Positions 1 to 64,000 of a stretch of DNA of 64,000 nucleotides are shown piece after piece; the first letter of the stretch is position 1; every line of letters starts with the position of its first letter. The position numbers and the translations under genes were made by a program. The stretch is from an uncultured virus (IMG/VR IMGVR_UViG_3300042860_003432). Taxonomy: Duplodnaviria > Heunggongvirae > Uroviricota > Caudoviricetes. The stretch lies in the IMG/VR virus record IMGVR_UViG_3300042860_003432, one strand, 5' to 3'. The notes under the pieces were generated by a model. That model had not been told where the DNA came from and searched no databases. It saw only the letters and a program-made list of their open reading frames with translations.

Positions 1-1
1 A

Positions 2-271
2 ACAGATTATAGTGACCAGTTGTCTATTAGCATAATGCATAATACCAAAGATAAACCAGACGCTAAAGTAAAGATATATCGTGCAGTTCCTTCAAATATA
101 CAAGGAGATATAAATGCGAGTGATTGGGTGACTATCAATAAGCAATATGCAGTTACTCACGGCGAAAGAACACTTGGTGGAGATTATAAAATAATAACCA
201 AAGTTGTGCCAGCAAAGCATCTATATACAGACGCTAATAGTATTCACGAGTTTGGATATGACCCAAGTTAA
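2..271 (+). CDS. Hypothetical phage protein, 5' partial
   Basis: Frame is open from the window start to TAA at 269-271; contains KVKIYRAVP...DWVT...YAVTHG. Confidence 0.6.
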   Translation, partial: TDYSDQLSISIMHNTKDKPDAKVKIYRAVPSNIQGDINASDWVTINKQYAVTHGERTLGGDYKIITKVVPAKHLYTDANSIHEFGYDPS

Positions 272-272
272 A

Positions 273-347
273 TGGTGGTAGAGGTGGATCCTGACACCAC
301 AACCTGTCCGTTATCAACAGACTGCTCTTCCTTTGAGCTACTCTACC
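273..347 (-). tRNA. tRNA-Ile(GAT)
   Basis: Acceptor GGTAGAG/CTCTACC, anticodon arm GTCTG-TTGATAA-CGGAC, encoded CCA; atypical T-loop. Confidence 0.85.
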
Positions 348-380
348 ATAAAAACTATTTATAATTCATATATATGAAAT

Positions 381-1139
381 ATGAATAAAGAAAATGTTAT
401 AGTACACACGGTGTGGGTTGGTGACAGTTTAAGCTTAATGGAACAACTCACAATAAAATTATTGCAGCTACACGGTCACGAAGTACATCTTTGGTGTTAT
501 GACAAAATAAAAAATGTACCAGACAAAACAATCTTACGAGACGCGGCGGATATAATGCCCAAAAGTTCAATTTTCTCATTTCAAGGAGAATATTTACCAT
601 ATATTCCAAACGGGGGTATAGGTTCATTAAGTCATTGGTCTGATCAGTTTCAATGTAAGCTTCTTGCTATGGAAGGTGGAATATATTCCCAATTGGATGT
701 AGCTTATTTGGCACCAATTAATTATAACCCAGAATATCTATTTGTTGATATTTTGGATGCAAGAAAAACATTAAGCACTTTCTTGATGAAATGTCCAAAA
801 GGTTCTTCATTTGCGATTGAAGCATACAAAGAATTATCCATGAAAATAAATTATTTAACAATGCCATATCTACATTGGGATTGTTCTATGAATTTGTGTA
901 TGGACATACTGGTAAACAGAACAAATATAACCACAAAGAAATGTCGAGAATGTTTTTTGCATCAAAAACATTATTTGGACCTTGGATGTAAAAAAACTGG
1001 CCCATTTTTTGGACCTTTCGAATTTCCGAAGGATTTATTGGCAATACACTGGTCGAATGCGACATTGAATGTATATAAAAATCATCCTATACCAAATTCA
1101 TTTTACGAATCACTATTGAGATTCGTTGGACTAGTTTAG
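381..1139 (+). CDS. Glycosyltransferase, DxD sugar-binding (GT32/OCH1-like)
   Basis: VHTVWVG..LSLMEQL, HEVHLW, SDQFQ..L..EGGIYSQLD pattern typical of this family. Confidence 0.7.
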   Translation: MNKENVIVHTVWVGDSLSLMEQLTIKLLQLHGHEVHLWCYDKIKNVPDKTILRDAADIMPKSSIFSFQGEYLPYIPNGGIGSLSHWSDQFQCKLLAMEGGIYSQLDVAYLAPINYNPEYLFVDILDARKTLSTFLMKCPKGSSFAIEAYKELSMKINYLTMPYLHWDCSMNLCMDILVNRTNITTKKCRECFLHQKHYLDLGCKKTGPFFGPFEFPKDLLAIHWSNATLNVYKNHPIPNSFYESLLRFVGLV

Positions 1140-1313
1140 ATCAAGATCAGTAAAATCATTGAGTATACCTTCATATCGCTTATCTTGCTTGTATATTTCA
1201 AGTATACGTTGATGCTCATAATCACTGGTTGGTATCCATTTAGGCGGTTCACCTTTTAGGAATATAACCGTGTATGCTCTATGTTTATCTACTGCTCTGC
1301 GTATTATTATCAT
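1131..1313 (-). CDS. Hypothetical protein
   Basis: 60-aa ORF, ATG start after an AT-rich leader. Confidence 0.55.
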   Translation of the reverse strand: MIIIRRAVDKHRAYTVIFLKGEPPKWIPTSDYEHQRILEIYKQDKRYEGILNDFTDLDLN

Positions 1314-1327
1314 ATGAATATATATAG

Positions 1328-1401
1328 TGGCTGTTCCTCATGGATTCGAACCATGACAAAGCGAGTCAAAGTCGCTTGTGCTACCATTACACCAAGGAAC
1401 A
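1328..1401 (-). tRNA. tRNA-Gln(TTG)
   Basis: Anticodon arm AGCGA-CTTTGAC-TCGCT, T-loop TTCGAAT, CCA. Confidence 0.92.
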
Positions 1402-1410
1402 ATAATAAAC

Positions 1411-1486
1411 TGGTAGCCCCAGTGGGTCACGATCCCACCTCTCCGCTTTGAAAGAGCGGCGAACTCAACCATTATTCTATGGGGCC
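1411..1486 (-). tRNA. tRNA-Glu(TTC)
   Basis: Anticodon arm CCGCT-CTTTCAA-AGCGG, CCA. Confidence 0.9.
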
Positions 1487-1490
1487 AAAT

Positions 1491-1565
1491 TGGTAGGAGT
1501 ACTAGGAATTTAACCTAGATTACAACGTCCGTAGCGTTGCGTGTTATACATTACACTATACTCCC
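1491..1565 (-). tRNA. tRNA-Arg(ACG)
   Basis: Anticodon arm CAACG-CTACGGA-CGTTG, CCA. Confidence 0.88.
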
Positions 1566-1571
1566 ATAAAT

Positions 1572-1648
1572 TGGTCCCTTCACTACCATAGGAGATCGCC
1601 ACGGTTGGTAGGACAGCGGATCAGGCTGGTGGCTTCTTCATATGAAGT
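1572..1648 (-). ncRNA. tRNA-sized, CCA-ending non-canonical RNA or pseudo-tRNA
   Basis: 77 nt between tRNA-Tyr and tRNA-Arg ending GGGACCA; stems CTTCA/TGAAG, CAGC/GCTG, CTACCA/TGGTAG. Confidence 0.4.
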
Positions 1649-1735
1649 TGGTGGTGCCGATTGGACTCGAACCAATGTAGACCGTTAGGTCGGGAAATTT
1701 ACAGTCTCCTGCAATTGCCACTATGCGACGACACC
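1649..1735 (-). tRNA. tRNA-Tyr(GTA)
   Basis: Anticodon arm GGAGA-CTGTAAA-TTTCC, long variable arm, TTCGAGT, CCA. Confidence 0.92.
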
Positions 1736-1745
1736 ATTAAAATTT

Positions 1746-1822
1746 TGGCGGGGTGCATCGGATTTGCACCGACTATCTATAGATTGACAATCTATCGCTT
1801 GTGCTTCATAAGCTCCCACCCC
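1746..1822 (-). tRNA. tRNA-Asp(GTC)
   Basis: Anticodon arm ATAGA-TTGTCAA-TCTAT, CCA. Confidence 0.88.
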
Positions 1823-1831
1823 ATAAATGAA

Positions 1832-2061
1832 TTACCAGTGTGGGGCTCTCACCCACCATACACTATTTTTCTCCGTTATGGCCCGAACATATCGTGCACT
1901 CTGTTCTTGGAACATTACCCGCTTCTTTTGCCTTGGCTCACGTTTAGCGAATAATGTCCGGCTTATCGGGCGTCGTACCTGTCACTCGGTCTTGCAGAAA
2001 CGACCCACAAGATTGCTGATGTGTATGCTACGACCGCTAAGACTCTGCGTCTTACTGGTAA
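1832..2061 (-). ncRNA. Candidate ~230-nt structured ncRNA with tRNA-like termini
   Basis: Terminal stem TTACCAGT/ACTGGTAA, T-arm-like GTGGG-TGAGAGC-CCCAC, several long internal helices; lies inside the tRNA array. Confidence 0.6.
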
Positions 2062-2069
2062 AATAAATA

Positions 2070-2143
2070 TGGCACGGACGGAGAGAATCGCACTCTCGTC
2101 ATCGGTTTTGGAGACCGAGGCACTACTAATATACCACGTCCGT
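2070..2143 (-). tRNA. tRNA-Trp(CCA)
   Basis: Anticodon arm TCGGT-CTCCAAA-ACCGA, CCA. Confidence 0.88.
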
Positions 2144-2149
2144 ATTAAA

Positions 2150-2224
2150 TGGTGGATCATCACGGTACTGCCCCGTGTTCTCAAGGTTAAGAGCCTAGAG
2201 CATCACTTCTTATGCTTATGATCC
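2150..2224 (-). tRNA. tRNA-Lys(CTT)
   Basis: Anticodon loop CTCTTAA, acceptor GGATCAT/ATGATCC, CCA. Confidence 0.85.
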
Positions 2225-2230
2225 ATAAAA

Positions 2231-2308
2231 TGGTGGGAATGGACGGTTATGCTCCGTCTCACACAGATTCACAATCTGTTATGCTAATCTAATTACATCA
2301 CAATCCCC
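2231..2308 (-). tRNA. tRNA-His(GTG)
   Basis: Anticodon arm ACAGA-TTGTGAA-TCTGT, CCA. Confidence 0.85.
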
Positions 2309-2315
2309 ATAAAAA

Positions 2316-2391
2316 TGGCTGTCCCAGCACGGTTCGAACGTGCGACCTTGAAATTAACAATTTCTTGCTCTGCCAACTGAGCTATGGGACA
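2316..2391 (-). tRNA. tRNA-Asn(GTT)
   Basis: D-arm GCTCAGTTGGCAGAGC, anticodon loop TTGTTAA, TTCGAAC, CCA. Confidence 0.92.
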
Positions 2392-2486
2392 ATAAATTGT
2401 AGAGAGTGTTTGGTCAAGAGTGCTTATTACGCTACATGAACCCATTGCGATATTCCAATGGCTGTACCCTTTACTCTCTGTAAATT

Positions 2487-2621
2487 TTATTTAAGATACT
2501 TTTTGGCCAATGGGGTCAATTCCATTCCAGCATCTTGAAGTTGTTTGACTGCTTCTTTTCTGGTTCTTATCTTGTTTTTTAATCTACCTTCTAGCGTTGG
2601 CAATTTGATTTTATTTTTCAT
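2487..2621 (-). CDS. Small basic hypothetical protein (44 aa, MKNKIKLPT...)
   Basis: ATG directly after tRNA-Cys; the longer ORF-track call overlaps tRNA genes. Confidence 0.5.
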   Translation of the reverse strand: MKNKIKLPTLEGRLKNKIRTRKEAVKQLQDAGMELTPLAKKYLK

Positions 2622-2623
2622 AT

Positions 2624-2701
2624 TGGAGTATGTGACTGGAATTGCACCAGCATAAATGTCTTTTGCAGAGACCGCCCTATCTATTTCGGGCACACACATA
2701 C
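2624..2701 (-). tRNA. tRNA-Cys(GCA)
   Basis: Acceptor GTATGTG/CACATAC, T discriminator, anticodon loop CTGCAAA, CCA. Confidence 0.85.
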
Positions 2702-2708
2702 ATAAATT

Positions 2709-2784
2709 TGGTGCGGTAGACAGGGCTCGAACCTGCGACATCAAGCTTGGAAGGATTGCGCTCTACCAACTGAGCTACTACCGC
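2709..2784 (-). tRNA. tRNA-Gly(TCC)
   Basis: GCTCAGTTGGTAGAGC D-arm, anticodon loop CTTCCAA, TTCGAGC, CCA. Confidence 0.92.
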
Positions 2785-2791
2785 AAAAATT

Positions 2792-3454
2792 TTAGTATCT
2801 GTTTTTTATACGTTTGGTTGATCTACGCGGCTTTTTCTTTGCCACACAGTCCCCCTTACACCTAAATAATGCCACACCCAGTATAATTGTCAAGGCCGCA
2901 GTGAAATATACTACTTTTTCATATGCTACTAATTCATCCAACGCAATTTTTCTTGAATTTTCCGCAGCATCAAACTTGTTATCCAGTATCTTGTTTATGA
3001 TTTCCGTTACGGGATCTATTAGACGATATAACTCTCCATTATACAGTTGAGCGTGTATTTCTTTTACATCTCCACGCACACTCAATACTTGTATCTTTTT
3101 GATATATTCTGTTACTCGCTGTGTGCGTATAAACAACTCTTTGTCGTCTATTGTTTCTTTTCCTTCTACATTTTTCTTGTATGACGTAAGTAAAGTTTGT
3201 TGCTGTTGTAGCGTTTTTGTTAGCGTGTTTCTAAACTGATCTAGTGTTATAAGATCGTGCGATACTTTGACTTGACTATCTACAAGCGTAAGACCATATG
3301 AGTCAAACAACGGACTAAGTGTATTTGTTACAACCTCAAATTCTTTATACGAATGATCAATCTTTGAACGCAGCATTGAACTTGTGTATAGCCCCTTTGA
3401 TACAAAAATGGACACAATAAAAAGCATTACAATAATGGCGTGTTTTGATTTCAT
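2792..3454 (-). CDS. Two-TM membrane protein with helical periplasmic domain (chemoreceptor four-helix-bundle-like)
   Basis: Hydrophobic N- and C-terminal segments flank an all-helical ~160-aa region; basic tail. Confidence 0.5.
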   Translation of the reverse strand: MKSKHAIIVMLFIVSIFVSKGLYTSSMLRSKIDHSYKEFEVVTNTLSPLFDSYGLTLVDSQVKVSHDLITLDQFRNTLTKTLQQQQTLLTSYKKNVEGKETIDDKELFIRTQRVTEYIKKIQVLSVRGDVKEIHAQLYNGELYRLIDPVTEIINKILDNKFDAAENSRKIALDELVAYEKVVYFTAALTIILGVALFRCKGDCVAKKKPRRSTKRIKNRY

Positions 3455-3771
3455 TTTTTATTGATAAACTTTGCTGGGTTTTTGGATACTTGCTTTGCTA
3501 ATCTTGCCAATCCTTGTAATAACTCAGGTGATATTACACCAACAACACCATATATTATTGCTTTGGTTAGGCTGGATATGTCAGTTTGTTCCAACATAAA
3601 CCACGCTATTATAGAGCATATAGATGCAGCAAATATCTTTTTGAGTTGTTCTACCCACGGCATTTTACTGTCGTCTGTAAGTAATCTTGCGACCATTCCT
3701 GCCGCACCTACCAGTGCTACAAGCCATCCGCCAGTCAAAAACTCTCTTATCAGGTCTTTATCATCTGCCAT
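3451..3771 (-). CDS. Putative holin
   Basis: 106 aa, three hydrophobic segments, basic C-terminus. Confidence 0.55.
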   Translation of the reverse strand: MADDKDLIREFLTGGWLVALVGAAGMVARLLTDDSKMPWVEQLKKIFAASICSIIAWFMLEQTDISSLTKAIIYGVVGVISPELLQGLARLAKQVSKNPAKFINKK

Positions 3772-3834
3772 ATATTTGTATATCTATAGATATAATATAT
3801 ATGTCAAAAAACTATATAAAATTATTTACAATTA

Positions 3835-4140
3835 GCAAATACGTAATACTACGTATTTCCCATTCCGAACCGCGTGGAGGTTTGTAAAAACTCGGAACAC
3901 TAAAAGAATATATCTCAACGGGGTTGATTACCCATCTTATTGATATATTCTTTCATTTATAAGAACAATATATTCACTTCGTGCTCACAACAAGTTATCT
4001 CTGTCACTATCCTATCCTAAACTTGTTGATTTGCTTCCCACAAAACGGTCCTCTCTATTATGAGTCCGGTGGCTATTTTAACGCTTAAAGGTGCGCTTTT
4101 ACCTCTATCCCTAACAAAATTGATTTTTCTAAAGAACGAC
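3835..4140 (-). ncRNA. Candidate ~300-nt structured RNA or leader
   Basis: No substantial ORF, several long hairpins, directly downstream of a sigma70-type promoter. Confidence 0.4.
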
Positions 4141-4144
4141 TAAC

Positions 4145-4172
4145 ACTCTACACACTTTTTATACTTTGTCAA
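4145..4172 (-). promoter_or_regulatory. Sigma70-type promoter followed by boxA-like CGTTCTTTAG
   Basis: TTGACA-N16-TAGAGT; boxA-like motif at 4126-4138. Confidence 0.6.
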
Positions 4173-4197
4173 ACACTATTTTCATTTTTCTCCAAAT

Positions 4198-4226
4198 AAA
4201 AACCCCACCTTTTTACTGGTGGGGCT
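4198..4226 (-). terminator. Intrinsic terminator
   Basis: CCCCACC/GGTGGGG hairpin followed by a T-tract on the minus strand. Confidence 0.75.
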
Positions 4227-4253
4227 GTTTAAGTTGAAAGTTATTTTCTCCTT

Positions 4254-4325
4254 TTAAGCCACACCAACACCATAGTCACCCCATTGGGCGATCTGGTAGT
4301 TTGAACTGTTTGGTCGGCTATTCAT
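4254..4325 (-). CDS. Possible 23-aa leader peptide MNSRPNSSNYQIAQWGDYGVGVA
   Basis: Short ORF between a TTGACT-N17-CATATT promoter (~4341-4369) and a terminator. Confidence 0.35.
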   Translation of the reverse strand: MNSRPNSSNYQIAQWGDYGVGVA

Positions 4326-4378
4326 TTGTTAATAAATAGTAATATGGTATGGAAATACTCAAAAGTCAATAACTATTT

Positions 4379-4973
4379 TTAGCGTCTACGGTCGTGATCT
4401 CGGCGGTCGTCGCGGCGATTATCACGGGGGTGATTGTTCACGGGAGGACGATAGTTATTTGCCGGTGGACGATTGTTGAAGTTATGACTGGGAGGACGAT
4501 GGTAGTTGTTTTGTACAACGCAGGGAGGAGAACTGCGAATCTCTGTATATCTGTGATTAGGATATGTATAAACCGGAGTTGGGCGGTGAATTACAATGAC
4601 TCGGGGAGGGGGGCGGGGGAGGACTCATCACGATAATGCGGGAAGGAGGCTGGCGCACAACTACCTGTCCATACGAAGGATAAAAATCACGATCATAATA
4701 ATCGTCATATGAAGAATATGTTTCCTGATAAACTGGTTGATGGTTTCCAGAAGTATGATATGTATGGTTGTCCGCAATAGCTCCAGCCACTAATCCCACA
4801 CCAGCGCCAATTGCTGCGCCCTTCCACGCATTCCCATTATGATGACCAACTACGGCACCAACAATTCCTCCAACAATCGCACCGGTATCAGCATTTCGCC
4901 CAAATAAATCAGACTGGGCAAACGTTTGTGTAGCAGACAATAACAGAACCACGGACATTAGTGTATTTTTCAT
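4379..4973 (-). CDS. Secreted glycine-zipper, Pro/Arg-rich protein; frameshifted at a C6 tract (4608-4613)
   Basis: Signal peptide, GAIVGGIVGAVVG...GAAIGAGVGLVAGA; a coherent C-terminus continues in another frame to 4379. Confidence 0.65.
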
Positions 4974-5017
4974 ATGTGTAGTTTACTAATAATATATACA
5001 GTTATATAAAGTAAAAG

Positions 5018-5230
5018 TCAAGTACTTTTTTCATTATTGTATAACCGCCTAAACCTTTCAGTTATCTCATACGGATAATAAAAGAAAGTTTGGCCGTCAT
5101 CAAACTTGATAAAATCAAACTGTGTGTCTTTTACTTGTTTTGTGCCCGTATATGTTGCCATTTTTCCCGTAGGAATATGAACAAGTCGTTCATTTTCAGC
5201 GAAATGATGTTCTGCGTATGCGTTTTTCAT
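5018..5230 (-). CDS. Hypothetical protein
   Basis: 70-aa ORF with ATGA overlap with the RNA ligase stop. Confidence 0.6.
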   Translation of the reverse strand: MKNAYAEHHFAENERLVHIPTGKMATYTGTKQVKDTQFDFIKFDDGQTFFYYPYEITERFRRLYNNEKST

Positions 5231-6249
5231 TCTTTGTATTTCTCCAAGAAGCGGTTTGATATTGTCTTGAAACTCAAGCGGCCTTTTAGCACATCGCTGT
5301 GTGTCTCAACTGCTGGACGCCAAACAATACCTTCAGCGGGAGTACCGTTGTTATAGTTCAGTTCATTGGCAATGCTCAAAAAATAATCAACACTCTTGGG
5401 CACAATGTCATTACCAAGTTGAATAATATGCACAGTATCTACAATCTTGATGTTATGTTTCTTGCCAAAACTAATCAAATCTTCTCTGTTCAGGTATTTG
5501 CCACTATCAATGTCGTATAGATTGAAAAGATATAATTCAATCTCTTTGAGCCCAAGACGATTTGCTTGAATACCCGGTCCAACCATTTCACCTTGAATAC
5601 ATAGATTACGATCTTCGCCACGAAGAATCTCTTCAAGTTTGAGCTTGCGAGCCATCTTCCAATGAGCATTGTCTTCTGTTTCTTTTAGGTTGAGATTACG
5701 AGAGCATACACCAAACTCATCATCACGCCGATATGCTGTAAAACTTGTGCCGTCCATCTTTAGTGTGCCAATAAGCACCAATCCTTTATTGCTTGCTTCA
5801 ACAAGCACATTTGGCTCAGATTGCAGACGAACTTCATCTGTCTTATGTAAGAAAGATGGAAAGTTCCCTTTGACCATTCCGCTCAAATGAGCAGGCACAA
5901 CAGGTTCGTATTTTTCAACACCAACAAGTGATGTAACATCCTGACCAACTTCATATTCACCTTGGGGCAGAATAGAAAGCGGCAATGCCAATCCTTGCGA
6001 AAGTTGGCCACGAAGACGAATAGTTTTTACACGCAGTTTCTTATCTACTTCCTTACGAAGATGATCATTCCAACTTGCGATAGGAAGTACACTATCAATC
6101 TCAAAATATACACACTTGTCATTGGGCTGAAACTCATTCTTTTTTACAACACATTCCCAGCCAAGAACTTTGGCACAAAGAATGGCATCTGCACCATTTA
6201 TAGGGTTCAGTTCCTTGATAAGTTGAATAGATGCCAGTTTTCGGTCCAT
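5227..6249 (-). CDS. RNA ligase (Rnl2-like, DRB0094 family)
   Basis: RKLASIQ..I.PI.GADAI N-terminal domain; KMDGTS motif I, QGEMVG, EGIV, SFKTIS. Confidence 0.9.
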   Translation of the reverse strand: MDRKLASIQLIKELNPINGADAILCAKVLGWECVVKKNEFQPNDKCVYFEIDSVLPIASWNDHLRKEVDKKLRVKTIRLRGQLSQGLALPLSILPQGEYEVGQDVTSLVGVEKYEPVVPAHLSGMVKGNFPSFLHKTDEVRLQSEPNVLVEASNKGLVLIGTLKMDGTSFTAYRRDDEFGVCSRNLNLKETEDNAHWKMARKLKLEEILRGEDRNLCIQGEMVGPGIQANRLGLKEIELYLFNLYDIDSGKYLNREDLISFGKKHNIKIVDTVHIIQLGNDIVPKSVDYFLSIANELNYNNGTPAEGIVWRPAVETHSDVLKGRLSFKTISNRFLEKYKE

Positions 6250-6330
6250 AATGCTATTACCATACACTATAATAACCTTTTGTCAATATGTTTTTAGCCC
6301 TTGATATATATTTATTATAATCAAGCATAT

Positions 6331-7908
6331 ATGATTTCACTACTTTCTCTATTACAAGAAGCACTTAGCGGCAAAGGATTTTATGACCAGCTTGTAAGTC
6401 CTTCGTTCAGAACACAGGATACATTCCCAGTAAAGATAGACTTTATTGTTGATAATAAGAAAGTAGAAGTAAGTATTCCTATAAAGATTACCATGAATAA
6501 TCTAAAGCGTGAAGTTGACCAATACTTGCAGGCTCCTGGTGAAATGAAAACCAAGCTTGATACATATGCCTACTGGTATGATAACTTCAATAAGCTTGTG
6601 TTTGAAAGTATGGGAGAAAGTGATGGTTGTTTGTTCTTGGCGGCGTGCGGCTATTGTTCTGCCAACACCGCACTTGACCAAAACATTCTTGAGGCCGCTA
6701 AACTATACACCGCAGTAAAAAAAGATTTTGGTAGTGAAGAAGGTAAGCAGGCACTTTCAGATATTGCCGCCAATGTAAAGAGTAACCTAAAAGACAAGGA
6801 TCTGGCATTTCTGGCAAAATATCCAAACAGTGCATATGCCAATCTACTTCTTCCAAAGAAAGACTATACTGGCAAGAAGATTGAAAAGGGGCCAAAGAAA
6901 GGTCAAGATGACATCTTTAGTGAAGTTACCGTGTCAAACGCCAAGATTCCAAACTTCAATACATATGTAAAGTATTATCTACAGCATAATGGAAATGTAT
7001 CAAAAGAAGAACTATACAACGACCTTGAATCGGGCACATTTACCATTAGCGGAACAAAAATCAATTCATTTCTTATCAATCTTATATTTCCTGGCAAAAA
7101 ATGGGCAGGCAAGATTGACCCTGCGACCATTGACCGCTGGATGATACGTGTATTCTTTGATGAACCATTGAAGAACATGGTTGAAAATGACATCACAGAT
7201 TGGATTGCTCATATCCCAGACGATGAAGATGAAGAAGAAAAGGTCGATGAAGCAAAGCCAAAGAAACCAAAAAAGCCAAAGCTTTCGCCGGAAGAAGAAA
7301 TGCTTGCCAAGAAAAAGAAATCATTGGAAAAAAAGAAAAATGCCATCGTAAACAAAATAGTAATGAAGCTGTTTGGCGATGATTATATACGTCAGAACCT
7401 GGTAAAGATACTACACGAAGAAGCACAAAAGATTGGTCTTACATCATATCAACTACAGGCACTTGCTTGGGTAAATATACGTGAAAGATATGATGAACCT
7501 GCTGCCAAGTTCGCTAAGTTTGAAGATGTTATGGAATATGCCAGAGATGCTGCCAGCACAGTTATGGCAATAGATCCAAACATCAACTCGGTGATGAACA
7601 CGATCAAGATACTTTCATCTGGACCAAGATTCAAGTTCACCAATCCACAACAGGTTGTTGATACAATAGAAAACGCAGAAAGATATGAAAAGGTATATTT
7701 TCTGCCACCAAAAATCGCCAAAGCAAAGAAAGACAAGGGCTCTACGATTGATTATACCAAAATCAAAGTTGGTATGGTAAGCGACAATAAGGCGGATATA
7801 TACAATCTGAAAATATCCAAAAAGAAGCCGATACAATCAATCGATGGAGCAAACAGAGCAGAAACACTCAAGAAAGTTCTTGATTGGATTTTAAACTATA
7901 AAACATAA
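6331..7908 (+). CDS. Hypothetical protein, possibly virion-packaged
   Basis: Long ORF starting MISLLSLLQEA with TATTTAT upstream; contains ATIDRWM and YQLQALAW motifs. Confidence 0.7.
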   Translation: MISLLSLLQEALSGKGFYDQLVSPSFRTQDTFPVKIDFIVDNKKVEVSIPIKITMNNLKREVDQYLQAPGEMKTKLDTYAYWYDNFNKLVFESMGESDGCLFLAACGYCSANTALDQNILEAAKLYTAVKKDFGSEEGKQALSDIAANVKSNLKDKDLAFLAKYPNSAYANLLLPKKDYTGKKIEKGPKKGQDDIFSEVTVSNAKIPNFNTYVKYYLQHNGNVSKEELYNDLESGTFTISGTKINSFLINLIFPGKKWAGKIDPATIDRWMIRVFFDEPLKNMVENDITDWIAHIPDDEDEEEKVDEAKPKKPKKPKLSPEEEMLAKKKKSLEKKKNAIVNKIVMKLFGDDYIRQNLVKILHEEAQKIGLTSYQLQALAWVNIRERYDEPAAKFAKFEDVMEYARDAASTVMAIDPNINSVMNTIKILSSGPRFKFTNPQQVVDTIENAERYEKVYFLPPKIAKAKKDKGSTIDYTKIKVGMVSDNKADIYNLKISKKKPIQSIDGANRAETLKKVLDWILNYKT

Positions 7909-7914
7909 CATCAT

Positions 7915-8361
7915 ATGAGCCTACCAATCGTACCAGGACCAAACAATCAACTGATTACAGGATCTTTACCTACTCGGTATGGATTTACTTCAAACTATGT
8001 ACAATCAGATACAGGAAGTGTAACAATAGCAAGTAGTTCAACTACTCCTGCGTCCGTTGTTAATGTTTCAATAACTACCACGGGAAATCCTGTTTTTGTA
8101 TCGTGTACTGGAGACGCAAACCCAGCAACAGGCGGAGGATGGTGTGTATTTCAACTATACAGAGGCAGCACCGCAATTGGAAAGAAAGTTCAAGCAGAAA
8201 GTTCTGATAGCAACGAAAACGTGCCATATGGAATTACGTGCATTGACAATCCGCCTGCCGGTACATATACATATTCTCTAAAAGTTACATCAATTGCTGG
8301 CAGCAACTTTACTTTTGGTGAACCGGATGGACCAAATTTGACAGTGTTTGAAATAAGATGA
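7915..8361 (+). CDS. Beta-rich putative virion or fibre-tip protein
   Basis: S/T/G-rich; ends DNPPAGTYTYSLKV...LTVFEI like fibre C-terminal domains. Confidence 0.55.
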   Translation: MSLPIVPGPNNQLITGSLPTRYGFTSNYVQSDTGSVTIASSSTTPASVVNVSITTTGNPVFVSCTGDANPATGGGWCVFQLYRGSTAIGKKVQAESSDSNENVPYGITCIDNPPAGTYTYSLKVTSIAGSNFTFGEPDGPNLTVFEIR

Positions 8362-8363
8362 TA

Positions 8364-8394
8364 CAAAAAAGCCCGCCAAATAGGCGGGCTTCTT
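8364..8394. terminator. Bidirectional intrinsic terminator
   Basis: AAAAAAGCCCGCC-AAATA-GGCGGGCTTCTT between convergent genes. Confidence 0.8.
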
Positions 8395-8418
8395 GTTTAT
8401 GTTTTAATATAAAAGAAG

Positions 8419-9411
8419 TTATTTGGTATACAAGTTTTTGAACTTATTGAAAGTAGATTCAAACAGAGAGGTTTCTGTTACCTTATCTGGAGAAAAATTT
8501 ACTATTCCCGTTTCTAAAGATTTTTGAGTAGAACGTGCTTGATCGACCTGTGGCATATTTATTCTTGGAGTATCCGTTGCCGGATTTCGCTCTATAATTG
8601 TTGCCTTTGCATTTCTCGCTAAATATTGCGCGACATTGTCGTTCTGCAATTTATCAACTCCCCTGTAAATTTGATCTTTATATCGATTATATACTTCAAG
8701 AAATTCTGGCTTTAAATTGCTATTTACATATTCACGAACAGCTTCTTCGGAACTTTTCATCAAATTTTGTCCCACCGGCTTCTCCGTTGGCATTCCTTTC
8801 AATTCGGCTGCGATTGCTAGATGAAACGCCTTCAATGCCATTTCTGGATTGTCTCCGATTGCTTTATTATTAAAATCCAAACATACCACAGTTGCGTTTG
8901 GATTTGCGCAGCAAATTTTACTCCATCTATGGTGGCCGTCTATTATATATTTTCCCGCATAAGTTATTAGTGGTACTTCTCCATTCTTTGTAGAAAGCAG
9001 TACATTTTGGCCAGTAAGTATTTGATTAAGATCGGCGGTAGTTCCAAATTTACCGGTTCCAATAATATCATCTAAACTATTTCCAAATCCTATTTCAGTT
9101 TGGGACGGTATTAATTTACCAACCACACCCGATGCTCTCTTCACCGTAAAATTTTCTACATCGTCATTGTCTTTTTCTTTTGTTCCAGAAGTAATAAACG
9201 CATGTACCTTTGGGTCAGCGACCAAGGTATTGTATTTTTGAACAAACTGAGATACCGATATTTCTTTAAAGTCATTCCAAAATTCCGCTTTAAATTTTTG
9301 ATCCAAATTTTTAGAATCTTGTTGAGTATCACTTTTTGAGTCGGACTGCTGTTCGGTCGCTTCCAATACCAACTTTTTATGCTTTTCGAAAGTAGATTCA
9401 AATATATTCAT
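8419..9411 (-). CDS. ParB/Srx-like domain protein
   Basis: LIPSQTEI and YIIDGHHRW motifs. Confidence 0.7.
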   Translation of the reverse strand: MNIFESTFEKHKKLVLEATEQQSDSKSDTQQDSKNLDQKFKAEFWNDFKEISVSQFVQKYNTLVADPKVHAFITSGTKEKDNDDVENFTVKRASGVVGKLIPSQTEIGFGNSLDDIIGTGKFGTTADLNQILTGQNVLLSTKNGEVPLITYAGKYIIDGHHRWSKICCANPNATVVCLDFNNKAIGDNPEMALKAFHLAIAAELKGMPTEKPVGQNLMKSSEEAVREYVNSNLKPEFLEVYNRYKDQIYRGVDKLQNDNVAQYLARNAKATIIERNPATDTPRINMPQVDQARSTQKSLETGIVNFSPDKVTETSLFESTFNKFKNLYTK

Positions 9412-9456
9412 ACTGGTTTATAATAAGGTTATGTGTATAAATATATATAAAAAAAC

Positions 9457-9484
9457 AAAAACCCACCGTTTTTGGTGGGTTTTT
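9457..9484. terminator. Intrinsic terminator
   Basis: AAAACCCACC-GTTTTT-GGTGGGTTTT. Confidence 0.75.
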
Positions 9485-9487
9485 ATA

Positions 9488-9706
9488 TTACAGCCACTTC
9501 TTTACTTCAGTATCGTTTTTATATCCACCCTGCTTGGCAAGTGCTTTGATTTTCTTCATTTCATCGCCTTTGATTTCTTCTGCCATCACATTTACAGGAT
9601 GCATGTCATATATCTTACCATTGTCAGTGAGATAATACTTTTTTTCGCCTGCTTCTAATCTAACAACCTTATTGTCTGTAAAAAATACAGCGTCTGTTAT
9701 TTTCAT
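9488..9706 (-). CDS. Hypothetical protein
   Basis: 72-aa ORF coupled by ATGA overlap. Confidence 0.6.
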   Translation of the reverse strand: MKITDAVFFTDNKVVRLEAGEKKYYLTDNGKIYDMHPVNVMAEEIKGDEMKKIKALAKQGGYKNDTEVKKWL

Positions 9707-10104
9707 GATACTTCTTTTACTTCGCCACTTAGTGTAATCAATCCATCAACTGGTATCCAGTTTGTTATTTTGTTGCTATCTACAGGCTTGCCACCAATTC
9801 GTCTATTTACTGCCACCGTGATATGCGGTATAGTATTCTTGCTATAAAAACCAACTACTCTTACCGCAATAGCCTTGTCGCTGATACCATAATGAGTAAT
9901 ATCAAGTTTTTGCTTGGTGCCAAGATATTGTTTTATAAACTCAGGAGCATTACCCATACCTATGGTCATATGATGGCAAATCATTTCCCAGCCATTATCA
10001 CGCGCAAGAATAGGCAATCTAACGCCATTTACTTTGATATTGTCATCTGCCCATTTGACTAACTTTAGATGCGACTTTTCGTCTAATACAACAGCGGTAT
10101 ACAT
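9703..10104 (-). CDS. 2H phosphoesterase (cyclic phosphodiesterase-like)
   Basis: Two HxT motifs: HHMTI and PHITVA. Confidence 0.75.
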   Translation of the reverse strand: MYTAVVLDEKSHLKLVKWADDNIKVNGVRLPILARDNGWEMICHHMTIGMGNAPEFIKQYLGTKQKLDITHYGISDKAIAVRVVGFYSKNTIPHITVAVNRRIGGKPVDSNKITNWIPVDGLITLSGEVKEVS

Positions 10105-10105
10105 A

Positions 10106-10279
10106 TTATTCTGGTAGTTGATAGTTGTCTGGCACTTCGTTCTTTATAACGAACAAAGCATATTCTTCAAGCGACAATCCCAAAGATTCATGCAAGTCTT
10201 CGCCCTGTGGTGTATTTTTCCACACTTTGATGCGTGACTGGATCCTTGCTTCAAGTTTAGGATTGTCGGCTAACTTCAT
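10106..10279 (-). CDS. Hypothetical protein (57 aa, MKLADNPKLE...)
   Basis: Fills the gap between clamp loader and 2H gene; below the ORF-track cutoff. Confidence 0.55.
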   Translation of the reverse strand: MKLADNPKLEARIQSRIKVWKNTPQGEDLHESLGLSLEEYALFVIKNEVPDNYQLPE

Positions 10280-10280
10280 A

Positions 10281-11234
10281 TTATTTGGTGATTGTTAGTA
10301 CCTTATAAATAGTTGCCATAAAGCATATTTCTCTATCTGCCACAGATGCTTCTTGATATTGACCTTCTGCGAGAGCAAGAATAACTTCGCCTTGAGCATT
10401 ACCGGCATATACATCAATCTTTTCATACATCTCTGTATAAAGGTCGCTGAAGTTCTTTAGACTGTTATCTGCCACAAGTTGGCGAATGTCTGTGAATGCC
10501 TGTTTCTTGTTTGTATTCTTGAGCATATCAATCAGTTTGGACTTGATATCACCCTGTAATACATCTTCTTTGGCAAGTTTGAGTTCAGCATTGATTACTC
10601 CACGCTGTGCGGTATTGATGATGGCACGAATGTCTGGATAATGACTATTGACGAGCAATACAACACTCTCCTTATCAAACTTGATATTTTCCTTTTGTAG
10701 AATCTTCACAAGGTTGGCAGCAACATCCTTCTTGGTCGGAGGATGAATAGCATAAGATTGACAACGAGATTGAATAGGTTCGGTGATGCGTTCGTGATAG
10801 TTACAAGTAAGTATGAAGCGAGTGTTCATACTATATGTCTCCATCGTATTACGCAGACCTGCCTGACCAGCGGCGGTCAAATAGTCGGCCTCGTCAAGAA
10901 TAATGACCTTCAAGCCATTGAAGCCAATGGTAGAAGCAAAGTTCTTGATCTTTACACGAATCGTATCAATACCGTTATCATCCGAAGCATTGATGTAGAG
11001 TACATCACACTTGATGCTCTTCGTGATAAGTTTCGCAAGAGTAGTTTTGCCAGTTCCAGCGCCACCATATAAGAGTAGATGTGGTATGTCATTTTCGTTG
11101 ATATATTGCTTTACCTTTTCCTTCAGAACGTCGTTGCCAACATAATCAGCCAAACTTATTGGGCGATACTTTTCGCACCAAAGTGAATGCTCGATGTTGG
11201 TGTTTGTATTTTCGGTCTCTTCAAGAAAGTTCAT
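10281..11234 (-). CDS. Clamp loader AAA+ subunit (gp44/RFC-like)
   Basis: LWCEKYRP, GGAGTGKT, ILDEAD, SRC motifs; start MNFLEE. Confidence 0.95.
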   Translation of the reverse strand: MNFLEETENTNTNIEHSLWCEKYRPISLADYVGNDVLKEKVKQYINENDIPHLLLYGGAGTGKTTLAKLITKSIKCDVLYINASDDNGIDTIRVKIKNFASTIGFNGLKVIILDEADYLTAAGQAGLRNTMETYSMNTRFILTCNYHERITEPIQSRCQSYAIHPPTKKDVAANLVKILQKENIKFDKESVVLLVNSHYPDIRAIINTAQRGVINAELKLAKEDVLQGDIKSKLIDMLKNTNKKQAFTDIRQLVADNSLKNFSDLYTEMYEKIDVYAGNAQGEVILALAEGQYQEASVADREICFMATIYKVLTITK

Positions 11235-11235
11235 T

Positions 11236-11964
11236 TTAGTTGTCAATCTCCTTCTTGATGAGGAAATAGGACGCTTCAAAGTCCTTGTTCTTGAATGATA
11301 TGTTGGAAATGCCAGCAGCAGCGACCTTGAAGATGACTCCGCCAAGACCACGACTCTTGCTGATGATCTCCTTGAAATAGTTGGCATTAAAACTGATGGG
11401 CTTGTCCAACTTGTCCTTGCCAGCAATCGGCGACACATCCAACTTGATGCGGCTGGTATTGATGTTGCTATATCCGATCACCAGTTCCATCTTGTCCTTC
11501 TTGTTCATAAGAAGAGTAAATGTCTCAACTTCCGGCAGAGCATTCTTGGCCTTGATATACTTCTCAATGAAAATATCATCCATAGGAATCTCAACATCAT
11601 ATGACTTGATTTCCTTGACCTTGGGGGCGGATGGAATAATAGACAGGTCCGCCAGCAATACCGTGGAGTCAGTGGAGCCATCAGACACAGACCAACTGAT
11701 GGGTCGGTCATCAATCTTATTCACGGCGATTTCAATAGTTTCGTCCAGCACGCCAATCATCTTCTTGACTTGAGCAGTATCGTGAATGCCATACTCGCCG
11801 TTATCAATCTTGATGTTGGAAAAGGAAACAATACCGGCAAGAGTACGATCCTCGGATACGAAGTTCGTCTTGATGGCACTTCCGTCAGATACAATCTTCA
11901 CGGACTCAATCGTCCCGTTTAGATTGTAAAGGTCAATGAACTTGTTTAGTTCTGATTTATTCAT
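11236..11964 (-). CDS. Sliding clamp (gp45-like)
   Basis: 242 aa, located between polymerase and clamp loader; alternating beta/alpha pattern. Confidence 0.75.
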   Translation of the reverse strand: MNKSELNKFIDLYNLNGTIESVKIVSDGSAIKTNFVSEDRTLAGIVSFSNIKIDNGEYGIHDTAQVKKMIGVLDETIEIAVNKIDDRPISWSVSDGSTDSTVLLADLSIIPSAPKVKEIKSYDVEIPMDDIFIEKYIKAKNALPEVETFTLLMNKKDKMELVIGYSNINTSRIKLDVSPIAGKDKLDKPISFNANYFKEIISKSRGLGGVIFKVAAAGISNISFKNKDFEASYFLIKKEIDN

Positions 11965-12009
11965 AGTAGTAGTGTTTATATGATGTATAAAATGTATGGT
12001 TTGTCAATG

Positions 12010-14526
12010 TCAAAAAGCAAAGAACTCACTGATTGCTTCTTCATCTTCGCTGTATAATGTCCAGTTTAGTGCTTCATAAAAGTGCTTGAGTTTCTTTTCT
12101 AACTCAGCATCCCAGATACGGTTACGGTCAATATACTGATTGATAAAGTCCATAACAATCTTGGGGTCTTTACCATCATCCTTGAACGCAAGTCCATCCA
12201 AGCCAAATGGATTACTTTTTACATATGCCCATTTGATTTTTCCGCCGCTCATAATGGGTTCTGTTTCTGTAAGATTATATCTCTTTAGCATATCGTTATA
12301 TGCGAGAGCAGCCTTACACTGAGCAGTAGAACCATCAACGAAATGAAATAGTTCTCTATCCTTGGGATTGAAATCTGTCTTGGCGTCGGTATTGGCGATG
12401 AACCGAACAGAAGTATTCTTGGCAATGTCTTCAAGGTTGAACGACTTCATAGACGACTTGAAGTCCAGAATCTTCTTATCCAGTTGCTTCTTGTCTGTAC
12501 CACGCAATATGTCTTCCAGCACCGAACTCATAAAATCTCTGAACTTCTTGGGGTAACTTGAACGCACAACGTCCAGACCCTTGATTTCAATGTCGTTGGT
12601 GTCCTTACCCAGTTCCATATTATACACCTTGAGCATTGCATAACGCTTCTTGACTATCCAGAATGCGGCTTGAGCAACAACGTCGGGAGCAATCTTGATG
12701 CGATTGTCTGTGCTATTGAACATCTTTACCATCATCACCTTGTAAAAGTCATTCAAGCCGTCAGCAACCTCATTGATAGTATTGATGGCATATGGCTTGA
12801 TGTCTATTATCTTCTCGTGCTTGGCAAGAGAGTTGATGTCAAGATACAGCGAGTCAGTATCAATATAGATTACATAGTCCTTGTCTTTTGTATCGCAGCG
12901 TTTGTTGAAGCGGGCATTTACAAACTTGGCACTGGTCTTGATGATTTCCTGTCCAGTAAGTGTAACAGCGGCGGCATTATCAAGATCATAGAATCTGAAA
13001 ATGGGAAGACCAAGAACACCATACAACGAGTTAAGCAAAATCTTCTGCACTTGCTGACGACGCTTCCAGAATGCAGTAGCCGCCTTGTCTCCACTATCAG
13101 ACGCTTCTTTCATCTTGTTCTTGTATTCTACACGTTCAGCAAACCACTTCTTTAGAATATCTGGAATACAACCAATCTTTTTCTGATCATATACCACCCC
13201 GTTGGCACTTACAGACAGGTTGTTTTCCGCAAAGAACGTGTTGAGTTGCTTGTATGTATATTTGTCGTCGGCAAAATCAACAACATCTTCTGTCTGCTTG
13301 GCAAACTTCTCCGCACTCCAGTTATTGATTACTGCCATCTTGGTCTCTGGAGAGATGTTGATGCTCATGATCACGCTGGGATACAGCGAGTTGATGTCGG
13401 CAGAACATACCCAATCATATCGACCAGGTACAGGATCTTTTACATACGCACCAACAAATCCTTCTTCACTATCATCCTCGTCGTCTCCAACAGAGTCTTC
13501 GTCATCTTTTTGTTGTGGCTTGTTTGGAGCAACAAGTTTCTTGCGGCGAAGATATGTAAGCAACGCACCTTCAAGAATCTTGCTGGAAATGCTGAATTCT
13601 TCATAACCCGTGTGACAAACGTGGCAGATGCTCTGAGCAAGGTCAATGAACTGCAACTTGTCATTCATCTTGCGAACAAGCACAATGTCGTGCAAGTTAT
13701 ACTCAATAAACTTGTTGATGTCGGTCTTCTTCAAGTTGTCCAGAGAACCATCATAATCAACCTTACCAACACCCAGTTCTTCCTTGGCGACAGTATCAAG
13801 ACGATAGTTGGGCAAGTTCTTCTGGCTATATTTCTTATACAGCAAGATATAGTCCAGCGTATTCACGCCAGCGATGGTCATCTTGTTCTTGAACTTGTTG
13901 AAATAGCAAACTCCGATGGGAGACAACTGCCCAGCAGTTTCTTCATCAAACACTTTGAGCAGTCGAGCGTGAAGATAAGGAAAGTCAAAGCCGTCAATGT
14001 TCCATCCAGTAGCAATAGTAGGATTGACTTCTCTCCACTTGGTCAAGAACGCCTTGAGCAAATCTTGTTCGTGCAGATACGCAGTTACTTCTGCACCGTG
14101 CATTACGCCATCTTTTACAACACCATCTTCATCAAGAACAAAGCAATAGTATTTGTTATTTGCTACATCGCACAACGCAATAGCAGTAATCTTCTGCACA
14201 GGATTTTCCACGTTGGGATATCCGCCAGTAGAATCCACTTCAATGTCAAGCACCGCAAGACGATGGTTGGATGATACATCATCGCTGCTTCCATAAACAT
14301 CTATCAGAAAACGAGTTTCAACAGGAACATCCGACTCAAGCAACGAAGAATCTCGCGGATTGAACTTCTCAACTCGCTCAAGTTCTTGACCATAAATGGA
14401 CTTATATTTTCCGCCCTTCTTCTTTTTATACGCATATGGCACATACTTCACTCTGGCATAACCATTTTGGTCATCCCAAACGTGCACAAAGTTGGCCTTG
14501 CGATCATAGAATATGGCTTGATACAT
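12010..14526 (-). CDS. DNA polymerase family B (gp43-like)
   Basis: Exo DIE; GWNIDGFD; DINSLYPS; KILLNSLYG; YIDTDS; KKRYA; C-terminal clamp-binding ISEFFAF. Confidence 0.97.
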   Translation of the reverse strand: MYQAIFYDRKANFVHVWDDQNGYARVKYVPYAYKKKKGGKYKSIYGQELERVEKFNPRDSSLLESDVPVETRFLIDVYGSSDDVSSNHRLAVLDIEVDSTGGYPNVENPVQKITAIALCDVANNKYYCFVLDEDGVVKDGVMHGAEVTAYLHEQDLLKAFLTKWREVNPTIATGWNIDGFDFPYLHARLLKVFDEETAGQLSPIGVCYFNKFKNKMTIAGVNTLDYILLYKKYSQKNLPNYRLDTVAKEELGVGKVDYDGSLDNLKKTDINKFIEYNLHDIVLVRKMNDKLQFIDLAQSICHVCHTGYEEFSISSKILEGALLTYLRRKKLVAPNKPQQKDDEDSVGDDEDDSEEGFVGAYVKDPVPGRYDWVCSADINSLYPSVIMSINISPETKMAVINNWSAEKFAKQTEDVVDFADDKYTYKQLNTFFAENNLSVSANGVVYDQKKIGCIPDILKKWFAERVEYKNKMKEASDSGDKAATAFWKRRQQVQKILLNSLYGVLGLPIFRFYDLDNAAAVTLTGQEIIKTSAKFVNARFNKRCDTKDKDYVIYIDTDSLYLDINSLAKHEKIIDIKPYAINTINEVADGLNDFYKVMMVKMFNSTDNRIKIAPDVVAQAAFWIVKKRYAMLKVYNMELGKDTNDIEIKGLDVVRSSYPKKFRDFMSSVLEDILRGTDKKQLDKKILDFKSSMKSFNLEDIAKNTSVRFIANTDAKTDFNPKDRELFHFVDGSTAQCKAALAYNDMLKRYNLTETEPIMSGGKIKWAYVKSNPFGLDGLAFKDDGKDPKIVMDFINQYIDRNRIWDAELEKKLKHFYEALNWTLYSEDEEAISEFFAF

Positions 14527-14611
14527 ACCAAAAACTCTAACAGAATAGATACAATTGTCAAGGTTTAATACGAATAGTACGATCTACAGTATACCACAAA
14601 TTTTCACGCAA

Positions 14612-15856
14612 TTATTGTACTCCGATACGTCGTGGTTCTATGTCGTGTTTTTTGTATATTATACACAGCTTATCATTAGAATAAAACTCTATTTTGTCAA
14701 CCATAGATATCACATCAGGATTAATTTTATTGTTAAACTCCATAGATCGTGCTTGTATAGCCTTAAATACTTTTATAGTATTTAATGCAACGTGCAGATC
14801 TTCTATGGCATATACTCCTCCAGCATTCAGCGTACAAAATAATTCATTGAAAGAAATTATATGATGTTCGTGAACATGACTACCGTCATCTAATATAAAA
14901 TCGTACTTTTTATCTCGTAAACTTCTTAGAAAAGAAGGATCTGATTGATCACCAATTTTTATTTTTATCGTGTCACTTTCCAACTCACTCTTTTTAAATC
15001 TATTCTCATTAATATCTATTCCGGTAATATTACACTTTTTGTCAAAATAATCGTCCCACATCTTCAAAGAACTTCCAAAACTAACACCAATCTCAAGCAT
15101 ATCTTGTATGTTTCTATTTTTTAATATTTTTTGATAATGTTCTACATATCCATGTCCCTTGATACCATTTTTTGGCAAAATACTATTTGGAACTTTTTTA
15201 TCTGTATTGTATTTTTCTGCCAATACCATCAAATTTCTTCCAATCTTGGTGTTATTTTTTTGTATCGTAGTTGCTGCATTGTATCCGTGAACAATAAGTT
15301 TTACCAAATTTTTTGGAAGCTCGAATGATTTTTTAACAATAGAATAAAATTTATCGTGCTGTTCAGTCATTAACCATATTTCTGGAGTTTCTTGGCACAA
15401 CGATAAAAACATGGAAGGAGACCTGTCGGTATATATTCTGCCCATATATTCTTCACCCGTATGCATATCTACTTTTGTAGGTTGCGCGAATAATAAAAAT
15501 TTTTTGTACTTTTCAATATGTTTTAAATAACTTTCGTGTATCGATTGAACATAATTATTTTCCATATAATCGTCACAGTCGTGTCTAGTTTGTATGTTAT
15601 ATCCTTCTGCGAGTATAATTTGTTTATAGCTACTTTGGTTGCAAACGACATTAACTTTAGAATTGTTTTTAATAAATTCTTTTTTAATCATTTCCGCGTG
15701 CTTTGGTATTTGTTGATTCGTCGTAATATATAATGTAAAATCTTTATTAGACTGAGCGCATATTGACGGTATAAAAAATTTTCTCATGGGTATAAAATAC
15801 CGCATAAACAGCTTGTCATCTGCGAAGTTACATCTAGTTACAATTGCGTGTTTCAT
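14612..15856 (-). CDS. Glycosyltransferase-like plus class I SAM methyltransferase fusion
   Basis: TRHDCDD motif in the N-half; LEIGV..GSSL, GIDI, DDGSH, GGVYAIED in the C-half. Confidence 0.8.
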   Translation of the reverse strand: MKHAIVTRCNFADDKLFMRYFIPMRKFFIPSICAQSNKDFTLYITTNQQIPKHAEMIKKEFIKNNSKVNVVCNQSSYKQIILAEGYNIQTRHDCDDYMENNYVQSIHESYLKHIEKYKKFLLFAQPTKVDMHTGEEYMGRIYTDRSPSMFLSLCQETPEIWLMTEQHDKFYSIVKKSFELPKNLVKLIVHGYNAATTIQKNNTKIGRNLMVLAEKYNTDKKVPNSILPKNGIKGHGYVEHYQKILKNRNIQDMLEIGVSFGSSLKMWDDYFDKKCNITGIDINENRFKKSELESDTIKIKIGDQSDPSFLRSLRDKKYDFILDDGSHVHEHHIISFNELFCTLNAGGVYAIEDLHVALNTIKVFKAIQARSMEFNNKINPDVISMVDKIEFYSNDKLCIIYKKHDIEPRRIGVQ

Positions 15857-16467
15857 ATTTTTTTATCTATACCGGATATTTTTGATGATTTATTGTTGTC
15901 GTGTATTACTAGTTTTACGTATCCAGTCTCTATTGAAATCACTTTTGACACAAATTTAGGAAACTGACCGTGATATGTGTGTAATATATGTTTGTTTGGT
16001 GTTCTCTGGCATAACGTGAGAAACATAGATGTACAGTTATCTGGATACGTTTTTGTAGTATATTCCTCTCCAGTATTAAAATCGAGTTTTGTTGGCTGGG
16101 CGTGAATCAGAAACTCATCATATTTTTCTATATTCTCATTATAAATTTCTTGTATTTTTTGAATATATTTGGGATCCATATAATCGTCGCAATCGTGACG
16201 GGTCTGAATGTTATAGCCGTTGCCGATTACATAGTTTCCAAAATCGCTTAACGTTGTATCTACATCTATTCCACTTTCTTTAAACTCTTGATGTATTAGT
16301 TCTTGATGATGTGGATACTTTTCATTGTTGGTATTAAAAAACAATTTAAAGTTTTTGCAAATTTGTTTTTTTACCGAAGGTATGAACGTATTTTTCATTA
16401 CTTCAAAATATTTCCTGAATAATCCATCGTCTACAAAGTTACATCGACTGAGGATTATATGTTTCAT
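15853..16467 (-). CDS. Putative glycosyltransferase (rhamnosyltransferase-like GT-A)
   Basis: IQTRHDCDDYM; paralogue of the N-half of 14612-15856. Confidence 0.7.
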   Translation of the reverse strand: MKHIILSRCNFVDDGLFRKYFEVMKNTFIPSVKKQICKNFKLFFNTNNEKYPHHQELIHQEFKESGIDVDTTLSDFGNYVIGNGYNIQTRHDCDDYMDPKYIQKIQEIYNENIEKYDEFLIHAQPTKLDFNTGEEYTTKTYPDNCTSMFLTLCQRTPNKHILHTYHGQFPKFVSKVISIETGYVKLVIHDNNKSSKISGIDKKI

Positions 16468-17156
16468 AGTTTATTGTTCTGCTTGACTATGAACTTGGCA
16501 ATATCCGTTTTCAGCAAATCGCAATTTGGTATAACACAATGACCACCAATCTTTCCATCCTCGTGCTTCAGATTATATCGTGCATATTGCGGAAATCCTA
16601 ACTTTTCATATCCTATATTGTATGTCCGATTTGATTTTATATACACCATGTCAAAATCAAGATTATGCTTCTTACAGAAGTTGTATATCTCCTTTTCCGC
16701 GATTATATTAAGCCCGTATAAAGTCGTACAATACAACTTCATGACTTCAAGTGATTCTTGGCTGTCGTGTTCTTCAACGGCGACACCGACTTCGTTGAAG
16801 TACTTTACCAAATATTCGCATCTTGGAGCCAAATATTTGACAAACGTTTTTAAACTCTGTTCCAAGTGTGGATGTATGCCACGTACCGGAGAATAGTATG
16901 CTTTACATTTCTTAGCGGTTTTCATCGGAACCGTGCTATGAATAACAGTATACGTTGGCTTATACAACTTCTTATATTTTTTAACTTCACGCACAAACTC
17001 TTTGCTGTATGGGAAGCAGATATGCATTACATTCACATCTTTTACATCTATGGATTGGTTATAATCGACGGAATATACTTCATACTTTTCTTTAAGTATA
17101 TTATACATAGACTTTCCTATTTCTCCAAACCCTACTATTAGTTCAATGTTTTTCAT
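16464..17156 (-). CDS. NDP-sugar dehydrogenase-like (UDP-glucose/GDP-mannose dehydrogenase family)
   Basis: GFGEIG Rossmann motif, IHSTVP, SPVRG, IGGHCV. Confidence 0.8.
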   Translation of the reverse strand: MKNIELIVGFGEIGKSMYNILKEKYEVYSVDYNQSIDVKDVNVMHICFPYSKEFVREVKKYKKLYKPTYTVIHSTVPMKTAKKCKAYYSPVRGIHPHLEQSLKTFVKYLAPRCEYLVKYFNEVGVAVEEHDSQESLEVMKLYCTTLYGLNIIAEKEIYNFCKKHNLDFDMVYIKSNRTYNIGYEKLGFPQYARYNLKHEDGKIGGHCVIPNCDLLKTDIAKFIVKQNNKL

Positions 17157-18901
17157 AAAATTCCATCTTCATTTCTATTTAAGAAATATTCGAATATATC
17201 CTTGTATACCGATTCTTCTACATTGTCAATCTGCAATAAACCAATACTATTTAATTTTATGCAATTTGCAATATCTAATTTTTTTAATATTTTATGTCTA
17301 AACTTATAATTTCTTCCTTCTTTCTCTCCGTGCCATTCGTGAATGAATCCACCCTTTATACAGGTTACCGATTCGTTCACATAAGCATATATCTTTTCTT
17401 TCCAGGCTGTATATTCTGTGTGGGACTTACCACTTAAGTTTTTAAACACGGGCCTATCATTTATACAGTTTTCAAACAACGAATATAAAAATAATGTGTC
17501 TCCTCCTCCAACGGCACAATACGGATATAATCCCCCGTGTTTCCAAAATTCTCTATTTGCTGCCCATGCACCACCGGGATGACCCTCGTTTGTCTTAGTC
17601 GGACCACCCGCGTGGATGTTTCCCAATGTATTTTTTATAATACCACCATATCTGTTTGTCAGGTTTCCAGTTTGATACATTTGTACCAACTTATACTTTG
17701 TTAGTGCGTTGGAAGTATCTATATACCATTTTTTATTTGTAAAAATAAGGTCGGTGTCTATCCACGCAATCTTTGTAAAATGTTCTGGTATATATTTTTC
17801 CAATAAATTTAATGCAGCTTCTTTTTGAAAACAAATATTATTTCTATTTACCTTGATCTGTATAAATCCATCCATATCCGTAGTTTCAAATTTATCCGTA
17901 AGTGACAGTTCTATTCCATATAAAGGAACGCCGTCATATTTCATTCTTCCCAGAAATCTGTAAAAATTATTTTTTGGATGCTCAAACCCGCACCAATTAT
18001 AATAGCAGCACATTACTGCCATATCATTGTGTACGTGCGATTCGTTCATTTTTAATTTTCCATCATTTCCTAACCCATATATCGTGAAAGTATCGATGGG
18101 TTTTTCATTTTTTTTCGAGATTACATAATTCAATTCGCCGAACAATTGAATAGTGCTATAATTTTCAGTGAATAAATATTCTGGATTTGGCCATACGTCG
18201 TGTGCACGTAAGTCATATATCATATTAGAATATTTATCTTTTGTGGAAGATATTGAATTTGGTCGCAACTGTTTAGACAAATTGTTTTCGTGATATCTTC
18301 TATAAAATAATGGATCTTCTATTTTATGGACCGGAATAGATTGAGCCGCACATCGTTCCGAGAATTCTGCATCTGCCGCGCATGTCCACGGACGAAATCC
18401 ATTCATATCAATCAATAGTTGTTTTTTTATACCAAAACATCCGTGGGAATATATTGACGATTTACTCAAATTTTTATCACCAGAAAAATTTTTTCCGTGG
18501 TCAAAATTATAAAATTTATATTTTACAATATCATTCTGCAACAATGCTTCGTTTATTTTTTTTATCGAATCTGGCATCATTACGTCGTCCGAATCAAAAA
18601 ATAAAATATTTTTATATTTTGCCTTTTTAAGTAAAGTATTTCTTATTATATATGGACCAACATTTTTTGAAAAATAAAATATTTTAATACAACTATTTTT
18701 AAAAATTTTATGGCTGTTCAAAAACACTAACGTCTCATTGCAATTGTCTATACCTAGTAATATTTCGAAAGAATCGCACCTCTTCGCCGAAATAATTATG
18801 GAATCAATACATTCCTCCAAAAATTTTGTATTTTTGTAGGTAGGAATTACGATTGATACCTCGTATCTTTTTTTTATAACATTATGTAACCATTTAAACA
18901 T
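17153..18901 (-). CDS. Two-domain glycosyltransferase (GT2 plus second GT-A)
   Basis: SIVIPTY...FFDSDD; second domain QKEAALN...AWIDTD. Confidence 0.85.
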   Translation of the reverse strand: MFKWLHNVIKKRYEVSIVIPTYKNTKFLEECIDSIIISAKRCDSFEILLGIDNCNETLVFLNSHKIFKNSCIKIFYFSKNVGPYIIRNTLLKKAKYKNILFFDSDDVMMPDSIKKINEALLQNDIVKYKFYNFDHGKNFSGDKNLSKSSIYSHGCFGIKKQLLIDMNGFRPWTCAADAEFSERCAAQSIPVHKIEDPLFYRRYHENNLSKQLRPNSISSTKDKYSNMIYDLRAHDVWPNPEYLFTENYSTIQLFGELNYVISKKNEKPIDTFTIYGLGNDGKLKMNESHVHNDMAVMCCYYNWCGFEHPKNNFYRFLGRMKYDGVPLYGIELSLTDKFETTDMDGFIQIKVNRNNICFQKEAALNLLEKYIPEHFTKIAWIDTDLIFTNKKWYIDTSNALTKYKLVQMYQTGNLTNRYGGIIKNTLGNIHAGGPTKTNEGHPGGAWAANREFWKHGGLYPYCAVGGGDTLFLYSLFENCINDRPVFKNLSGKSHTEYTAWKEKIYAYVNESVTCIKGGFIHEWHGEKEGRNYKFRHKILKKLDIANCIKLNSIGLLQIDNVEESVYKDIFEYFLNRNEDGIL

Positions 18902-18902
18902 A

Positions 18903-19688
18903 TTAAATACTATATGGGGGACTTTCCGTTGGAGTCGTTGTTGGCGTGTTTGTTGGTGTCGCCGTAGATGTTGCCGTGGGCGTTTTTGTTGGAGTTGTTG
19001 TTGCAGTAACAGTAATCGTTGGTGTCGTAGTATTTGTTGGCGTTGTAGTAGGTGTGCCGGTAATTGTCGGAGTGACCGTTAGTGTTGGCGTTAGAGAAGA
19101 TCCTGGTGTGGGTGTGACACTCTTTGTGGGAGTATTTGACGGAGTTCCTGTTGGAAATGGAGTAGGCGTTGGCGTCGGGTTTGACGTTGAAGTTGGAGTT
19201 AACGTTGGAGTTATAGTCGGCGTAGGAGTTCTTGTTGGTGTATGAGTTGGAGTATGTGTCGGACTTGTTGTTACACTAACAGTTACAGTAGCAGTTACGG
19301 TGGGAGTTGGTGTATTTGTTCTGGTCTGAGTAGGCGTTGGTGTCACTGTGCGAGTGACACTTGGTGTGGGAGTAGGTTGCAGAAATAGTATTGATTTTTT
19401 ACTGACCAACTTCCAACCAGTATTTGCGACGTTGGATGTAGTTTTAACATATACATAAGAACCTGTATCTGCCTGTCTCAACAAACCTATATCGGCTAAT
19501 ACTCTAAGATAAAAAGGATATTCCGTTTTTGTAAAAAATACATTTTCCCATGCACCATTGTGATTTGACCCAGAATAATTTATTCTATAAAAAGAACCAG
19601 TTTTAAAAAACAATGCATCTTTAGGGGCATATATAATTCCCTCTGGGTTTCCATCTGATGGTGGATTTCTTTTTATAAAAAGGCTCAT
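18903..19688 (-). CDS. Thr/Pro-rich (mucin-like) protein
   Basis: Globular N-terminus followed by ~155 aa of TPT/TPTPT repeats. Confidence 0.75.
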
Positions 19689-19706
19689 TCTGTATTATTA
19701 TAACTA

Positions 19707-19955
19707 TCAAGAGGTGGTCAAAAAACGCCGTTCTTTTACCCCCATAGTATATAAATTTAGCCTATTCCATTTACCGCAGTGCGGACAATTTGATATATAC
19801 CTGTTTTTATCTGGTATATAGTCGCTTGTAGCAAATGTTAAATTACAGTTTCCACATACCACGTTTATCTTTGTGCGTGGATATAATGATACTATTGGCT
19901 TGTCTATATGCTTTGCCAAACAGGTATCGTTGGAATTAATAATGATTTTAATCAT
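19707..19955 (-). CDS. Zinc-ribbon protein
   Basis: CGNC...CPHC. Confidence 0.6.
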   Translation of the reverse strand: MIKIIINSNDTCLAKHIDKPIVSLYPRTKINVVCGNCNLTFATSDYIPDKNRYISNCPHCGKWNRLNLYTMGVKERRFLTTS

Positions 19956-20160
19956 CGTCTTTCTCTGATTCTTTTTCTTCAGATAAATGTGCCGGTGGAT
20001 ATCCTCTTAATAATATTGGCAGCGTATTGTTGAAAAAAGAAGATACGAGATCTATCAGTGATACATTCACTACCATAAACAAGAACGCTGTTCCAAATAA
20101 AAACACAAACTGCCAAGCACCATGCCAAGATTTAATTATTTCTGTTATTGCGTCGATCAT
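19948..20160 (-). CDS. Small membrane protein
   Basis: Hydrophobic segment, LRGYPP, acidic tail. Confidence 0.55.
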   Translation of the reverse strand: MIDAITEIIKSWHGAWQFVFLFGTAFLFMVVNVSLIDLVSSFFNNTLPILLRGYPPAHLSEEKESEKDDD

Positions 20161-20273
20161 ATATAACCTATATTAGAGATCAAAATTACTTTTGACCAGT
20201 CTTTTATGCATATAAATAGAAAGCCGCTATGGTTTTTCACCATAGCGGCTTCGCGCATAACCTTTGTTATTTA

Positions 20274-20636
20274 TTAACTAGCGGCAACATTGACCGCAGG
20301 AACAGAGGCTGGTGTAGCCTTGGTCTTCTTTTCAGACTTGACCTCGGCAACAGTAATAGCAGCCTTGGGCTCGTCGTTGAAGATAACACCAGCAGCCTTG
20401 GCAGCATCGAGGACTTCCTTAGAAGGATTTGCCGAAGCAAACACCATCTTGGGACGACCAATAGCAGGCTTGATTTTGCCGATAGCAACGATCTGCTTGC
20501 TTTCAACTGCCTTGTTCACTCTGAAACGAAGAGTGATGTTCACGGCATCCGGATACAAGTTCTGGATGTCGTCGATAGTAAAGTGGCGGTTTGTGGGCCA
20601 CTCGATGTTTATTGTATTCTTCTTTTTATTAGACAT
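20274..20636 (-). CDS. Putative winged-helix DNA-binding protein
   Basis: FTIDDI...ITLRFRVNKAVE...IGRPKMVF; Ala/Lys-rich tail. Confidence 0.55.
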   Translation of the reverse strand: MSNKKKNTINIEWPTNRHFTIDDIQNLYPDAVNITLRFRVNKAVESKQIVAIGKIKPAIGRPKMVFASANPSKEVLDAAKAAGVIFNDEPKAAITVAEVKSEKKTKATPASVPAVNVAAS

Positions 20637-20698
20637 AAGTTTAATATGTTAATTGTTAATTATGTTATTTGTTTTTAGTTAGTTTACCTTACCAAATT

Positions 20699-21745
20699 TT
20701 AGCTCATATAATAGCCATCAAAATATCCGTTGTGATAATCCATACTGGATTCAGAACGCATATTTGTGCCATAGTCAAGACCAGAAGAACGATCATTCTT
20801 TCCGTCCTTTGTTCCAGCAATATACTCTTGCTCAACAACGTCGCAATCATTCTGCTCAGAAGAGCAACTGCACGCACTATTGTCGCACAAATCGTCGTTG
20901 GAATCGCTGTAATCTTCCTCCGAGTCATAATCATCATTGTCGGGCTGGATTTCTTCTGCCTTGCTGGTATAAACAACCTTATCCAGTTCCTTGATTACGT
21001 CGTTGATTTCGGACGCGACGGTGTATTCACACACACGCATCTTGGTATGACCCTCGTACTTGGGCACGCTGACCACATCCTTGGGGTTGACCTTGACGAT
21101 GAGCAGGCGATTTCCGCCAGCAGCAGGAGCCTCGCCCTTCTTGAAATGACCATACTGAACAACATAGTCAAGAGCACCAACGTGCAGACCATTGCTACAA
21201 TCAATACCATAGTTGTCGTCCACCATATTACGAGGCATCGAAACTACACCACCAATGCCATTGAAAAACTTGCCACTATAAATATCGGTATAGTTGCTAC
21301 GAACCGCCTTATAGGCAAGGAAGCAACCATCATCGGTGATAGGCAGACCATAGTTCTCAAGGAACCAGTATGTTTCATCCACCGCACGCTTACTGGGATT
21401 CTGCATCAGGTTGTCAAGGAACTTGACCATATGGTCAAACTTGAAACCATCTGTCATCATCTTGAGAATGCGAGTGGTAAGTGTATTATGAATAGCAAAG
21501 CCATTATAGAAAATCTCGCCATTCACCACCGAGACGGATTGGCCATAAGTAAAAGAAACTATAGCCTTGGCAATATTGACAAGATTATCAATATTAGAGA
21601 AATCACCAGCCTTGATACTCTCAATGATCTTATTATAGTTGGGATGGTCAGTAGCCACAGTCAAACACTCGCCATTGAGATAGAGTGTGACGGAGCCATT
21701 TGTCTTGATGACATATGGAATAGTAGTATTGGTAGTAGTACTCAT
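20699..21745 (-). CDS. rIIB: rIIB-like protein
   Basis: ITDDGCFLAYK, CSNGLHVG, VKVNPKDVVSVP, MRVCEY. Confidence 0.92.
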   Translation of the reverse strand: MSTTTNTTIPYVIKTNGSVTLYLNGECLTVATDHPNYNKIIESIKAGDFSNIDNLVNIAKAIVSFTYGQSVSVVNGEIFYNGFAIHNTLTTRILKMMTDGFKFDHMVKFLDNLMQNPSKRAVDETYWFLENYGLPITDDGCFLAYKAVRSNYTDIYSGKFFNGIGGVVSMPRNMVDDNYGIDCSNGLHVGALDYVVQYGHFKKGEAPAAGGNRLLIVKVNPKDVVSVPKYEGHTKMRVCEYTVASEINDVIKELDKVVYTSKAEEIQPDNDDYDSEEDYSDSNDDLCDNSACSCSSEQNDCDVVEQEYIAGTKDGKNDRSSGLDYGTNMRSESSMDYHNGYFDGYYMS

Positions 21746-21804
21746 GATAGTTTTTATTTAACGGATATTATATTATGTGGATTTTATTATTTTGTCAATA
21801 GATA

Positions 21805-24009
21805 TTATGACTTCTCATCAATAAAGTTGATGATGTTATATAAAGTCGCGATTTGATTAGAATAAGCAGGAATAGCATCAAGGATATTGAAGTACTTGTC
21901 ATTGATGACAGTCTTGAACTCTTCAAGATTCATTGGCATAGCAGCGTGCTGCTTTTTCTTGACGCCAAGGAAATGAAGAAATGATGCAGTCGGAGATGTA
22001 TTATACACCTTATGAAGATTGGTGTATGTACGAACAAACGTCATAAGCATATCACGAGTATTTTCATTCTTAATATTCTGAATGATTGATGGATGTGAAG
22101 ACAACTTTGCGTGTAGATTCTGAAGCACTTGATAGTTTTCCATCTCTCCATTCAAGTAAAGTTTATGCTCGTATGTAGCAATATCATTGGCCACAACACT
22201 CTTGGCGGCATCAACGATATTGATCCACTTACCAACAGAAAGCATATGCTTATTCTTTACATTGATGCCATAGATATGCGTTCCCAGATTCACATTGTTA
22301 TGGATTAGAATATCTACAAGTTCATCAACGTGTATAGAAATGTCCTGCGGCTCACCACCATTATTTACAATGCTGGGAGTATTGTAATGAAAATTGAAAT
22401 AATAGTAAGTATTGTTGAGATCAAAATCATGTGCGGTGCGGCTCCAAGAAACATTCACTCTGTTTGTCTTAGAGGCGCGAGAAATGTTGGCAATATGAAC
22501 TTCATCGGTGCGGGCAGTTGTAATGGCCTTGCGAGCAGCAACAACACGCGGCATAGCATCAATATCGATCAACGTTGCATATGGCGTCTTGTCCCAGCCA
22601 AAATAATTGACCAAAGTAGAATATACCTTCTTGCCAGCAGTGTTATCAATAATAGCAAGCACCGTGCAGTTCTTCTTGATAGCATCATCAAGCTTGTTGA
22701 GATAATCCAAGACCTTTAACTTGTTGAATACATTCTTTGCGGTATGAAACACATACAGCTTCCTATCAGACAATGCGATTGTATTCGCATCGCTAACAAC
22801 CTTCCAAATAGCCGACTTTGTATAATTTACACTATACGTCTTAAAATTTTTGGATGCATCGTCGTTCTTGAAAGTATTGTTGATAATTCTGCGAGCATTA
22901 TCGTTGCTAGAATTTACAGAACTTCCGTTATAAGAAACTTGAATGTCGCCAAGAATATTGGTCAAAACTTTGTGCTCGCTGGTGTGCGAATTGTACTTGT
23001 TATAAACACACATAGCATCCCACAAAGAAACGGGGACTTCCATGTTCTTTTTTACATACTCAGACATTTCGACAAACATACGACGAAGTGCGTGCAGAAT
23101 AGCATTAGCGGTCTTGCTATTAGTGTCATCATACTGAAGTTGTTCCTTGTTAGGAGCAACTTCCAGTTCGCCAATATCAAAATACAAATCAATAGCACCA
23201 GTGTCGAGCATACGCCTTGCAACAGCAGACGAAATCAAATTACTATTAGAAGCGGCTCGGGTGATGACATCTGCACTGATGGGGTAAGAATAGTTACCCA
23301 TATAAGCATTACACGGATTTCCGTAACTATAACCGCGATCAACCTTTCTAAGTGCCCAATGGTTATTACGGATAATATACTGGTGCTCAGTATACTGGAT
23401 ATTAGCACCAACAATAACAGGGCGATAGCGAAAGACGCTATATGCACGCTGAATATTGGTGTGCCACATATTGATGTCGGCAATCTTTACAGAGAACTTG
23501 ACTTCAAGACCGCTATGCTCATTGCTGTCTTGAGTAGAAATGTGCATGATGTTGGGCGAGCCAGTTTCATCAATAAAGCAGTTATATACATGCTTCTTGC
23601 CCTTATGCCAAGAAACAACATTGAAGTTGTCGGTATAGTTGAAGGGAGTCTTGCTGCCCAGTCCCATGCAACCATCGCTGTCATTATCACCAGTCTTGGT
23701 GGACTCAAAGTAGGTAGTATAGATAGAGTCAATATCATCCGCACTAAGCCCCGTGCCATAATCACGAATAGCAAACCAAGGCTCCAGCGTGTTAGGAGCA
23801 TGAACCTCAAACATCTTGTTTGTATTACTAGCCTTTACGTGGCTATCCCAAGCATTAGCACCAAGTTCACGCGGAATAGCAAGAATAGGCTCGCTATAGA
23901 ATCCAGAGAGGATCTTGAACGCCTTGGCACTAGCCTTGATCTTGAAGCGGCTGGGCGCAGCAAGAACATTGCTAAGAACAGGAGAAGATACGGCTTCGTT
24001 GATAATCAT
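21805..24009 (-). CDS. rIIA: rIIA-like protein (GHKL ATPase N-terminus)
   Basis: RELGANAWDSH, IRDYGTGL, ESTK, GLGSKTPF; upstream of rIIB. Confidence 0.92.
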   Translation of the reverse strand: MIINEAVSSPVLSNVLAAPSRFKIKASAKAFKILSGFYSEPILAIPRELGANAWDSHVKASNTNKMFEVHAPNTLEPWFAIRDYGTGLSADDIDSIYTTYFESTKTGDNDSDGCMGLGSKTPFNYTDNFNVVSWHKGKKHVYNCFIDETGSPNIMHISTQDSNEHSGLEVKFSVKIADINMWHTNIQRAYSVFRYRPVIVGANIQYTEHQYIIRNNHWALRKVDRGYSYGNPCNAYMGNYSYPISADVITRAASNSNLISSAVARRMLDTGAIDLYFDIGELEVAPNKEQLQYDDTNSKTANAILHALRRMFVEMSEYVKKNMEVPVSLWDAMCVYNKYNSHTSEHKVLTNILGDIQVSYNGSSVNSSNDNARRIINNTFKNDDASKNFKTYSVNYTKSAIWKVVSDANTIALSDRKLYVFHTAKNVFNKLKVLDYLNKLDDAIKKNCTVLAIIDNTAGKKVYSTLVNYFGWDKTPYATLIDIDAMPRVVAARKAITTARTDEVHIANISRASKTNRVNVSWSRTAHDFDLNNTYYYFNFHYNTPSIVNNGGEPQDISIHVDELVDILIHNNVNLGTHIYGINVKNKHMLSVGKWINIVDAAKSVVANDIATYEHKLYLNGEMENYQVLQNLHAKLSSHPSIIQNIKNENTRDMLMTFVRTYTNLHKVYNTSPTASFLHFLGVKKKQHAAMPMNLEEFKTVINDKYFNILDAIPAYSNQIATLYNIINFIDEKS

Positions 24010-24078
24010 AGGTATTGCTTAATTATGTACCTATTATGGAGACATAATATATAAAGTCAAATACTTTTTATTATAACA

Positions 24079-26142
24079 TTAGGCAGTTGCTTTAGACAAA
24101 AACTTCTTGTTGAGCGTATGAGCAATCTGCACAACATTCTTTACATCAATGAAATGCGAATCTTTGCCGTACATGCTCTTGAAATTCTTTACATTATTAT
24201 CCGTATTATATTTATCCGCTTCAACATAATAACTGATTACTTCTGTGCCCTTCTCCATCATCTTGCGAACTTGCTTGCGTGTATGGTTGGATGCAATTGT
24301 ATCAACATAAACAATATTGCCAATATTGAACGCAGGCTCACCGTCGGAAATATTCACAAAGTACGAGTCAGATTCATATGTAGATTGCGGAATATGCTCC
24401 AGAATAGCCTGAAACGCCAGACCTTCTGGAGTAGAACCCGAAGGAAAAAGAAGCGGGAATAGGCTGGTGATCTTGGTAAAATTGTCTTTTCTGGAATCAT
24501 ATGCGATTACCACATAAGGAAGTTCACTTTGTCTGGTGCTTAGTCTGACTCCACTTCTAAAAGAAATAGATACAGAGACGTTGTTGATCATACTAGCAGC
24601 CTTGGCAATAGCGACGAGGGTAGAGATTGTGTTTTCCCACTTGCTGCTCATTGAACTAGAGGCATCAACAGAAATATGTAGATGAACATTCTTGTACTTA
24701 TCTACGCTGGTCTGATAGAACAGGTTTTCGTTCTGATAGCCAATAGAAGCAATCAGTCGCTTGTCAATTCTACCACTATCCTGTCGGGTAAACTTTGTAG
24801 TCTTGACTTCGTTTCGGATTTGTAGGCGGCGACCAAGCATTGTACCAATAGCAATTCCACTACGCACTCCGCGAGTCCCCATCATATTTTCTTGTAAGGA
24901 CGTATAGCCGTTGGTATACGGAAACTCGTTGGAGTTCATAAGTTCCTTTGTAAGATTAGTAACAACGATACACTCAACGGGAGGAATACCATCTTCTCCG
25001 CCAACGACTTCGATATTGACGCCACTCTTTTCAAGTGTATTCAACTTACTGATAACCTTGCTCTTGAAAGGAGACACAGCAGCGGTTCTGTTGATAAAAG
25101 ACTCTTGCTTCTTGATAATTTTTTCAATAGCAGCCATCTTCTTATCGGTCAAAACTTTTTTCTCTGCCTTGGCAGGCTTATCGGACTTTTCATTATCCGT
25201 ATCCTCTTTGTCTCCATCGCCAGTATTGTCGGCATCATCCGAGTCGTCTTCGCCATTAGCGTCATCGCCGTCCCCCGAATCATCGGAATCTGGAATACTA
25301 TCCACCGAATCCTCGGTTCCGCCAAGGAAATCAGAAGAAGAATCATCACCGTCTTCTGACTTGGTGCTATTCTTTTGAGAAGAATTGGAGTTATTGTGAC
25401 CATCAATCACATTCTTGATAATCTCTTCGACGATCTCCATAGAAAGATCTCGCCTGCTCACAGCAGTAGAAAGTTCATTTCTAAGAATGTTCTTAACATC
25501 CAGCATCTCCGTAATCTTGCGAAGACCAGGCAAAGCATCTGGATCGTAGTTCTTATTTACAAGGTTTGTAAAATGAAACTTATAATTGCTAAGAGTAGGA
25601 GTACGATAGTTGTCAGACTGAATAGCCTGACCAATCTCAGGAAGATTGAAATATCTATCATACAAGGCGTGATAATAACCACGATAGCCAGGAGCAATCT
25701 GATATGCCCAAGCATCAATGTATCTATCTTCAACGACGTTGAGAATATACTTACAAAGTTCGCCAATATCGTTGTGGTTCATCAAACCGTTGGCGGATTT
25801 GACAAGATTATTGGGAACCTTGCCCCACAGCGTCTTGATAAGAGAAAAGTCAGACTTTACGATGTGAGCGGCTTCGTGTAGAGCAATACCAACGGTAGGA
25901 TCAAACTCACCCTTGGAGATTTCGCCTCCAATATACACAACCTTGCCATCAGTCATTGACGTACTCTTTTCTGCAAAACGAACAGGAATGTTCTTGCCGG
26001 TAAGAATATACACAAAATTACTGACCGCACGGCGGTACTCAGACAACTTGATAAGTCCGTATGTAGTATCTACATCCAACTTTTCTTTAGAAAAGTCCTC
26101 ACCAAGCCAGAACTTGGAATACTCTGCGTATTTCTTTTTCAT
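24079..26142 (-). CDS. vWA-domain protein with N-terminal HExxH domain (CobT-like MoxR partner)
   Basis: LHEAAH, NVVEDRYID, acidic linker, MIDAS DASSSM, TPEG, ISDGEP. Confidence 0.85.
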   Translation of the reverse strand: MKKKYAEYSKFWLGEDFSKEKLDVDTTYGLIKLSEYRRAVSNFVYILTGKNIPVRFAEKSTSMTDGKVVYIGGEISKGEFDPTVGIALHEAAHIVKSDFSLIKTLWGKVPNNLVKSANGLMNHNDIGELCKYILNVVEDRYIDAWAYQIAPGYRGYYHALYDRYFNLPEIGQAIQSDNYRTPTLSNYKFHFTNLVNKNYDPDALPGLRKITEMLDVKNILRNELSTAVSRRDLSMEIVEEIIKNVIDGHNNSNSSQKNSTKSEDGDDSSSDFLGGTEDSVDSIPDSDDSGDGDDANGEDDSDDADNTGDGDKEDTDNEKSDKPAKAEKKVLTDKKMAAIEKIIKKQESFINRTAAVSPFKSKVISKLNTLEKSGVNIEVVGGEDGIPPVECIVVTNLTKELMNSNEFPYTNGYTSLQENMMGTRGVRSGIAIGTMLGRRLQIRNEVKTTKFTRQDSGRIDKRLIASIGYQNENLFYQTSVDKYKNVHLHISVDASSSMSSKWENTISTLVAIAKAASMINNVSVSISFRSGVRLSTRQSELPYVVIAYDSRKDNFTKITSLFPLLFPSGSTPEGLAFQAILEHIPQSTYESDSYFVNISDGEPAFNIGNIVYVDTIASNHTRKQVRKMMEKGTEVISYYVEADKYNTDNNVKNFKSMYGKDSHFIDVKNVVQIAHTLNKKFLSKATA

Positions 26143-26144
26143 TA

Positions 26145-26912
26145 TTAGAAGGGGGTGCTGCCGTCAGGAGTATTGGCGGTAGCGGTATAAAGATTGTTGT
26201 TGGTCTCGGTGCTGATATACTTTTGCACAACCTGCTTTACCAGAGTACGTTCGGAATCAAGTCCACCATCATCCGGATAATCGGGATAAATAACCATATC
26301 AGCAAGTTCTGTGAGGTTGAATCCATCGACGGTAAGTTCGGCCATTTCCTTGACGCTACGAGTAGAAATGAACTTACTCAACTTGCCCTGAGAAGCAAAC
26401 TCGCGGGTAGCAGCAGCAATTTCCGTAACCGCCAGCATGGTGTTCATATTGGCATCGGGGCAGTGGGTCTTGATGAGTTCCATCTCTGTATTCTGCGAAA
26501 GAATATCAACCTCAATCTTGACGGTGAAACGATCAAGTAAAGCCTTGTCCATCACGCGGGTAGCGGTATATTCGTTGCCAATGTTGGTGGTTGCGATAAA
26601 ACATACCCCATCAGCAACTCTCACAACTTTTCCACCCGATTCGTCCAGTCGCAAATACTTTTGATTGTCGAGCACTGGCATTAAAATATTCATAGCGTCG
26701 GGATGGGCTCTGCTCAACTCGTCGAGTAGAATAATTGAATTCGGTGTAGAGATGGCCTTCACAAATGGAGATTCTTGGAAGAATGTCCCAGTTTCTTTGG
26801 AGAATTGAGTATTTCCAATTAGCGTAGCTCGGGCATCTTGCGTACTCCCAAGGTTAATGGCCATAAATGGCCGATGTTTCTTATAAGTTACTTTGTATGT
26901 TTTGTTTTTCAC
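26145..26912 (-). CDS. MoxR/CobS-like AAA+ ATPase, C-terminal part
   Basis: RPFMAINLG, Walker B ILLDELSRA, ATTNIG, ALLDRF; likely GTG start MKNKTYKVTYKKH overlapping the endonuclease 3' end. Confidence 0.85.
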   Translation of the reverse strand: MKNKTYKVTYKKHRPFMAINLGSTQDARATLIGNTQFSKETGTFFQESPFVKAISTPNSIILLDELSRAHPDAMNILMPVLDNQKYLRLDESGGKVVRVADGVCFIATTNIGNEYTATRVMDKALLDRFTVKIEVDILSQNTEMELIKTHCPDANMNTMLAVTEIAAATREFASQGKLSKFISTRSVKEMAELTVDGFNLTELADMVIYPDYPDDGGLDSERTLVKQVVQKYISTETNNNLYTATANTPDGSTPF

Positions 26913-27486
26913 GACGATATATTTCCCATCTTTTTTTTGTTGCTTCTGCAATATTTTTTTTACCTTCTTTTGTCAAGAATGATTTTCCTTTTCTTGCATC
27001 ACTAATTTTTTGTCTTGTCTTTTTTGAATAAACTTTTCCTTTATTTGCTTCACTTGCTCGTTTTTTTTGATATTCGGATTGAGATTTTCCGAACATTGGA
27101 TTTGACTCTCCTTGATTGTGTTCTGTTATTTTTTTTCTATATTCTTCGTTTTTAAATGCTCGCTTAACTGCTCGGCTTATTTTTTTTCGTGTTTCTTCTT
27201 TGGTGACTATCTTTGGTCGTAAACCACTGTTTCTTTGTAAATTGTATGAGTTTTGGTCATTTATCGCATTGTATTTATCAATCCAGTATATCTCTCGTTC
27301 CAATAGGTTTGATAAATCTTTACCCACCACAACTTCCAGAGTTTCTTTTACGAAGTTATTTTTGCCGTATTTTTTTATCGCGGATTTAAGAGCAAGTCCA
27401 GACCCGTAATAATGTGGGTTGTTTCTGCTGTCTTTTCCGATGTAATAGTTTCCATTAAGAATATTAGTAGTTTTGTATATTATCAT
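26881..27486 (-). CDS. GIY-YIG homing endonuclease with NUMOD3-like repeats
   Basis: MIIYKTTN..NGNYYIGK, YYGSG, E.YWI, SYN; ETRKKIS/NPMFGK repeats. Confidence 0.92.
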   Translation of the reverse strand: MIIYKTTNILNGNYYIGKDSRNNPHYYGSGLALKSAIKKYGKNNFVKETLEVVVGKDLSNLLEREIYWIDKYNAINDQNSYNLQRNSGLRPKIVTKEETRKKISRAVKRAFKNEEYRKKITEHNQGESNPMFGKSQSEYQKKRASEANKGKVYSKKTRQKISDARKGKSFLTKEGKKNIAEATKKRWEIYRREKQNIQSNL

Positions 27487-27525
27487 GACATATATAAATA
27501 TAAGTCAGTAGAATATTCCACGCCA

Positions 27526-27825
27526 TTATTTTAGTTCTTCTGTTTTTATAATAGTGATATTTTCTGTAGCCTTGAGTTCGTTAAGGCGTTCTTCCGTAAC
27601 CTCTTCTTCAATAGTTTCAGAAAGGGCTTCAACCAAGCATTGGACCGCGAAGGTTTTCCCATGTCCTGTTGGACCAACAATAAGAATATTCTTGCCACGC
27701 AGAGCACTGCGAACAAGATACTTCCACTTGATATCCTTCATATATAGCTTGCTGGGCTTGATGTCAGCAGACTGGTCGATAAACGTCTTGGTGTCGGTGG
27801 GCATATTCTTTTTGGTCTTATTCAT
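27526..27825 (-). CDS. MoxR/CobS-like AAA+ ATPase, N-terminal part
   Basis: RGKNILIVGPTGHGKT Walker A, then an acidic tail and stop. Confidence 0.85.
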   Translation of the reverse strand: MNKTKKNMPTDTKTFIDQSADIKPSKLYMKDIKWKYLVRSALRGKNILIVGPTGHGKTFAVQCLVEALSETIEEEVTEERLNELKATENITIIKTEELK

Positions 27826-27833
27826 ATGTATGT

Positions 27834-27862
27834 ACTATGGTACACTTTTTATATGAAGTCAA
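27834..27862 (-). promoter_or_regulatory. Sigma70-type promoter
   Basis: TTGACT-N17-CATAGT just upstream of the AAA N-part ATG. Confidence 0.55.
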
Positions 27863-27863
27863 T

Positions 27864-27894
27864 AAAAAACCCCACATTTTTGTGTGGGGTCTTT
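27864..27894 (-). terminator. Intrinsic terminator
   Basis: ACCCCACA/TGTGGGGT hairpin with T-tract on the minus strand. Confidence 0.75.
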
Positions 27895-27917
27895 AAGTTG
27901 TTGATTATTAAGACTTA

Positions 27918-28349
27918 TCAATAATCGCTTCCAGCGCCAGCGAGCTTTTCATAAATCTCGTCGTCTATGTTAGATACTATGGATTTTTGATCTATAGTGT
28001 CTCCAGCATTAAATAATATCTCGCTTGTTTGATTTCCTTCTGCATCAAACACATATGTATCTTCTTTTGCAGTTACTATAACCTTAGTTATTTCGTATCC
28101 ACTTCCCGGATCATGTGTTCCAAATTCATGGTCAAAGCTCGCATCGGCATATTCTCCTTCGGCGTATACTTCAACATTGACTTCTATTTGTTCAGGTAAA
28201 TTTTTTCCTAGTTTCTTTGGATCTATGTCTACCATCGTATCAAATGTTGTATCTACGCTTGCAGGAACTCTGCGTTTTTCGTTCAAATGCTCAAGCACCA
28301 ATTTTTTGTGCTTTTCAAATGTGTCGTTGATTATGCTTTTTTGTTTCAT
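27918..28349 (-). CDS. Hypothetical protein
   Basis: N-terminus TFEKHKKLVLE shared with 8419-9411. Confidence 0.7.
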   Translation of the reverse strand: MKQKSIINDTFEKHKKLVLEHLNEKRRVPASVDTTFDTMVDIDPKKLGKNLPEQIEVNVEVYAEGEYADASFDHEFGTHDPGSGYEITKVIVTAKEDTYVFDAEGNQTSEILFNAGDTIDQKSIVSNIDDEIYEKLAGAGSDY

Positions 28350-28350
28350 A

Positions 28351-29058
28351 TTATGCTTTCTTTTCTTTTAGAGCAGGAGTGTCTTTTAGTTTTACAGATA
28401 GCTTGTCTGGGCTTTCTGTGCTTTTATCGTGTTTTAGATATGCGGATTTGGCGTCTGCTTTATCTTTCAATACCTTATCTACAATCTTTTCAATCTTGTC
28501 AACGATGCTTCCGCCGAGGGCTGGAGCAACGTCTTTGTTGATAGGAGCATTTTCTTTATCTACTTTCTCTTCCGCCTTTACCGTAGTATCATCTGCTATT
28601 TCAACTTGAGTTTCTTCATCGGCATCATCCATCTTGTCGGCTTCATTGGCTTCTTCTTTTTCGGATGGCTTCTTACCAAATCCTTTTAGACTCTTATCAT
28701 ATGCTTTTTGGACATATGTCTTATCTGAACTTTCAGCATGTTGTTTTACAAGTTCCATTGCTGCTTCAAGAGAAATACCACGAGCAATCTTTCTTTCAGA
28801 TTCATTTGTAATAGACACAACGTCATAGCAATGATCGCAGTTTTTGCTTAGTTGAACTTCTTGGTTGCCTTTCATTCCTGCGGTTTTTCCTGTGCCACGG
28901 ATTTTCATTACGTTGGCGTCCTTGCCCATTGCCTTGGTTAGTGCTTCTTCGCCAGTCAAATCCTTCTTATCTGATTGAATAGGTGTACCAAACTGATTGT
29001 TGGTGATTTCTTGCAATACTAACTTTTTGATGGCTTTTTTTAGAAGTTCACGATTCAT
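28351..29058 (-). CDS. Hypothetical charged protein, possible internal head protein
   Basis: MNRELLKKAIKKLVLQE start; TATTTATA upstream. Confidence 0.7.
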   Translation of the reverse strand: MNRELLKKAIKKLVLQEITNNQFGTPIQSDKKDLTGEEALTKAMGKDANVMKIRGTGKTAGMKGNQEVQLSKNCDHCYDVVSITNESERKIARGISLEAAMELVKQHAESSDKTYVQKAYDKSLKGFGKKPSEKEEANEADKMDDADEETQVEIADDTTVKAEEKVDKENAPINKDVAPALGGSIVDKIEKIVDKVLKDKADAKSAYLKHDKSTESPDKLSVKLKDTPALKEKKA

Positions 29059-29143
29059 AAATGTATATATGGTTTAGTATATAAATATTATTATATAACA
29101 AAAAACCGCCGTATTATTGGCGGTTATGTGTGTTTTTATAGTA

Positions 29144-30793
29144 TTATGCTTCGCAACTCTTGCATTCTAGGATGCTTCTACCCAGTTCTTGGGCAGGATT
29201 TGTGCCTCGTTGATAATAAAGGCACTTTATACCCTGTTCCCAAGCGAATATAACCAATTGATTTACATCTTTGACTGGAGTCTTGGGATGAATCATTAGA
29301 TTGAGAGATTGACCTTGATCAATATACTTTTGGCGTGCAGCAGCCTGAATAATGACTTCCTTCTGACTAATCTCACCAAACGTCTTGAATACATCCTTTT
29401 CGTGTTCTGACAGGAACTCAAGGTGTTGAACACTGCCACCCTTGAGAAGAATGCTCTTCCAAGTATCTGCATTATTCTTGCCGTGCTTTTCAAGTACTGC
29501 TTCAAGATATGGGTTGCGATAAGTGAACTTACCTTTAGCCAAGTCCTTTGTATAATAATTGCTATTCAGCGGCTCGATACTTGGCGAAACTTGACCAAGG
29601 ATGAATGAACTGCTTGTAGTAGGAGCAATCGCCATTGTAGTAACATTACGACGACCATATCCCTTTAGTAGCGGTGGCTCACCATATTCCTTGGCCATTT
29701 CCTTACTGGCAGCATAACTCTTGTCACGAATGACCTTATGGATTTGAGTATTCAGAAGTTTGGCTTCCAAGCTCTCAAACGGAATCATTTTGCTTTGTAG
29801 GAATGAATGCCATCCAAGCACACCAATACCAAGTGCTCGCTGATTCTTGGCGAAGGTATGAGCAGCCTTTAGAAAAGGAATATTTTCAGTTGCCTGAATA
29901 TAATCTTCCATAACCGCATCAAGGAAGTATGTCATTGTTTCTACAGCGTCCGTGCTCTTCCAATCCTCATAATGAAGTAGATTCATAGAAGATAGATTGC
30001 ACACGAATGTTTCTTCAGCAGAAGAACTCAGGCAGATTTCAGAACATAGATTAGAAGCGTGAATCTTCATCTTCTTGTCCTTATATACTTCTGGGGCATT
30101 ATCATTTACATTATCACTGAAGAAAATGTAAGGATAGCCAGACTCAAACCGCTTTTTGAGCACTTTCGCCCAAACAGCACGAGCGTCCTTATCGCCTTCA
30201 ATCATCTTCTTCATGAACTTATTGCTAACGCAAACACCAATGCTCAAGTCTTGAATAGCGTGCCCTTCTTCACGAATACCAAGGAACTCCATAATATCTG
30301 GATGTTCAATTGGAAGATATGCCGCAAAACTGCCACGGCGTACATTTGACTGCGATACTACGCGAGTAACCGCATCAAACATTTCCATAAAATGGACAGG
30401 ACCAGAACTTGTGCCGCCTACGCTAATAGGCGTACCTCTGCTACGAAGATCACCAAAATAACCAGAAGTACCGGCACCATACTTTGTAAGCATACCAACT
30501 TCAGCAGTCTTTTCAAGAATAGCATTCATAGTGTCAGACACATATGAACCATTACAAGAAATAGATAGTCCGCGTCCATTACCAAAGTTTGCCCAAACAG
30601 GAGATGACAATGAATACCATCCTTTGTGCATATAGGACTCAAACTTTTCAGCGAATCCTTTCTTTTTTAGGATCTTTTCCGCAGCCTTGGAAATCTCGTG
30701 GATTCTTTCTTCTGCGGTCTGCCCTTTGGGCAAATATCCTCTTTCAAGGAATGTGATGCTGTCCTTGTTCAGCCAATAAATGTCCTTACTCAT
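29144..30793 (-). CDS. nrdA: Ribonucleotide reductase class I alpha subunit (short form)
   Basis: ISCN, SNLCSEI, VCNLSS, AIAPT, QGQS, LYY, C-terminal CKSCE. Confidence 0.95.
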   Translation of the reverse strand: MSKDIYWLNKDSITFLERGYLPKGQTAEERIHEISKAAEKILKKKGFAEKFESYMHKGWYSLSSPVWANFGNGRGLSISCNGSYVSDTMNAILEKTAEVGMLTKYGAGTSGYFGDLRSRGTPISVGGTSSGPVHFMEMFDAVTRVVSQSNVRRGSFAAYLPIEHPDIMEFLGIREEGHAIQDLSIGVCVSNKFMKKMIEGDKDARAVWAKVLKKRFESGYPYIFFSDNVNDNAPEVYKDKKMKIHASNLCSEICLSSSAEETFVCNLSSMNLLHYEDWKSTDAVETMTYFLDAVMEDYIQATENIPFLKAAHTFAKNQRALGIGVLGWHSFLQSKMIPFESLEAKLLNTQIHKVIRDKSYAASKEMAKEYGEPPLLKGYGRRNVTTMAIAPTTSSSFILGQVSPSIEPLNSNYYTKDLAKGKFTYRNPYLEAVLEKHGKNNADTWKSILLKGGSVQHLEFLSEHEKDVFKTFGEISQKEVIIQAAARQKYIDQGQSLNLMIHPKTPVKDVNQLVIFAWEQGIKCLYYQRGTNPAQELGRSILECKSCEA

Positions 30794-30798
30794 ATATA

Positions 30799-31773
30799 TT
30801 AAAATAGGTCGTCTGCTTGTATAGACTGTGTTTTCTTTGCGTATTCGACCGGTCTCTTATGGAAGAAATCAGTCATAGTATTACCCATTACATCCTCATC
30901 CATCCAAGTAGTCAACTCAATAATGCTTTGCGGCACATCAAATATTTTTCTGAAGCCAATCATCTCAAGCGAATCATTTAGACGACGCTGTACATATCCC
31001 TTTAGAATATCTGCACTAATCTTTTCATCAGCATAATCACCGATCATCCAATCAATAAGTTTGCATTCAGCATTATATGATTCTTGAGCTTCGTGAATAA
31101 TTTTTTCTTCAAGTTCAGCATCAAACAACTCCGGTAGTTCTTGGCGAATAGTATTTACAATCTTTCCACCGGCCAGACCGTGTAGTGTTTCTTCTTTTGC
31201 CGTGTATGCAACCTGCTGGGCAGTATCCTTCAATAATCCTTTATAACGATTGAACCAGTTGATAATATAAAACTGGCTAAATAGAGACACGTTTTCAACA
31301 TAAAGCGTGAAAAGGATCAGCGAGTATATATACTGCTTACGATTGTCTGTATATACCTTATCAAGATATTTACGAAGATACTTTACTCGACCTTGAATAA
31401 TGTCAAGTTTTAGGTTTTCTTCAAACACATCCTGCATTTGTAGCACATCCAATAGTTTTTCATACGCATTGTTATGAATAACTTCAATATTGCCCATAGT
31501 AATGCCAAGATCAGATAATGCTGGATGTGGCAATGTATCACCAAGTTTCGTCCAAAATTTCTTTACAGATATTTCTATCTGTCCGATTGCACTCAAAGCA
31601 TTCTTGATAATGACCTGCTCTTGCGGAGTTAGTTCAGTTTTGTATTGCTGTAAGTCGGATGTGAATGTGAACTCGTTTGGAGTCCAGTGTCCAGCCCACA
31701 TGGCATCAATATATTCTTGTGCCCAGGGATAGCGATTTGGCTTACGAGCGATTTGTTCGTCAAAGATTGTCAT
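30799..31773 (-). CDS. nrdB: Ribonucleotide reductase class I beta subunit
   Basis: HWTPNE, EVIHNNAY, ENVSLFSQF, EETLH, DFFHKRPVEY. Confidence 0.95.
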   Translation of the reverse strand: MTIFDEQIARKPNRYPWAQEYIDAMWAGHWTPNEFTFTSDLQQYKTELTPQEQVIIKNALSAIGQIEISVKKFWTKLGDTLPHPALSDLGITMGNIEVIHNNAYEKLLDVLQMQDVFEENLKLDIIQGRVKYLRKYLDKVYTDNRKQYIYSLILFTLYVENVSLFSQFYIINWFNRYKGLLKDTAQQVAYTAKEETLHGLAGGKIVNTIRQELPELFDAELEEKIIHEAQESYNAECKLIDWMIGDYADEKISADILKGYVQRRLNDSLEMIGFRKIFDVPQSIIELTTWMDEDVMGNTMTDFFHKRPVEYAKKTQSIQADDLF

Positions 31774-31861
31774 AAAAATTTCCTCCGCTTGGTATTATTG
31801 TGTGGAGAATAAATACGTGTTATAAAAAATAAATTATGCAAAAAAATTTTACAAAATTTTC

Positions 31862-33259
31862 TCACAAATTGACGTTTTCGCCATTTTGATTTTGGCGAGA
31901 ACTATTCCATTTATTCTTCAACATCGTCTTCATAGAAGACTCGTCATCTTCCATACCGGACTGAATAGCCATTGCTTCTTTTGACTTAGAATCATAGATC
32001 TCAATCTCGCCGTTGCCGGTATTCATTTTGGCATACAAAGTGATGCCATCAGGACCAAAGCGGTTCTTGATTACGTGACAACGAGCAGTATTGTTGGCTT
32101 TGTCTTGCATGTTTCGTGTTACGCTGAACACAAAATCGGCAGTCATGATCTTACGATACGAGTCAGCAATATTATGTGCCTGAACAACGTCTTCCTGACC
32201 GCCGCTTCGGTTTGTTTGTGAAGCAGTCCATACAGGAATCTGTAGTTCTCCTGCAACTTGCCGCAGTTCTTCATAGATGTTTCCTGCCTCGCTATAACTG
32301 TTGCTGTTCTTTTCCTTTTCCTGCGGACGAAGAATGTCGGCATAATCAACAATCATTTCATTGATTTTGACATTCTCAAGTGCCTGAATGCGTTCAATAT
32401 GAAACTTGAGCGATTGAGCACTAACCGTCTTTAGCGGAAAATACTTCACAAACAACTTACCATCAATCTTCTTGATGACATCTTCAACTTCGCCTTGGCG
32501 ATGCTTGATTTCCTGAAAGTCAATATGTGTAAAGCAGCAATCATATCGTAGTCCAACATAGTTTTCATTCAGTTCAAGCGTGAAGTGTGCGATGTTCTTG
32601 CCACGCTTCATTGCCTTGGCACCAAGGCTGCACAGCAGCCAACTCTTGCCAATGCCAGCAGGGGCAACAACAATACCCAGTTCGCCAGGTCCAAGACCGC
32701 CGTCCATAAGAGAGTCAATGACATCCCAGCCAGTAGGAATGGTGTTGCGGCACATTTCACTCATACGAGTAGCAACGTCCTTGTGATAGTTATGGCCGAG
32801 GTTGCGTTCCATACCCGCCTTCATTGCCTTATCAACAAGACCCTTGATCTTGTCATATTCACCTGTCTTGAGATGATCGACAGACTCAATAATGGCGTTC
32901 TTGAGTTTCTGGTTCTTGCAGAACTCAAGAAACTGCTCACGCACAAACTGTAGATCCTTTTCACTAATCTTGAGATATACACTCTTTAGGTGATCTGTCA
33001 CCGTTGCCTTGAAGTCGGCATTTTCAATAGTATCAACACGCACCTTGAAAACTTGCATAGTAGGCAAGTCCTTGTATTCCGCGTGATATTGAATGATTTC
33101 CTTTACAATCCAGCGATGTGCCTCGTTCTCAAAGGCATCAATCTCTATGATGTCAACAACACGTTCAAGAAACGTCTTGTCCGTAAGGATGCTTGCGATG
33201 ATCTTGACTTGAAATTCAAGACCATATTTGTGTAGATTGTCGATGATTACTGGAGCCAT
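31862..33259 (-). CDS. Replicative DNA helicase (gp41/DnaB-like)
   Basis: APAGIGKS, TLE, IVDYAD, WTASQTNR, KNRFG. Confidence 0.95.
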   Translation of the reverse strand: MAPVIIDNLHKYGLEFQVKIIASILTDKTFLERVVDIIEIDAFENEAHRWIVKEIIQYHAEYKDLPTMQVFKVRVDTIENADFKATVTDHLKSVYLKISEKDLQFVREQFLEFCKNQKLKNAIIESVDHLKTGEYDKIKGLVDKAMKAGMERNLGHNYHKDVATRMSEMCRNTIPTGWDVIDSLMDGGLGPGELGIVVAPAGIGKSWLLCSLGAKAMKRGKNIAHFTLELNENYVGLRYDCCFTHIDFQEIKHRQGEVEDVIKKIDGKLFVKYFPLKTVSAQSLKFHIERIQALENVKINEMIVDYADILRPQEKEKNSNSYSEAGNIYEELRQVAGELQIPVWTASQTNRSGGQEDVVQAHNIADSYRKIMTADFVFSVTRNMQDKANNTARCHVIKNRFGPDGITLYAKMNTGNGEIEIYDSKSKEAMAIQSGMEDDESSMKTMLKNKWNSSRQNQNGENVNL

Positions 33260-33320
33260 AAATGATGATGTTTAGAATATTACGACGCATTTGGAGTTTC
33301 GTCAATTTGATTCAGAAAAA

Positions 33321-34376
33321 TTATTCAGTTTTTGCCATAACGTGCAAAGGATAGAATACTTCCTGCAACCATACATGATAGTTTGGTATAGTGGAGTGCA
33401 TACCGTGTGCTGTAAGTTTTTGTATAAAATGAAACTTGTTGTAGTCATATACATTCTCTACAGCATCAGATATTTTCATTTGCAACGAACCTGCAAAACT
33501 TGGGTTCTTTAGTTGCATAAGCATATAGTTTCTATTCAAGATCTTGGAATGTTCCACAATACTTGAATATATCTTCTTTTCGTTTATACAATCCTTGGCA
33601 CGAAGCAATAGTTCTTCGACTGAAGTTTCTTTGTTTTCTGTAAGCATAGGAAAGCATTTGATAGCAGTTTTGAGTCCAACTCCCTTGACGCCATCAATAT
33701 TATCAGAACTATCGCCTTCTAATATACGATAGTAAATGAAGTTGGTAGGATGAACGCCATATTCATTGATTACATCCTGCACGCCATATATCTTCTTTTT
33801 GATAGGACTCCAGATACATACTCTATCGTTGATAAGTTGAATAAAATCCTTATCACCACTCATTATGGTAATCTTGGATGTTGAATACATCTGTGTGGCA
33901 ATATAAGCAATAGCGTCGTCTGCTTCTATATAATCAATAGAAATTACACTTACAGGCAGGCTGCGAAGAAAATCAATCAGTTTCACCATTTGATTTATCA
34001 TCGCTTCCTGTTCTGTCTTAGGATCGCTCATTTCTTCATATGCTCTATTTACACGAACAGATACTTTACGATTGTTCTTATATTCTGGATATATGTCTCG
34101 GCGGCGTTGGCTTCCGCCTTTACCGTCAAATACTACAATAACTCTTGTAGGACGTAATAGTTTTATAGCATATCCAAGACTGGTAAGAAATCCAGTTACT
34201 CCGCCAACGTGGTCACCGTTTGCACTCAACGTAGGTACGGCAATCCATGTTCTTATAAACTGGTTCAGCCCATCAACCACCAATATGTCGTCGTTTAATT
34301 TTTTAGATCCCGAGGACGACGATGTATTGTGTTCTTTTTTTATTTTATCAAAAATTGATTTATATTTGTTTTCCAT
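33321..34376 (-). CDS. 5'-3' exonuclease / T4 RNase H-like
   Basis: VDGLN, VFDG, YKNNR, EADD, SGDKD, GDSSDNIDGV. Confidence 0.93.
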   Translation of the reverse strand: MENKYKSIFDKIKKEHNTSSSSGSKKLNDDILVVDGLNQFIRTWIAVPTLSANGDHVGGVTGFLTSLGYAIKLLRPTRVIVVFDGKGGSQRRRDIYPEYKNNRKVSVRVNRAYEEMSDPKTEQEAMINQMVKLIDFLRSLPVSVISIDYIEADDAIAYIATQMYSTSKITIMSGDKDFIQLINDRVCIWSPIKKKIYGVQDVINEYGVHPTNFIYYRILEGDSSDNIDGVKGVGLKTAIKCFPMLTENKETSVEELLLRAKDCINEKKIYSSIVEHSKILNRNYMLMQLKNPSFAGSLQMKISDAVENVYDYNKFHFIQKLTAHGMHSTIPNYHVWLQEVFYPLHVMAKTE

Positions 34377-35298
34377 GTTTGTTTAAAATATCTTTAAGAT
34401 ATTGTTTTTTATCCACGCAACTTTCCCAGTCGTGTTGCCAAACAACTACTATATCATATCCGTGGGATTTTGCCAAGTTTATTTTTTCGGCATCTTTCCG
34501 GTGTATTAACTTTACTTCTTCCGTAATTTTGTAGAAACGAGGATCTCTGTGCCAATATGTTCCATTATATTCCACCAACAGATTTTTTGCGGGTATATAA
34601 GTATCGTATGGTCGTCCATTTATTATAAATTCGGGTTCGACGTTATACCCCATCGTTTTAATAATGTATTCCATCTCCATTTGACCTTTTGACCTATATG
34701 TCGGTGTATGAATACCATCTTTCCATTGTTGTTTTGCTATGATAGATAACTTCTTTTTTGTTTCTTCGCTTCTCGGATAACTTCTATTTACTTTCTTTCT
34801 GGATATTCCTATTAGACTATTTCTATGCTTTTCTGACAGAGGAATTCCTTTTTTCGCCAAAGACATGCGAAGTTTCGTTTCTTGACTCCTTTTTTTTCCT
34901 CGCAACAAATTGGCACGTTTTTCTTTTTCTTCGTCCGTCTGTTTCCTTCCCACTATCGTATTGTATGCGTTTTTTCTTCTCAATTCTATAAGTTTTGGAT
35001 CATTGATATACGATTGCTTTATTGCTTTAGCTCTTTTTTGTATTGTTTCTGGCGATGGTTTGTAGGTTCCTTTAGATTTTGCTCTTCTACTTTTTCCACA
35101 CCTACTCAAGCATATTTTCTTTATATTGTTTTCTCCATACTTTTTGTAAATAGCCAACTGAACCTTTCTTCCCGTCTTAGAACCGAAATTGTTTTTTTTT
35201 CTTAATGCCATCATACTAATAATAGTATCGTCTCGTTTGAACTCCTCATATAATGATGTAATTAATTGATCGCTCGGAATAAATGTTTGATTTTTCAT
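34360..35298 (-). CDS. Putative homing endonuclease (NUMOD3-like repeats plus Vsr/DUF559-like nuclease)
   Basis: ETKKKLS-type repeats; YDTY...VEYNGTYWH...VVWQHD. Confidence 0.8.
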   Translation of the reverse strand: MKNQTFIPSDQLITSLYEEFKRDDTIISMMALRKKNNFGSKTGRKVQLAIYKKYGENNIKKICLSRCGKSRRAKSKGTYKPSPETIQKRAKAIKQSYINDPKLIELRRKNAYNTIVGRKQTDEEKEKRANLLRGKKRSQETKLRMSLAKKGIPLSEKHRNSLIGISRKKVNRSYPRSEETKKKLSIIAKQQWKDGIHTPTYRSKGQMEMEYIIKTMGYNVEPEFIINGRPYDTYIPAKNLLVEYNGTYWHRDPRFYKITEEVKLIHRKDAEKINLAKSHGYDIVVVWQHDWESCVDKKQYLKDILNKHGKQI

Positions 35299-35355
35299 AT
35301 ATTAATAAATATTAGGTATTACTGTCAAACATCATATAAATCTATTATTGTGAAC

Positions 35356-35806
35356 CATATGGAGGTATTTCACTCCATATGATTATTTTTATATATCTTC
35401 TTCTCTTGGACCCCAGAGACCATCCAACAGTTCTTGTTCGGCCATTCGGATGCAACTGTCTAGTTCATACATTGGTCCTCCGCGATCTTGTTCACGCCAA
35501 ATCCAATCGCCGTGTTCTCGGATTTCGTCTGCATACATCTCAAATACGCCCTCTTCGCCCTTTTCTGCCAGAAGCTTTTCAAAGTCCTCATAGGACATTT
35601 CAGTCAAAGGGGTCAATTTTACTTTTGGGGTTTTTGCAACCTTTGTCTTCTTAGCTTTAGGCTTTTTTTCTGCCTTGGTCTTTTTTAATTTATTCTTTGG
35701 CTCAATAGCCGTTTCTTCTATCTGATTATTTATGTCGTGTGCATCTTCGCTCATATGTTTCCTTTCGTAATAATAAAAACCGTGTGGAGGTATTTCACTC
35801 CACACG
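35356..35806. repeat. Two copies of a hairpin (35356-35381, 35781-35806) with identical 18-bp core
   Basis: Core TGGAGGTATTTCACTCCA; outer stems CATATG/CATATG versus CGTGTG/CACACG. Confidence 0.85.
35389..35754 (-). CDS. Hypothetical protein with Lys-rich segment
   Basis: Start MSEDAHD after SD-like GAAAGG; the longer call overlaps uvsX. Confidence 0.65.
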   Translation of the reverse strand: MSEDAHDINNQIEETAIEPKNKLKKTKAEKKPKAKKTKVAKTPKVKLTPLTEMSYEDFEKLLAEKGEEGVFEMYADEIREHGDWIWREQDRGGPMYELDSCIRMAEQELLDGLWGPREEDI

Positions 35807-35812
35807 ATCATT

Positions 35813-37033
35813 TTAGTCGTCTGCTCCTTCTGATGCTTCGTCGTATTCAACGTCATCAGCCATTTCAGAGTTAGGAGCCTTATACTTCATAACAAAGTTC
35901 TCAACGAGTTTGTTATAAAGATAGTCTCTGCACTCTGGTCTGTCCTTGAGCAGCTTGGGCAAGTCCTTCTTTTCAAATACAACTGTCTCGGGTTCTTTAC
36001 CTTCAACAGGCATAATGAATTGTAGGTTCTTTGCCTTCTTATCTTCTTCTTTTTCTTCTTCCAACTGCTTCTTTGTCTTCTTTTCACCTGCAACCTTTGG
36101 CTTCTTGGCATTGGTTACAATATCCCATTCAATGAGATGTTCCAACCAATTGCTGAAGTTGTCGATGCCTCGGTCAAAGTAGATGTCAAATTCAGCACTT
36201 CGCATAGGTGGTCCCATACGATTTTTGACAACAGTGCACTTGGTACGAATACCAACCGTCTGTTTATCAGCGTTTTTGATTTGATTCAACTGCTTTAGAC
36301 GTAGGCGAAGCGAAGCGTGGAACGCAATGGCTTTACCACCACTGGTTGTCCAAGGATCGCCAAGTCCAACAAATCCTACCTTTTGACGAAGTTGATTGGT
36401 AAAGCACAAGCATACACGCTGTTTAGCAATAAGTCCTGTGATCTTTCTCATCGCCTTGCTGATAGCAATGGCTTTGCCGGTGGCATAACCATCCGCACCG
36501 TGATCGCTTGCCAGTTCCTTCTTGGTAGAAGCAGCGGCAACAGAGTCAACCAGAATAGTCACAAGACGATTCTTGCTGCTCTTGCGAACAAGAGTGATGA
36601 TTTCTTCAACCTTATCAAAAACATCTTCTACTGTATCAACATTGATGTATAGCATCTTTGGAACGTCTACACCAATGGCTGTTAGAAAATCCGTAGATAC
36701 GGAAGTTTCTGTATCAATGAATACTGCCAGTCCGCCCTTCTTTTGAGTTTCAGCAAGCAGGTGAGCGCCCATAAGGCTCTTACCAGATGCTTCAAGACCA
36801 GTCAGTTCAGTAATTCTACCTACAGGCAATCCACCATTTGGTCGATTGGCAATAGTCAAGTCAACGAGACTATTTCCGGTAGAAACCCAGTCAGTAATTT
36901 GCGAAGGATCATCTTCTGCATCAAGGAAGAAAGCAACTTTGCCGTCGCTGTTCTTATTGATGGAGTCAGCCAATGCTTCTGCCAGTTCATCGCGAGATGA
37001 TTCAATCTCGTGTTCAATAGTTTTCTTTTTCAT
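35813..37033 (-). CDS. uvsX: UvsX/RecA-like recombinase
   Basis: GGLPVGRITE, GLEASGKS, IDTE, DSVA, NQLR, TTSGGKA, KNRMGPP. Confidence 0.95.
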   Translation of the reverse strand: MKKKTIEHEIESSRDELAEALADSINKNSDGKVAFFLDAEDDPSQITDWVSTGNSLVDLTIANRPNGGLPVGRITELTGLEASGKSLMGAHLLAETQKKGGLAVFIDTETSVSTDFLTAIGVDVPKMLYINVDTVEDVFDKVEEIITLVRKSSKNRLVTILVDSVAAASTKKELASDHGADGYATGKAIAISKAMRKITGLIAKQRVCLCFTNQLRQKVGFVGLGDPWTTSGGKAIAFHASLRLRLKQLNQIKNADKQTVGIRTKCTVVKNRMGPPMRSAEFDIYFDRGIDNFSNWLEHLIEWDIVTNAKKPKVAGEKKTKKQLEEEKEEDKKAKNLQFIMPVEGKEPETVVFEKKDLPKLLKDRPECRDYLYNKLVENFVMKYKAPNSEMADDVEYDEASEGADD

Positions 37034-37119
37034 ATATGATAGTATGTTTGAGTAATGGTGCGCCAGTACTCCATCTGGCGCACCATCTTCTCATCATTTA
37101 TTCTACTACTATGTTCAAC

Positions 37120-37944
37120 TTACGAGTTGAACAAATTGTTGAATTCGTCAGCAATTTCCTTAGTGCTGGAAGGAGCCTTGACCGCAGCCTTGGTCGTAGC
37201 ACTTTTTGGTGCAGGAACATCGGCGGGTTCTGCTTCAGTAGTAGCAGCAGTGGCGGAAACAGTCTCGCCATCTTCAGCAGCTTCCTGCGAAGAGTTCAAC
37301 CAAGTATCCATTACAGCGGCCAGTTCTTCGTAAGACAGTTCCGGAAACAGTTCTGTCACGTTCTTCTGGTTCTTGACCTTCTCCTTGATGGCGGCATCAG
37401 AAGGGTCAAACGCGGGAGTCTGATTTGGCTTTACGCGAATTGTGGTCTCGGGGAAGCTCTTGCCAGTTTCTTCGGCAGTCTTGAACTCCACGACAATGTC
37501 ACGACCTGCACGCAGATCAGTAATATCGCCATAGTCAGCATCAGCAATAATGCTCAAGATTTCCTGATACACCTGCTTGCCCATACCCCAGAACTTCACA
37601 CCTTCGTGCTCTGCTCCACGAACGAGAACAGGTACATATGTACGAAGCTTGGGCTCAAGCGAGCGACCAGTCTTCCACTCTTCCTTGTCTCCGCTCTTCT
37701 TGAGCTTGTTGGCAAACTCAACGATAGGATCGGGGCGACCAAATGAAGCAGGAGACAGATATGTCTTACCGTTCATATTATAGTGGAAAAGCAGTTCAAT
37801 GAACGGATTTTCAGGATTGTGAGCATAAGGAACGATTCGGATTACGTTCTTGCCCGGTGTTGGCTTCCACACGGCGGTGGTCTTGTTTTGTGTGCTCTTG
37901 AGCGAATCAAGACGCGACTTAATTTTGTTAAGGTCTAATGACAT
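37120..37944 (-). CDS. Single-stranded DNA-binding protein (gp32-like)
   Basis: WKP..G...IRIVP, FHY, VLVRG, VKFWG, GRDI; acidic-Phe C-terminus DEFNNLFNS. Confidence 0.9.
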   Translation of the reverse strand: MSLDLNKIKSRLDSLKSTQNKTTAVWKPTPGKNVIRIVPYAHNPENPFIELLFHYNMNGKTYLSPASFGRPDPIVEFANKLKKSGDKEEWKTGRSLEPKLRTYVPVLVRGAEHEGVKFWGMGKQVYQEILSIIADADYGDITDLRAGRDIVVEFKTAEETGKSFPETTIRVKPNQTPAFDPSDAAIKEKVKNQKNVTELFPELSYEELAAVMDTWLNSSQEAAEDGETVSATAATTEAEPADVPAPKSATTKAAVKAPSSTKEIADEFNNLFNS

Positions 37945-37974
37945 AATTATTTATTCGTTAATTGTTAATGTGTT

Positions 37975-38015
37975 TTGACCAATTTGAAAATACTCAACTC
38001 GGTCAATGTTGAATA
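37975..38015 (-). promoter_or_regulatory. Putative H-type pseudoknot operator upstream of ssb
   Basis: TATTCAAC-A-TTGACCGA-GTTGAGTA-TTTTCAAA-TTGGTCAA. Confidence 0.55.
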
Positions 38016-38129
38016 CTATGACTCAATAAATGATAATCGTCAATCTATAAGAAGCCGTTGGCTATTTTTTCAATCGTTAATCAGTCATTCGTTAAGTATC
38101 TATAACTATAAACTAAAGAAAGTTTATGC

Positions 38130-38528
38130 TTAACTTATCTGATAAATTTTCATCAACCGTGTTGGCGTGACTTTTATTTTGCCTTCTCTGGCAGTAATGA
38201 ATGAGTTCTTATATTGTTCCCAGTTTATCTGAAATGTATTTGATACTATGCCGTTATTCTGCTCTTTGATAAGTTCATTCAGAGCATTGATGCTGTATAT
38301 AATATTATGTTCTTTTTTACGATGAACAGAAATGGTGTTGGTATAAAACTGACTACCGTTCTTTTCAGCATTATATGTCAGAAATATTTCGTCCTTATTG
38401 GCGACGTTTTGTAATACATACACTTTCTTTTCAAGTATGTTGTAATACTCAGACAACGCATCTATTTCGTTTTGATATGTATTATACTTTGCGAAAGTGC
38501 AAAGAAGTTGTGCGTTGCTGCCTGCCAT
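38130..38528 (-). CDS. Hypothetical protein
   Basis: QLLCTF, HRKKEHN, YSINALN; full-length ORF in operon. Confidence 0.75.
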   Translation of the reverse strand: MAGSNAQLLCTFAKYNTYQNEIDALSEYYNILEKKVYVLQNVANKDEIFLTYNAEKNGSQFYTNTISVHRKKEHNIIYSINALNELIKEQNNGIVSNTFQINWEQYKNSFITAREGKIKVTPTRLMKIYQIS

Positions 38529-38529
38529 A

Positions 38530-39408
38530 TTACGTCATGTTCTTTTCTGCAAAGATTTTGTATTCATCTCTGTCAACACTCTTAACCGGCACAACTTCAC
38601 CGCTCAATCCAACAACGGCTACAGTATTTCCTTCAACATCTCTATATTCACCATATGGTTCCGCTCTCCAACCTTTTTTAGCGGCAAATTTCTTTGATAC
38701 AGAAGAATATTGTTCGGGAGGAGTTGTTACCACAGGAACGTCTATAGCGGGAGCGGCGGCTGAGGCTGGTGCGGCTGGTGCTTCCGAACTTGGTTCTTGT
38801 GAATACTTTCCTTTATAAGTAGGTCCAAGTTTTTTTGCGGCATATTTCAATAGCGCGTCACTTCTTGAATCTACATCCAAATCTTCTTCGGGAGCTTGCG
38901 ACTTTGGCTTAGAATCTTTTGGAGCATCCGAGGGAGTTCCTGTTTGTACAGTTTTTTTATTTGTTGGTTGCGCAACTGGCGCGGATTGTTTTGCTGTCTG
39001 ACCGGTATTAACTTGTTGATCTACAGAGGTTGTTGCCTGTGCCGTCTGTCGTCTTTGTTTTCCCTTGCGTTTATAGTAAAGATTCATACCACCCTTACCG
39101 TGGGTTGGGTCCGATACAGCGTGTGTTCCTTTTTTTATTGCAGCGTCACGATATTCTTTAGATGGAAATGTAACCAACCATCCTTCCTTGTTATAAGCTT
39201 GGCGGTCTGGATATTTTCCTTCTGCAAACATTGCCGTGTCGAGTAGATTTTCTGCTATTTCCTCGGTCAACCCAAATCGCACAGAGCGTTCTACAAAAAC
39301 AGCCAAGTGATCGGCGTTGTGTATATCAAATACTCCGGACGATATTCTATCGTCAGATTCGCAGTCAAGTATTACGTTTTCTATTAATTTTTCAATTTCA
39401 TTTTTCAT
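38530..39408 (-). CDS. Hypothetical protein
   Basis: 292-aa ORF coupled to its neighbours. Confidence 0.7.
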   Translation of the reverse strand: MKNEIEKLIENVILDCESDDRISSGVFDIHNADHLAVFVERSVRFGLTEEIAENLLDTAMFAEGKYPDRQAYNKEGWLVTFPSKEYRDAAIKKGTHAVSDPTHGKGGMNLYYKRKGKQRRQTAQATTSVDQQVNTGQTAKQSAPVAQPTNKKTVQTGTPSDAPKDSKPKSQAPEEDLDVDSRSDALLKYAAKKLGPTYKGKYSQEPSSEAPAAPASAAAPAIDVPVVTTPPEQYSSVSKKFAAKKGWRAEPYGEYRDVEGNTVAVVGLSGEVVPVKSVDRDEYKIFAEKNMT

Positions 39409-40805
39409 TGTACATCTCCGCTACTTTTTCGTTTGATAAGAACTGGTCCACTCTGCGCATAACCATAAAACATCCAGTCTCCAAACCAGTTTTCTAGATT
39501 TGATTCATATTCAAATGTGCCATTTTCTTTGAATAAAATAATTCCGCCAGTATAACTTCCCCCCGATGAGGATACAGCCTTGAGCATTTCACTTGCAACT
39601 TTAACTGGGTCGTAAATGTCTTTATCAACTTGGGGATGATATTTGAAAAACTCAAGTCTTTTTATTTGTGGAATTATTATTTCCATTTTTCTTGCTTGTT
39701 TTTCAATTGGAGATACTTTTATTTGAACAGTTGATCCTTCTGGTGCTGGTTCTTTTATCTTTTTTTCATTCTCTGCATCAAGGTCTTTCAATTTAAGAAC
39801 TTTTGTGCTATCGTCTAAATCAAATTCTACCTTCTCGGTACCAGTAACCGTTCCATATTCTTTTTCTGAAAGTCCTCTTACATATAATCGCAAAGTTTCT
39901 AAACCATATATTACAGAAACTCCCAAACTAAATAATGAAGGATTTTTTATAAAATCTTCGGTTGCAGTATAATCGCTTCTTTTCTTTCCTAGCGAGCCTA
40001 AACCGTCTTCTGCACCGGATTCTTTTAAAAGATCAATCAATGCTTCCTTATATTCATCTTTTCTACAATATTCCATGAGTTCTGTGAGTGCTCGTATGTA
40101 GGGAACTTTATCAAATCCTCCTCTACCGAATGCCGCAACGGTTATTCTAAAAATGTCAGAACCTTCTTTTACATCTATTTTTCTACCATCGGCCAGCAAA
40201 ATATCCCCAGACTTCGTTCCTGCACTTTTCGCGTCTTTGATCAACAATACAATTATATATTCTCCACGACCCGCAGAACCAGTAGAATCTACTTTTTTCG
40301 CCGACGATCTTGCACCGTCCAATGCTTTCATAAAGTTCAAGAAGTCCGATTGTTTTATTTTCTCGTTTATATAACTTACTGCACTTTCCGGCGTTTCATT
40401 ATCCAAGTGTTCAAGAAAATCCATTTTATTCTGTGCAGAAAGCTCATCCAATGCATCAATAATTTTTTCTGCGGAGTTTTGATTAAAACCTTTTTCTTGC
40501 GTGAGAAAATTTACATCCCATTTTGCCTTTGCGCCAAAAGTTTTATGCCATTTTTTAGCCGCTTGCCCCGACTTTATCATTTCTATGCTCGTTCCGTCTT
40601 GATACATCGGATGATTTTTTGCGATTAACGATCCTCCTTTATTTACAAAATATTTAGAAGCAAGTGGATTGATCTCATCTCGTTCTGCCAGTATTTCATT
40701 TAATATAGAAATATTTTCTGGGGTGTCATGTCCACTCGCCAAACCATCTGGCGAACGCATCGCCCATTCATTGAGAACATACTCTATAATCTTACTTTTT
40801 TCCAT
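39405..40805 (-). CDS. Hypothetical protein with PD-(D/E)xK-like motif
   Basis: GRGEY...GDI.....IDVK. Confidence 0.65.
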   Translation of the reverse strand: MEKSKIIEYVLNEWAMRSPDGLASGHDTPENISILNEILAERDEINPLASKYFVNKGGSLIAKNHPMYQDGTSIEMIKSGQAAKKWHKTFGAKAKWDVNFLTQEKGFNQNSAEKIIDALDELSAQNKMDFLEHLDNETPESAVSYINEKIKQSDFLNFMKALDGARSSAKKVDSTGSAGRGEYIIVLLIKDAKSAGTKSGDILLADGRKIDVKEGSDIFRITVAAFGRGGFDKVPYIRALTELMEYCRKDEYKEALIDLLKESGAEDGLGSLGKKRSDYTATEDFIKNPSLFSLGVSVIYGLETLRLYVRGLSEKEYGTVTGTEKVEFDLDDSTKVLKLKDLDAENEKKIKEPAPEGSTVQIKVSPIEKQARKMEIIIPQIKRLEFFKYHPQVDKDIYDPVKVASEMLKAVSSSGGSYTGGIILFKENGTFEYESNLENWFGDWMFYGYAQSGPVLIKRKSSGDVQ

Positions 40806-40851
40806 GATATATAAATATTCGTATATATGAGATATACGCTTATTATAAATA

Positions 40852-42219
40852 TTATATAGAGATCTGTTTCATATCACCATAATTCTTGCCTGCATATACT
40901 TTTACCGGAAACTTGTCGCGTTCCATTATGCTCTTTATTCTTTTTATAACAGGCATCTTATCGCTTTTATGAGCATCAAACAATATGCTATCGTATGTAT
41001 ATAGCACCGGCTTGGTTTGTTTATCATTTAGATAATTCATTAGTTCGCCAAGCACATCTACTGCCATTTCTGTCTCAAACGCCTGTAGTATATAGTTGAA
41101 TAGTTTATTGGGAGTAGGATCTTGAATATGACAATGTTTGATTTTTCTGCCATACTTTGGCGTTTCTATATATCCATTTTCCTCAAAGAACTTCCAGCGA
41201 TGGTCAATATATTCCTGCACCTTCTTTAGATATGGAATATGTATCCATTTCTTATCAATGCCGCCATATATCTGTGTAAATGTAAATCCTTTAGCGACAG
41301 CAATATCTTCGTCGGTTATATTGGACTTGTTGAAATAATACTTGGATAGATATGCGTATGGATTTTCAGCGGCGTCCATTTGGAAGTTGGATAAGTGAGC
41401 AATAAGACGCGGATGAAACGCATTATAGTCCATCATCACAAGCATACCATCGTCGCCATATCTGCTTACAAAGCAGTTTCTGCTACCATCATTCTTATTC
41501 AACGCCGCATAATTGACGCCGCCAAATCTATTAGAGGGTCTGCCAGTTGATGTAAGCAGGTTGTATTGCGAAAATACAAAATTGTTTTTGATATGGCGAT
41601 TTTGTTCCTCGCCGAAAATATCAGTAAAATCTTCATTCACGCACAATCCATTTGACTCTAACTTGGCAAACAAGTCAGTCATAACATTGTTGGTGAATAC
41701 AAATCCCTTCTCGCGAATATTAGACAAGTATATGTTCTTTATCTTCTGAACATTATTGGTGAATACTTTGGCGTGCTTATATACCGGCACACACTTGTTC
41801 AGATCAAACATATTCTTGAAATGAAAATCAATGAAACTGTGCGAGTTGGTCGTCTCAATTTCAGACGGCAGTTGGCCATTCTCAAGAAATCTAAACACAT
41901 CTATGTCTATGAAGTTATAATCCTCGCCAAACAACTGAACAATATTCTTCTTGTCCGAAACTATCTTGTTATGAAACTTGGCATTACGCAATACAACCTT
42001 GACGCTCTCAAGAATATTATCCAAGCAGATGCACTCGTTATGATCTATGGGCAAACACCAATAGTCGTCGCTGACATAAAAGTAGAAGAATAATAGTGAT
42101 ATGTTGTTGTTGGACACATGCTTTTGATTATCCAAACAAACAGCACTGATATAAACGTGTTCAGAGTTTATGATTGAACACAGATTGTTATAGTCTTCGG
42201 TTGTTTCTACAATATGCAC
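40852..42219 (-). CDS. Family A DNA polymerase-like protein
   Basis: TSTGRPSN, motif A MDYNAFHPRL, motif B KGFTFTQIYG, NYILQA, motif C YTYDSILFD. Confidence 0.85.
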   Translation of the reverse strand: MHIVETTEDYNNLCSIINSEHVYISAVCLDNQKHVSNNNISLLFFYFYVSDDYWCLPIDHNECICLDNILESVKVVLRNAKFHNKIVSDKKNIVQLFGEDYNFIDIDVFRFLENGQLPSEIETTNSHSFIDFHFKNMFDLNKCVPVYKHAKVFTNNVQKIKNIYLSNIREKGFVFTNNVMTDLFAKLESNGLCVNEDFTDIFGEEQNRHIKNNFVFSQYNLLTSTGRPSNRFGGVNYAALNKNDGSRNCFVSRYGDDGMLVMMDYNAFHPRLIAHLSNFQMDAAENPYAYLSKYYFNKSNITDEDIAVAKGFTFTQIYGGIDKKWIHIPYLKKVQEYIDHRWKFFEENGYIETPKYGRKIKHCHIQDPTPNKLFNYILQAFETEMAVDVLGELMNYLNDKQTKPVLYTYDSILFDAHKSDKMPVIKRIKSIMERDKFPVKVYAGKNYGDMKQISI

Positions 42220-42259
42220 ATGAGCAATATGGCATATCTGCGAACAATGTCAACTTATT

Positions 42260-42649
42260 TTAGTTACCTCTCCAATACTCAAGCGGGTTGTTCAATACTC
42301 CAGAAAGATCTATACCTTCTTCTTTTTTTATTCTATCTATCTCAAACCTATTTTGCTCAGTTACGCCAGCTTTGTCAAGAATGTTGCCTTTATATATGTT
42401 ATTCTTTGGTCCAGTAATTTTCCACTTTACTTGGACTGTTTTATACAAATTTAAATTAATAGAAGATTTATCCACATAAGATATTTCATTAATCACGTTT
42501 TCATTTATCTTTTTTACAAATACGCGAGTAATATATCCCTTGTTATAATCTTCGGGGGATGGTTTTGGTTTGGTGATTAAAATATTTGTTATTTCACCAA
42601 TCTCTGGAAACGTGCCGTACTGACTAGGTAATGTTTGATTGTATATCAT
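42260..42649 (-). CDS. Hypothetical tail-module protein
   Basis: P.PEDYNKGYITR.F, WKITG; overlaps the upstream stop. Confidence 0.65.
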   Translation of the reverse strand: MIYNQTLPSQYGTFPEIGEITNILITKPKPSPEDYNKGYITRVFVKKINENVINEISYVDKSSINLNLYKTVQVKWKITGPKNNIYKGNILDKAGVTEQNRFEIDRIKKEEGIDLSGVLNNPLEYWRGN

Positions 42650-44952
42650 AATACTGTGAGTGGTCTTACCTGTGCAACTAGTGTAGTAATCCACATTTTA
42701 TCTTCAATATTTTGCTTGACATCTGATATTTGCCATACCGCATTTTCAAAATTATATGCTTCTGGTGCATGGTCTATCAAAAATTGAGAAAGATAGTTTA
42801 CACCCGATATTCCCAATAGTTCCAACGTCAGTGTGGTTCCTGGCATTATTGCATTATTCAAGTATGGAGATTTTTTATTTGGCAGTTTCAAGATATAATT
42901 CAAAAATGTAGAATTTTTTTCACATATAAAATATTCTAGATCTTTCTTTGGGTTATTTTTATCTTGTGCATAATATACATAAAAAGCATTTTTGTTTTTA
43001 TTGCTGCGAGTTTGACGTTTCTTTACAAGTTCGTCCTGTTTTTTGATATGAGCATCAACGGCACTTTCAGATGGAGTATTTCCCGATACAACCACCGTTG
43101 GTAGTTCTCCTTTTCTATATAATCTGTCTCCTGCGGAATACCTGCTTACTATAGGTGTAGCAGCGACATTTTTTGTCTGCGTGGATCCATCTGGATCTTG
43201 TTCCGGGTTTGCACTTTGCATTACCAACTGATTCATCATTTCCGAACTAAGCTTTACATCAAACGACGCGGCTCGCAAAAATGCAGAATCTATCGCACCA
43301 AGAGTTATTATTGGCAAATTTTTTGCATCATTTTTTACGGCTATACCTGGCAAATTTTCGTCATAAACGGAATATTTTCTGTTTCCATATTCGGCGGGTA
43401 TTAGTTTAAGTTGACATATCTGGCATAATGACTGGTTTATTCCTTGCAACAGTTCTTCTATTAGTTTTAATACGGAATCATTTTTTTTAACCAGCGCTCT
43501 AAAATATTCTTCATTTATAAATAAATCTTTTAGAAGTCCCCAATATCCCGCTTTTAGATTTTGCGCAACCTTGCCGTCAGAATCAAGAACTTGCTCGTCT
43601 CGATACACCGGAAATGATTCTCCATTTGGATTTATTATTTCTTGCAAATTGTCAAATTTTGTTGTGTCTAAATAATATTCTTTTAAGATATCTTCTACTT
43701 TATCTTTAAACAGAAGGTTATATTTTTCATCTTCTGGTTTATAATTATTGGCTGTGCCTTCACCTTTATTTTCTTCAAATACAAACCTAGGAGCATACCT
43801 ATTTGGTACCAATACATTCGTGTTGGCCGATTTCAATAACGGATTTGCGCAAACTCTCGTTTCCAATATATCAAGTTCACGTATAATTGCATTTTGCGTT
43901 CCACGCATTTCAATTTTAAAAAATGCATTAATTATGTCCTGTACTAAATCCATCCTCAACCAAAAATTTGGAGTATTCTTTGATATCGGAGTATCTTGTA
44001 TTCTAAATACTCTTTTTTCTTCTTCAAAGGTCTTGTCACCGATCCTCAATTCTTTTCTTAGTTGTTTATACTTATCTTCCTTAGAATCTATGTTTTTCAT
44101 GTTATCGTTTGCAAAAGAATGAAAACTTTTTACCGAAAGATAGTCCTGTTGCTGTTTTATGGTAACATCTTTGTTTGCGATTTGTTCGCCTTCTATAAGT
44201 TTATTTGCATTAATTAATGTAGTATGACAGTCATATCCACCATTATCATTCATCTTAAACCCGTAATCTACGATAAACCCCAGCCCAGCGTCATAATTTC
44301 CGTTGGATTTTTTTATATATTCGAGCGTATAACTTGGGTCAACAAACATTTGATTTATCCAGTCTAGGTCGGTCAAATCTACTAATGATACTGTATCATA
44401 ATTGTTCCATCCCCATTCAATTAAACAAGTTATTCTCGGAGTTAAAAAATATGGAATAAGATAATTCAATTGCGCGAGAGAATAACATTTCCAATTTATG
44501 GTTATTTTTCTACATAAGCTGGGGAAACTAGAATTTGTTCCGCTGAATTCACAAGACACCGACTCTAAGCTAGGTGGTGGACGGTGTGGAAAATCCGTTC
44601 TCTGTTTTAATTGTTGGTTTGGTCCAAGAGCAGAAGATTTATCAAACGGTATTTGATGTGGATTTCCCCTTGCGTCTACTCCTATAGTAATTTTTCCATC
44701 TGCGTTAAATCCATAACTTTCATTAAACCCGTATGTTCCTCCCAAAACAAAACCGTCTTTACCTTTAGCATCTGGTAGCGAAGATATCCCATTTGAAAAA
44801 AATCTCGCCCATGCAGTTCTCGGTCCACTATATGGTTTAGCTTCTGTCGGGGTAGGGTTTTGCCCATATTCTCGTGCCCTTCGTTTAAGCTCATCTACTA
44901 CCCACGGTGATAGTGGATGCAATCCCCACGGTACTACAGTTACGTTGCTCAT
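42646..44952 (-). CDS. Putative baseplate hub protein
   Basis: Position after the LysM-like gene; IEWGW motif; C-terminal TLELLGISG...WITTL. Confidence 0.55.
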   Translation of the reverse strand: MSNVTVVPWGLHPLSPWVVDELKRRAREYGQNPTPTEAKPYSGPRTAWARFFSNGISSLPDAKGKDGFVLGGTYGFNESYGFNADGKITIGVDARGNPHQIPFDKSSALGPNQQLKQRTDFPHRPPPSLESVSCEFSGTNSSFPSLCRKITINWKCYSLAQLNYLIPYFLTPRITCLIEWGWNNYDTVSLVDLTDLDWINQMFVDPSYTLEYIKKSNGNYDAGLGFIVDYGFKMNDNGGYDCHTTLINANKLIEGEQIANKDVTIKQQQDYLSVKSFHSFANDNMKNIDSKEDKYKQLRKELRIGDKTFEEEKRVFRIQDTPISKNTPNFWLRMDLVQDIINAFFKIEMRGTQNAIIRELDILETRVCANPLLKSANTNVLVPNRYAPRFVFEENKGEGTANNYKPEDEKYNLLFKDKVEDILKEYYLDTTKFDNLQEIINPNGESFPVYRDEQVLDSDGKVAQNLKAGYWGLLKDLFINEEYFRALVKKNDSVLKLIEELLQGINQSLCQICQLKLIPAEYGNRKYSVYDENLPGIAVKNDAKNLPIITLGAIDSAFLRAASFDVKLSSEMMNQLVMQSANPEQDPDGSTQTKNVAATPIVSRYSAGDRLYRKGELPTVVVSGNTPSESAVDAHIKKQDELVKKRQTRSNKNKNAFYVYYAQDKNNPKKDLEYFICEKNSTFLNYILKLPNKKSPYLNNAIMPGTTLTLELLGISGVNYLSQFLIDHAPEAYNFENAVWQISDVKQNIEDKMWITTLVAQVRPLTVL

Positions 44953-44957
44953 AACAA

Positions 44958-45260
44958 TTATGTGTTGTTTTCTCTTCTAAATTTTAGAATAATATTATCT
45001 ATGTTTTGTGGTATTCTTATTTGTTGTCCTGTGGGTGCCTTGAGTGTTGCTTTTACGCCATTTGCTTGAGCAAGTACCCACCACAAAGTACTATCATTAT
45101 AAAACCTGTGTGCAAGGTTGTCAAGATAATCTGTTTCATTTGCTACAATATATATGTCGTTCGCAGCAACAGGTATTTTTGGATATCTAGTTGTTTTAAA
45201 TACGCGCTTACCATCATAGCGTTTAAAAACATTAGTTTCATTTTCAATATATCTATTCAT
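44958..45260 (-). CDS. LysM-like baseplate wedge protein (gp53/tail X-like)
   Basis: DYLDNLAHRFYNDSTLWWVLAQAN...GQQIRIP. Confidence 0.8.
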   Translation of the reverse strand: MNRYIENETNVFKRYDGKRVFKTTRYPKIPVAANDIYIVANETDYLDNLAHRFYNDSTLWWVLAQANGVKATLKAPTGQQIRIPQNIDNIILKFRRENNT

Positions 45261-45261
45261 A

Positions 45262-47391
45262 TTACAATGTACTCCATCCTACTTGAGGACCAAAGTGATA
45301 ATTTTTTGTCTGTGATTGTTCTCTTTCAATGACACTTAGTTGTACCGATACATCTATCATGGTTGGAAGCTGTCGAGAATATACATTATCTTGCGTTATG
45401 GTTTTTTCTTTTCCGTATACATACGTATATTTGTTATCTCTTAGTGTTTCCCAGTGCGCGTCGTCTGGAACGGTTACGCCTACGCTTCTTAATATAGCTG
45501 GCTGGTCTACGTATAAGTCTCCTATTCTGAATTCAATCATAGGCGGATATATAAATCCACTTTCTCTCCCCGTGGTTGCAGTGTCTGGATCTTCTGATAG
45601 TAAGATTTCTTCATTAGTAACTATTGCTCTGTCTGTGTATTTACTTGGTCTAGTTAATCCTACTAAATAATTAACTCTTTCCCAGTTAGGGACCAACTCG
45701 TATATACTATTTGCGTATACTCTAAAATTAAAACTTAAGTCTCTGCTAAACCCTTTATATACAAAAAGCTTGTCTGCACGACCCATGTATTTAATGTCAT
45801 CCCAATCAGCAGTATTGTTATCTTGTATGCTTCCGAGAGTGGCTCTAAATGGAATATAAATTTGATTAATCAAGTCGTAAAAGTAAAAGAAAATAAGGTC
45901 TCTTGACTGATTCGATCCTTGGGCCAAAAATAACTCATCTATGTCTCCAGTTGGAGTCAATAAGTTGTAATCGTCCGGCGTTCCTGTTTCATTAAGTTTT
46001 TTTGACGCTTTTGCAAACCCTCTGTTGTCTATTCTTATTTCATTTACTATTCCACCTTGTTCTCTCAAATATTTTAAATACGGACCTTCTGCTACAGATG
46101 ATTTATCAACTACGGTAGGTTGTGCACCTGTTCCATTTGGAATAGACTCATAATTATTGTTACTGTTGACTCCTATTATCGGATTTTCTGTGTATCTTTC
46201 CGCAGAAGATCTAAATTGACCGCCTCCCGTAGTTTGATTGTATGGTAGCATTGCGACCACCATTTTTGAATACAAATCTTTTAAATTATTATATGCCGGT
46301 CTCCCGATTGCGCGGTCAATTTCAAAATCGGTTATTCCGACGGAATCCATTTGTATCTTTACACTAGGTGCATATTGTGTGGAAGTATCTCTAGGATCTT
46401 GTTTTGCTGGATAGTATTTGTGATAATCGGATGCACCTAAATTTCCTATAGGAGATGTACCTCCAGTTTGTGTACCCGTTGTTGCATATCTATCATTATA
46501 AAAGGTCTGCGGTTGATTATATGCTGTGGTTTTTAATAGCCCCGATCTATCGTTTAAAAATGAATAATAAATACCTTCTTTTCCGGTTTCATACTCTGGT
46601 CTATATTTCCATGTTTCTCCGACACTTCCTCCAAATGCCCCAAGTGGATTCGTACTTGGTATAAGTTTGCGAAGTTTATCCACCAGTCCGCTTGCCAACT
46701 TTTGTAAAAATCCTCCTCCATTATCATTTTGACCAGCATTTGATGCCCAAATTTCATTAAAATTTGAAACAGCTTTTGACGCAGTGGGGTATCTTAGCAA
46801 CCCATATTTTGCTCCACCTCTTTTACTTGCATATTCAGAATATGGAACTCCATTTTCTCCAGTAGCAGTACCATCCAGTCTCGGTTTTTCCGAGTCTTTG
46901 GTAGAAAACCCAAACGTACTTAATAGAGAATCTTTGAAGAAGTTTAGCAACCCTCCGCTTGTTTCCAAATGTCTTTGTGGATATCCTATTAACCCAAGCG
47001 AACCGGGTCTTGCCGTTGCTTTCAATAAACTTAATGGATTATAGATTCTTGTTTCGTTGAATGCGTTTTGCTGCTGAAGTAATAATTGTTTCCCCGTGTA
47101 TAATAAACCAATACCGCTTGTTGAAAACTTTGTCATTCTTATGACATCTCTTGCGGTAGAACCTACGGGAAATGCTGTCGTGTCGTATCTAGTTAAATTC
47201 TTTTGAAAGTTTGAGTCAGTAAGCTTCGTGTATATATAAGGCTGGTTAGATCCAATATCCCCACCAGCTTGATAATATGGACTAAACTTATTATATAAAT
47301 TATATTCATTCTTTTGGAATGCTATCAGATTTTGCGCAGGTGTACTTCGCTGTATAGGTGATAGTGGAGCTAAAAATGTATTGTCTGCCAT
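45262..47391 (-). CDS. Putative tail tube initiator / baseplate protein
   Basis: C-terminal FRATL..IQD...W...YMGRA...YKGFSRDLSF; follows tape measure. Confidence 0.6.
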   Translation of the reverse strand: MADNTFLAPLSPIQRSTPAQNLIAFQKNEYNLYNKFSPYYQAGGDIGSNQPYIYTKLTDSNFQKNLTRYDTTAFPVGSTARDVIRMTKFSTSGIGLLYTGKQLLLQQQNAFNETRIYNPLSLLKATARPGSLGLIGYPQRHLETSGGLLNFFKDSLLSTFGFSTKDSEKPRLDGTATGENGVPYSEYASKRGGAKYGLLRYPTASKAVSNFNEIWASNAGQNDNGGGFLQKLASGLVDKLRKLIPSTNPLGAFGGSVGETWKYRPEYETGKEGIYYSFLNDRSGLLKTTAYNQPQTFYNDRYATTGTQTGGTSPIGNLGASDYHKYYPAKQDPRDTSTQYAPSVKIQMDSVGITDFEIDRAIGRPAYNNLKDLYSKMVVAMLPYNQTTGGGQFRSSAERYTENPIIGVNSNNNYESIPNGTGAQPTVVDKSSVAEGPYLKYLREQGGIVNEIRIDNRGFAKASKKLNETGTPDDYNLLTPTGDIDELFLAQGSNQSRDLIFFYFYDLINQIYIPFRATLGSIQDNNTADWDDIKYMGRADKLFVYKGFSRDLSFNFRVYANSIYELVPNWERVNYLVGLTRPSKYTDRAIVTNEEILLSEDPDTATTGRESGFIYPPMIEFRIGDLYVDQPAILRSVGVTVPDDAHWETLRDNKYTYVYGKEKTITQDNVYSRQLPTMIDVSVQLSVIEREQSQTKNYHFGPQVGWSTL

Positions 47392-47403
47392 AAGTTATAA
47401 ATA

Positions 47404-50400
47404 TTAAGATGTCTTGGCCAATGTTCTAGAAACTAACGCTCCGTCCATATTAACCGCGATTGCGCCATCTTTTAGTAGACCAATAAGTTCATCTAATTTT
47501 TCGATCATCGCGTTTTGATTATTGTTTACATTAACCACCGGAGATGCTCCGCCCGCCGTTCCTCCAAGTTTTGATATTGCTTCAATAAGTTTATTTATTG
47601 TTTCTTTAAGCTCATCGAGGTTTTTAACTTCGACTGCCATCGCAACTTGCTTTTCAACATTAACCGTTGCTTCAGTATTTACTGCTGCCGTGGCATCTCC
47701 TCCGCCAAACAATTTACCAATAACGGGAATATTTGTAATAAATTCTGATGCTTTTTTAAACGGTGAGATTAACAAGTCAAATACTCCGCCCATAATATTC
47801 TTTATACCATTTATGATAGAATCGCCAAGAGAACCGTCTCCTCCAAATATCCTAGATATAAAATTTACTACAGCTTTAAATGGCGAAGTAAGTGCATCCA
47901 ACACCATACGTCCGACCGATTTTATACCGTCAACTATTCCAAGTCCTATTTGCGATGGGGACTTCCCCATCAGTTTCTTTTTAATCCAATTATATCCATT
48001 CGAAAATGGTTCTATCAACGCATCTAATAACATTCCTCCTATAGATTTTATTCCATCGACTATTCCAAGTCCTATCTCCGATGGAGAATTTCCCAAAAAT
48101 TTTTCCGAAATCCATTCATAAACTCCAATAAATGGAAACATGAGATATGTAAATATTTTTTTTGCGCTTGCTTTAAAGCCATCAATCATACCATCTGTTA
48201 AATCTACACCAAACATTTTTAATATCCACGCTCCAATATCTATAAGCGGAGAAACTATTACGTCGAATATAGCACCCGGCACAGCTTTAAGAGACGCAAT
48301 TATTTTTTGACCAATACTCAAATTATCGTCGGTCCATATACTAAACAAGCTTGTTCCCAACTCCCACAATATTTGAATTGCAGTTATAACTTGTCCTATG
48401 CCAGGTATAGCTTTTGCGAATAATCCAACAAATCTGCCTACGGAACCAAATATTTTTCCAAATACTCCAAACACTTTTGTCACTGGTCCTAGGTGCTGAC
48501 CAATTCCACCAACTGCACCAAAAAGTTTAGGTACAACATCAAGCCCAGATTTCACAAATGTAATTGCTCTTTTTATATTATCAAACCCATTTAATATCCG
48601 AGCAAAACCTATAGACGCTGCACTTCCTAAATTTTTTATGTAATCAACGAAATTTTTTATATAACCAATATTCATGAGTACCGATCTACCAAAATTAGAA
48701 AAATATCCAACTATATCTTTAAATACTTTTAATTCCGTGAATAATTTTCCAGAGATTATGCCCAAGAACATAAATCCTCTTACTACCAAGCTAACCAATT
48801 CTCCAAGTTTTTCCGCATAAGGAATAATTTTTTCCACCCCTTCTCCTATCTTTGTCATTATTTTTTCCAACGTCAGTCCGCCTTCTTCTCCAGATCTTAA
48901 TTTACTTACAAATTTATCAAACGGAGATAAAAATCCACGAATTATTGCCGTAATAATTTTAAACGTTGCTCCGAGTAATCTTGCAGCAATTATTATTGGT
49001 GGCATTATTGTATTTGCTATGGCAAGAAGAGAATCTGATATGTCTGTCCAAATTCCAGAAAATGCGTTGGTAAGTTTATTAATCTCTCCTTGCATTAATT
49101 GTTGTTTTGCCATTTCTTCTGCTTGTTTTTCCAGATCCGCCGCCGCAGCTTTTTCATTTTCCTTTATTTTTTGCTGCATTTCCATGTACTTTTTATACAA
49201 TTCTGGTTTTGTCTGTTCTAATTTCGCGAGAAGTTTTTGTTGATTTTGCTGCTTAATTATTTCGGCAGTTGTCATTCCTGCCGCTTTAGCAAGTGCTTCT
49301 TGTTGATATACATTTAATCCTGTAAAGTCTCCTGCCTTTTCAATCTGCTTAAGTGCAAGCTCTCTGGACTTTACTACATCTCTGGCATATGCGGCTGCTC
49401 TGGCTTCTTGGAAATTTAACGATTTTCCAATTAATGCAGAAGCTTCAAGCTCGCTCGTAATAGAATCTTGATAATTAAGAAACCCTCTCGCAGATTTTGA
49501 TAACGAATTTACCGTAGTTCCCAATCTTCTTGCTTCTACGGTAGCACGTATAAGAGCCATAGGACTCTTGGCAAGAAATGCAAGAGTATCTTCTGATGCG
49601 TTTGCCATATCATTCAATACTGCTCTTGGTGCTACTCCGCCCATTTCAGCCAAAGCCACAGCAGATTTTATCATCGAGTCTCCAGAACTTCCTACAGATT
49701 GAGAAATAGATTCAAACAACCCCTTGAATTTTGCAGCATCTTTTACATTAAGTCCAAGATTCGCCGCGACCTTTGCAGTATTTGCAATTACTTCTTCTGT
49801 TACAAGTCCTATGACTTGAAATTCTTCAGTAAGTGCCTGTCCAATTTCATACAATTCTTTCAATCCCACGCCCAAATTTGCCATCTGCACATTTACTCGT
49901 CTAACTGCATTGTCTAAATTTTTAGTTTGACTGACCAAAAATCCAGTAGTTTGTCTAAAATTAAACGCAGCTACATCAAGTTCTTTCCATCTCGCCAACG
50001 ATGCGTTTAACATTGCCAACCAAGCGGCCATTCCGCCTTTAGAAATATCCGATAAAAATTTTTTTACTTTGCCATATTCTTCTGCGTTCGCGCTGACAAA
50101 CTGCTCAATTTCTTGAGTCGTTCTAATTAAGTTTTTTGTTATTTTTAGTTGATCTTCTAAAGTTTTAAGTTCATCTTTTTCGGTTTTTAGACGGCGAGCT
50201 ATATCTTCAGCCACAGCCTTTCCGCCTGCAATTTTCTTCGTTAGTATAGATTGTATATAATCTTCTATTTTTTCTTCTCGCTGCTTTGCGACGAGTGTAT
50301 CTTTAATTGTTTGTATTTCTCGTCTTCTGGCCGCTGCTGTTCTTTCTGTAATTTTTCCGGAAGCTATTTCTTGCTGAAATTGTCTTTCTTTCCAGGTAAG

Positions 50401-50718
50401 TAGCTCTTGTTGAAGTTTGACTTGATCCTTGATTATACCAGATCTTTCATTGGATGCTTGCAACTGATATTCATTTTTTTGTATAGCACTATACGTAGTT
50501 TCTAGCTTTGTAATTTTTTGCTTTTTTTCTTCAATTTTTTTAGTTAAATCTAATACTGTTTCGTTACCTTGTATTTCTTTCTGCAAATCTTCTGCTCTTT
50601 TTTTTGAAACACCGCGAGTTTTATCTACAACCTCTGATATTTTTTCATATACATCCAATGCCGCTTTTGCGCGATCATATTCTTCCTGTGTCATTGATAC
50701 GTTCTTATTATCGGCCAT
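47404..50718 (-). CDS. Tape measure protein
   Basis: 1104 aa, coiled-coil and amphipathic helical repeats (SPS.IGLGIVDGIKS), tail-module position. Confidence 0.85.
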   Translation of the reverse strand: MADNKNVSMTQEEYDRAKAALDVYEKISEVVDKTRGVSKKRAEDLQKEIQGNETVLDLTKKIEEKKQKITKLETTYSAIQKNEYQLQASNERSGIIKDQVKLQQELLTWKERQFQQEIASGKITERTAAARRREIQTIKDTLVAKQREEKIEDYIQSILTKKIAGGKAVAEDIARRLKTEKDELKTLEDQLKITKNLIRTTQEIEQFVSANAEEYGKVKKFLSDISKGGMAAWLAMLNASLARWKELDVAAFNFRQTTGFLVSQTKNLDNAVRRVNVQMANLGVGLKELYEIGQALTEEFQVIGLVTEEVIANTAKVAANLGLNVKDAAKFKGLFESISQSVGSSGDSMIKSAVALAEMGGVAPRAVLNDMANASEDTLAFLAKSPMALIRATVEARRLGTTVNSLSKSARGFLNYQDSITSELEASALIGKSLNFQEARAAAYARDVVKSRELALKQIEKAGDFTGLNVYQQEALAKAAGMTTAEIIKQQNQQKLLAKLEQTKPELYKKYMEMQQKIKENEKAAAADLEKQAEEMAKQQLMQGEINKLTNAFSGIWTDISDSLLAIANTIMPPIIIAARLLGATFKIITAIIRGFLSPFDKFVSKLRSGEEGGLTLEKIMTKIGEGVEKIIPYAEKLGELVSLVVRGFMFLGIISGKLFTELKVFKDIVGYFSNFGRSVLMNIGYIKNFVDYIKNLGSAASIGFARILNGFDNIKRAITFVKSGLDVVPKLFGAVGGIGQHLGPVTKVFGVFGKIFGSVGRFVGLFAKAIPGIGQVITAIQILWELGTSLFSIWTDDNLSIGQKIIASLKAVPGAIFDVIVSPLIDIGAWILKMFGVDLTDGMIDGFKASAKKIFTYLMFPFIGVYEWISEKFLGNSPSEIGLGIVDGIKSIGGMLLDALIEPFSNGYNWIKKKLMGKSPSQIGLGIVDGIKSVGRMVLDALTSPFKAVVNFISRIFGGDGSLGDSIINGIKNIMGGVFDLLISPFKKASEFITNIPVIGKLFGGGDATAAVNTEATVNVEKQVAMAVEVKNLDELKETINKLIEAISKLGGTAGGASPVVNVNNNQNAMIEKLDELIGLLKDGAIAVNMDGALVSRTLAKTS

Positions 50719-50763
50719 TTATATGATAGGTTATCTTATATAAATATATAATAACCACCATTT

Positions 50764-50997
50764 TTACCTACGTATTCCGGGTCTATCGACTTTTGGACCA
50801 CTCGATTTTGGACCTTTGGCGGCATTTTCGTGCTGGTCCGCCTCTTGCTTCTTTGTATCTACGAGCTTTCTTATATAAAATCTACGTAAATGTATAGGCA
50901 TTGCATATGCCTCTGTGTGACTAAATGCCCCATTGCTGTAATAGCACAGCGTAAATATCTCTTCGTGTAAACTTATCTTATACTCAGGTGGTAGGCC
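50764..50997 (-). CDS. Tail assembly chaperone C-terminal extension (gp51-like / 'T' ORF), probably reached by frameshift
   Basis: GLPPEYKISLHEEIF...AYAMPIHLRRFY; overlaps the chaperone 3' end in the +1 frame, no clear ATG start. Confidence 0.6.
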   Translation of the reverse strand, partial: GLPPEYKISLHEEIFTLCYYSNGAFSHTEAYAMPIHLRRFYIRKLVDTKKQEADQHENAAKGPKSSGPKVDRPGIRR

Positions 50998-51820
50998 AAA
51001 AGAAGTCAACACCCAGTGGCATTGCCATCCTTTCATTATGCCCACAGGCACTGCAAGTAAAGTCAAACGTCATATCCATATCCGGTGTGTTTTCACGAAT
51101 ATATCTTCTTAGTGCCATACTATCCTTAGCTAACATATTATCCACAAATTTTTTGACCACTCCTCTGTCACTATTTCCGTCAACGGATACAATGCTATAC
51201 TTTAATCTTGTGGTCATTTCTGGCGTATTTGCTTTGGATATTTTTGCAAGACCCTTTAGCTCTGCATCAATATCCCCTTCGTCTTTATGCGTTAGTAGTC
51301 TATAAACTACAGTCTTTTTTGATACGGGTAGCTCAAAAGAAAACGCATTTTCTCCTTTGGTATATTTACTAAAATCAAATTCCTTGGATTTTAGTTCTCC
51401 CAAGTTTATTTTTACTTCATTTTCTTCGCCGCATTTTGGGCATGTAATTTTTGCAGGATATTCATCACCATATGCAAGTCTTCGGGCAGCTATAAATATT
51501 GCATTTTTGTCTCCTACAAAAATATCATCCAGTTTTACGTTTGGCGTTACAATCAATGCCTTTAACAATTCATCCAATACTACACCCTTCTTAATAAGAT
51601 TTTGATTGGTAAGAATATCTTCTTCACGAGCAGTCATATACTTCAATTGTATACGACCAGAACTAAGTGGAGAAGAAAGCGGATAAAAATAACCCTCCGA
51701 TGGCAAATCAATATATTCCGTTGGAAAATCGAGCTTCTGTTCTGCTTGTACAGGTGGAGCTACTTGTGGTGCTGCTGGTTGTGTATTTTGCTTTGTAACA
51801 GGTATTGTATTATTATCCAT
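50984..51820 (-). CDS. Baseplate/tail assembly chaperone (gp26-like)
   Basis: LPSEG.FY, MTAREEDIL, GDKNAI, CPKC, CSAC, FFWP end. Confidence 0.8.
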   Translation of the reverse strand: MDNNTIPVTKQNTQPAAPQVAPPVQAEQKLDFPTEYIDLPSEGYFYPLSSPLSSGRIQLKYMTAREEDILTNQNLIKKGVVLDELLKALIVTPNVKLDDIFVGDKNAIFIAARRLAYGDEYPAKITCPKCGEENEVKINLGELKSKEFDFSKYTKGENAFSFELPVSKKTVVYRLLTHKDEGDIDAELKGLAKISKANTPEMTTRLKYSIVSVDGNSDRGVVKKFVDNMLAKDSMALRRYIRENTPDMDMTFDFTCSACGHNERMAMPLGVDFFWPTT

Positions 51821-51937
51821 ATGTAGTATAACGTTTGTTTATTCATATATATGAACTAAAATTAGTTTTTGTATATATAAAAAGTTTCTGCCGCTAAAAA
51901 GCGGCAGAACATTGAGGTTATTTATATTTTTTATTTA

Positions 51938-52894
51938 TTATACTGCTTTTACGGTGTCTCCTACTACTTGCAGGGTTAGTTTTGCGCCTGCTGGTAGCTT
52001 ATCATCAACATACATATCGCTATATGCATCCAGCTTTGCTTGTAGAGATGGATCTATTTTATACAGAGACAATTCTCCGCCCAACAAAGTTTTCAGGTGT
52101 GCCATAAGTGGTCCTTTTATTTTGTTCATATCAATTTCTCCCACATCATCGCCGTCGAATGTAACGGAAATTTTTGATGGAACGGACGATGATACTGAAG
52201 AAATATCTTCGCCTTCTTCACCTCCTTCGTCTCCTGCGGATGCTTTTGGTCTTCCCATTCCAGTCATGCCTTTTGGCTGATATGGTCCTTTTGGAGCCTC
52301 TGTTGGTGTACCATCTGGTATTGTCTTGTGTCCTTTAACAACCCAACCTGTTGGAGAATTTGGATCTTCTACCTTGAATTTACTACCAACCGCGCCTTTT
52401 ACACGAGCCATTTCATCGATCTCTTCGCGTATCATTTTAAGAATTTCTTCCTTTAGACTACCAACTTTTTGTGGGTTAGCTGGCTTTTTAACGACAGGAA
52501 GTTTTTTGCCTTCTTTCTTTTCTTTTGGTTCTGCTGTCGTGGTCAACGACTTTGAGTCGGCTACGTTTTCGGTATGCTCTGTTGACTCCTTTGCTTTCTT
52601 GAAACCAGATAATCCTTTTGTTTCATCTAGTTTTGACTTTTTAACAGCAATCACTTCTTCTGCGATTACTTTTAGTAGTTCTTTTAGTTCTGATTTTTTC
52701 ATAGTGTTTTCTTTGAGGTTAATTCTTCTGGCATAATCTTCTGCCGCTTTTGTTGATGCATCTATTATGTTCTTGATATATTGTTCTCTCTTTTTTGGAT
52801 CACGTTCTTTCAAGAATATATCATCATACGCAAGATCGGTCAAACTAGCTTCTAGTTGACCTATCTTAAAAAGATATTTTGGTGAATTGTCCAT
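51938..52894 (-). CDS. Hypothetical charged protein (possible internal start at 52702, MKKSELKELL)
   Basis: LKELLKVIAEE and LKEEILKMIREE motifs. Confidence 0.65.
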   Translation of the reverse strand: MDNSPKYLFKIGQLEASLTDLAYDDIFLKERDPKKREQYIKNIIDASTKAAEDYARRINLKENTMKKSELKELLKVIAEEVIAVKKSKLDETKGLSGFKKAKESTEHTENVADSKSLTTTAEPKEKKEGKKLPVVKKPANPQKVGSLKEEILKMIREEIDEMARVKGAVGSKFKVEDPNSPTGWVVKGHKTIPDGTPTEAPKGPYQPKGMTGMGRPKASAGDEGGEEGEDISSVSSSVPSKISVTFDGDDVGEIDMNKIKGPLMAHLKTLLGGELSLYKIDPSLQAKLDAYSDMYVDDKLPAGAKLTLQVVGDTVKAV

Positions 52895-52895
52895 A

Positions 52896-54686
52896 TTACC
52901 ACTTTCTGCAACTCCAGTAACGTGCTTTTGTACGTGGTCCTGGATTAGCGCAATTATGACGTGCTCTAAAACTTTTCCTTCTCTTTGGATTACTCTTCTT
53001 GATACGCATCTTTTTATCGCCGAAGTTTACCTTCTTTACTTTACCGGTTGTTGGATTACGAACAAAAACTTTGAACTTTTTTACATCGCCCCTCATTGGT
53101 TTTCCAAGTTTTACCTTGCGACCACGATATTCTGCTTCTGTCAAGTTTTCTTTAGCATCGGCGTTAATATCTCCATAAATCTCATAAAACTCATCGCCTT
53201 CGCAAGTATGCTCTTCACCTTCTGGAACCATTTCCCAGTTGGTCTTGCGATAGCATTCTTCATAAGCCTCGTTGGTACCTTCTTCCATGGCAGCTTCATA
53301 ACATTCCCAACATTCATCTTGCATCTGGTTCTGTTCGTTATACATCTCTTCTACCATTTCTCTGATTATATTCTTCAGTTGTTCTTCTTTCATAAGGGTT
53401 TCCTCGTTCTTTTTTCTGCCTTGGCAATGTGCTTTTTGACTGAATCCTTTTGGATGACTACAATCAATGCTACGCTTGTATTTTTTGCTCCATTTTTCAT
53501 CAAGTTCTTCAACGCCTTCTGATTTGTTGCCCCAGTTCTTTACTCCTTTTTTACGGCATTTTACTAATGCACCAGAAGCATATGCACTTGGCCACACTTT
53601 ATAGCGCGATTTAACTTTATAATAACAAGCATCTTTCTTTTCGTTCATCAATAGTTCTGACACAAGTTCTCCACCACAAATAGGGCACATATGATTTTCA
53701 TTTACATTATCCATAGTAAATTCCTCTGTTTCTGCTATATTTTGTTTTTCTAAATGGTTTTTAACTTTCATCAACTCTGATTGATTTAAATCGTCCAAGT
53801 GTTCTTTACCCGTCAACTCTTTTGTAAGTTCAAGAAAGCTTGGCTCGTTGTCCCACTCAATACCTAAGTCGTCTGCAAGTTTATGTATGGTTTCTGGTGT
53901 TATATATTCGCTCAATTCTTTTTTCAACGATTGCAACAAAGCACGAGCTACAACACGATCCTTTTCTTTTTCGGCATCGCTTAGTTGGTTGTAGTCAATA
54001 TTCATCAATTTTTTTCTTTGTTGTATCTTACTATCCAGTTTACCAGACTGGCGTAGTTTTTCAGTATCATCAAATTGATCCGGATTTTCAACAAACTTTT
54101 TTGCTGTAACATTCCATCCTTTGTGAATAGCATTCGCAATTTTTTCAATATCAGTAACGCCCATATCAATTACTTCTTTAGCATATATTGCAGACATTAT
54201 ATTAGCCTGCCAACCAAAAGTATTACCCGGCGTGCTGCGACCATATCCATATGCTTGATCCAGTGCTTGATCGCTAATGGTTGCCAGTTGTTCAATAGAG
54301 AAATTGGAAGATTCTGTTATAGATTCCTCTGTTTTCTTTTTACAACTACCTGGTGCACCAGCAGGCACACCACGTACTCGTGAGTATCCCTTCCAGCACT
54401 TTAGTTCATCCATCTTATCAGCCTCGGTTTTTACATTTTTTGCTTTGCCGCTACGATCTGGATTTGGGTCTTCACGTCTCTTTCTGCGTGCAGCAGTTGC
54501 TCTACCTTTCTTTCCCATCGCTTGTGCAGACTTTAGTGGACGACATTTTGGCTTACCTTCGCTTGATTTTTCTCTGGCACATTGACCACGTATCTTACCA
54601 TCTGGTCCGAATCTTACCCATTTCTCCTTGAACCATTTGTGAAGATTTTCTTCAAGTTCAATAAGCTGTTTCTCAATGTTATCCAT
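52896..54686 (-). CDS. Modular basic/Cys-rich protein, probable internal head polyprotein
   Basis: Basic modules (KWFKEKWV, KCWKGY, WPSAYASG, CSHPKGFSQKAHC, SFRARHNC...YWSCRKW) separated by acidic linkers. Confidence 0.7.
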   Translation of the reverse strand: MDNIEKQLIELEENLHKWFKEKWVRFGPDGKIRGQCAREKSSEGKPKCRPLKSAQAMGKKGRATAARRKRREDPNPDRSGKAKNVKTEADKMDELKCWKGYSRVRGVPAGAPGSCKKKTEESITESSNFSIEQLATISDQALDQAYGYGRSTPGNTFGWQANIMSAIYAKEVIDMGVTDIEKIANAIHKGWNVTAKKFVENPDQFDDTEKLRQSGKLDSKIQQRKKLMNIDYNQLSDAEKEKDRVVARALLQSLKKELSEYITPETIHKLADDLGIEWDNEPSFLELTKELTGKEHLDDLNQSELMKVKNHLEKQNIAETEEFTMDNVNENHMCPICGGELVSELLMNEKKDACYYKVKSRYKVWPSAYASGALVKCRKKGVKNWGNKSEGVEELDEKWSKKYKRSIDCSHPKGFSQKAHCQGRKKNEETLMKEEQLKNIIREMVEEMYNEQNQMQDECWECYEAAMEEGTNEAYEECYRKTNWEMVPEGEEHTCEGDEFYEIYGDINADAKENLTEAEYRGRKVKLGKPMRGDVKKFKVFVRNPTTGKVKKVNFGDKKMRIKKSNPKRRKSFRARHNCANPGPRTKARYWSCRKW

Positions 54687-54692
54687 AATACA

Positions 54693-55256
54693 TCAAGCTC
54701 TGTCTTGTATTGCCTGTTGCTTGCGAATATTATCAGACTGCTGCTTTTGCAGCTTTGCTTTCATGCGCTCCGCTCTTTGCATTTTTGGCTGGATGGTTTG
54801 TTGTAGCTTGGCTACATCGCCTTCTATTTTTTTAATATTAGCAGTTAGTTTGTCACTCTGAGCTTTTAGATTCGCTAGTTCTTTTTTATCCGCGTCAGTC
54901 AATCCAGTTTCAGCAGCAGATGAATCGAGTGTGGTATCAAGTTCATTAAGATCTTTTTCGTATATTTCGTTCATCATATTGACTGCGAGATTGAATACAC
55001 TACTTTGCTTCATAAAGTATACCGCCGCATTCCAGTCTTCGGCTTTAATTCTCTTCTTCAACTCGTCGGCGTATCCGTCAAGTTTTTTTTGCCAATAACT
55101 TTTTGGCATATTACCATAACCTATTAACTGAAGGTGCGGATCGTTGGTGTCTTTTCCGGAAATAATATATCCATACTTTGACGCATCACCGTTGGTTTCC
55201 GCCAGTTTATGAGCAACCACATTTTGAATTACTTCTTTGAGTGTAGACTTATTCAT
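54693..55256 (-). CDS. Hypothetical coiled-coil protein
   Basis: MNKSTLKEVIQ start; C-terminal heptads. Confidence 0.65.
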   Translation of the reverse strand: MNKSTLKEVIQNVVAHKLAETNGDASKYGYIISGKDTNDPHLQLIGYGNMPKSYWQKKLDGYADELKKRIKAEDWNAAVYFMKQSSVFNLAVNMMNEIYEKDLNELDTTLDSSAAETGLTDADKKELANLKAQSDKLTANIKKIEGDVAKLQQTIQPKMQRAERMKAKLQKQQSDNIRKQQAIQDRA

Positions 55257-55627
55257 TATTTTCCGTGCATTTTTAAGATTTCTTCGGCAGCAGCTTTTGC
55301 TTTCTTGGCCAGTTCAACTTCACGTTTTTCTTCTGGATTATTCATATCAGTTTCATCGTGATCTTTACCTTCAAATACTTTCCACATTTCATTTATCTTT
55401 TTATTACCATCTTTCTTGGCATAAAAAATCTTCCACATAGTAGCATATGCTTTACCTTCATCGTCCTTATACTGTTTCAGCAGTTTGTCGTGAAGTTTCT
55501 TTGGAAAATCCGGTGGAGCTTTTTCATCTAGTCTCCATTCTTGTGCTACACCAAGTGGAGCAAAATCATCTTTCATGACTTCTTCAACTACTTCACGTAT
55601 AATTTTTTTAAGTTCTGATTTATTCAT
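55256..55627 (-). CDS. Hypothetical protein
   Basis: MNKSELKKIIREVVEE; LDEKAPP...AYATMWK. Confidence 0.7.
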   Translation of the reverse strand: MNKSELKKIIREVVEEVMKDDFAPLGVAQEWRLDEKAPPDFPKKLHDKLLKQYKDDEGKAYATMWKIFYAKKDGNKKINEMWKVFEGKDHDETDMNNPEEKREVELAKKAKAAAEEILKMHGK

Positions 55628-55631
55628 AATA

Positions 55632-55862
55632 TTAATCCTGTTTAGTTGGTTTTATGTTAAACTCTTGTTGTAGCGTTTTTAGTATTTTTTCACGCATATC
55701 TTCCGTTTCATCCATATCAGAACCAGACACAGTTATATTAATATACAATGTTGGATTAGTTTCTGTTGGTGAAGTTATATATGACGCAGCAGTGCGAGTG
55801 TTCTTGGCTTTTGCCTTTTTAACAGCCTCAACTATTATTTTTCTTAGTTCTGCTTTAGTCAT
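55632..55862 (-). CDS. Hypothetical protein
   Basis: MTKAELRKIIVEAV; TATTTATA upstream. Confidence 0.65.
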   Translation of the reverse strand: MTKAELRKIIVEAVKKAKAKNTRTAASYITSPTETNPTLYINITVSGSDMDETEDMREKILKTLQQEFNIKPTKQD

Positions 55863-55980
55863 TATTTTTTTAGGTATATATAAATATAAACTATACTATA
55901 AAAAAGTATGATATAGTTGTGTTTCACTCAGGTGATAACCGGGGTTATAGGGGGTAGACAGAAACTTGTCAAGATAAAAT

Positions 55981-56011
55981 AAAAAACCCCCACTTTTTAT
56001 GGTGAGGGTTC
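55981..56011 (-). terminator. Intrinsic terminator after tail tube
   Basis: Imperfect hairpin plus T-tract on the minus strand. Confidence 0.65.
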
Positions 56012-56034
56012 TGTATAAGAACACTATAATAATA

Positions 56035-56523
56035 TTAGAACTGTAGGATGCAGTAATCCATCGTCAGTGTAACTTCGATTGTCATTGCTTCGGCATTTGC
56101 CCAGTCCATGCTTTGGAAATTTACCGAGCTAGGAAATGCACCTTTCAAGTCCCACTTCTCAACAATGTCGCCAACAGGACCAAGAACTTGAATCTGGACA
56201 TCCTTCTTGTACATATCAGCATATCCGTTACGACCAGTAACAGATTCGTGAGCAAGGCGAACCCATTCCATCACAGCCTGTGCGCCAGATGGCACGATTG
56301 GATCATATAATGTAATAGAAAGATCTTGCCATTCACTCTTTCCTTTGAGTTTACGTTTCAAATTGATATGATCTAGAGTAATTGAATTGTTCTGTATGCT
56401 TGGACGACCTGTAGCTTTGATTAGGTATGCAGGAATGCCGTCGATGTTCATAATGAAACGGTTTTGTACCTTGGGCTCGAAGGCCGTAAAGAATATTTGA
56501 TTTTGATCTAGTAGCTCTGCCAT
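56035..56523 (-). CDS. Tail tube protein (gp19-like)
   Basis: FEPKVQNRF, W.D..ITLYDPI, VMEW, YKKD, W.LKGAFP. Confidence 0.9.
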   Translation of the reverse strand: MAELLDQNQIFFTAFEPKVQNRFIMNIDGIPAYLIKATGRPSIQNNSITLDHINLKRKLKGKSEWQDLSITLYDPIVPSGAQAVMEWVRLAHESVTGRNGYADMYKKDVQIQVLGPVGDIVEKWDLKGAFPSSVNFQSMDWANAEAMTIEVTLTMDYCILQF

Positions 56524-56652
56524 AGTATTATCTTTCTGTTAATTGTTTATACAGGGTGTTTATCACGTATAATAAATAATAACAATAAACAGTATTTTTT
56601 ATTTGACGCTAAATATATATAATCATAAACTGCTTTTAAACCGAAGAATACT

Positions 56653-58182
56653 ATGGCCAGACCCAAGAAAAACCCAGACTTTGTAGAGCTAAAATGTAAA
56701 ACTTGCAATACAGATTTCAGAGTGAAATGGCAGAAACGAAACAAGCAGAAGTATTGCTGTAAATCTTGTTCTAACAAAGACCCAGAAGTGTTAGCAAAAA
56801 TGCGAGCGTCGCAGGTAGAAACCTCACTAAAAAAGTACGGCACGGATCATCCTATGAAGACTTCTGAAGTTGTAAATAATTTCAAGAACTCTATGATGAC
56901 CAAATATGGTGTAGAACACGCATTGCAATCAAAAGCTATACTTGATAAAGCCAAATATACCAATGTACAAAACTATGGTGTAGAAAATGTATTGTCGTCA
57001 AAAAGTCCTGTAAGACAGCGGATAATGGAAACTTGGATTGAAAAGTACGGTGTGGACAATCCCGGCAAATCTAGAGATGTTATACAAAAACGAAGTAAAC
57101 TCAAACAAGAGAACCATTATGAAAAACTAAAAACTCTGTTTAATTCGCAAAATGTAAAGTGGTTATGCAAACAAGAGGACTATGCGGGCTATCATTTCTC
57201 GCATAGATACAAGTTTAATTGTAAAAAATGTAATAATGGATTCGAGTCTACAGTATATGTGCCAACAGATGTGTTCTGTGAACTATGCCATCCTGAAAAG
57301 AAAGAAACCGCAGAAACTGGTTTGCAAGAGTTCTTGGTGTCTGAAGTAAAGGGTAAAACTATACTACGAAATAATAGAGTTGTGTTGGATGGCAAGGAGC
57401 TTGATTTTTACATCCCCGATCTTTCGTTCGCTATAGAATATAACGGGTTGTATTGGCACAGAGCCAGCCATCCCAGAATGTCAAAAAACTATCATCTGGA
57501 AAAGACTGAGAAGTGTGCCGAGAAAAATATACACCTCATTCATATACTTGAAAGCGAATGGAAGCATAAGCAGAATATTGTAAAGTCAATCATACGTCAG
57601 TATGTTGGCGGGCACGTTGCCAAGATCCACGGACGAGAATGCGAAATACGAAAAGTAGACACCAAAGAAAAGAATGAGTTCTTGAACAAGTGTCATATGC
57701 AAGGTGAGGACAAATCATCTGTCGCATATGGCTTATACTATAAAAACTCCTTGGTCAGCATAATGACGTTTTGTAGAAGTAGATTTGACCGAAAAGTTGA
57801 ATGGGAAATATCAAGGTTCTGCAATGCGTTGAATACTCGTGTGCACGGTGGAGCAACAAAGTTGTTTAGTATATTCCTATTGGATTATAAGCCAAAGAGC
57901 GTAGTAAGCTACTCTGACCGCAGATTGTTCTCTGGAGACTTGTATTCTAAGCTAGGAATGACCTTTGAAGGAAATACAGCACAAGGTTATCATTATGTAT
58001 CTCCCGACTTTAGTACAGTATTCAACCGACAGATGTTCCAAAAATCTAAACTGGCAAAAAAGTTAAAAACATTTGATCCCAACTTATCTGAATGGGAAAA
58101 TATGAAACTGAACGGATTTGACCGTATATGGGATTGCGGTCATACAAAATGGATATGGAGAAGCTCTACAACTTCTCAATAA
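56653..58182 (+). CDS. Putative homing endonuclease (Zn ribbon, KYG repeats, PD-(D/E)xK, Hef-like C-terminal domain)
   Basis: KKYG/TKYGV/EKYGV repeats, ELDFY...IEYNGLYWH, ESEW, WEISRFC, SYSDRR, IWDCG. Confidence 0.8.
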   Translation: MARPKKNPDFVELKCKTCNTDFRVKWQKRNKQKYCCKSCSNKDPEVLAKMRASQVETSLKKYGTDHPMKTSEVVNNFKNSMMTKYGVEHALQSKAILDKAKYTNVQNYGVENVLSSKSPVRQRIMETWIEKYGVDNPGKSRDVIQKRSKLKQENHYEKLKTLFNSQNVKWLCKQEDYAGYHFSHRYKFNCKKCNNGFESTVYVPTDVFCELCHPEKKETAETGLQEFLVSEVKGKTILRNNRVVLDGKELDFYIPDLSFAIEYNGLYWHRASHPRMSKNYHLEKTEKCAEKNIHLIHILESEWKHKQNIVKSIIRQYVGGHVAKIHGRECEIRKVDTKEKNEFLNKCHMQGEDKSSVAYGLYYKNSLVSIMTFCRSRFDRKVEWEISRFCNALNTRVHGGATKLFSIFLLDYKPKSVVSYSDRRLFSGDLYSKLGMTFEGNTAQGYHYVSPDFSTVFNRQMFQKSKLAKKLKTFDPNLSEWENMKLNGFDRIWDCGHTKWIWRSSTTSQ

Positions 58183-58855
58183 AAACTTCCAGATGATCTT
58201 TGGATATTCCCACATAAGGATTTTTGTTGGACTTCGGTAGTCCTTTGTTGGAATTGTATTCGCACTGTGTCCTGCGACCAGCGTGCATGTTTTTTTGTAA
58301 TGCTTTTGCGTATTCGTCAAATGGCGAAAGAGTCCAACCACCTTTCTGCTTCAGTGCACCAGAAGGTCCGAGATAGCAGGTCAAATGATGCCAGATATTT
58401 CCTTTGTACTCAAAGATTCTGGGCGAAGGCTTTTGAGCCAACACCCACTTGGGCTTATCTCCGTGATTTGTTTCCCAATCAATACAATGTGCCTCCAACT
58501 TAGCATCATATTCGGGGTCTTCATATTCAGGATGTTTCTTATGATGAAAATACCATTCTTTGGTGGGAATGCTCCAATACTTTCCTGTGCTGGAAAAGTA
58601 TTCATGATCAGGATGATTTTCGTCAATGATATTACCCTTGGCGTCTTTTAAGTAAATGAACTTGGTGCCTATTGACCAAGGATAGTTTGTCCATAATCCA
58701 CCGCTGAGAAGAAAGAACTCATAATACGGCCAAAGAAACGCATAAAAGCCACGCTTGGCGGGAGGAGAATGATAGCCATCACAGTTCGAATCATATCCCT
58801 TTTGATTGACTGAACTAAGCCCACCAAACCGGGCAAACTTGATATTCTTTAGCAT
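58166..58855 (-). CDS. Hypothetical protein
   Basis: 229-aa ORF; TTGACA-N16-TAATAT promoter ends just before the ATG (near-leaderless). Confidence 0.7.
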   Translation of the reverse strand: MLKNIKFARFGGLSSVNQKGYDSNCDGYHSPPAKRGFYAFLWPYYEFFLLSGGLWTNYPWSIGTKFIYLKDAKGNIIDENHPDHEYFSSTGKYWSIPTKEWYFHHKKHPEYEDPEYDAKLEAHCIDWETNHGDKPKWVLAQKPSPRIFEYKGNIWHHLTCYLGPSGALKQKGGWTLSPFDEYAKALQKNMHAGRRTQCEYNSNKGLPKSNKNPYVGISKDHLEVFIEKL

Positions 58856-58885
58856 ACCGACATATTATCACGCCGATATATTATG

Positions 58886-59794
58886 TCAAGATGTTTTTAT
58901 TTGTTGTTTTCTAAGCTTTGAAAATGCCCTTGCGATGTCTATATGCACATCGTCCGAATACTTCTTGTATTTTAATGATATCTTTTTGATATATGGTTCA
59001 ATATCTGGATATACTTTTAACGCTTTTGCAATCGCATATATATCATCTGCCGCGTCTTGAACATCCTTCTCATAATAACTATTGTTCATGGCGATTTCAT
59101 CGACACTCATCTTATCGTCGTAAATCGCCGATATAGTGTCTTTTAGTTTATCTAACTTACCTTTTGCTCTTAGTATCTTAAATACAATATTTTCTTCACT
59201 TAGTTCGCCGCCCTTGTCTAATCCTGCTTGACGAAACTTGTATATCTTGTCAAGTAAATCTTTTAGCGGCTTTTCGCTGTCTGCATCCATCAAGTCGTCT
59301 ATCTTCTTTGAGTACTCTTTATACTTCTTTTTTATAAGTGACTTGTTGAAGTTTGGACTTTCTTTCTTTGGTTCTTTTATCCATTCGTTTCGTAGAACAC
59401 TATACTTTGATGCAGATACCTGTTCTGCCCCTATATCTTCAACATATAACTCAACATCAAAGTTTTTCATCACAATGTCGTGCTTGCTATTCCAACCAGT
59501 TTTAATCGCATCAAACATCGCCTGTGCGTCTTCTTTGCTCATATCAAGTTTGGAAAAATCAGTTGATATATGTAGATCAATATCTGAATATGGCGTCCAG
59601 TTATAATTGGTAATAGAACCAATAAGAAGTATGTCTTCTGTCTTGATGTTTATATCTTGGTTCTTTTTTAAGTCCTGCACAAAATCCATCGCGATCTTGA
59701 TGAGCGATTTTCTTACTTCGTCATCAAGTCTCGCACCATCTTCATTGATGTTCCATATAGGAGCAAGTTTGTCGTTGTATAAAGGATAATTCAT
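58886..59794 (-). CDS. Nucleotidyltransferase (Pol beta superfamily)
   Basis: IGSITNYNW..YSDIDLH, VELYVED. Confidence 0.85.
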   Translation of the reverse strand: MNYPLYNDKLAPIWNINEDGARLDDEVRKSLIKIAMDFVQDLKKNQDINIKTEDILLIGSITNYNWTPYSDIDLHISTDFSKLDMSKEDAQAMFDAIKTGWNSKHDIVMKNFDVELYVEDIGAEQVSASKYSVLRNEWIKEPKKESPNFNKSLIKKKYKEYSKKIDDLMDADSEKPLKDLLDKIYKFRQAGLDKGGELSEENIVFKILRAKGKLDKLKDTISAIYDDKMSVDEIAMNNSYYEKDVQDAADDIYAIAKALKVYPDIEPYIKKISLKYKKYSDDVHIDIARAFSKLRKQQIKTS

Positions 59795-60039
59795 CTTCCA
59801 CCTCGTCTGTTTGCTACATCCATCCATTTGATTACTTCATTGCGAACAACTTCTGCTATATCTTCTGAATACTGAGATATAGGAGTATCTGCTGCTGTAA
59901 GGTCTTTATGTTGATGTGCTACAATATTGTTTTTTATTAATACGTCTGCAAAAGCCTTGCACGCCTTTTCAAGCATAACCATGTCGGATACATGAAATTG
60001 TTCTTTTAGCAGCAAAGATTTTAGCGAAACGTGATTCAT
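59791..60039 (-). CDS. Hypothetical protein
   Basis: 82 aa, ATGA-coupled; SLKSLLLKE N-terminus. Confidence 0.6.
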   Translation of the reverse strand: MNHVSLKSLLLKEQFHVSDMVMLEKACKAFADVLIKNNIVAHQHKDLTAADTPISQYSEDIAEVVRNEVIKWMDVANRRGGR

Positions 60040-60599
60040 ACAGACACAATCTGTTTAATCTTATTTATGCTGCTCGCCGCATCTTTATGTAAAATAGCAA
60101 TTCTATTTTCACCGGAATTTTCCCAAGCAGTTATATTCTTGTCTGTATCATCAAGTAGTATATGAGTAAGTCTGACATCCGCTCTATCAATGATATATTG
60201 TGGCTTTGATACGCCGGACGAAGCAATAATAACTTGAACACTTGGGTCTATATGCTTGCGTATCCATGCAGTTTTCTGCTCTTTTATTTTTGTGCCGATG
60301 CCTGCACTCAGTACAACAGCGGGTGGATCTTTGAATCTATCTTTTATATAATCCCAAAGAACTTTAGCGTCTGGCAATGGTTCTAGGTCAAGCCAGAAAT
60401 TAGGATTTTTATTTACTACTTTCCAAAAAGTGTTTTTGCCATTTTTTGCTTCATAGTCTTGAGGAGATAATCCGCCAGAAACTGCCTTGAATCCTTTATC
60501 AAGGTTTACAAGAACTCCGTCCATATCCACATACATTTGATATTTAAGTGGAGACTTTTCTTCTACTTCTTTCAATAGATTTTTTAGGAGTATATGCAT
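60036..60599 (-). CDS. HAD-family 5'(3')-deoxyribonucleotidase-like
   Basis: YVDMDGVL, FW..LEPLPDA, K.AW, LLDD. Confidence 0.85.
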   Translation of the reverse strand: MHILLKNLLKEVEEKSPLKYQMYVDMDGVLVNLDKGFKAVSGGLSPQDYEAKNGKNTFWKVVNKNPNFWLDLEPLPDAKVLWDYIKDRFKDPPAVVLSAGIGTKIKEQKTAWIRKHIDPSVQVIIASSGVSKPQYIIDRADVRLTHILLDDTDKNITAWENSGENRIAILHKDAASSINKIKQIVSV

Positions 60600-60611
60600 A
60601 TTTTATAAATA

Positions 60612-61409
60612 TCACGGTTTTGTTGAATGCACAAGTTTTTTCTTTGAGTTTTCCCAAACTATCTCGACATCGTAACCGACCGACATTAACTTATTTGTTT
60701 TAATGGCATCTTTGTCCCATTTTTCTTTTGCTGTCATGCGCAAAGATTTATTATAATAATCTGATTTGTATTTTTTAGGATTGCAATGCCAATAATCCCC
60801 ATAGCACTCAATTACTTTTTTGATCGAAGGTATATAAATGTCCACAGAACAATGAACGTCTTTTAGATATTTTTCAAGAACTGCATCTGGATATTTTAAT
60901 AAAACAAGATCATACGTTTGTTTTTGAAACTTTGATATGCGTTTTCCGTTTGATAATATAGCAGAAGGGCTATCAAAATAGCACGCGGTTCCGTATTTTT
61001 TCATACAAGTATTTGCAGCTTTTTCTGGGTTGTTGTATTTATAATTTCCGTATTTTTCTAGTTTGGTTTTTGATATTTTCTCAACCGAGATTGGATCTTT
61101 CATAGGATTGTTGTCATTTATCCAAATTTTAAGTTTTTCTCTCTTTTCTTTTGAACTTCTGTTACATTCATTTGAGCAATATTGCTGCAATTTTCCAGAT
61201 CTTGGGTGTAGTATTCTTTTATATCTGTCAAACGGTTTATTGCAATTTAAGCAATTTACAATTTCGTGATTTTGCGATTTTCTCCAAGCATACATTGCTT
61301 TTGTATCTATGAATCTTTTATTTCTGTGCTTCCAATCAACAGTAAAAGATTTACCGGTCCATTCGCAAATTTTATTTATTGACATTGGGTTTCCATAATT
61401 TGTTTTCAT
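60612..61409 (-). CDS. Putative homing endonuclease (Zn ribbons plus Vsr/DUF559-like nuclease)
   Basis: CLNC, YCSNEC, EKYG/KKYG, VDIY...IECYGDYWH, IVWE. Confidence 0.8.
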   Translation of the reverse strand: MKTNYGNPMSINKICEWTGKSFTVDWKHRNKRFIDTKAMYAWRKSQNHEIVNCLNCNKPFDRYKRILHPRSGKLQQYCSNECNRSSKEKREKLKIWINDNNPMKDPISVEKISKTKLEKYGNYKYNNPEKAANTCMKKYGTACYFDSPSAILSNGKRISKFQKQTYDLVLLKYPDAVLEKYLKDVHCSVDIYIPSIKKVIECYGDYWHCNPKKYKSDYYNKSLRMTAKEKWDKDAIKTNKLMSVGYDVEIVWENSKKKLVHSTKP

Positions 61410-61464
61410 ATAAATATAAATATATGAACCGGTAGGCAAAATGATGAAATCTTGCTATATAAAA

Positions 61465-61492
61465 AAGAAACCCACTAAAAAGTGGGTTTCTT
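61465..61492 (-). terminator. Intrinsic terminator after sheath
   Basis: AAGAAACCCACT-AAA-AAGTGGGTTTCTT. Confidence 0.75.
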
Positions 61493-61511
61493 GTAATCAA
61501 TTTTTTATGAT

Positions 61512-64000
61512 TTATGCGCTCGGAAAAACGGCACCCGAAGGGAGTACATTGAAGTCCAATACAATCATTTCAGCGGTACGTGTTGGCTGAATATAGATCT
61601 GACCATACAATATGCCACGATCAACTAGATCAGGTGTATTGTTGCTGTCGTCCATAACAACCTTGAAGGCATACACACCCGAACGCTGCTGTACGCTTTC
61701 CAAGTATGGATTGACGATGTTCAAGAAACGTTGACGAGTTGTTGCTACGTTCTGTTCAAACACTAGGAATCTTGAAGAAGAAGCGATGAACTTCTTCAAC
61801 GCGATCAATAGACGGCGAACATTTACGCGATCCAATGCACTTGGATTACGTTGCAGTGTCTTCTGACCCCAAGCCACAACGCCTTGACCAGGAAACGCGG
61901 CGATTGGGTTTACGTGACCTTCATATAGAGTATCACGTTCAGTGTGTGTCAATCTATCTGCTACAGACACAGCCGTTGGGATACCGCCTCGATTTAGACC
62001 TGCTGGGGCAAACCACTCAGCGGCAACTTTATCGTTGGCGGCATAGACGCCCATCATTACTACTGAAGGAGGAACGTTCATGATCTTGTTACTATTGGTC
62101 TCAGTAACTTTGACCCAAGGATAATATGTTGCAGCATAGTTTGTATCAAACTGACCGGCCAGATCTACTACGTTTTGAATAGCAGTTGCACCGGCTGTTT
62201 GATTTGGAGCAATGTCCATGATATAGAATGCGTCGCCACGACGTTCGCACATATCAACGATTGAAGTTGCTACATATGCGTGGTCTTCGTAGTTAATGCC
62301 GGGAACAGTGATGAGGTTGAAATCAAACTCATCCGCATTGCTTAAAGCAGCAATTGATTGTCTATAAGCATATGTACCACGACTTGTTGACGTAGAGCAA
62401 TCTAGTCCCTGTTGATTTGTTGGCAATATATCATTACCAATTAATACTGGAACAGATGGCGATTGACCATCAAATCCACCTTGGAATCCTAGAACAAAAC
62501 GACGCTTCTTAACATTTGTATTTTCTTGAGAAGCAACATACAATGGAGAAACTCCGCAATATGTTTCTAGGTCAAACGCAACATTAGCTCCTACCGCAGA
62601 ACCTTGTGGTACTGGAGCGAAGTATTGCTTATTGTCTAGTTCTGGACCGACGCTAGATCCATTTGGATATAGAGCAGCAAGATCCGCGTCTGCTTGTGCT
62701 GGTGCTGGTTGGAATACTACACCAGAAGCATATCTACCTGGCTGTAACAAGTACGCCGAGGCAGAGCAGTATTGCATCGCAGGAATCTTGCCCAAACGAG
62801 CATAATCACCGCCGACTGGTGTGGCATATGGACCAAATCCATATGGAATTGCGTCAACTGGCCATGGAGCAGTTGCCATTTCAACACGAACATATTTGCT
62901 CTTTTGTGGGAAGTCTCCAAATTCCAGAATCTTACCGTTGAAGTCGATATAGTTGTATGTGTCACCAATACGACGAGCAACATAATTTGCACTATTGACA
63001 TCCAAGTTTAGATTATCAAAACGTTCTAGATATACAGGCTTTAGGTCTGTATCACTATAGCTGCGAACCGCCAACGTGAATGAACCATACGAGGTGCCAG
63101 GTACAGAACCAGGTGACTTTACGTTTGATATTTCAAGTTTATATGCTGTATTTGCAGCGGTGCCATCTGTCAGAGTATGTACCTTGAATAGATCATATGC
63201 AGCACTCGAAGACACTCCGCTACCAGTAAAGGCAGCAATTAGCTGTGAGCGAATGAACGGAGTATATGCATTTGTGAGATCAAATGCGGAAGTTCCATCT
63301 GCTGGCTCAATACCATCTTCAAAATCCATTGCGTCGCGAGAAAAAATAGCAATCTTCCAGCTACCAGAAGCAAGCATTTGATTTATAATTGTTTTGGTAC
63401 GATGTTTGAAGTTTTTGTATGTGTATGCTGCTTCAATCTTTTGACCAGCAGCAACAGGAACATAACCAGCTTTTGGATCAGTACCAAACACGTTTGTAAT
63501 ATATTTGTTTGATTCTTCGTCCAATGAGAACTGATATGTACCATAAGAAGAACTTGCCGTATTTCCGCTTCCATCTGTATAGATAGTGTTTAACGCCAAC
63601 GAGAAATCGGCGGTGACAGAAACGACCGACGATGTTGATAGCAAAGATCCGCTGAATCCATATAGATTCTGACTGCGATCATATGCGGTATTTGCCAATA
63701 CGGCCAACAATACGCTATCACTTCCGGTGGCATAAGAAGAACTTCCACACCCATCCTCGGTCAATCCAACACCTGGAGTAAATGCGTTTGGATTGAACGC
63801 ACCATATGAGCCAGTTAATACACCTTCAATTTCAAGTTCAAAATCGCAAGCACCTGGTATGCGGCGGATTGTCAATGAAGACAATCTTGAACCGTTCCAA
63901 GGAGCATCGCCAGAAATAGTGAATGAGGTATTTGTCGCAGAAGCTGTGGCAAAGAAGTAATCCAAGCAACCATCGGAAGCAGTAACTGCTCCGTATAGGT
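61512..64000 (-). CDS. Tail sheath protein (gp18-like), 5' partial
   Basis: FQGGFDG, YYPW, WFAPAGLNRG, WGQKTLQ, LDRVNVRRL, FEQN, QPTRTAE. Confidence 0.95.
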   Translation of the reverse strand, partial: LYGAVTASDGCLDYFFATASATNTSFTISGDAPWNGSRLSSLTIRRIPGACDFELEIEGVLTGSYGAFNPNAFTPGVGLTEDGCGSSSYATGSDSVLLAVLANTAYDRSQNLYGFSGSLLSTSSVVSVTADFSLALNTIYTDGSGNTASSSYGTYQFSLDEESNKYITNVFGTDPKAGYVPVAAGQKIEAAYTYKNFKHRTKTIINQMLASGSWKIAIFSRDAMDFEDGIEPADGTSAFDLTNAYTPFIRSQLIAAFTGSGVSSSAAYDLFKVHTLTDGTAANTAYKLEISNVKSPGSVPGTSYGSFTLAVRSYSDTDLKPVYLERFDNLNLDVNSANYVARRIGDTYNYIDFNGKILEFGDFPQKSKYVRVEMATAPWPVDAIPYGFGPYATPVGGDYARLGKIPAMQYCSASAYLLQPGRYASGVVFQPAPAQADADLAALYPNGSSVGPELDNKQYFAPVPQGSAVGANVAFDLETYCGVSPLYVASQENTNVKKRRFVLGFQGGFDGQSPSVPVLIGNDILPTNQQGLDCSTSTSRGTYAYRQSIAALSNADEFDFNLITVPGINYEDHAYVATSIVDMCERRGDAFYIMDIAPNQTAGATAIQNVVDLAGQFDTNYAATYYPWVKVTETNSNKIMNVPPSVVMMGVYAANDKVAAEWFAPAGLNRGGIPTAVSVADRLTHTERDTLYEGHVNPIAAFPGQGVVAWGQKTLQRNPSALDRVNVRRLLIALKKFIASSSRFLVFEQNVATTRQRFLNIVNPYLESVQQRSGVYAFKVVMDDSNNTPDLVDRGILYGQIYIQPTRTAEMIVLDFNVLPSGAVFPSA

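What the first reader, a model, noticed from the sequence alone, without database searches (positions are those of the whole stretch)
1832..2061. ~230-nt highly structured RNA with tRNA-like ends inside the tRNA array
Seen on the minus strand: closing stem TTACCAGT/ACTGGTAA; 5' hairpin AAGAC-GCAGA-GTCTT; 3' T-arm-like GTGGG-TGAGAGC-CCCAC; long-range helix CATACAC/GTGTATG; crossing helix GTCGTA/TACGAC (pseudoknot); GCCCGA/TCGGGC; a 13-bp helix GACATTATTCGCT/AGCGGGTAATGTT; CTTGTGG/CTGCAAG. It has no encoded CCA, no tmRNA Ala acceptor and no RNase P GAGGAAAGUCC. Inference: an unrecognised phage ncRNA, perhaps cut out by tRNA-processing nucleases, analogous to T4 RNAs C/D or Y-like RNAs.
Basis: partly seen in the sequence, partly recalled or inferred. 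Interest (0 to 1): 0.75.

Follow-up and report, generated by a model that had tools for sequence, protein, structure and literature searches.

The report
Unknown folded RNA among phage tRNAs
A lake phage related to T4 carries, between two of its tRNA genes, a conserved 230-base gene for a folded RNA with tRNA-like ends that matches no catalogued RNA family and whose job is still unknown.

Summary
The record is an uncultivated T4-like phage from lake water.

The block has no Rfam 15 match even at E<=10. ARAGORN finds no tRNA or tmRNA at default settings. It folds better than shuffles (z = -2.98).

The same block occurs once each in 10 other IMG/VR contigs and 8 metagenome contigs. These give 14 distinct sequences, 82-99.6% identical. 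In all 14 further loci checked it lies on the tRNA strand.

Matching changes on both sides support four helices. Five helices never vary, including the closing stem, the T-arm-like hairpin and the proposed pseudoknot.

The antisense 79-codon frame is broken by stops in two variants, so it is not a gene.

My reading is an uncatalogued stable RNA of the kind of T4 RNA C and D, probably excised by tRNA-processing enzymes. Processing and function are inferred. The family is narrow and covariation is limited.

The parts
1832..2061 (-). Whole RNA element (230 nt), as bounded by the closing stem. The conserved block extends about 2 nt upstream and about 9 nt downstream (UUCAUUUAU spacer).
   Evidence: Alignments. 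Conservation starts at UUUACCAGU where upstream flanks differ (L007, L038, L054) and ends at the spacer before the next tRNA where downstream flanks differ (L002, L006, L038). CM R1 scores 297 bits here.
2054..2061 (-). P1 5' strand (UUACCAGU), acceptor-like
   Evidence: Pairs with 1832-1839. Paired in all 13 of 14 distinct sequences that have both letters (the other has a 1-nt deletion). One U-A to U-G change.
1832..1839 (-). P1 3' strand (ACUGGUAA). Followed by UUC, not CCA.
   Evidence: The A|UUC end is invariant in all 14 distinct sequences.
2039..2053 (-). H1 hairpin AAGAC-GCARA-GUCUU, in the place of a D-arm
   Evidence: C-G to U-A double change in L038. One U.U mismatch in L054.
1972..2034 (-). 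P2 (GUCGUA 2034-2029 / UACGAC 1977-1972), enclosing P3
   Evidence: Invariant in 14 of 14, so untested by covariation.
1990..2012 (-). P3 hairpin, 9 bp (UCUUGUGGG / UCUGCAAGA), loop UCGYU
   Evidence: 100% of cells paired. 4 of 9 pairs vary and all stay paired. One double change. The diverged contigs of runs X19/X20 show U to A at column 57 together with G to U at column 69.
2021..2027 (-). Pseudoknot candidate, 5' strand CAUACAC
   Evidence: Perfect 7-bp complement of 1857-1863. Invariant. About 1-2 such 7-mers are expected by chance in 230 nt (my estimate).
1857..1863 (-). Pseudoknot candidate, 3' strand GUGUAUG, directly 5' of the T-arm
   Evidence: Invariant.
1873..1969 (-). P4 (CCG 1969-1967 / CGG 1875-1873) and P5 (GCC 1962-1960 / GGC 1883-1881), closing a three-way junction with P6 and P7
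Evidence: 100% paired. Pair 103:182 changes C-G to U-A in 4 of 14, and pair 102:183 changes G-C to G-U in 2 of 14.
1909..1959 (-). P6 long hairpin (14 bp) with a variable tip
   Evidence: 5 of 14 pairs have double changes. An 8-nt deletion is confined to the tip in L038, L054 and L075. However, two pairs are U.U in 8-9 of 14, and 87.8% of cells are paired. It holds 26 of the 57 variable columns.
1885..1906 (-). P7 hairpin GAACA / UGUUC with an invariant 12-nt loop that contains the palindrome GUGCAC (1899-1894)
   Evidence: Invariant in 14 of 14. That the palindrome serves for pairing two copies is my inference.
1840..1856 (-). T-arm-like hairpin GUGGG-UGNGARY-CCCAC, stacked on P1
   Evidence: The stem is invariant. 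The loop varies (UGAGAGC, UGCGAAC, UGCGAGU) but keeps U at loop position 1 and A at loop position 5. ARAGORN uses it as a T-arm at a relaxed threshold.

Best explanation
It is a gene for a stable, structured non-coding RNA of about 230 nt that belongs to the phage's tRNA operon.

Shown:
- It is a discrete block kept in one copy, on the tRNA strand, in every related contig that has it.
- Four of its helices tolerate changes only when pairing is kept.
- Length changes are confined to a hairpin tip and an A-run.
- No reading frame is conserved.

Inferred:
- It is transcribed with the flanking tRNAs as one precursor.
- Its closing stem (7-8 bp) stacked on a 5-bp T-arm-like hairpin makes a tRNA-like minihelix.
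- The host's tRNA-processing enzymes recognise this minihelix. RNase P would cut at its 5' side. At its 3' side, RNase P would cut at the next tRNA, followed by trimming, or an RNase Z-type enzyme would cut after the unpaired A.
- The RNA would thus be released and protected like a tRNA.

The conserved core is then the working part. It consists of P2/P3, a three-way junction P5/P6/P7 with an invariant loop, and invariant joining strands that may form a pseudoknot.

My best guess for the function is that the RNA binds a protein that handles tRNAs, from the host or the phage, as a mimic or decoy. I give that guess about 0.3. It may act as a dimer through the GUGCAC loop.

The confidence given here is for 'real structured RNA gene excised from the tRNA precursor', not for the function.
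For: - Family search: no match in Rfam 15.
- Fold energy: z = -2.98.
- Homologues: 10 IMG/VR contigs and 8 of 9 metagenome hits. There is one copy in the window's own record and one CM match in each of the 5 related records that hold it.
- Block edges: they coincide with the closing stem where flanks differ.
- Orientation: in 14 of 14 further loci and in the window, the element is co-oriented with the tRNAs. tRNA-Trp lies within 10 nt upstream in 9 loci plus the window.
- Covariation: 97% of 825 cells are paired. 7 pairs have double changes, against 2.5 +/- 1.0 in shuffles (1 of 500 shuffles reached this). Slid controls give 28-48% paired and 0-1 such pairs. P5 adds C-G to U-A in 4 of 14.
- Indels: the 8-nt deletion sits at the P6 tip and the 1-2-nt deletions in an A-run.
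- Coding: the antisense frame is open (78 codons) in 5 variants but has 1-2 stops in L038 and L054. No sense frame is kept. No PHROG match.
- tRNA-like ends: ARAGORN recognises the acceptor, a D-like arm and the T-arm when its threshold is lowered to 80%.
- Expression hint: one 193-nt contig from a freshwater metatranscriptome library lies on 1858-2050 with no differences.
- Precedent: T4 rnaC and rnaD lie in the T4 tRNA cluster. rnaC has the same end plan. Both are detected by Northern blot, with function unknown (PMC9697503, passages read).
Against: - The family is narrow and shallow. Pairwise identity is 82-99.6%.
- The element is no better conserved than its surroundings. Window against L038 gives 83% for the element and 85-87% for the neighbouring coding DNA. 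Overall identity therefore proves nothing.
- Five of the helices never vary, including the two that define the tRNA-like ends and the pseudoknot.
- P6 has U.U mismatches at two pairs in 8-9 of 14 sequences.
- The covariation events are few and shared by related sequences. The tool itself warns that shuffles overstate significance for related sequences.
- CM R1 finds nothing in 23 of 29 related records, including two complete genomes of 297 kb and 230 kb. The RNA is therefore dispensable for close relatives.
- The T-loop is not canonical (UGAGAGC, not UUCRANY), there is no CCA, and the Rfam tRNA model does not match even locally.
- The RNA-library contig has depth 2.9 and could come from carried-over DNA. 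Contigs cannot show RNA ends.
- No processing, partner or function was tested.
Confidence: 0.6

Rival explanations
1. It is a decayed or insertion-bearing tRNA gene, or a tRNA with an intron. The ends are what is left of a tRNA, and the interior is an insertion with no function of its own.
For: The acceptor-like stem, D-like hairpin and T-arm-like hairpin are in tRNA order. Relatives have other oversized tRNA-like gap elements of 123-124 nt.
Against: - ARAGORN gives nothing at default thresholds, with or without introns.
- The proposed anticodon stem has a mismatch and a wobble in 4 pairs.
- The 'anticodon' UCG becomes UCA, and the stem changes without compensation, in L038-type sequences.
- 145 nt is too short for a group I intron (recalled sizes), and no intron family matches.
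- The interior holds the most strictly invariant stretches and three of the four covarying helices. That is not expected of junk.
Confidence: 0.1
2. It is a small mobile DNA insertion (MITE-like). Its 8-bp terminal inverted repeats TTACCAGT/ACTGGTAA happen to look like an RNA closing stem.
For: It has perfect terminal inverted repeats flanked by A/T-rich spacers. It is absent from most related phages. Its upstream neighbour differs in some contigs.
Against: - There is one copy in the window's record and one match in each related record that holds it. It was never found outside a tRNA array and is always on the tRNA strand (14 of 14 loci plus the window).
- The changed neighbours are explained by insertions next to it, such as the ORF of about 650 nt between tRNA-Trp and the element in L068, L078 and L079. 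They do not require the element to have moved.
- Internal helices covary.
- There were 0 hits in 185,579 prokaryote species genomes with a degenerate 38-nt pattern.
Confidence: 0.04
3. The region encodes the 79-aa protein on the plus strand (1827-2066), or another small protein.
For: An ATG-initiated 79-codon frame exactly fills the gap. It is open in 5 of 7 variants checked.
Against: - The frame has 1-2 stops in L038 and L054, because the 8-nt and 1-nt deletions shift it.
- The product is rich in Cys, Arg and Leu and has no PHROG family.
- It lies antisense to a tRNA operon.
- The only sense-strand ATG frame (27 codons) loses its ATG in L038-type sequences.
Confidence: 0.03
4. It is a very divergent member of a known class with tRNA-like parts or a role in tRNA processing: tmRNA, a minimal RNase P RNA, or a Y-like RNA.
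For: The order acceptor strand, small hairpin, long-range helix next to the T-arm, T-arm, acceptor strand is the plan of the tmRNA tRNA-like domain (recalled). The size is near that of the smallest RNase P RNAs (recalled).
Against: - No tmRNA, RNase P, Y RNA, 6S, SRP, GOLLD or ROOL model matches at E<=10 on 551 nt.
- ARAGORN's tmRNA search is negative even at an 80% threshold.
- Position 3:70 is C:G, not G:U.
- No short frame is conserved.
- There is a hairpin between the long-range helix and P1, which RNase P RNA lacks (recalled).
- No Ro60/TROVE or SmpB was found among the ORFs scanned. Only about 30% of the genome is in hand.
Confidence: 0.04
5. It is a non-functional spacer. Its apparent structure and conservation reflect only the recent common ancestry of a few closely related lake phages.
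For: The element's identity equals that of the neighbouring DNA. The few covariation events are shared by descent. 23 of 29 related records lack it.
Against: - Substitutions are very unevenly spread. 26 of 57 variable columns fall in the 51-column P6 hairpin. The T-stem, P2, P7 with its 12-nt loop and the pseudoknot strands have none, and P1 has a single variable pair.
- Stem changes keep pairing (97% of cells, against 28-48% for slid partners).
- Fold z = -2.98.
- Spacers elsewhere in this array are 4-10 nt long.
Confidence: 0.12

Closest known systems
Bacteriophage T4 small stable RNAs: species 1 (rnaC, 139 nt) and species 2 (rnaD, 119 nt)
   Same: They are non-tRNA RNAs encoded inside the tRNA cluster of a T4-type phage, on the tRNA strand, next to tRNA genes. 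rnaC ends in a T-arm (CCGGG-UUCGAAU-CCCGG) followed by a strand that pairs imperfectly with its 5' end, so tRNA-like ends close an enlarged interior. Their function is unknown (PMC9697503, passage read).
   Different: There is no sequence or covariance-model similarity. R1 with filters off gives at most 7.1 bits in the T4 tRNA region, on T-arms only. The element is 230 nt against 139 and 119 nt. Its T-loop is non-canonical. It has a three-way junction and a candidate pseudoknot. It is not a member of those families.
tRNA-like domain of tmRNA
   Same: An acceptor stem stacked on a T-arm, with the anticodon arm replaced by a long-range helix that leads into a large structured body. It is also an RNase P substrate (review PMC11143913, passage read).
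   Different: There is no encoded or implied Ala identity pair (C3:G70), no CCA and no conserved tag frame. ARAGORN and all Rfam tmRNA models are negative. About 230 nt would be very short for a tmRNA (recalled sizes).
Bacterial Y-RNA-like RNAs (YrlA), which mimic tRNA
   Same: A non-coding RNA that combines a tRNA-like module with another functional module. Some are phage-encoded (PMC4201824, search listing and abstract only).
   Different: In YrlA the RNA ends form the Ro-binding stem and the tRNA-like part is internal (recalled). Here the ends are the tRNA-like part. No Ro60/TROVE gene was found near it, and there is no Rfam match.
Large ornate phage-associated RNAs, GOLLD and ROOL
   Same: They are uncharacterised structured RNAs often encoded near tRNAs in phages. 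They form homo-oligomers (PMC12286853, abstract seen in the listing). An invariant palindromic loop here could likewise pair copies.
   Different: Those RNAs are two to three times longer (recalled) and have Rfam models, which do not match here. No oligomerisation was tested.
Other orphan structured RNAs in phage tRNA arrays noted earlier in this scan (e1-5842295, e1-5990096, e1-6036171)
   Same: They share the same setting: uncatalogued folded RNAs wedged between phage tRNA genes. One family lies after tRNA-Trp with a loop suited to pairing two copies. One case is from a lake phage. These are unchecked AI notes.
   Different: No look-alike stretch of this element is on record in the scan.

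Membership tests
tRNA (Rfam RF00005) | Cloverleaf with anticodon arm that scores at or above the family threshold (29 bits) | tested here: not met
   There is no tRNA match on 1832-2061 at gathering score or at E<=10. The flanking tRNAs score 35-65 bits. ARAGORN finds none at default settings.
tRNA (Rfam RF00005) | 7-bp acceptor stem coaxial with a 5-bp T-stem and a 7-nt T-loop with U54 and A58 | tested here: met
   UACCAGU/ACUGGUA abuts GUGGG-UGAGAGC-CCCAC. U at loop position 1 and A at position 5 are kept in the three loop variants. Loop positions 2-3 are not the canonical UC.
tRNA (Rfam RF00005) | 3' CCA, encoded as in all other tRNAs of this array | tested here: not met
   The element ends A-UUC, invariant in 14 of 14.
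Intron-containing tRNA | A valid tRNA remains after removal of an intron from the anticodon loop | tested here: not met
   ARAGORN -i finds none at default settings. At an 80% threshold it gives a weak tRNA-Arg(tcg) with a poor anticodon stem. The 'anticodon' and stem change without compensation in variants. No intron family matches.
tmRNA | Detected by tmRNA models (ARAGORN; Rfam tmRNA families) | tested here: not met
   (also negative at -ps80).
tmRNA | G3:U70 alanine identity pair and a conserved tag reading frame (features recalled) | tested here: not met
   Position 3:70 is C:G. No frame is conserved across variants.
RNase P RNA | Match to bacterial, archaeal or type T RNase P models, and the conserved P4 strands | tested here: not met
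   No RNase P family appears at E<=10. The GAGGAAAGUCC-type motif (recalled) is absent on reading.
T4 rnaC / rnaD | Sequence or structure homology to the T4 RNAs | tested here: not met
   R1 with filters off on the T4 tRNA region gives a best score of 7.1 bits, on a tRNA T-arm, and 2.7 bits on the rnaC T-arm.
T4 rnaC / rnaD | Encoded within the tRNA cluster of a T4-type phage, on the tRNA strand | tested here: met
T4 rnaC / rnaD | Accumulates as a discrete stable RNA in infected cells | not testable with these tools
   The only data are one 193-nt contig from an RNA library on 1858-2050. Contigs cannot show ends or levels.
Y RNA / YrlA | A Ro60 (TROVE) partner gene and a Ro-binding stem | tested here: inconclusive
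   There is no TROVE hit among the 12 neighbouring ORFs (Pfam) or the 22 ORFs scanned against PHROGs. Only about 30% of the genome is in hand. No Rfam match.
GOLLD / ROOL / other Rfam ornate RNAs | Match to the family model | tested here: not met

The most novel reading that the evidence does not exclude
The RNA is the founding member of a new class of phage 'tRNA-handle' RNAs.
- A minimal tRNA minihelix gets it cut out, given a CCA end and perhaps charged or bound by tRNA-recognising factors.
- A pseudoknotted core with an invariant self-complementary GUGCAC loop makes it dimerise.
- It then acts as a decoy or sponge against a host tRNA-directed defence or processing enzyme.
- A phage RNA ligase gene lies about 3 kb upstream of the element, beyond the start of the array.
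Probability: 0.12. Interest if true: 0.8.

Novelty: new variant of a known kind. Interest (0 to 1): 0.5.

Why it matters
T4's RNA C and D have been known for about fifty years and still have no function. This element shows that a T4-like lake phage keeps a larger and differently built RNA of the same kind inside its tRNA operon.

A second family sharing the same plan (tRNA-like ends, a conserved core) gives a comparative handle on what such RNAs do. It also gives a concrete set of constructs for RNase P, RNase Z, CCA-adding and binding assays.

If the tRNA-like handle is a general way for phages to produce stable RNAs from tRNA precursors, many 'long spacers' in phage tRNA arrays are unannotated genes. 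Earlier notes of this scan and two oversized tRNA-like elements seen here in relatives point the same way.

The value is limited by the narrow distribution and by the lack of a cultured host.

Tried and rejected
- Rfam at permissive thresholds on 551 nt and on 3 kb gave nothing on the element.
- tmRNA and intron-tRNA searches with ARAGORN gave only a sub-threshold call, which I rejected.
- Two hits from exact-word scans were chance matches and were dropped. L056 is a coding region with no nhmmer hit. L073 has no CM hit.
- Four further pattern scans added no new homologue: two degenerate scans of viral contigs, one of genome contigs (0 hits), and one for a hypothetical deletion form (0 hits).
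- CM R1 found no distant homologue. I searched 31 sources around relatives of the RNA ligase (only the window and L038 matched) and 29 whole related records (5 real matches, all already known).
- Overall conservation is not an argument. The element is no more conserved than neighbouring genes.
- The changes at columns 28-29 and 199-200 in L074 and L075 are not consistently compensatory (my reading).
- No tag-like or SD-led mini-frame is conserved.
- In read laying, the RNA-library run X17 covered nothing of the flanking tRNAs.
- Contigs of X19/X20 join 1860 to 1957, skipping 96 nt. They were laid at 85% likeness with a 30-letter side, and it is not known what lies between. This may be a shorter or diverged relative or an artefact, and I could not retrieve the contigs.
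- Four literature searches found no paper describing this RNA. The terms were: tRNA-like / phage / tRNA array / structured RNA; species 1 RNA / bacteriophage T4 / stable RNA / RNase P; jumbo phage / tRNA / noncoding RNA / tRNA-like / freshwater; and one failed call.
- The catalogue of about 10,000 IMG/VR candidate RNAs (PMC10690425, passages read) may contain it. I did not open its supplementary tables.
Full report
**Setting**

The window is 64 kb of a 68-kb IMG/VR virus record that CheckV rates about 30% complete. Its genes mark a T4-type myovirus: RIIA, a family B DNA polymerase, a clamp loader, an Rnl-type RNA ligase, ribonucleotide reductase, a DnaB-like helicase and a tail sheath.

The minus strand of 1328-2784 is a tRNA array. 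ARAGORN finds 8 tRNAs. Rfam adds tRNAs at 1749-1822 (anticodon GUC) and 2153-2224, and one more at 276-347. A cloverleaf with anticodon GCA at 2627-2698 is missed by both tools.

All tRNAs I read end in an encoded CCA. They are separated by A/U-rich spacers of 4-10 nt. Sixteen lake-water DNA runs hold the 761-nt stretch around the element in full.

**Observation**

The minimum-free-energy fold is -72.2 kcal/mol, with z = -2.98 against 200 dinucleotide shuffles. Three shuffles fold as well.

Nothing in Rfam 15 matches, at gathering thresholds or at E<=10 on a 551-nt stretch. ARAGORN reports no tRNA or tmRNA.

**Relatives**

Exact-word scans of IMG/VR with three different parts of the element found 10 contigs, plus one chance match, L056, which is a coding region with no profile hit. 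Two degenerate patterns found the same 10 contigs.

A two-word pattern found 9 metagenome contigs. Eight match the covariance model and one, L073, is chance. A scan of one genome per prokaryote species found none.

I aligned the window and 6 distinct IMG/VR sequences. I left out L003, L004 and L005, which are identical to the window over the element, and L008, which is identical to L007. I then added the 8 metagenome sequences. This gives 15 rows and 14 distinct sequences, with pairwise identity of 82-99.6%.

There are two main types. The window type is 235 aligned columns. The L038/L054/L075 type has an 8-nt deletion and a 1-2-nt deletion. L074 is intermediate.

**Distribution**

A covariance model (R1) found the element only in the window and L038 among 31 sources around relatives of the neighbouring RNA ligase. 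Among 29 whole related records it found only the 5 already known. The 23 records without any match include two complete genomes of 297 kb and 230 kb. The family is therefore confined to a small clade.

**A discrete module on the tRNA strand**

Where flanks differ, conservation begins at UUUACCAGU and ends at the spacer UUCAUUUAU. The flanks differ upstream in L007, L038 and L054, and downstream in L002, L006 and L038.

In 14 of 14 further loci and in the window, the element is co-oriented with the tRNAs. tRNA-Trp ends within 10 nt of it in 9 loci and the window. In L068, L078 and L079 an insert of about 650 nt lies between them; in L068 this insert carries an ORF. In L069 (the same record as L038), tRNA-Asn precedes it. 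There is one copy in the window's own record and one CM match in each related record that holds it.

**Coding**

The plus-strand frame 1827-2066 (79 aa) exactly fills the gap. It is open in the five window-type variants checked, but has 1-2 stops in L038 and L054 because the two deletions shift it. Its product has no PHROG family. No sense-strand frame is kept. I reject coding.

**Structure**

On the 14 distinct sequences, the model with eight helices has 97.0% of 825 cells paired. It has 7 pairs with changes on both sides, where shuffles give 2.5 +/- 1.0 and 1 of 500 reaches 7. With partners slid by 1-3 columns, only 28-48% of cells pair and 0-1 such pairs are seen.

The support is uneven across helices:
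- Hairpin H1 has 1 double change.
- P3 has 4 varying pairs, all kept paired.
- P6 has 5 double changes.
- P6 also has U.U at two positions in 8-9 of 14 sequences.
- P1 varies at one pair only (U-A to U-G in one sequence). P2, the candidate pseudoknot, P7 and the T-stem never vary, so they are untested.

I propose instead P4 (CCG/CGG, invariant) and P5 (GCC/GGC). Together they are 100% paired, with C-G to U-A in 4 of 14 and G-C to G-U in 2 of 14. P5 closes a three-way junction with P6 and P7.

Of the 57 variable columns, 26 lie in the 51-column P6 hairpin. The 8-nt deletion removes its tip. The 12-nt loop of P7, which holds the palindrome GUGCAC, and long joining strands are invariant.

The element as a whole is no better conserved than its neighbours. 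Window against L038 gives 83% for the element and 85-87% for adjacent coding DNA. The evidence therefore lies in the pattern of change, not its amount. The number of independent events is small.

**tRNA-like ends**

P1 (7-8 bp) abuts a 5-bp stem with a G-C closing pair and a 7-nt loop. The loop keeps U at position 1 and A at position 5 in its three variants: UGAGAGC, UGCGAAC and UGCGAGU. This is the geometry of an acceptor stem stacked on a T-arm.

ARAGORN accepts these ends and H1 as acceptor, D-arm and T-arm only when its threshold is lowered to 80% and a 145-nt 'intron' is allowed. Its anticodon stem is poor and does not covary.

The pattern 'acceptor plus T-arm closing 110-420 nt' occurs 0.45 times per shuffled window.

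The same scan found two other oversized tRNA-like elements in relatives' arrays. L033:13498-13621 is 124 nt, has a canonical T-loop and has no CCA. L044:4369-4491 is 123 nt and has a CCA. Neither is called by Rfam or ARAGORN.

**Expression**

One run from a freshwater metatranscriptome library holds a single 193-nt contig that lies on 1858-2050 without a difference, at depth 2.9. This is compatible with a stable RNA but does not show it. The library may carry DNA, and contigs show neither ends nor strand.

Two runs that are probably DNA hold more diverged pieces of the 5' part. Their differences include a double change that keeps a P3 pair (column 57 U to A with column 69 G to U) and a joint that skips 96 nt. 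I could not retrieve these contigs.

**Mechanism**

Shown: the element has a conserved place and strand in the tRNA operon, several of its helices are under structural constraint, and it is not a protein gene.

Inferred from established knowledge of tRNA maturation: an acceptor/T-arm minihelix suffices for recognition by RNase P and the CCA-adding enzyme (recalled; other non-tRNA RNase P substrates are listed in PMC11143913, passage read). On that basis the RNA would be transcribed with the tRNAs and cut out through its tRNA-like handle. Its conserved core would then be the functional part.

I put about 0.6 on 'real structured RNA excised from the tRNA precursor'. Within that, I put about 0.3 on a mimic or decoy for a tRNA-handling protein, possibly acting as a dimer through the GUGCAC loop. 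Neither the partner nor the dimer was tested.

**Comparison**

The closest known things are T4 RNA C and RNA D. They lie in the T4 tRNA cluster. RNA C has a T-arm and an acceptor-like closure around an enlarged interior. Both are made late in infection and have no known function (PMC9697503, passages read).

There is no homology to them, so this is a different family of the same kind. tmRNA, RNase P RNA, Y-like RNAs, GOLLD/ROOL and intron-bearing tRNAs were each tested and not met (see the membership table).

Earlier notes of this scan list many orphan structured RNAs in phage tRNA arrays, but no look-alike of this one. They are unchecked leads. They make the setting less surprising.

**Verdict**

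This is a real, uncatalogued and probably functional structured RNA gene in a narrow clade of T4-like lake phages. It is a new variant of a known but unexplained kind. The fold is partly supported, and processing and function are inferred. Interest is moderate.

Noticed in passing
window 2392-2486 (-): A 95-nt spacer upstream of tRNA-Asn has a 7-bp closing stem AGAGAGU/ACUCUCU and an internal 6-bp hairpin. Fold z = -2.19. It is about 80% conserved in L038. It has no Rfam match and no CCA, and may be a second non-tRNA RNA of the array.
   Followed up: partly
window 2627-2698 (-): A cloverleaf with acceptor GUAUGUG/CACAUAC, anticodon loop CUGCAAA (GCA, Cys) and a 3' CCA is missed by ARAGORN and by the Rfam tRNA model. 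Its only hit is a sub-threshold RAGATH-21 match at E 0.035. It is probably an odd tRNA-Cys with a large D-loop.
   Followed up: partly
window 1566-1648 (-): An 83-nt spacer between tRNA-Tyr and tRNA-Arg ends in ...GGGACCA. It has no significant fold (z = -0.37) and no family match.
   Followed up: partly
L033:13498-13621 (+) and L044:4369-4491 (+): Two oversized tRNA-like elements of 124 and 123 nt lie in the tRNA arrays of related phages. Each has a 7-bp acceptor stem, a D-like arm and a canonical T-arm around an enlarged interior. The first has no CCA and the second has one. Neither is called by ARAGORN or Rfam.
   Followed up: partly
L068:1743-2438 (-), and the same place in L078 and L079: An insert of about 650 nt lies between tRNA-Trp and the element in three contigs. 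In L068, the only one whose ORFs I listed, it carries an ORF on the tRNA strand, of about 200 aa from its first ATG. I did not search it against any family library.
   Followed up: no
window 2487-2613 (-): A small basic ORF of about 42 codons (MKNKIKLPTLEGRL...) sits inside the tRNA array between the Cys-like tRNA and the 95-nt spacer. The longer TTG-initiated frame 2487-2744 has no Pfam match.
   Followed up: partly
window 5227-6267 (-): An Rnl-type RNA ligase (PHROG 968; Pfam RNA_ligase plus a PHA02142 OB-fold domain) lies about 3 kb upstream of the tRNA array. It served as the anchor for finding related phages.
   Followed up: yes
window 1860/1957, in contigs of runs X19 and X20: Contigs of two aquatic runs, probably DNA, carry a more diverged copy of the 5' part (about 88% identical). 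They join position 1957 to 1860, skipping 96 nt, and it is not known what lies between. This may be a shorter relative of about 135 nt or an artefact.
   Followed up: partly
window 56653-58182 (+): A 509-aa HNH/homing endonuclease gene lies on the opposite strand to its neighbours.
   Followed up: no

Follow-up and report, generated by a model that had tools for sequence, protein, structure and literature searches.

How can an ATPase gene of a T4-like phage be divided by an endonuclease gene, with no sign of an intron or intein to rejoin it, and yet persist as two conserved halves? The question is raised by a locus from an uncultured virus (IMG/VR record IMGVR_UViG_3300042860_003432), where each half of the gene carries a short additional segment at the point of interruption. 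The stretch of DNA analyzed, 64,000 nucleotides long and referred to here as the window, is a T4-like phage fragment.

An AAA+ ATPase gene divided around an endonuclease gene

The interrupted gene encodes a CobS/MoxR/midasin-like AAA+ ATPase and lies on the minus strand, as do all features described below, with the break falling between helix α1 and strand β2. The N-half gene (27526..27825, 99 aa) encodes a variable N-terminus, strand β1, the Walker A motif GPTGHGKT, helix α1, and a C-terminal tail that runs to the stop codon. This tail (27529..27621), with 31 aa (SETIEEEV..TEELK), is encoded by the insert and has a net charge of −6. A spacer of 39 nt (27487..27525) separates the N-half stop from the ATG of a free-standing GIY-YIG homing endonuclease gene with NUMOD3 repeats (26881..27486, 201 aa), the 3′ end of which overlaps the C-half gene by 32 nt. 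The C-half gene (26145..26912, 255 aa) has a GTG start and encodes an extension, strand β2, the Walker B motif IILLDE, the sensor and Arg residues, and the lid domain, so that between them the halves hold a complete set of ATPase motifs. The N-terminal extension, V/M-KNKTYKVTYKKH (26874..26912), is read from the 3′ end of the endonuclease gene in another frame and has a net charge of +5. The initial annotation of this locus had described an ATPase in two open reading frames (ORFs) around a GIY-YIG gene, with a spacer of about 40 nt and an overlap of the C-part with the endonuclease gene; all of its coordinates hold, and the measured distances agree with it.

Profile searches matched the C-half to AAA_5 (E 7e-12) and phrog_249 (E 2e-24), while the N-half, which corresponds by homology to the first ~69 residues of the intact proteins, gave weak matches to P-loop families. 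Against the PDB, the ATPase profile matched midasin AAA domains (3e-38), CobS (2e-12), NorQ, and CbbQ. The protein was not recognized as a CobS equivalog, with TIGR01650 scoring 24 bits against a cut-off of 558. Megablast of positions 25000-29000 against named phages returned no match.

Two observations support the GTG start of the C-half: three relatives (P0167, L035, and L131) have ATG at the homologous codon, and the internal Met of the window protein (RPF-M-AINLG) is variable, being replaced by V, S, I, L, Y, F, or C at the same position in other C-halves. For the same reasons, the ATG at 26868 was rejected as the true start, in which case the extension would be absent.

The nuclease scored 31.9 bits against NUMOD3 (cut-off 20.4), 59 bits against TIGR01453 (cut-off 56.05), and E 5e-30 against phrog_314, annotated as "homing endonuclease"; its Pfam GIY-YIG score of 17.8 bits fell under the cut-off of 22.6. 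Judged from these matches, it is an I-TevI-type GIY-YIG homing endonuclease. A GIY-YIG gene likewise lies between the ATPase halves in loci L035-39 and L131, and dN/dS of the window gene against the L035 and L131 copies is 0.05-0.09. Locus L034 keeps both tails as well, but the GIY-YIG gene they enclose is another one (BLASTP E 0.17 with the window nuclease), and it is carried on the opposite strand.

On the upstream side, a hairpin with a T-run belonging to the preceding gene is followed by a sigma-70-like site, TTGACT-17-CATAGT, just 5′ of the N-half (27834..27890). These elements come from a consensus scan only, and could mark the start of a transcription unit. Downstream of the C-half, an ORF of 687 aa (24079..26142) is the usual neighbor of the ATPase, with homologous ORFs downstream in L002 and L131. 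This gene had no match in Pfam, PHROG, or NCBIfam, and a DxSxS motif read by eye (DASSSMS) suggests that it may encode a von Willebrand A/CobT-like partner of the ATPase.

Uninterrupted relatives and movement of the cassette

We compared the divided gene with 16 uninterrupted homologues, comprising 14 IMG/VR loci, counted as uninterrupted when their N and C matches were contiguous and in one frame, together with Mel-JY01 (L001) and LR756508 (L002). Neither tail is present in any of them. As helix α1 of the intact proteins passes directly into RPF..NLG, the N-tail (31 aa) and the C-extension (12-13 aa) are specific to the insert, as the initial annotation had supposed when it took both segments to be insertions. 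In one more locus (L023), the reading frame changes but nothing is inserted. A closely related allele, L008, is uninterrupted and shares 91.6% and 95.1% DNA identity with the window on the two sides of the insert. Comparison of its junctions with those of the window defines an insert of 748 nt (26874..27621) with a GC content of 31%, against 45-48% for the flanking exons. The DNA of both tails is AT-rich like the nuclease gene, at 33% GC for the N-tail and 23% for the C-extension.

Around the insert lies a co-conversion tract (26565..27702) that, besides the insert itself, takes in ~80 nt of exon upstream and ~305 nt downstream, all from a divergent donor. The window and L008 are 60-77% identical within this tract and 90-100% identical outside it. 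The proximal part of the C-half is 81-97% identical to other split forms and 68% identical to L008, with which the distal part agrees completely (100%). On a tree of the phage backbone, eight changes between split and intact forms are needed, at least five of them forced by well-supported branches, against three on a tree of the cassette-proximal part. Flank co-conversion and presence/absence polymorphism among close relatives, which mark the mobility of a GIY-YIG homing element, are both found at this locus. These comparisons show a mobile cassette that has spread into several backbone lineages and carried co-converted exon flanks along with it. They also show that the tails and the nuclease gene passed jointly into an L008-like backbone, making the tails part of what is now the mobile unit. 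The proposal that the element brings its own extensions is borne out to this extent, in that the tails are conserved among split forms and move with the endonuclease cassette.

The I-TevI and Seg-type enzymes of T4-like phages (PMC2988022, PMC2330249) have the same combination of a GIY-YIG catalytic domain with NUMOD3 DNA-binding repeats, and the intronless homing mediated by Seg enzymes involves co-conversion of flanking markers, as seen here. Seg genes are normally intergenic, whereas the present nuclease gene interrupts a coding sequence and is not housed in an intron. The nuclease would presumably cut the uninterrupted allele during co-infection, and repair would then copy the whole cassette, tails included.

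Conservation and possible roles of the tails

The same tail pattern was found in a set of 33 distinct N-halves, which are 37-84% identical and keep the tail at 27-37 aa. Hydrophobic and helix-cap positions are kept, as are the stop and start positions, and the recurrence of one length and one pattern in so many distinct N-halves is far beyond chance. In a search of 5.8 billion proteins, the tail was present in 15 of 17 short matches among close relatives; for distant relatives, 150 representatives were listed, and in 19 of them the protein ends in a tail whose match to the profile extends to positions 85-99. The 13 split C-halves all begin with a common YKVTY or FLVEY strand, and all of these extensions are net positive.

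Selection was estimated for the N-tail in six pairs from four DNA lineages, giving dN/dS values of 0.26, 0.28, 0.51, 0.32, 0.16, and 0.18 over 31 codons and with synonymous sites almost saturated; the 18 N-halves that diverge most are represented by protein only. The N-half core gave 0.17-0.39. With pS for the tail at 0.45-0.70 in the same lineage pairs, the DNA itself is not conserved. Between split lineages, the C-half has a pN of 0.08-0.10 and a pS of 0.79-0.99. These values support purifying selection on both tails among split forms.

The charge-complementary extensions of the initial annotation stood in part. Complementarity holds in the window clade (−6 and +5) but is not general, as six of the 33 N-tails are positive and one is neutral. 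An IMG/VR scan with the subgroup of basic tails confirmed no locus, and a metagenome scan with the tail alignment confirmed at least two, one of which (L041) is the L034 contig and therefore adds no new lineage. A scan of IMG/VR with diverged N-halves gave 411 relatives, the best 80 of which comprised 79 uninterrupted loci and one that ran off its contig end, with none split. The initial annotation had suggested looking for the pair of tails in other genes and phages; they recurred within the same ATPase gene, in the 33 N-halves and 13 C-halves. A tail HMM was also run over 71 loci with GIY-YIG genes that reach 45% identity to the window nuclease, and it placed the N-tail near a related nuclease in another host gene in none (best E 0.067; positive controls 4/4).

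The strand-helix-strand shape proposed for the N-tail was also partly recovered. AF2 prediction of the N-half alone gave a helix at residues 78-86 (pLDDT 71-76), whereas the flanking segments expected to form strands had no assigned structure. The C-half alone was modeled with a pLDDT of 81 and a disordered extension (pLDDT <50). A complex prediction of N-tail residues 66-99 with the whole C-half, run without controls, gave ipSAE values of 0.02 and 0.01, the mark being 0.32, and speaks neither for nor against binding. Look-alikes of the tail in the ESM Atlas reached a feature score of 0.78; those found by structure were generic beta-alpha-beta units matched to a low-confidence model, and they gave no lead.

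Taking these results together, we consider the best explanation, and a likely one, to be the insertion of a mobile cassette into the ATPase gene, which is now made as two polypeptides with pairing tails in place of splicing. The cassette consists of a tail-coding 5′ end, the GIY-YIG gene, and a 3′ end that supplies, in another frame, both the start codon and a short basic strand, and it sits in the loop between helix α1 and strand β2 of a CobS/MoxR-type AAA+ gene in a T4-like phage. Both halves and the nuclease gene are intact. The N-half comprises β1, the P-loop, α1, and the 31-residue tail, which reads as a short strand, a T/S-capped helix, and a second strand, while the C-half opens with the insert-encoded strand KTYKVTYKK just before β2. 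The tails would pair with each other or with the opposite half, joining and holding the pieces of one Rossmann-like core. If they hold the halves in this way, the insertion would be nearly neutral without RNA or protein splicing. The tails probably let the ATPase halves work together without splicing; physical docking of the tails on each other is our inference from their placement and pattern. A narrower version, possible but somewhat doubtful, is that the tails form one small autonomous fold, built from the strand-helix-strand of the N-half and the single strand of the C-half, that travels with the nuclease gene.

The tails could also be functional without being glue. On this account, which we regard as unlikely, the interlocked AAA+ core itself holds the halves, and the tails mend other damage caused by the cut, in ring (hexamer) assembly, in the geometry of the nucleotide site, or in contact with the downstream CobT/VWA-like partner. 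The core would be interlocked by β1 of the N-half, which lies within the sheet of the C-half, and the cut does adjoin the P-loop helix. Conservation of the tails fits this account and docking equally. In the Aeh1 ribonucleotide reductase, moreover, NrdA-a and NrdA-b lacking their tails still heterodimerized, and what was lost was dimerization of the heterodimer and activity (PMC3045599); as those tails are dispensable for binding between the halves, "docking" may be the wrong word here too. Against this account, the C-extension is continuous with the edge strand β2 and the N-tail follows directly after α1. Both tails would therefore exit the core at the same point and be placed to meet, and the alternating hydrophobic pattern in both strands suggests a small shared sheet.

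A second possibility is that the tails derive from the host gene through a one-time split, for example the cutting of an ancestral internal insert (a helix and a hairpin), with endonucleases colonizing the gap later. Occupation of this gap by either of two unrelated GIY-YIG genes fits this view, the gap then being a landing pad whichever nuclease occupies it, and so does the absence of the tail beside related nucleases at the 71 other loci. It is countered by the low GC content of the tails, which matches that of the insert, by their transfer into an L008-like backbone along with the nuclease gene, and by the lack of any uninterrupted protein with the segments. In the search for distant relatives, all listed matches of at least 297 aa end their alignment at or before profile position 73, and a search for longer proteins found no fused form carrying the tail, although this is weak evidence. 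We consider a host origin improbable.

It is very improbable that the tails are neutral by-products, with the N-half simply read to the first stop in the insert, the C-half using any available start, and conservation reflecting a recent spread of the cassette. Both tails are as AT-rich as the nuclease gene, an A-rich frame yields Lys-rich peptides without selection, and an open run of 31 codons is not rare in such DNA (estimated at ~0.15). A recent spread is difficult to reconcile with tail synonymous sites that are near saturation, yet accompanied by low dN/dS, or with a tail length, pattern, and stop and start positions retained in N-halves down to 37% identity; in L034, the tails even persist around an unrelated nuclease gene.

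Splicing, whether by a group I intron core overlapping the endonuclease ORF or by a very small split intein, is the weakest reading. The nuclease does belong to a family typical of group I introns (TIGR01453), and at least one N-fragment of the same ATPase family (P0136) has at its end, by eye, what resembles a short intein head following the P-loop Lys. Between 25900 and 28100, Rfam gave no intron family at E up to 10, and so no group I ribozyme core was found; ten weak Rfam matches at 27789-27996, none an intron, were all far below gathering scores. An intron would have only the 39 nt 5′ of the nuclease ORF and, on the 3′ side, an overlap in place of a spacer, and the flanks are conserved as protein rather than as RNA helices. 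Inteins begin with Cys or Ser, end in His-Asn, and are followed by Cys, Ser, or Thr, and a minimal intein measures roughly 130 aa. The two tails sum to ~44 aa, the C-extension ends in KKH with Arg as the next residue, and no Hint or intein Pfam family was matched, leaving no sign of a split intein. Two 151-nt contigs from an RNA library show no splice joint, although these are very thin data, in which neither the N-half nor the spacer is covered and the nuclease gene is for the most part missing; one contig passes without a break from the 3′ end of the nuclease gene to the core of the C-half, though it may be carried-over DNA. The initial annotation had seen no room for an intron core and no intein ends, and with these results we find splicing very improbable.

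Precedents in other phage genes and implications

The initial annotation put forward a splicing-free, tail-carrying gene parasite. The idea is not new: insert-derived tails had been published for Aeh1 NrdA and for the MobA element (PMC3045599; bioRxiv 10.1101/2022.08.31.505936), and the concept of tails instead of splicing is already in print in both. In Aeh1, the oppositely charged tails borne by NrdA-a and by NrdA-b derive from the insert and are essential for activity, a general mechanism was proposed, and similarity searches were expected to struggle to find further cases (Crona et al. 2010, PMC3045599). The nrdA-a/mobE/nrdA-b arrangement resembles the present locus in that a free-standing endonuclease divides an enzyme gene at a point between two core-fold strands, with neither intron nor intein; there is overlap between the nuclease gene and the downstream half, and an AT-rich insert adds a C-terminal and an N-terminal tail of opposite charge (PMC3045599). 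It differs in its host protein, a ribonucleotide reductase rather than an AAA+ ATPase, in its nuclease, MobE being an HNH rather than a GIY-YIG enzyme, and in its reversed polarity, with a basic first tail and an acidic second tail (PMC3045599). Aeh1 also represents one phage lineage with biochemistry, whereas in the present case 33 diverged N-halves and 13 C-halves show the tails as a conserved sequence family. A translation-blocking hairpin of the kind reported for mobE was not found near the nuclease start, where RNA structure was not significant (z −1.25).

The description of MobA, in the large subunit of topoisomerase II (T4 genes 39/60), gives a conserved CTE, NTE, and insertion site across many phage clades, and near-identical phages without the insert, as here (bioRxiv 10.1101/2022.08.31.505936). 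In that system, the tails remain even where the nuclease has been lost or replaced by another family (VSR, GIY-YIG), and its authors propose tails as a general strategy. Its primary nuclease is HNH, in place of GIY-YIG here, and its extensions are ~44 aa each and accompanied by a translational bypass cassette, as opposed to 31 and ~12 aa with no bypass. "Fractured genes" with a split intein (Dassa et al. 2009, PMC2677866) show the same order of N-part with extension, endonuclease, and extension with C-part. Electrostatic association has been proposed for those extensions (as cited in PMC3045599). They are, however, intein halves that ligate the exteins covalently (PMC2677866), whereas the tails here are too short and lack intein boundary residues or a family match. 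With intact close relatives, a free-standing nuclease between the halves, and conserved tails at both ends, the window locus shares these features with endonuclease-split genes that carry insert-derived tails.

The use of tails instead of splicing was previously represented by two cases of HNH elements, in a ribonucleotide reductase and a topoisomerase, and is extended here to a GIY-YIG element in an AAA+ ATPase, a further case of the sort that Crona et al. expected to be difficult to find by similarity. As the tails form a recognizable sequence family (33 N-tails and 13 C-extensions), the constraints on them can be read by comparison. The uninterrupted L008 allele is a ready substrate for a homing or cleavage test, and the tails (~31 and ~12 aa), if they pair, are a possible natural tag for split-protein assembly. 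For annotation, short phage ORFs with "P-loop only" or "Walker-B only" content that flank a nuclease gene should not be labeled pseudogenes. Should the tails indeed prove to be an autonomous fold, they would be the first such pair to be defined by a sequence family and not by one case, as well as a naturally occurring heterodimerization tag of very small size. A conserved "split-protein zipper" would then have let a GIY-YIG element enter an AAA+ core beside the P-loop helix, with zipper-assisted invasion in at least five backbone lineages.

Layout of the split ATPase gene

The window represents part of a T4-like myovirus, with genes for tail sheath, tube, and baseplate proteins, gp32, a RecA/UvsX-like protein, a DnaB-like helicase, the two subunits of ribonucleotide reductase, family B DNA polymerase, RNA ligase, and rIIA. 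Its IMG/VR record (68,234 bases) has an estimated completeness of 30%. The initial annotation described an AAA+ ATPase gene divided into two ORFs around a GIY-YIG gene, and this three-ORF layout held in its coordinates, Walker A motif, and overlap. On the minus strand, the N-half (27825..27526, 99 aa, GPTGHGKT) is followed after a 39-nt spacer by the nuclease gene (27486..26881, 201 aa), which the C-half (26912..26145, 255 aa, AAA_5 E 7e-12) overlaps by 32 nt. The nuclease matched NUMOD3 (31.9 bits), TIGR01453 (59 bits, cut-off 56.05), and phrog_314 “homing endonuclease” (E 5e-30), and scored 17.8 bits against Pfam GIY-YIG, below the cut-off. Because the C-half family profile matched solved structures of midasin AAA domains, CobS, NorQ, and CbbQ, the split protein can be classed as a MoxR/CobS-type AAA+ ATPase; it is not a CobS equivalog. 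The usual neighbor of the ATPase (26142..24079, minus strand, 687 aa) had no match in family searches, so it is labeled putatively VWA/CobT-like from its DxSxS motif.

On the opposite strand, a second homing endonuclease gene (56653-58182, plus strand, 509 aa; phrog_3339 “homing endonuclease” E 3e-118, phrog_559 HNH E 1e-100, Pfam DUF7487) separates the tail-tube gene (56035-56523) from the following structural genes.

An insert that encodes both tails

Homologues were surveyed by tblastn and in IMG/VR, giving 23 loci. Eight were ~100% identical to the window with the same split, in 14 the N and C matches were contiguous in a single frame, and one (L023) had no insert and contained frame changes. 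The gene is likewise uninterrupted in Microcystis phage Mel-JY01 and in the 484-kb record LR756508. Intact homologues pass from helix alpha1 directly to the RPF..NLG strand, with nothing between. Both extensions had been proposed to be insertions, and alignment to the 14 loci, Mel-JY01, and LR756508, which show neither, shows that they are insert-specific. Relative to the insert-free locus L008, whose DNA matches that of the window at 91.6% and 95.1% identity on the two sides, the insert comprises 748 nt (26874-27621), with 31% GC versus 45-48% in the exons.

The insert-free gene of L023 (3795-4595 of a 96.7-kb contig) gave matches that switch frame twice, and P0017, an 81-aa database match to it, ends early; either this copy is damaged or the contig is misassembled there. 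The intact Mel-JY01 homologue (L001 2065-3747, 560 aa) has ~270 extra N-terminal residues before the ATPase, and many database homologues of ~400 aa carry a ~90-aa N-terminal domain that the window protein lacks.

A search of 5.8 billion proteins for close relatives, restricted to 54-174 aa, returned 17 matches. Fifteen were N-halves (91-104 aa, 52-99% identical to that of the window) with a tail of equal length and pattern; the other two were tail-less and look frame-shifted. When 1.84 billion representatives were searched with a profile, there were 269 matches. The 150 of these that were listed included 19 short proteins (82-228 aa) that matched through profile positions 85-99 and ended there, with all proteins of at least 297 aa ceasing to match at position 73 or before. 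Across 33 aligned N-halves (37-84% identity to the window's), the N-tail is 27-37 aa long (median 31) and consists of a short hydrophobic strand, a T/S/D/N-capped helix (consensus VTEEELxxLK), a turn of 4-5 residues, and a second alternating strand.

At the other side of the break, 13 split C-halves (234-268 aa) open with M-K-(N)-K-[TK]-Y-K-[VI]-[TK]-Y-K-K or MxxKKFLVEY, right before beta2. The C-extension is probably translated, because its start is shared (the window's GTG at 26912 is ATG in P0167, L035, and L131), L034 has an in-frame stop nine codons 5′ of the C-half ATG, and the internal Met of the window C-half is not conserved.

Selection was then compared among four DNA lineages (window, L034, L035, and L131). 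Over the 31 tail codons, pairwise dN/dS was 0.26, 0.28, 0.51, 0.32, 0.16, and 0.18 (pS 0.45-0.70). These values are approximate, given how few codons are involved and how close synonymous sites come to saturation; they point to constraint on the N-tail as protein, not as DNA. The C-extension, at 12 codons, is below a useful size for this measure. The N core (dN/dS 0.17-0.39), C core (pN 0.08-0.10), and nuclease gene (dN/dS 0.05-0.09) are all under strong purifying selection, and none of the three is a pseudogene, a fate the initial annotation had considered for the C-part. Since N-tails recur, C-extensions recur, and selection acts on the protein, these three lines of evidence indicate that the extensions are more than run-on translation.

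Splicing and proposed pairing of the tails

Removal of the insert by splicing finds little support, in keeping with the earlier proposal that neither a group I intron nor an intein is present. An Rfam scan found no intron family at E up to 10, there is no space for a ribozyme core outside the nuclease ORF, and the flanks of the nuclease gene are conserved as protein. Intein family searches gave no match, and the boundary residues are missing. A 151-nt RNA-library contig spans 26811-26959 without a break or joint, extending from the 3′ end of the nuclease gene to the core of the C-half, though the library may contain DNA and its cover omits the 5′ junction. This contig has two extra bases in an A8 homopolymer (window 26930, near the nuclease 3′ end); these would shift the nuclease frame and could stem from sequence variation, error, or slippage. 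Separately, the N-fragment P0136 (121 aa), also from this ATPase family, ends just after the P-loop Gly-Lys with ~27 residues starting Cys-Leu-x-x-Asp-Thr. By eye, this end resembles a short intein head left by an atypical split, so that a different mechanism may have broken the family at a second site as well.

AF2 modeled the N-half alone with a mean pLDDT of 80 (71-76 in the tail). The tail has a helix at residues 78-86, and the flanks of the tail helix had no assigned structure, as expected of unpaired strands. The C-half alone had a pLDDT of 81, with residues 1-10 below 50 and beta2 at 16-20. The cut falls at an edge strand of the core sheet, and because beta1 of the N-half must enter the middle of the C-half sheet, the halves would be interlocked regardless of the tails. 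The two tails exit the core from a shared position, and we infer that they pair with each other. The proposed charge complementarity is seen in the window (N-tail −6, C-extension +5) but is not general: across the family, all 13 C-extensions are positive, and of the 33 N-tails 26 are negative, one is neutral, and six are positive.

Cassette mobility and nuclease turnover

Identity between the window and L008 falls to 60-77% on both flanks of the insert (starting at ~27702 on one side and reaching 26565 on the other), then rises to 97-100%. The protein shows the mosaic clearly. Over C-half residues 14-110, identity is 81-97% with other split forms and 68% with L008; over residues 125-235, it is 100% with L008 and 41-81% with split forms. 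We built quick IQ-TREE trees (LG+G4) from 46 hand-picked rows. The 15 split rows came from 4 DNA loci and from 11 of the 13 database C-halves, and the 31 intact rows from 11 loci and 20 of the database matches. The cassette-proximal tree required three split/intact changes, and in it 11 of the 15 split rows grouped together (SH-aLRT 93). The distal tree required eight, at least five of them forced by branches with support of at least 95, and 1 of 500 label shuffles equaled or bettered this count. It also contained a second pair with near-identical backbones, split P0178 and intact P0233 (SH-aLRT 99), in a lineage far from that of the window. Repeated precise loss of the cassette is a possible alternative to spread; the trees and identity mosaic carry the signature of homing, in which the cassette entered several backbone lineages together with co-converted flanks.

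The tails are not tied to one nuclease. L034, a 297-kb contig, has the same tails around a different, LEM-3-like GIY-YIG gene with Pfam and PHROG matches (3622-4371, minus strand, 249 aa), on the opposite strand. Its product matched LEM-3_GIY-YIG (27.0 bits, at the cut-off) and phrog_314 (E 3e-13); against the window's nuclease its BLASTP E was 0.17. The arrangement shows endonuclease turnover at a single site. Nuclease copies in L035-L039 and L131 are 73-74% identical to the window's. L035 and L036 also carry an extra GIY-YIG gene (2621-3226, plus strand; SegE-like, 24.5 bits, cut-off 25) directly upstream of the N-half; in the otherwise near-identical L037-L039 it is absent, with a 297-aa ORF in its place.

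Among 72 further IMG/VR loci with nuclease relatives, L131 alone had the nuclease in the ATPase gene. The initial annotation had proposed a search for the same tail pair beside endonucleases in other genes, and a tail HMM had no match at the other 71 loci (controls 4/4 detected). As far as seen, the pair belongs to the ATPase host gene and is not a portable tag.

Tails of this kind have precedents. Crona et al. (2010, PMC3045599) showed the tails of Aeh1 NrdA-a/NrdA-b to be essential, with ~2000-fold activity loss without them, dispensable for the heterodimer, and required for higher assembly, and proposed the mechanism as general. A preprint (10.1101/2022.08.31.505936) reports a MobA element in topoisomerase with conserved CTE/NTE extensions, near-identical insert-free relatives, VSR or GIY-YIG genes replacing the nuclease, and tails kept after nuclease loss; all of these features, as described there, recur in the split ATPase. 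Literature searches for other cases of such tails, or for a cobS-type gene that is split, returned nothing specific. The observation is confirmed, and the functional idea of the initial annotation, that the tails may rejoin the halves, is well supported by sequence comparison. Tails without splicing are already a published concept, and the example here stands out through its large and diverged tail family and its GIY-YIG nuclease. The split AAA+ ATPase is a further case of this known tail strategy.
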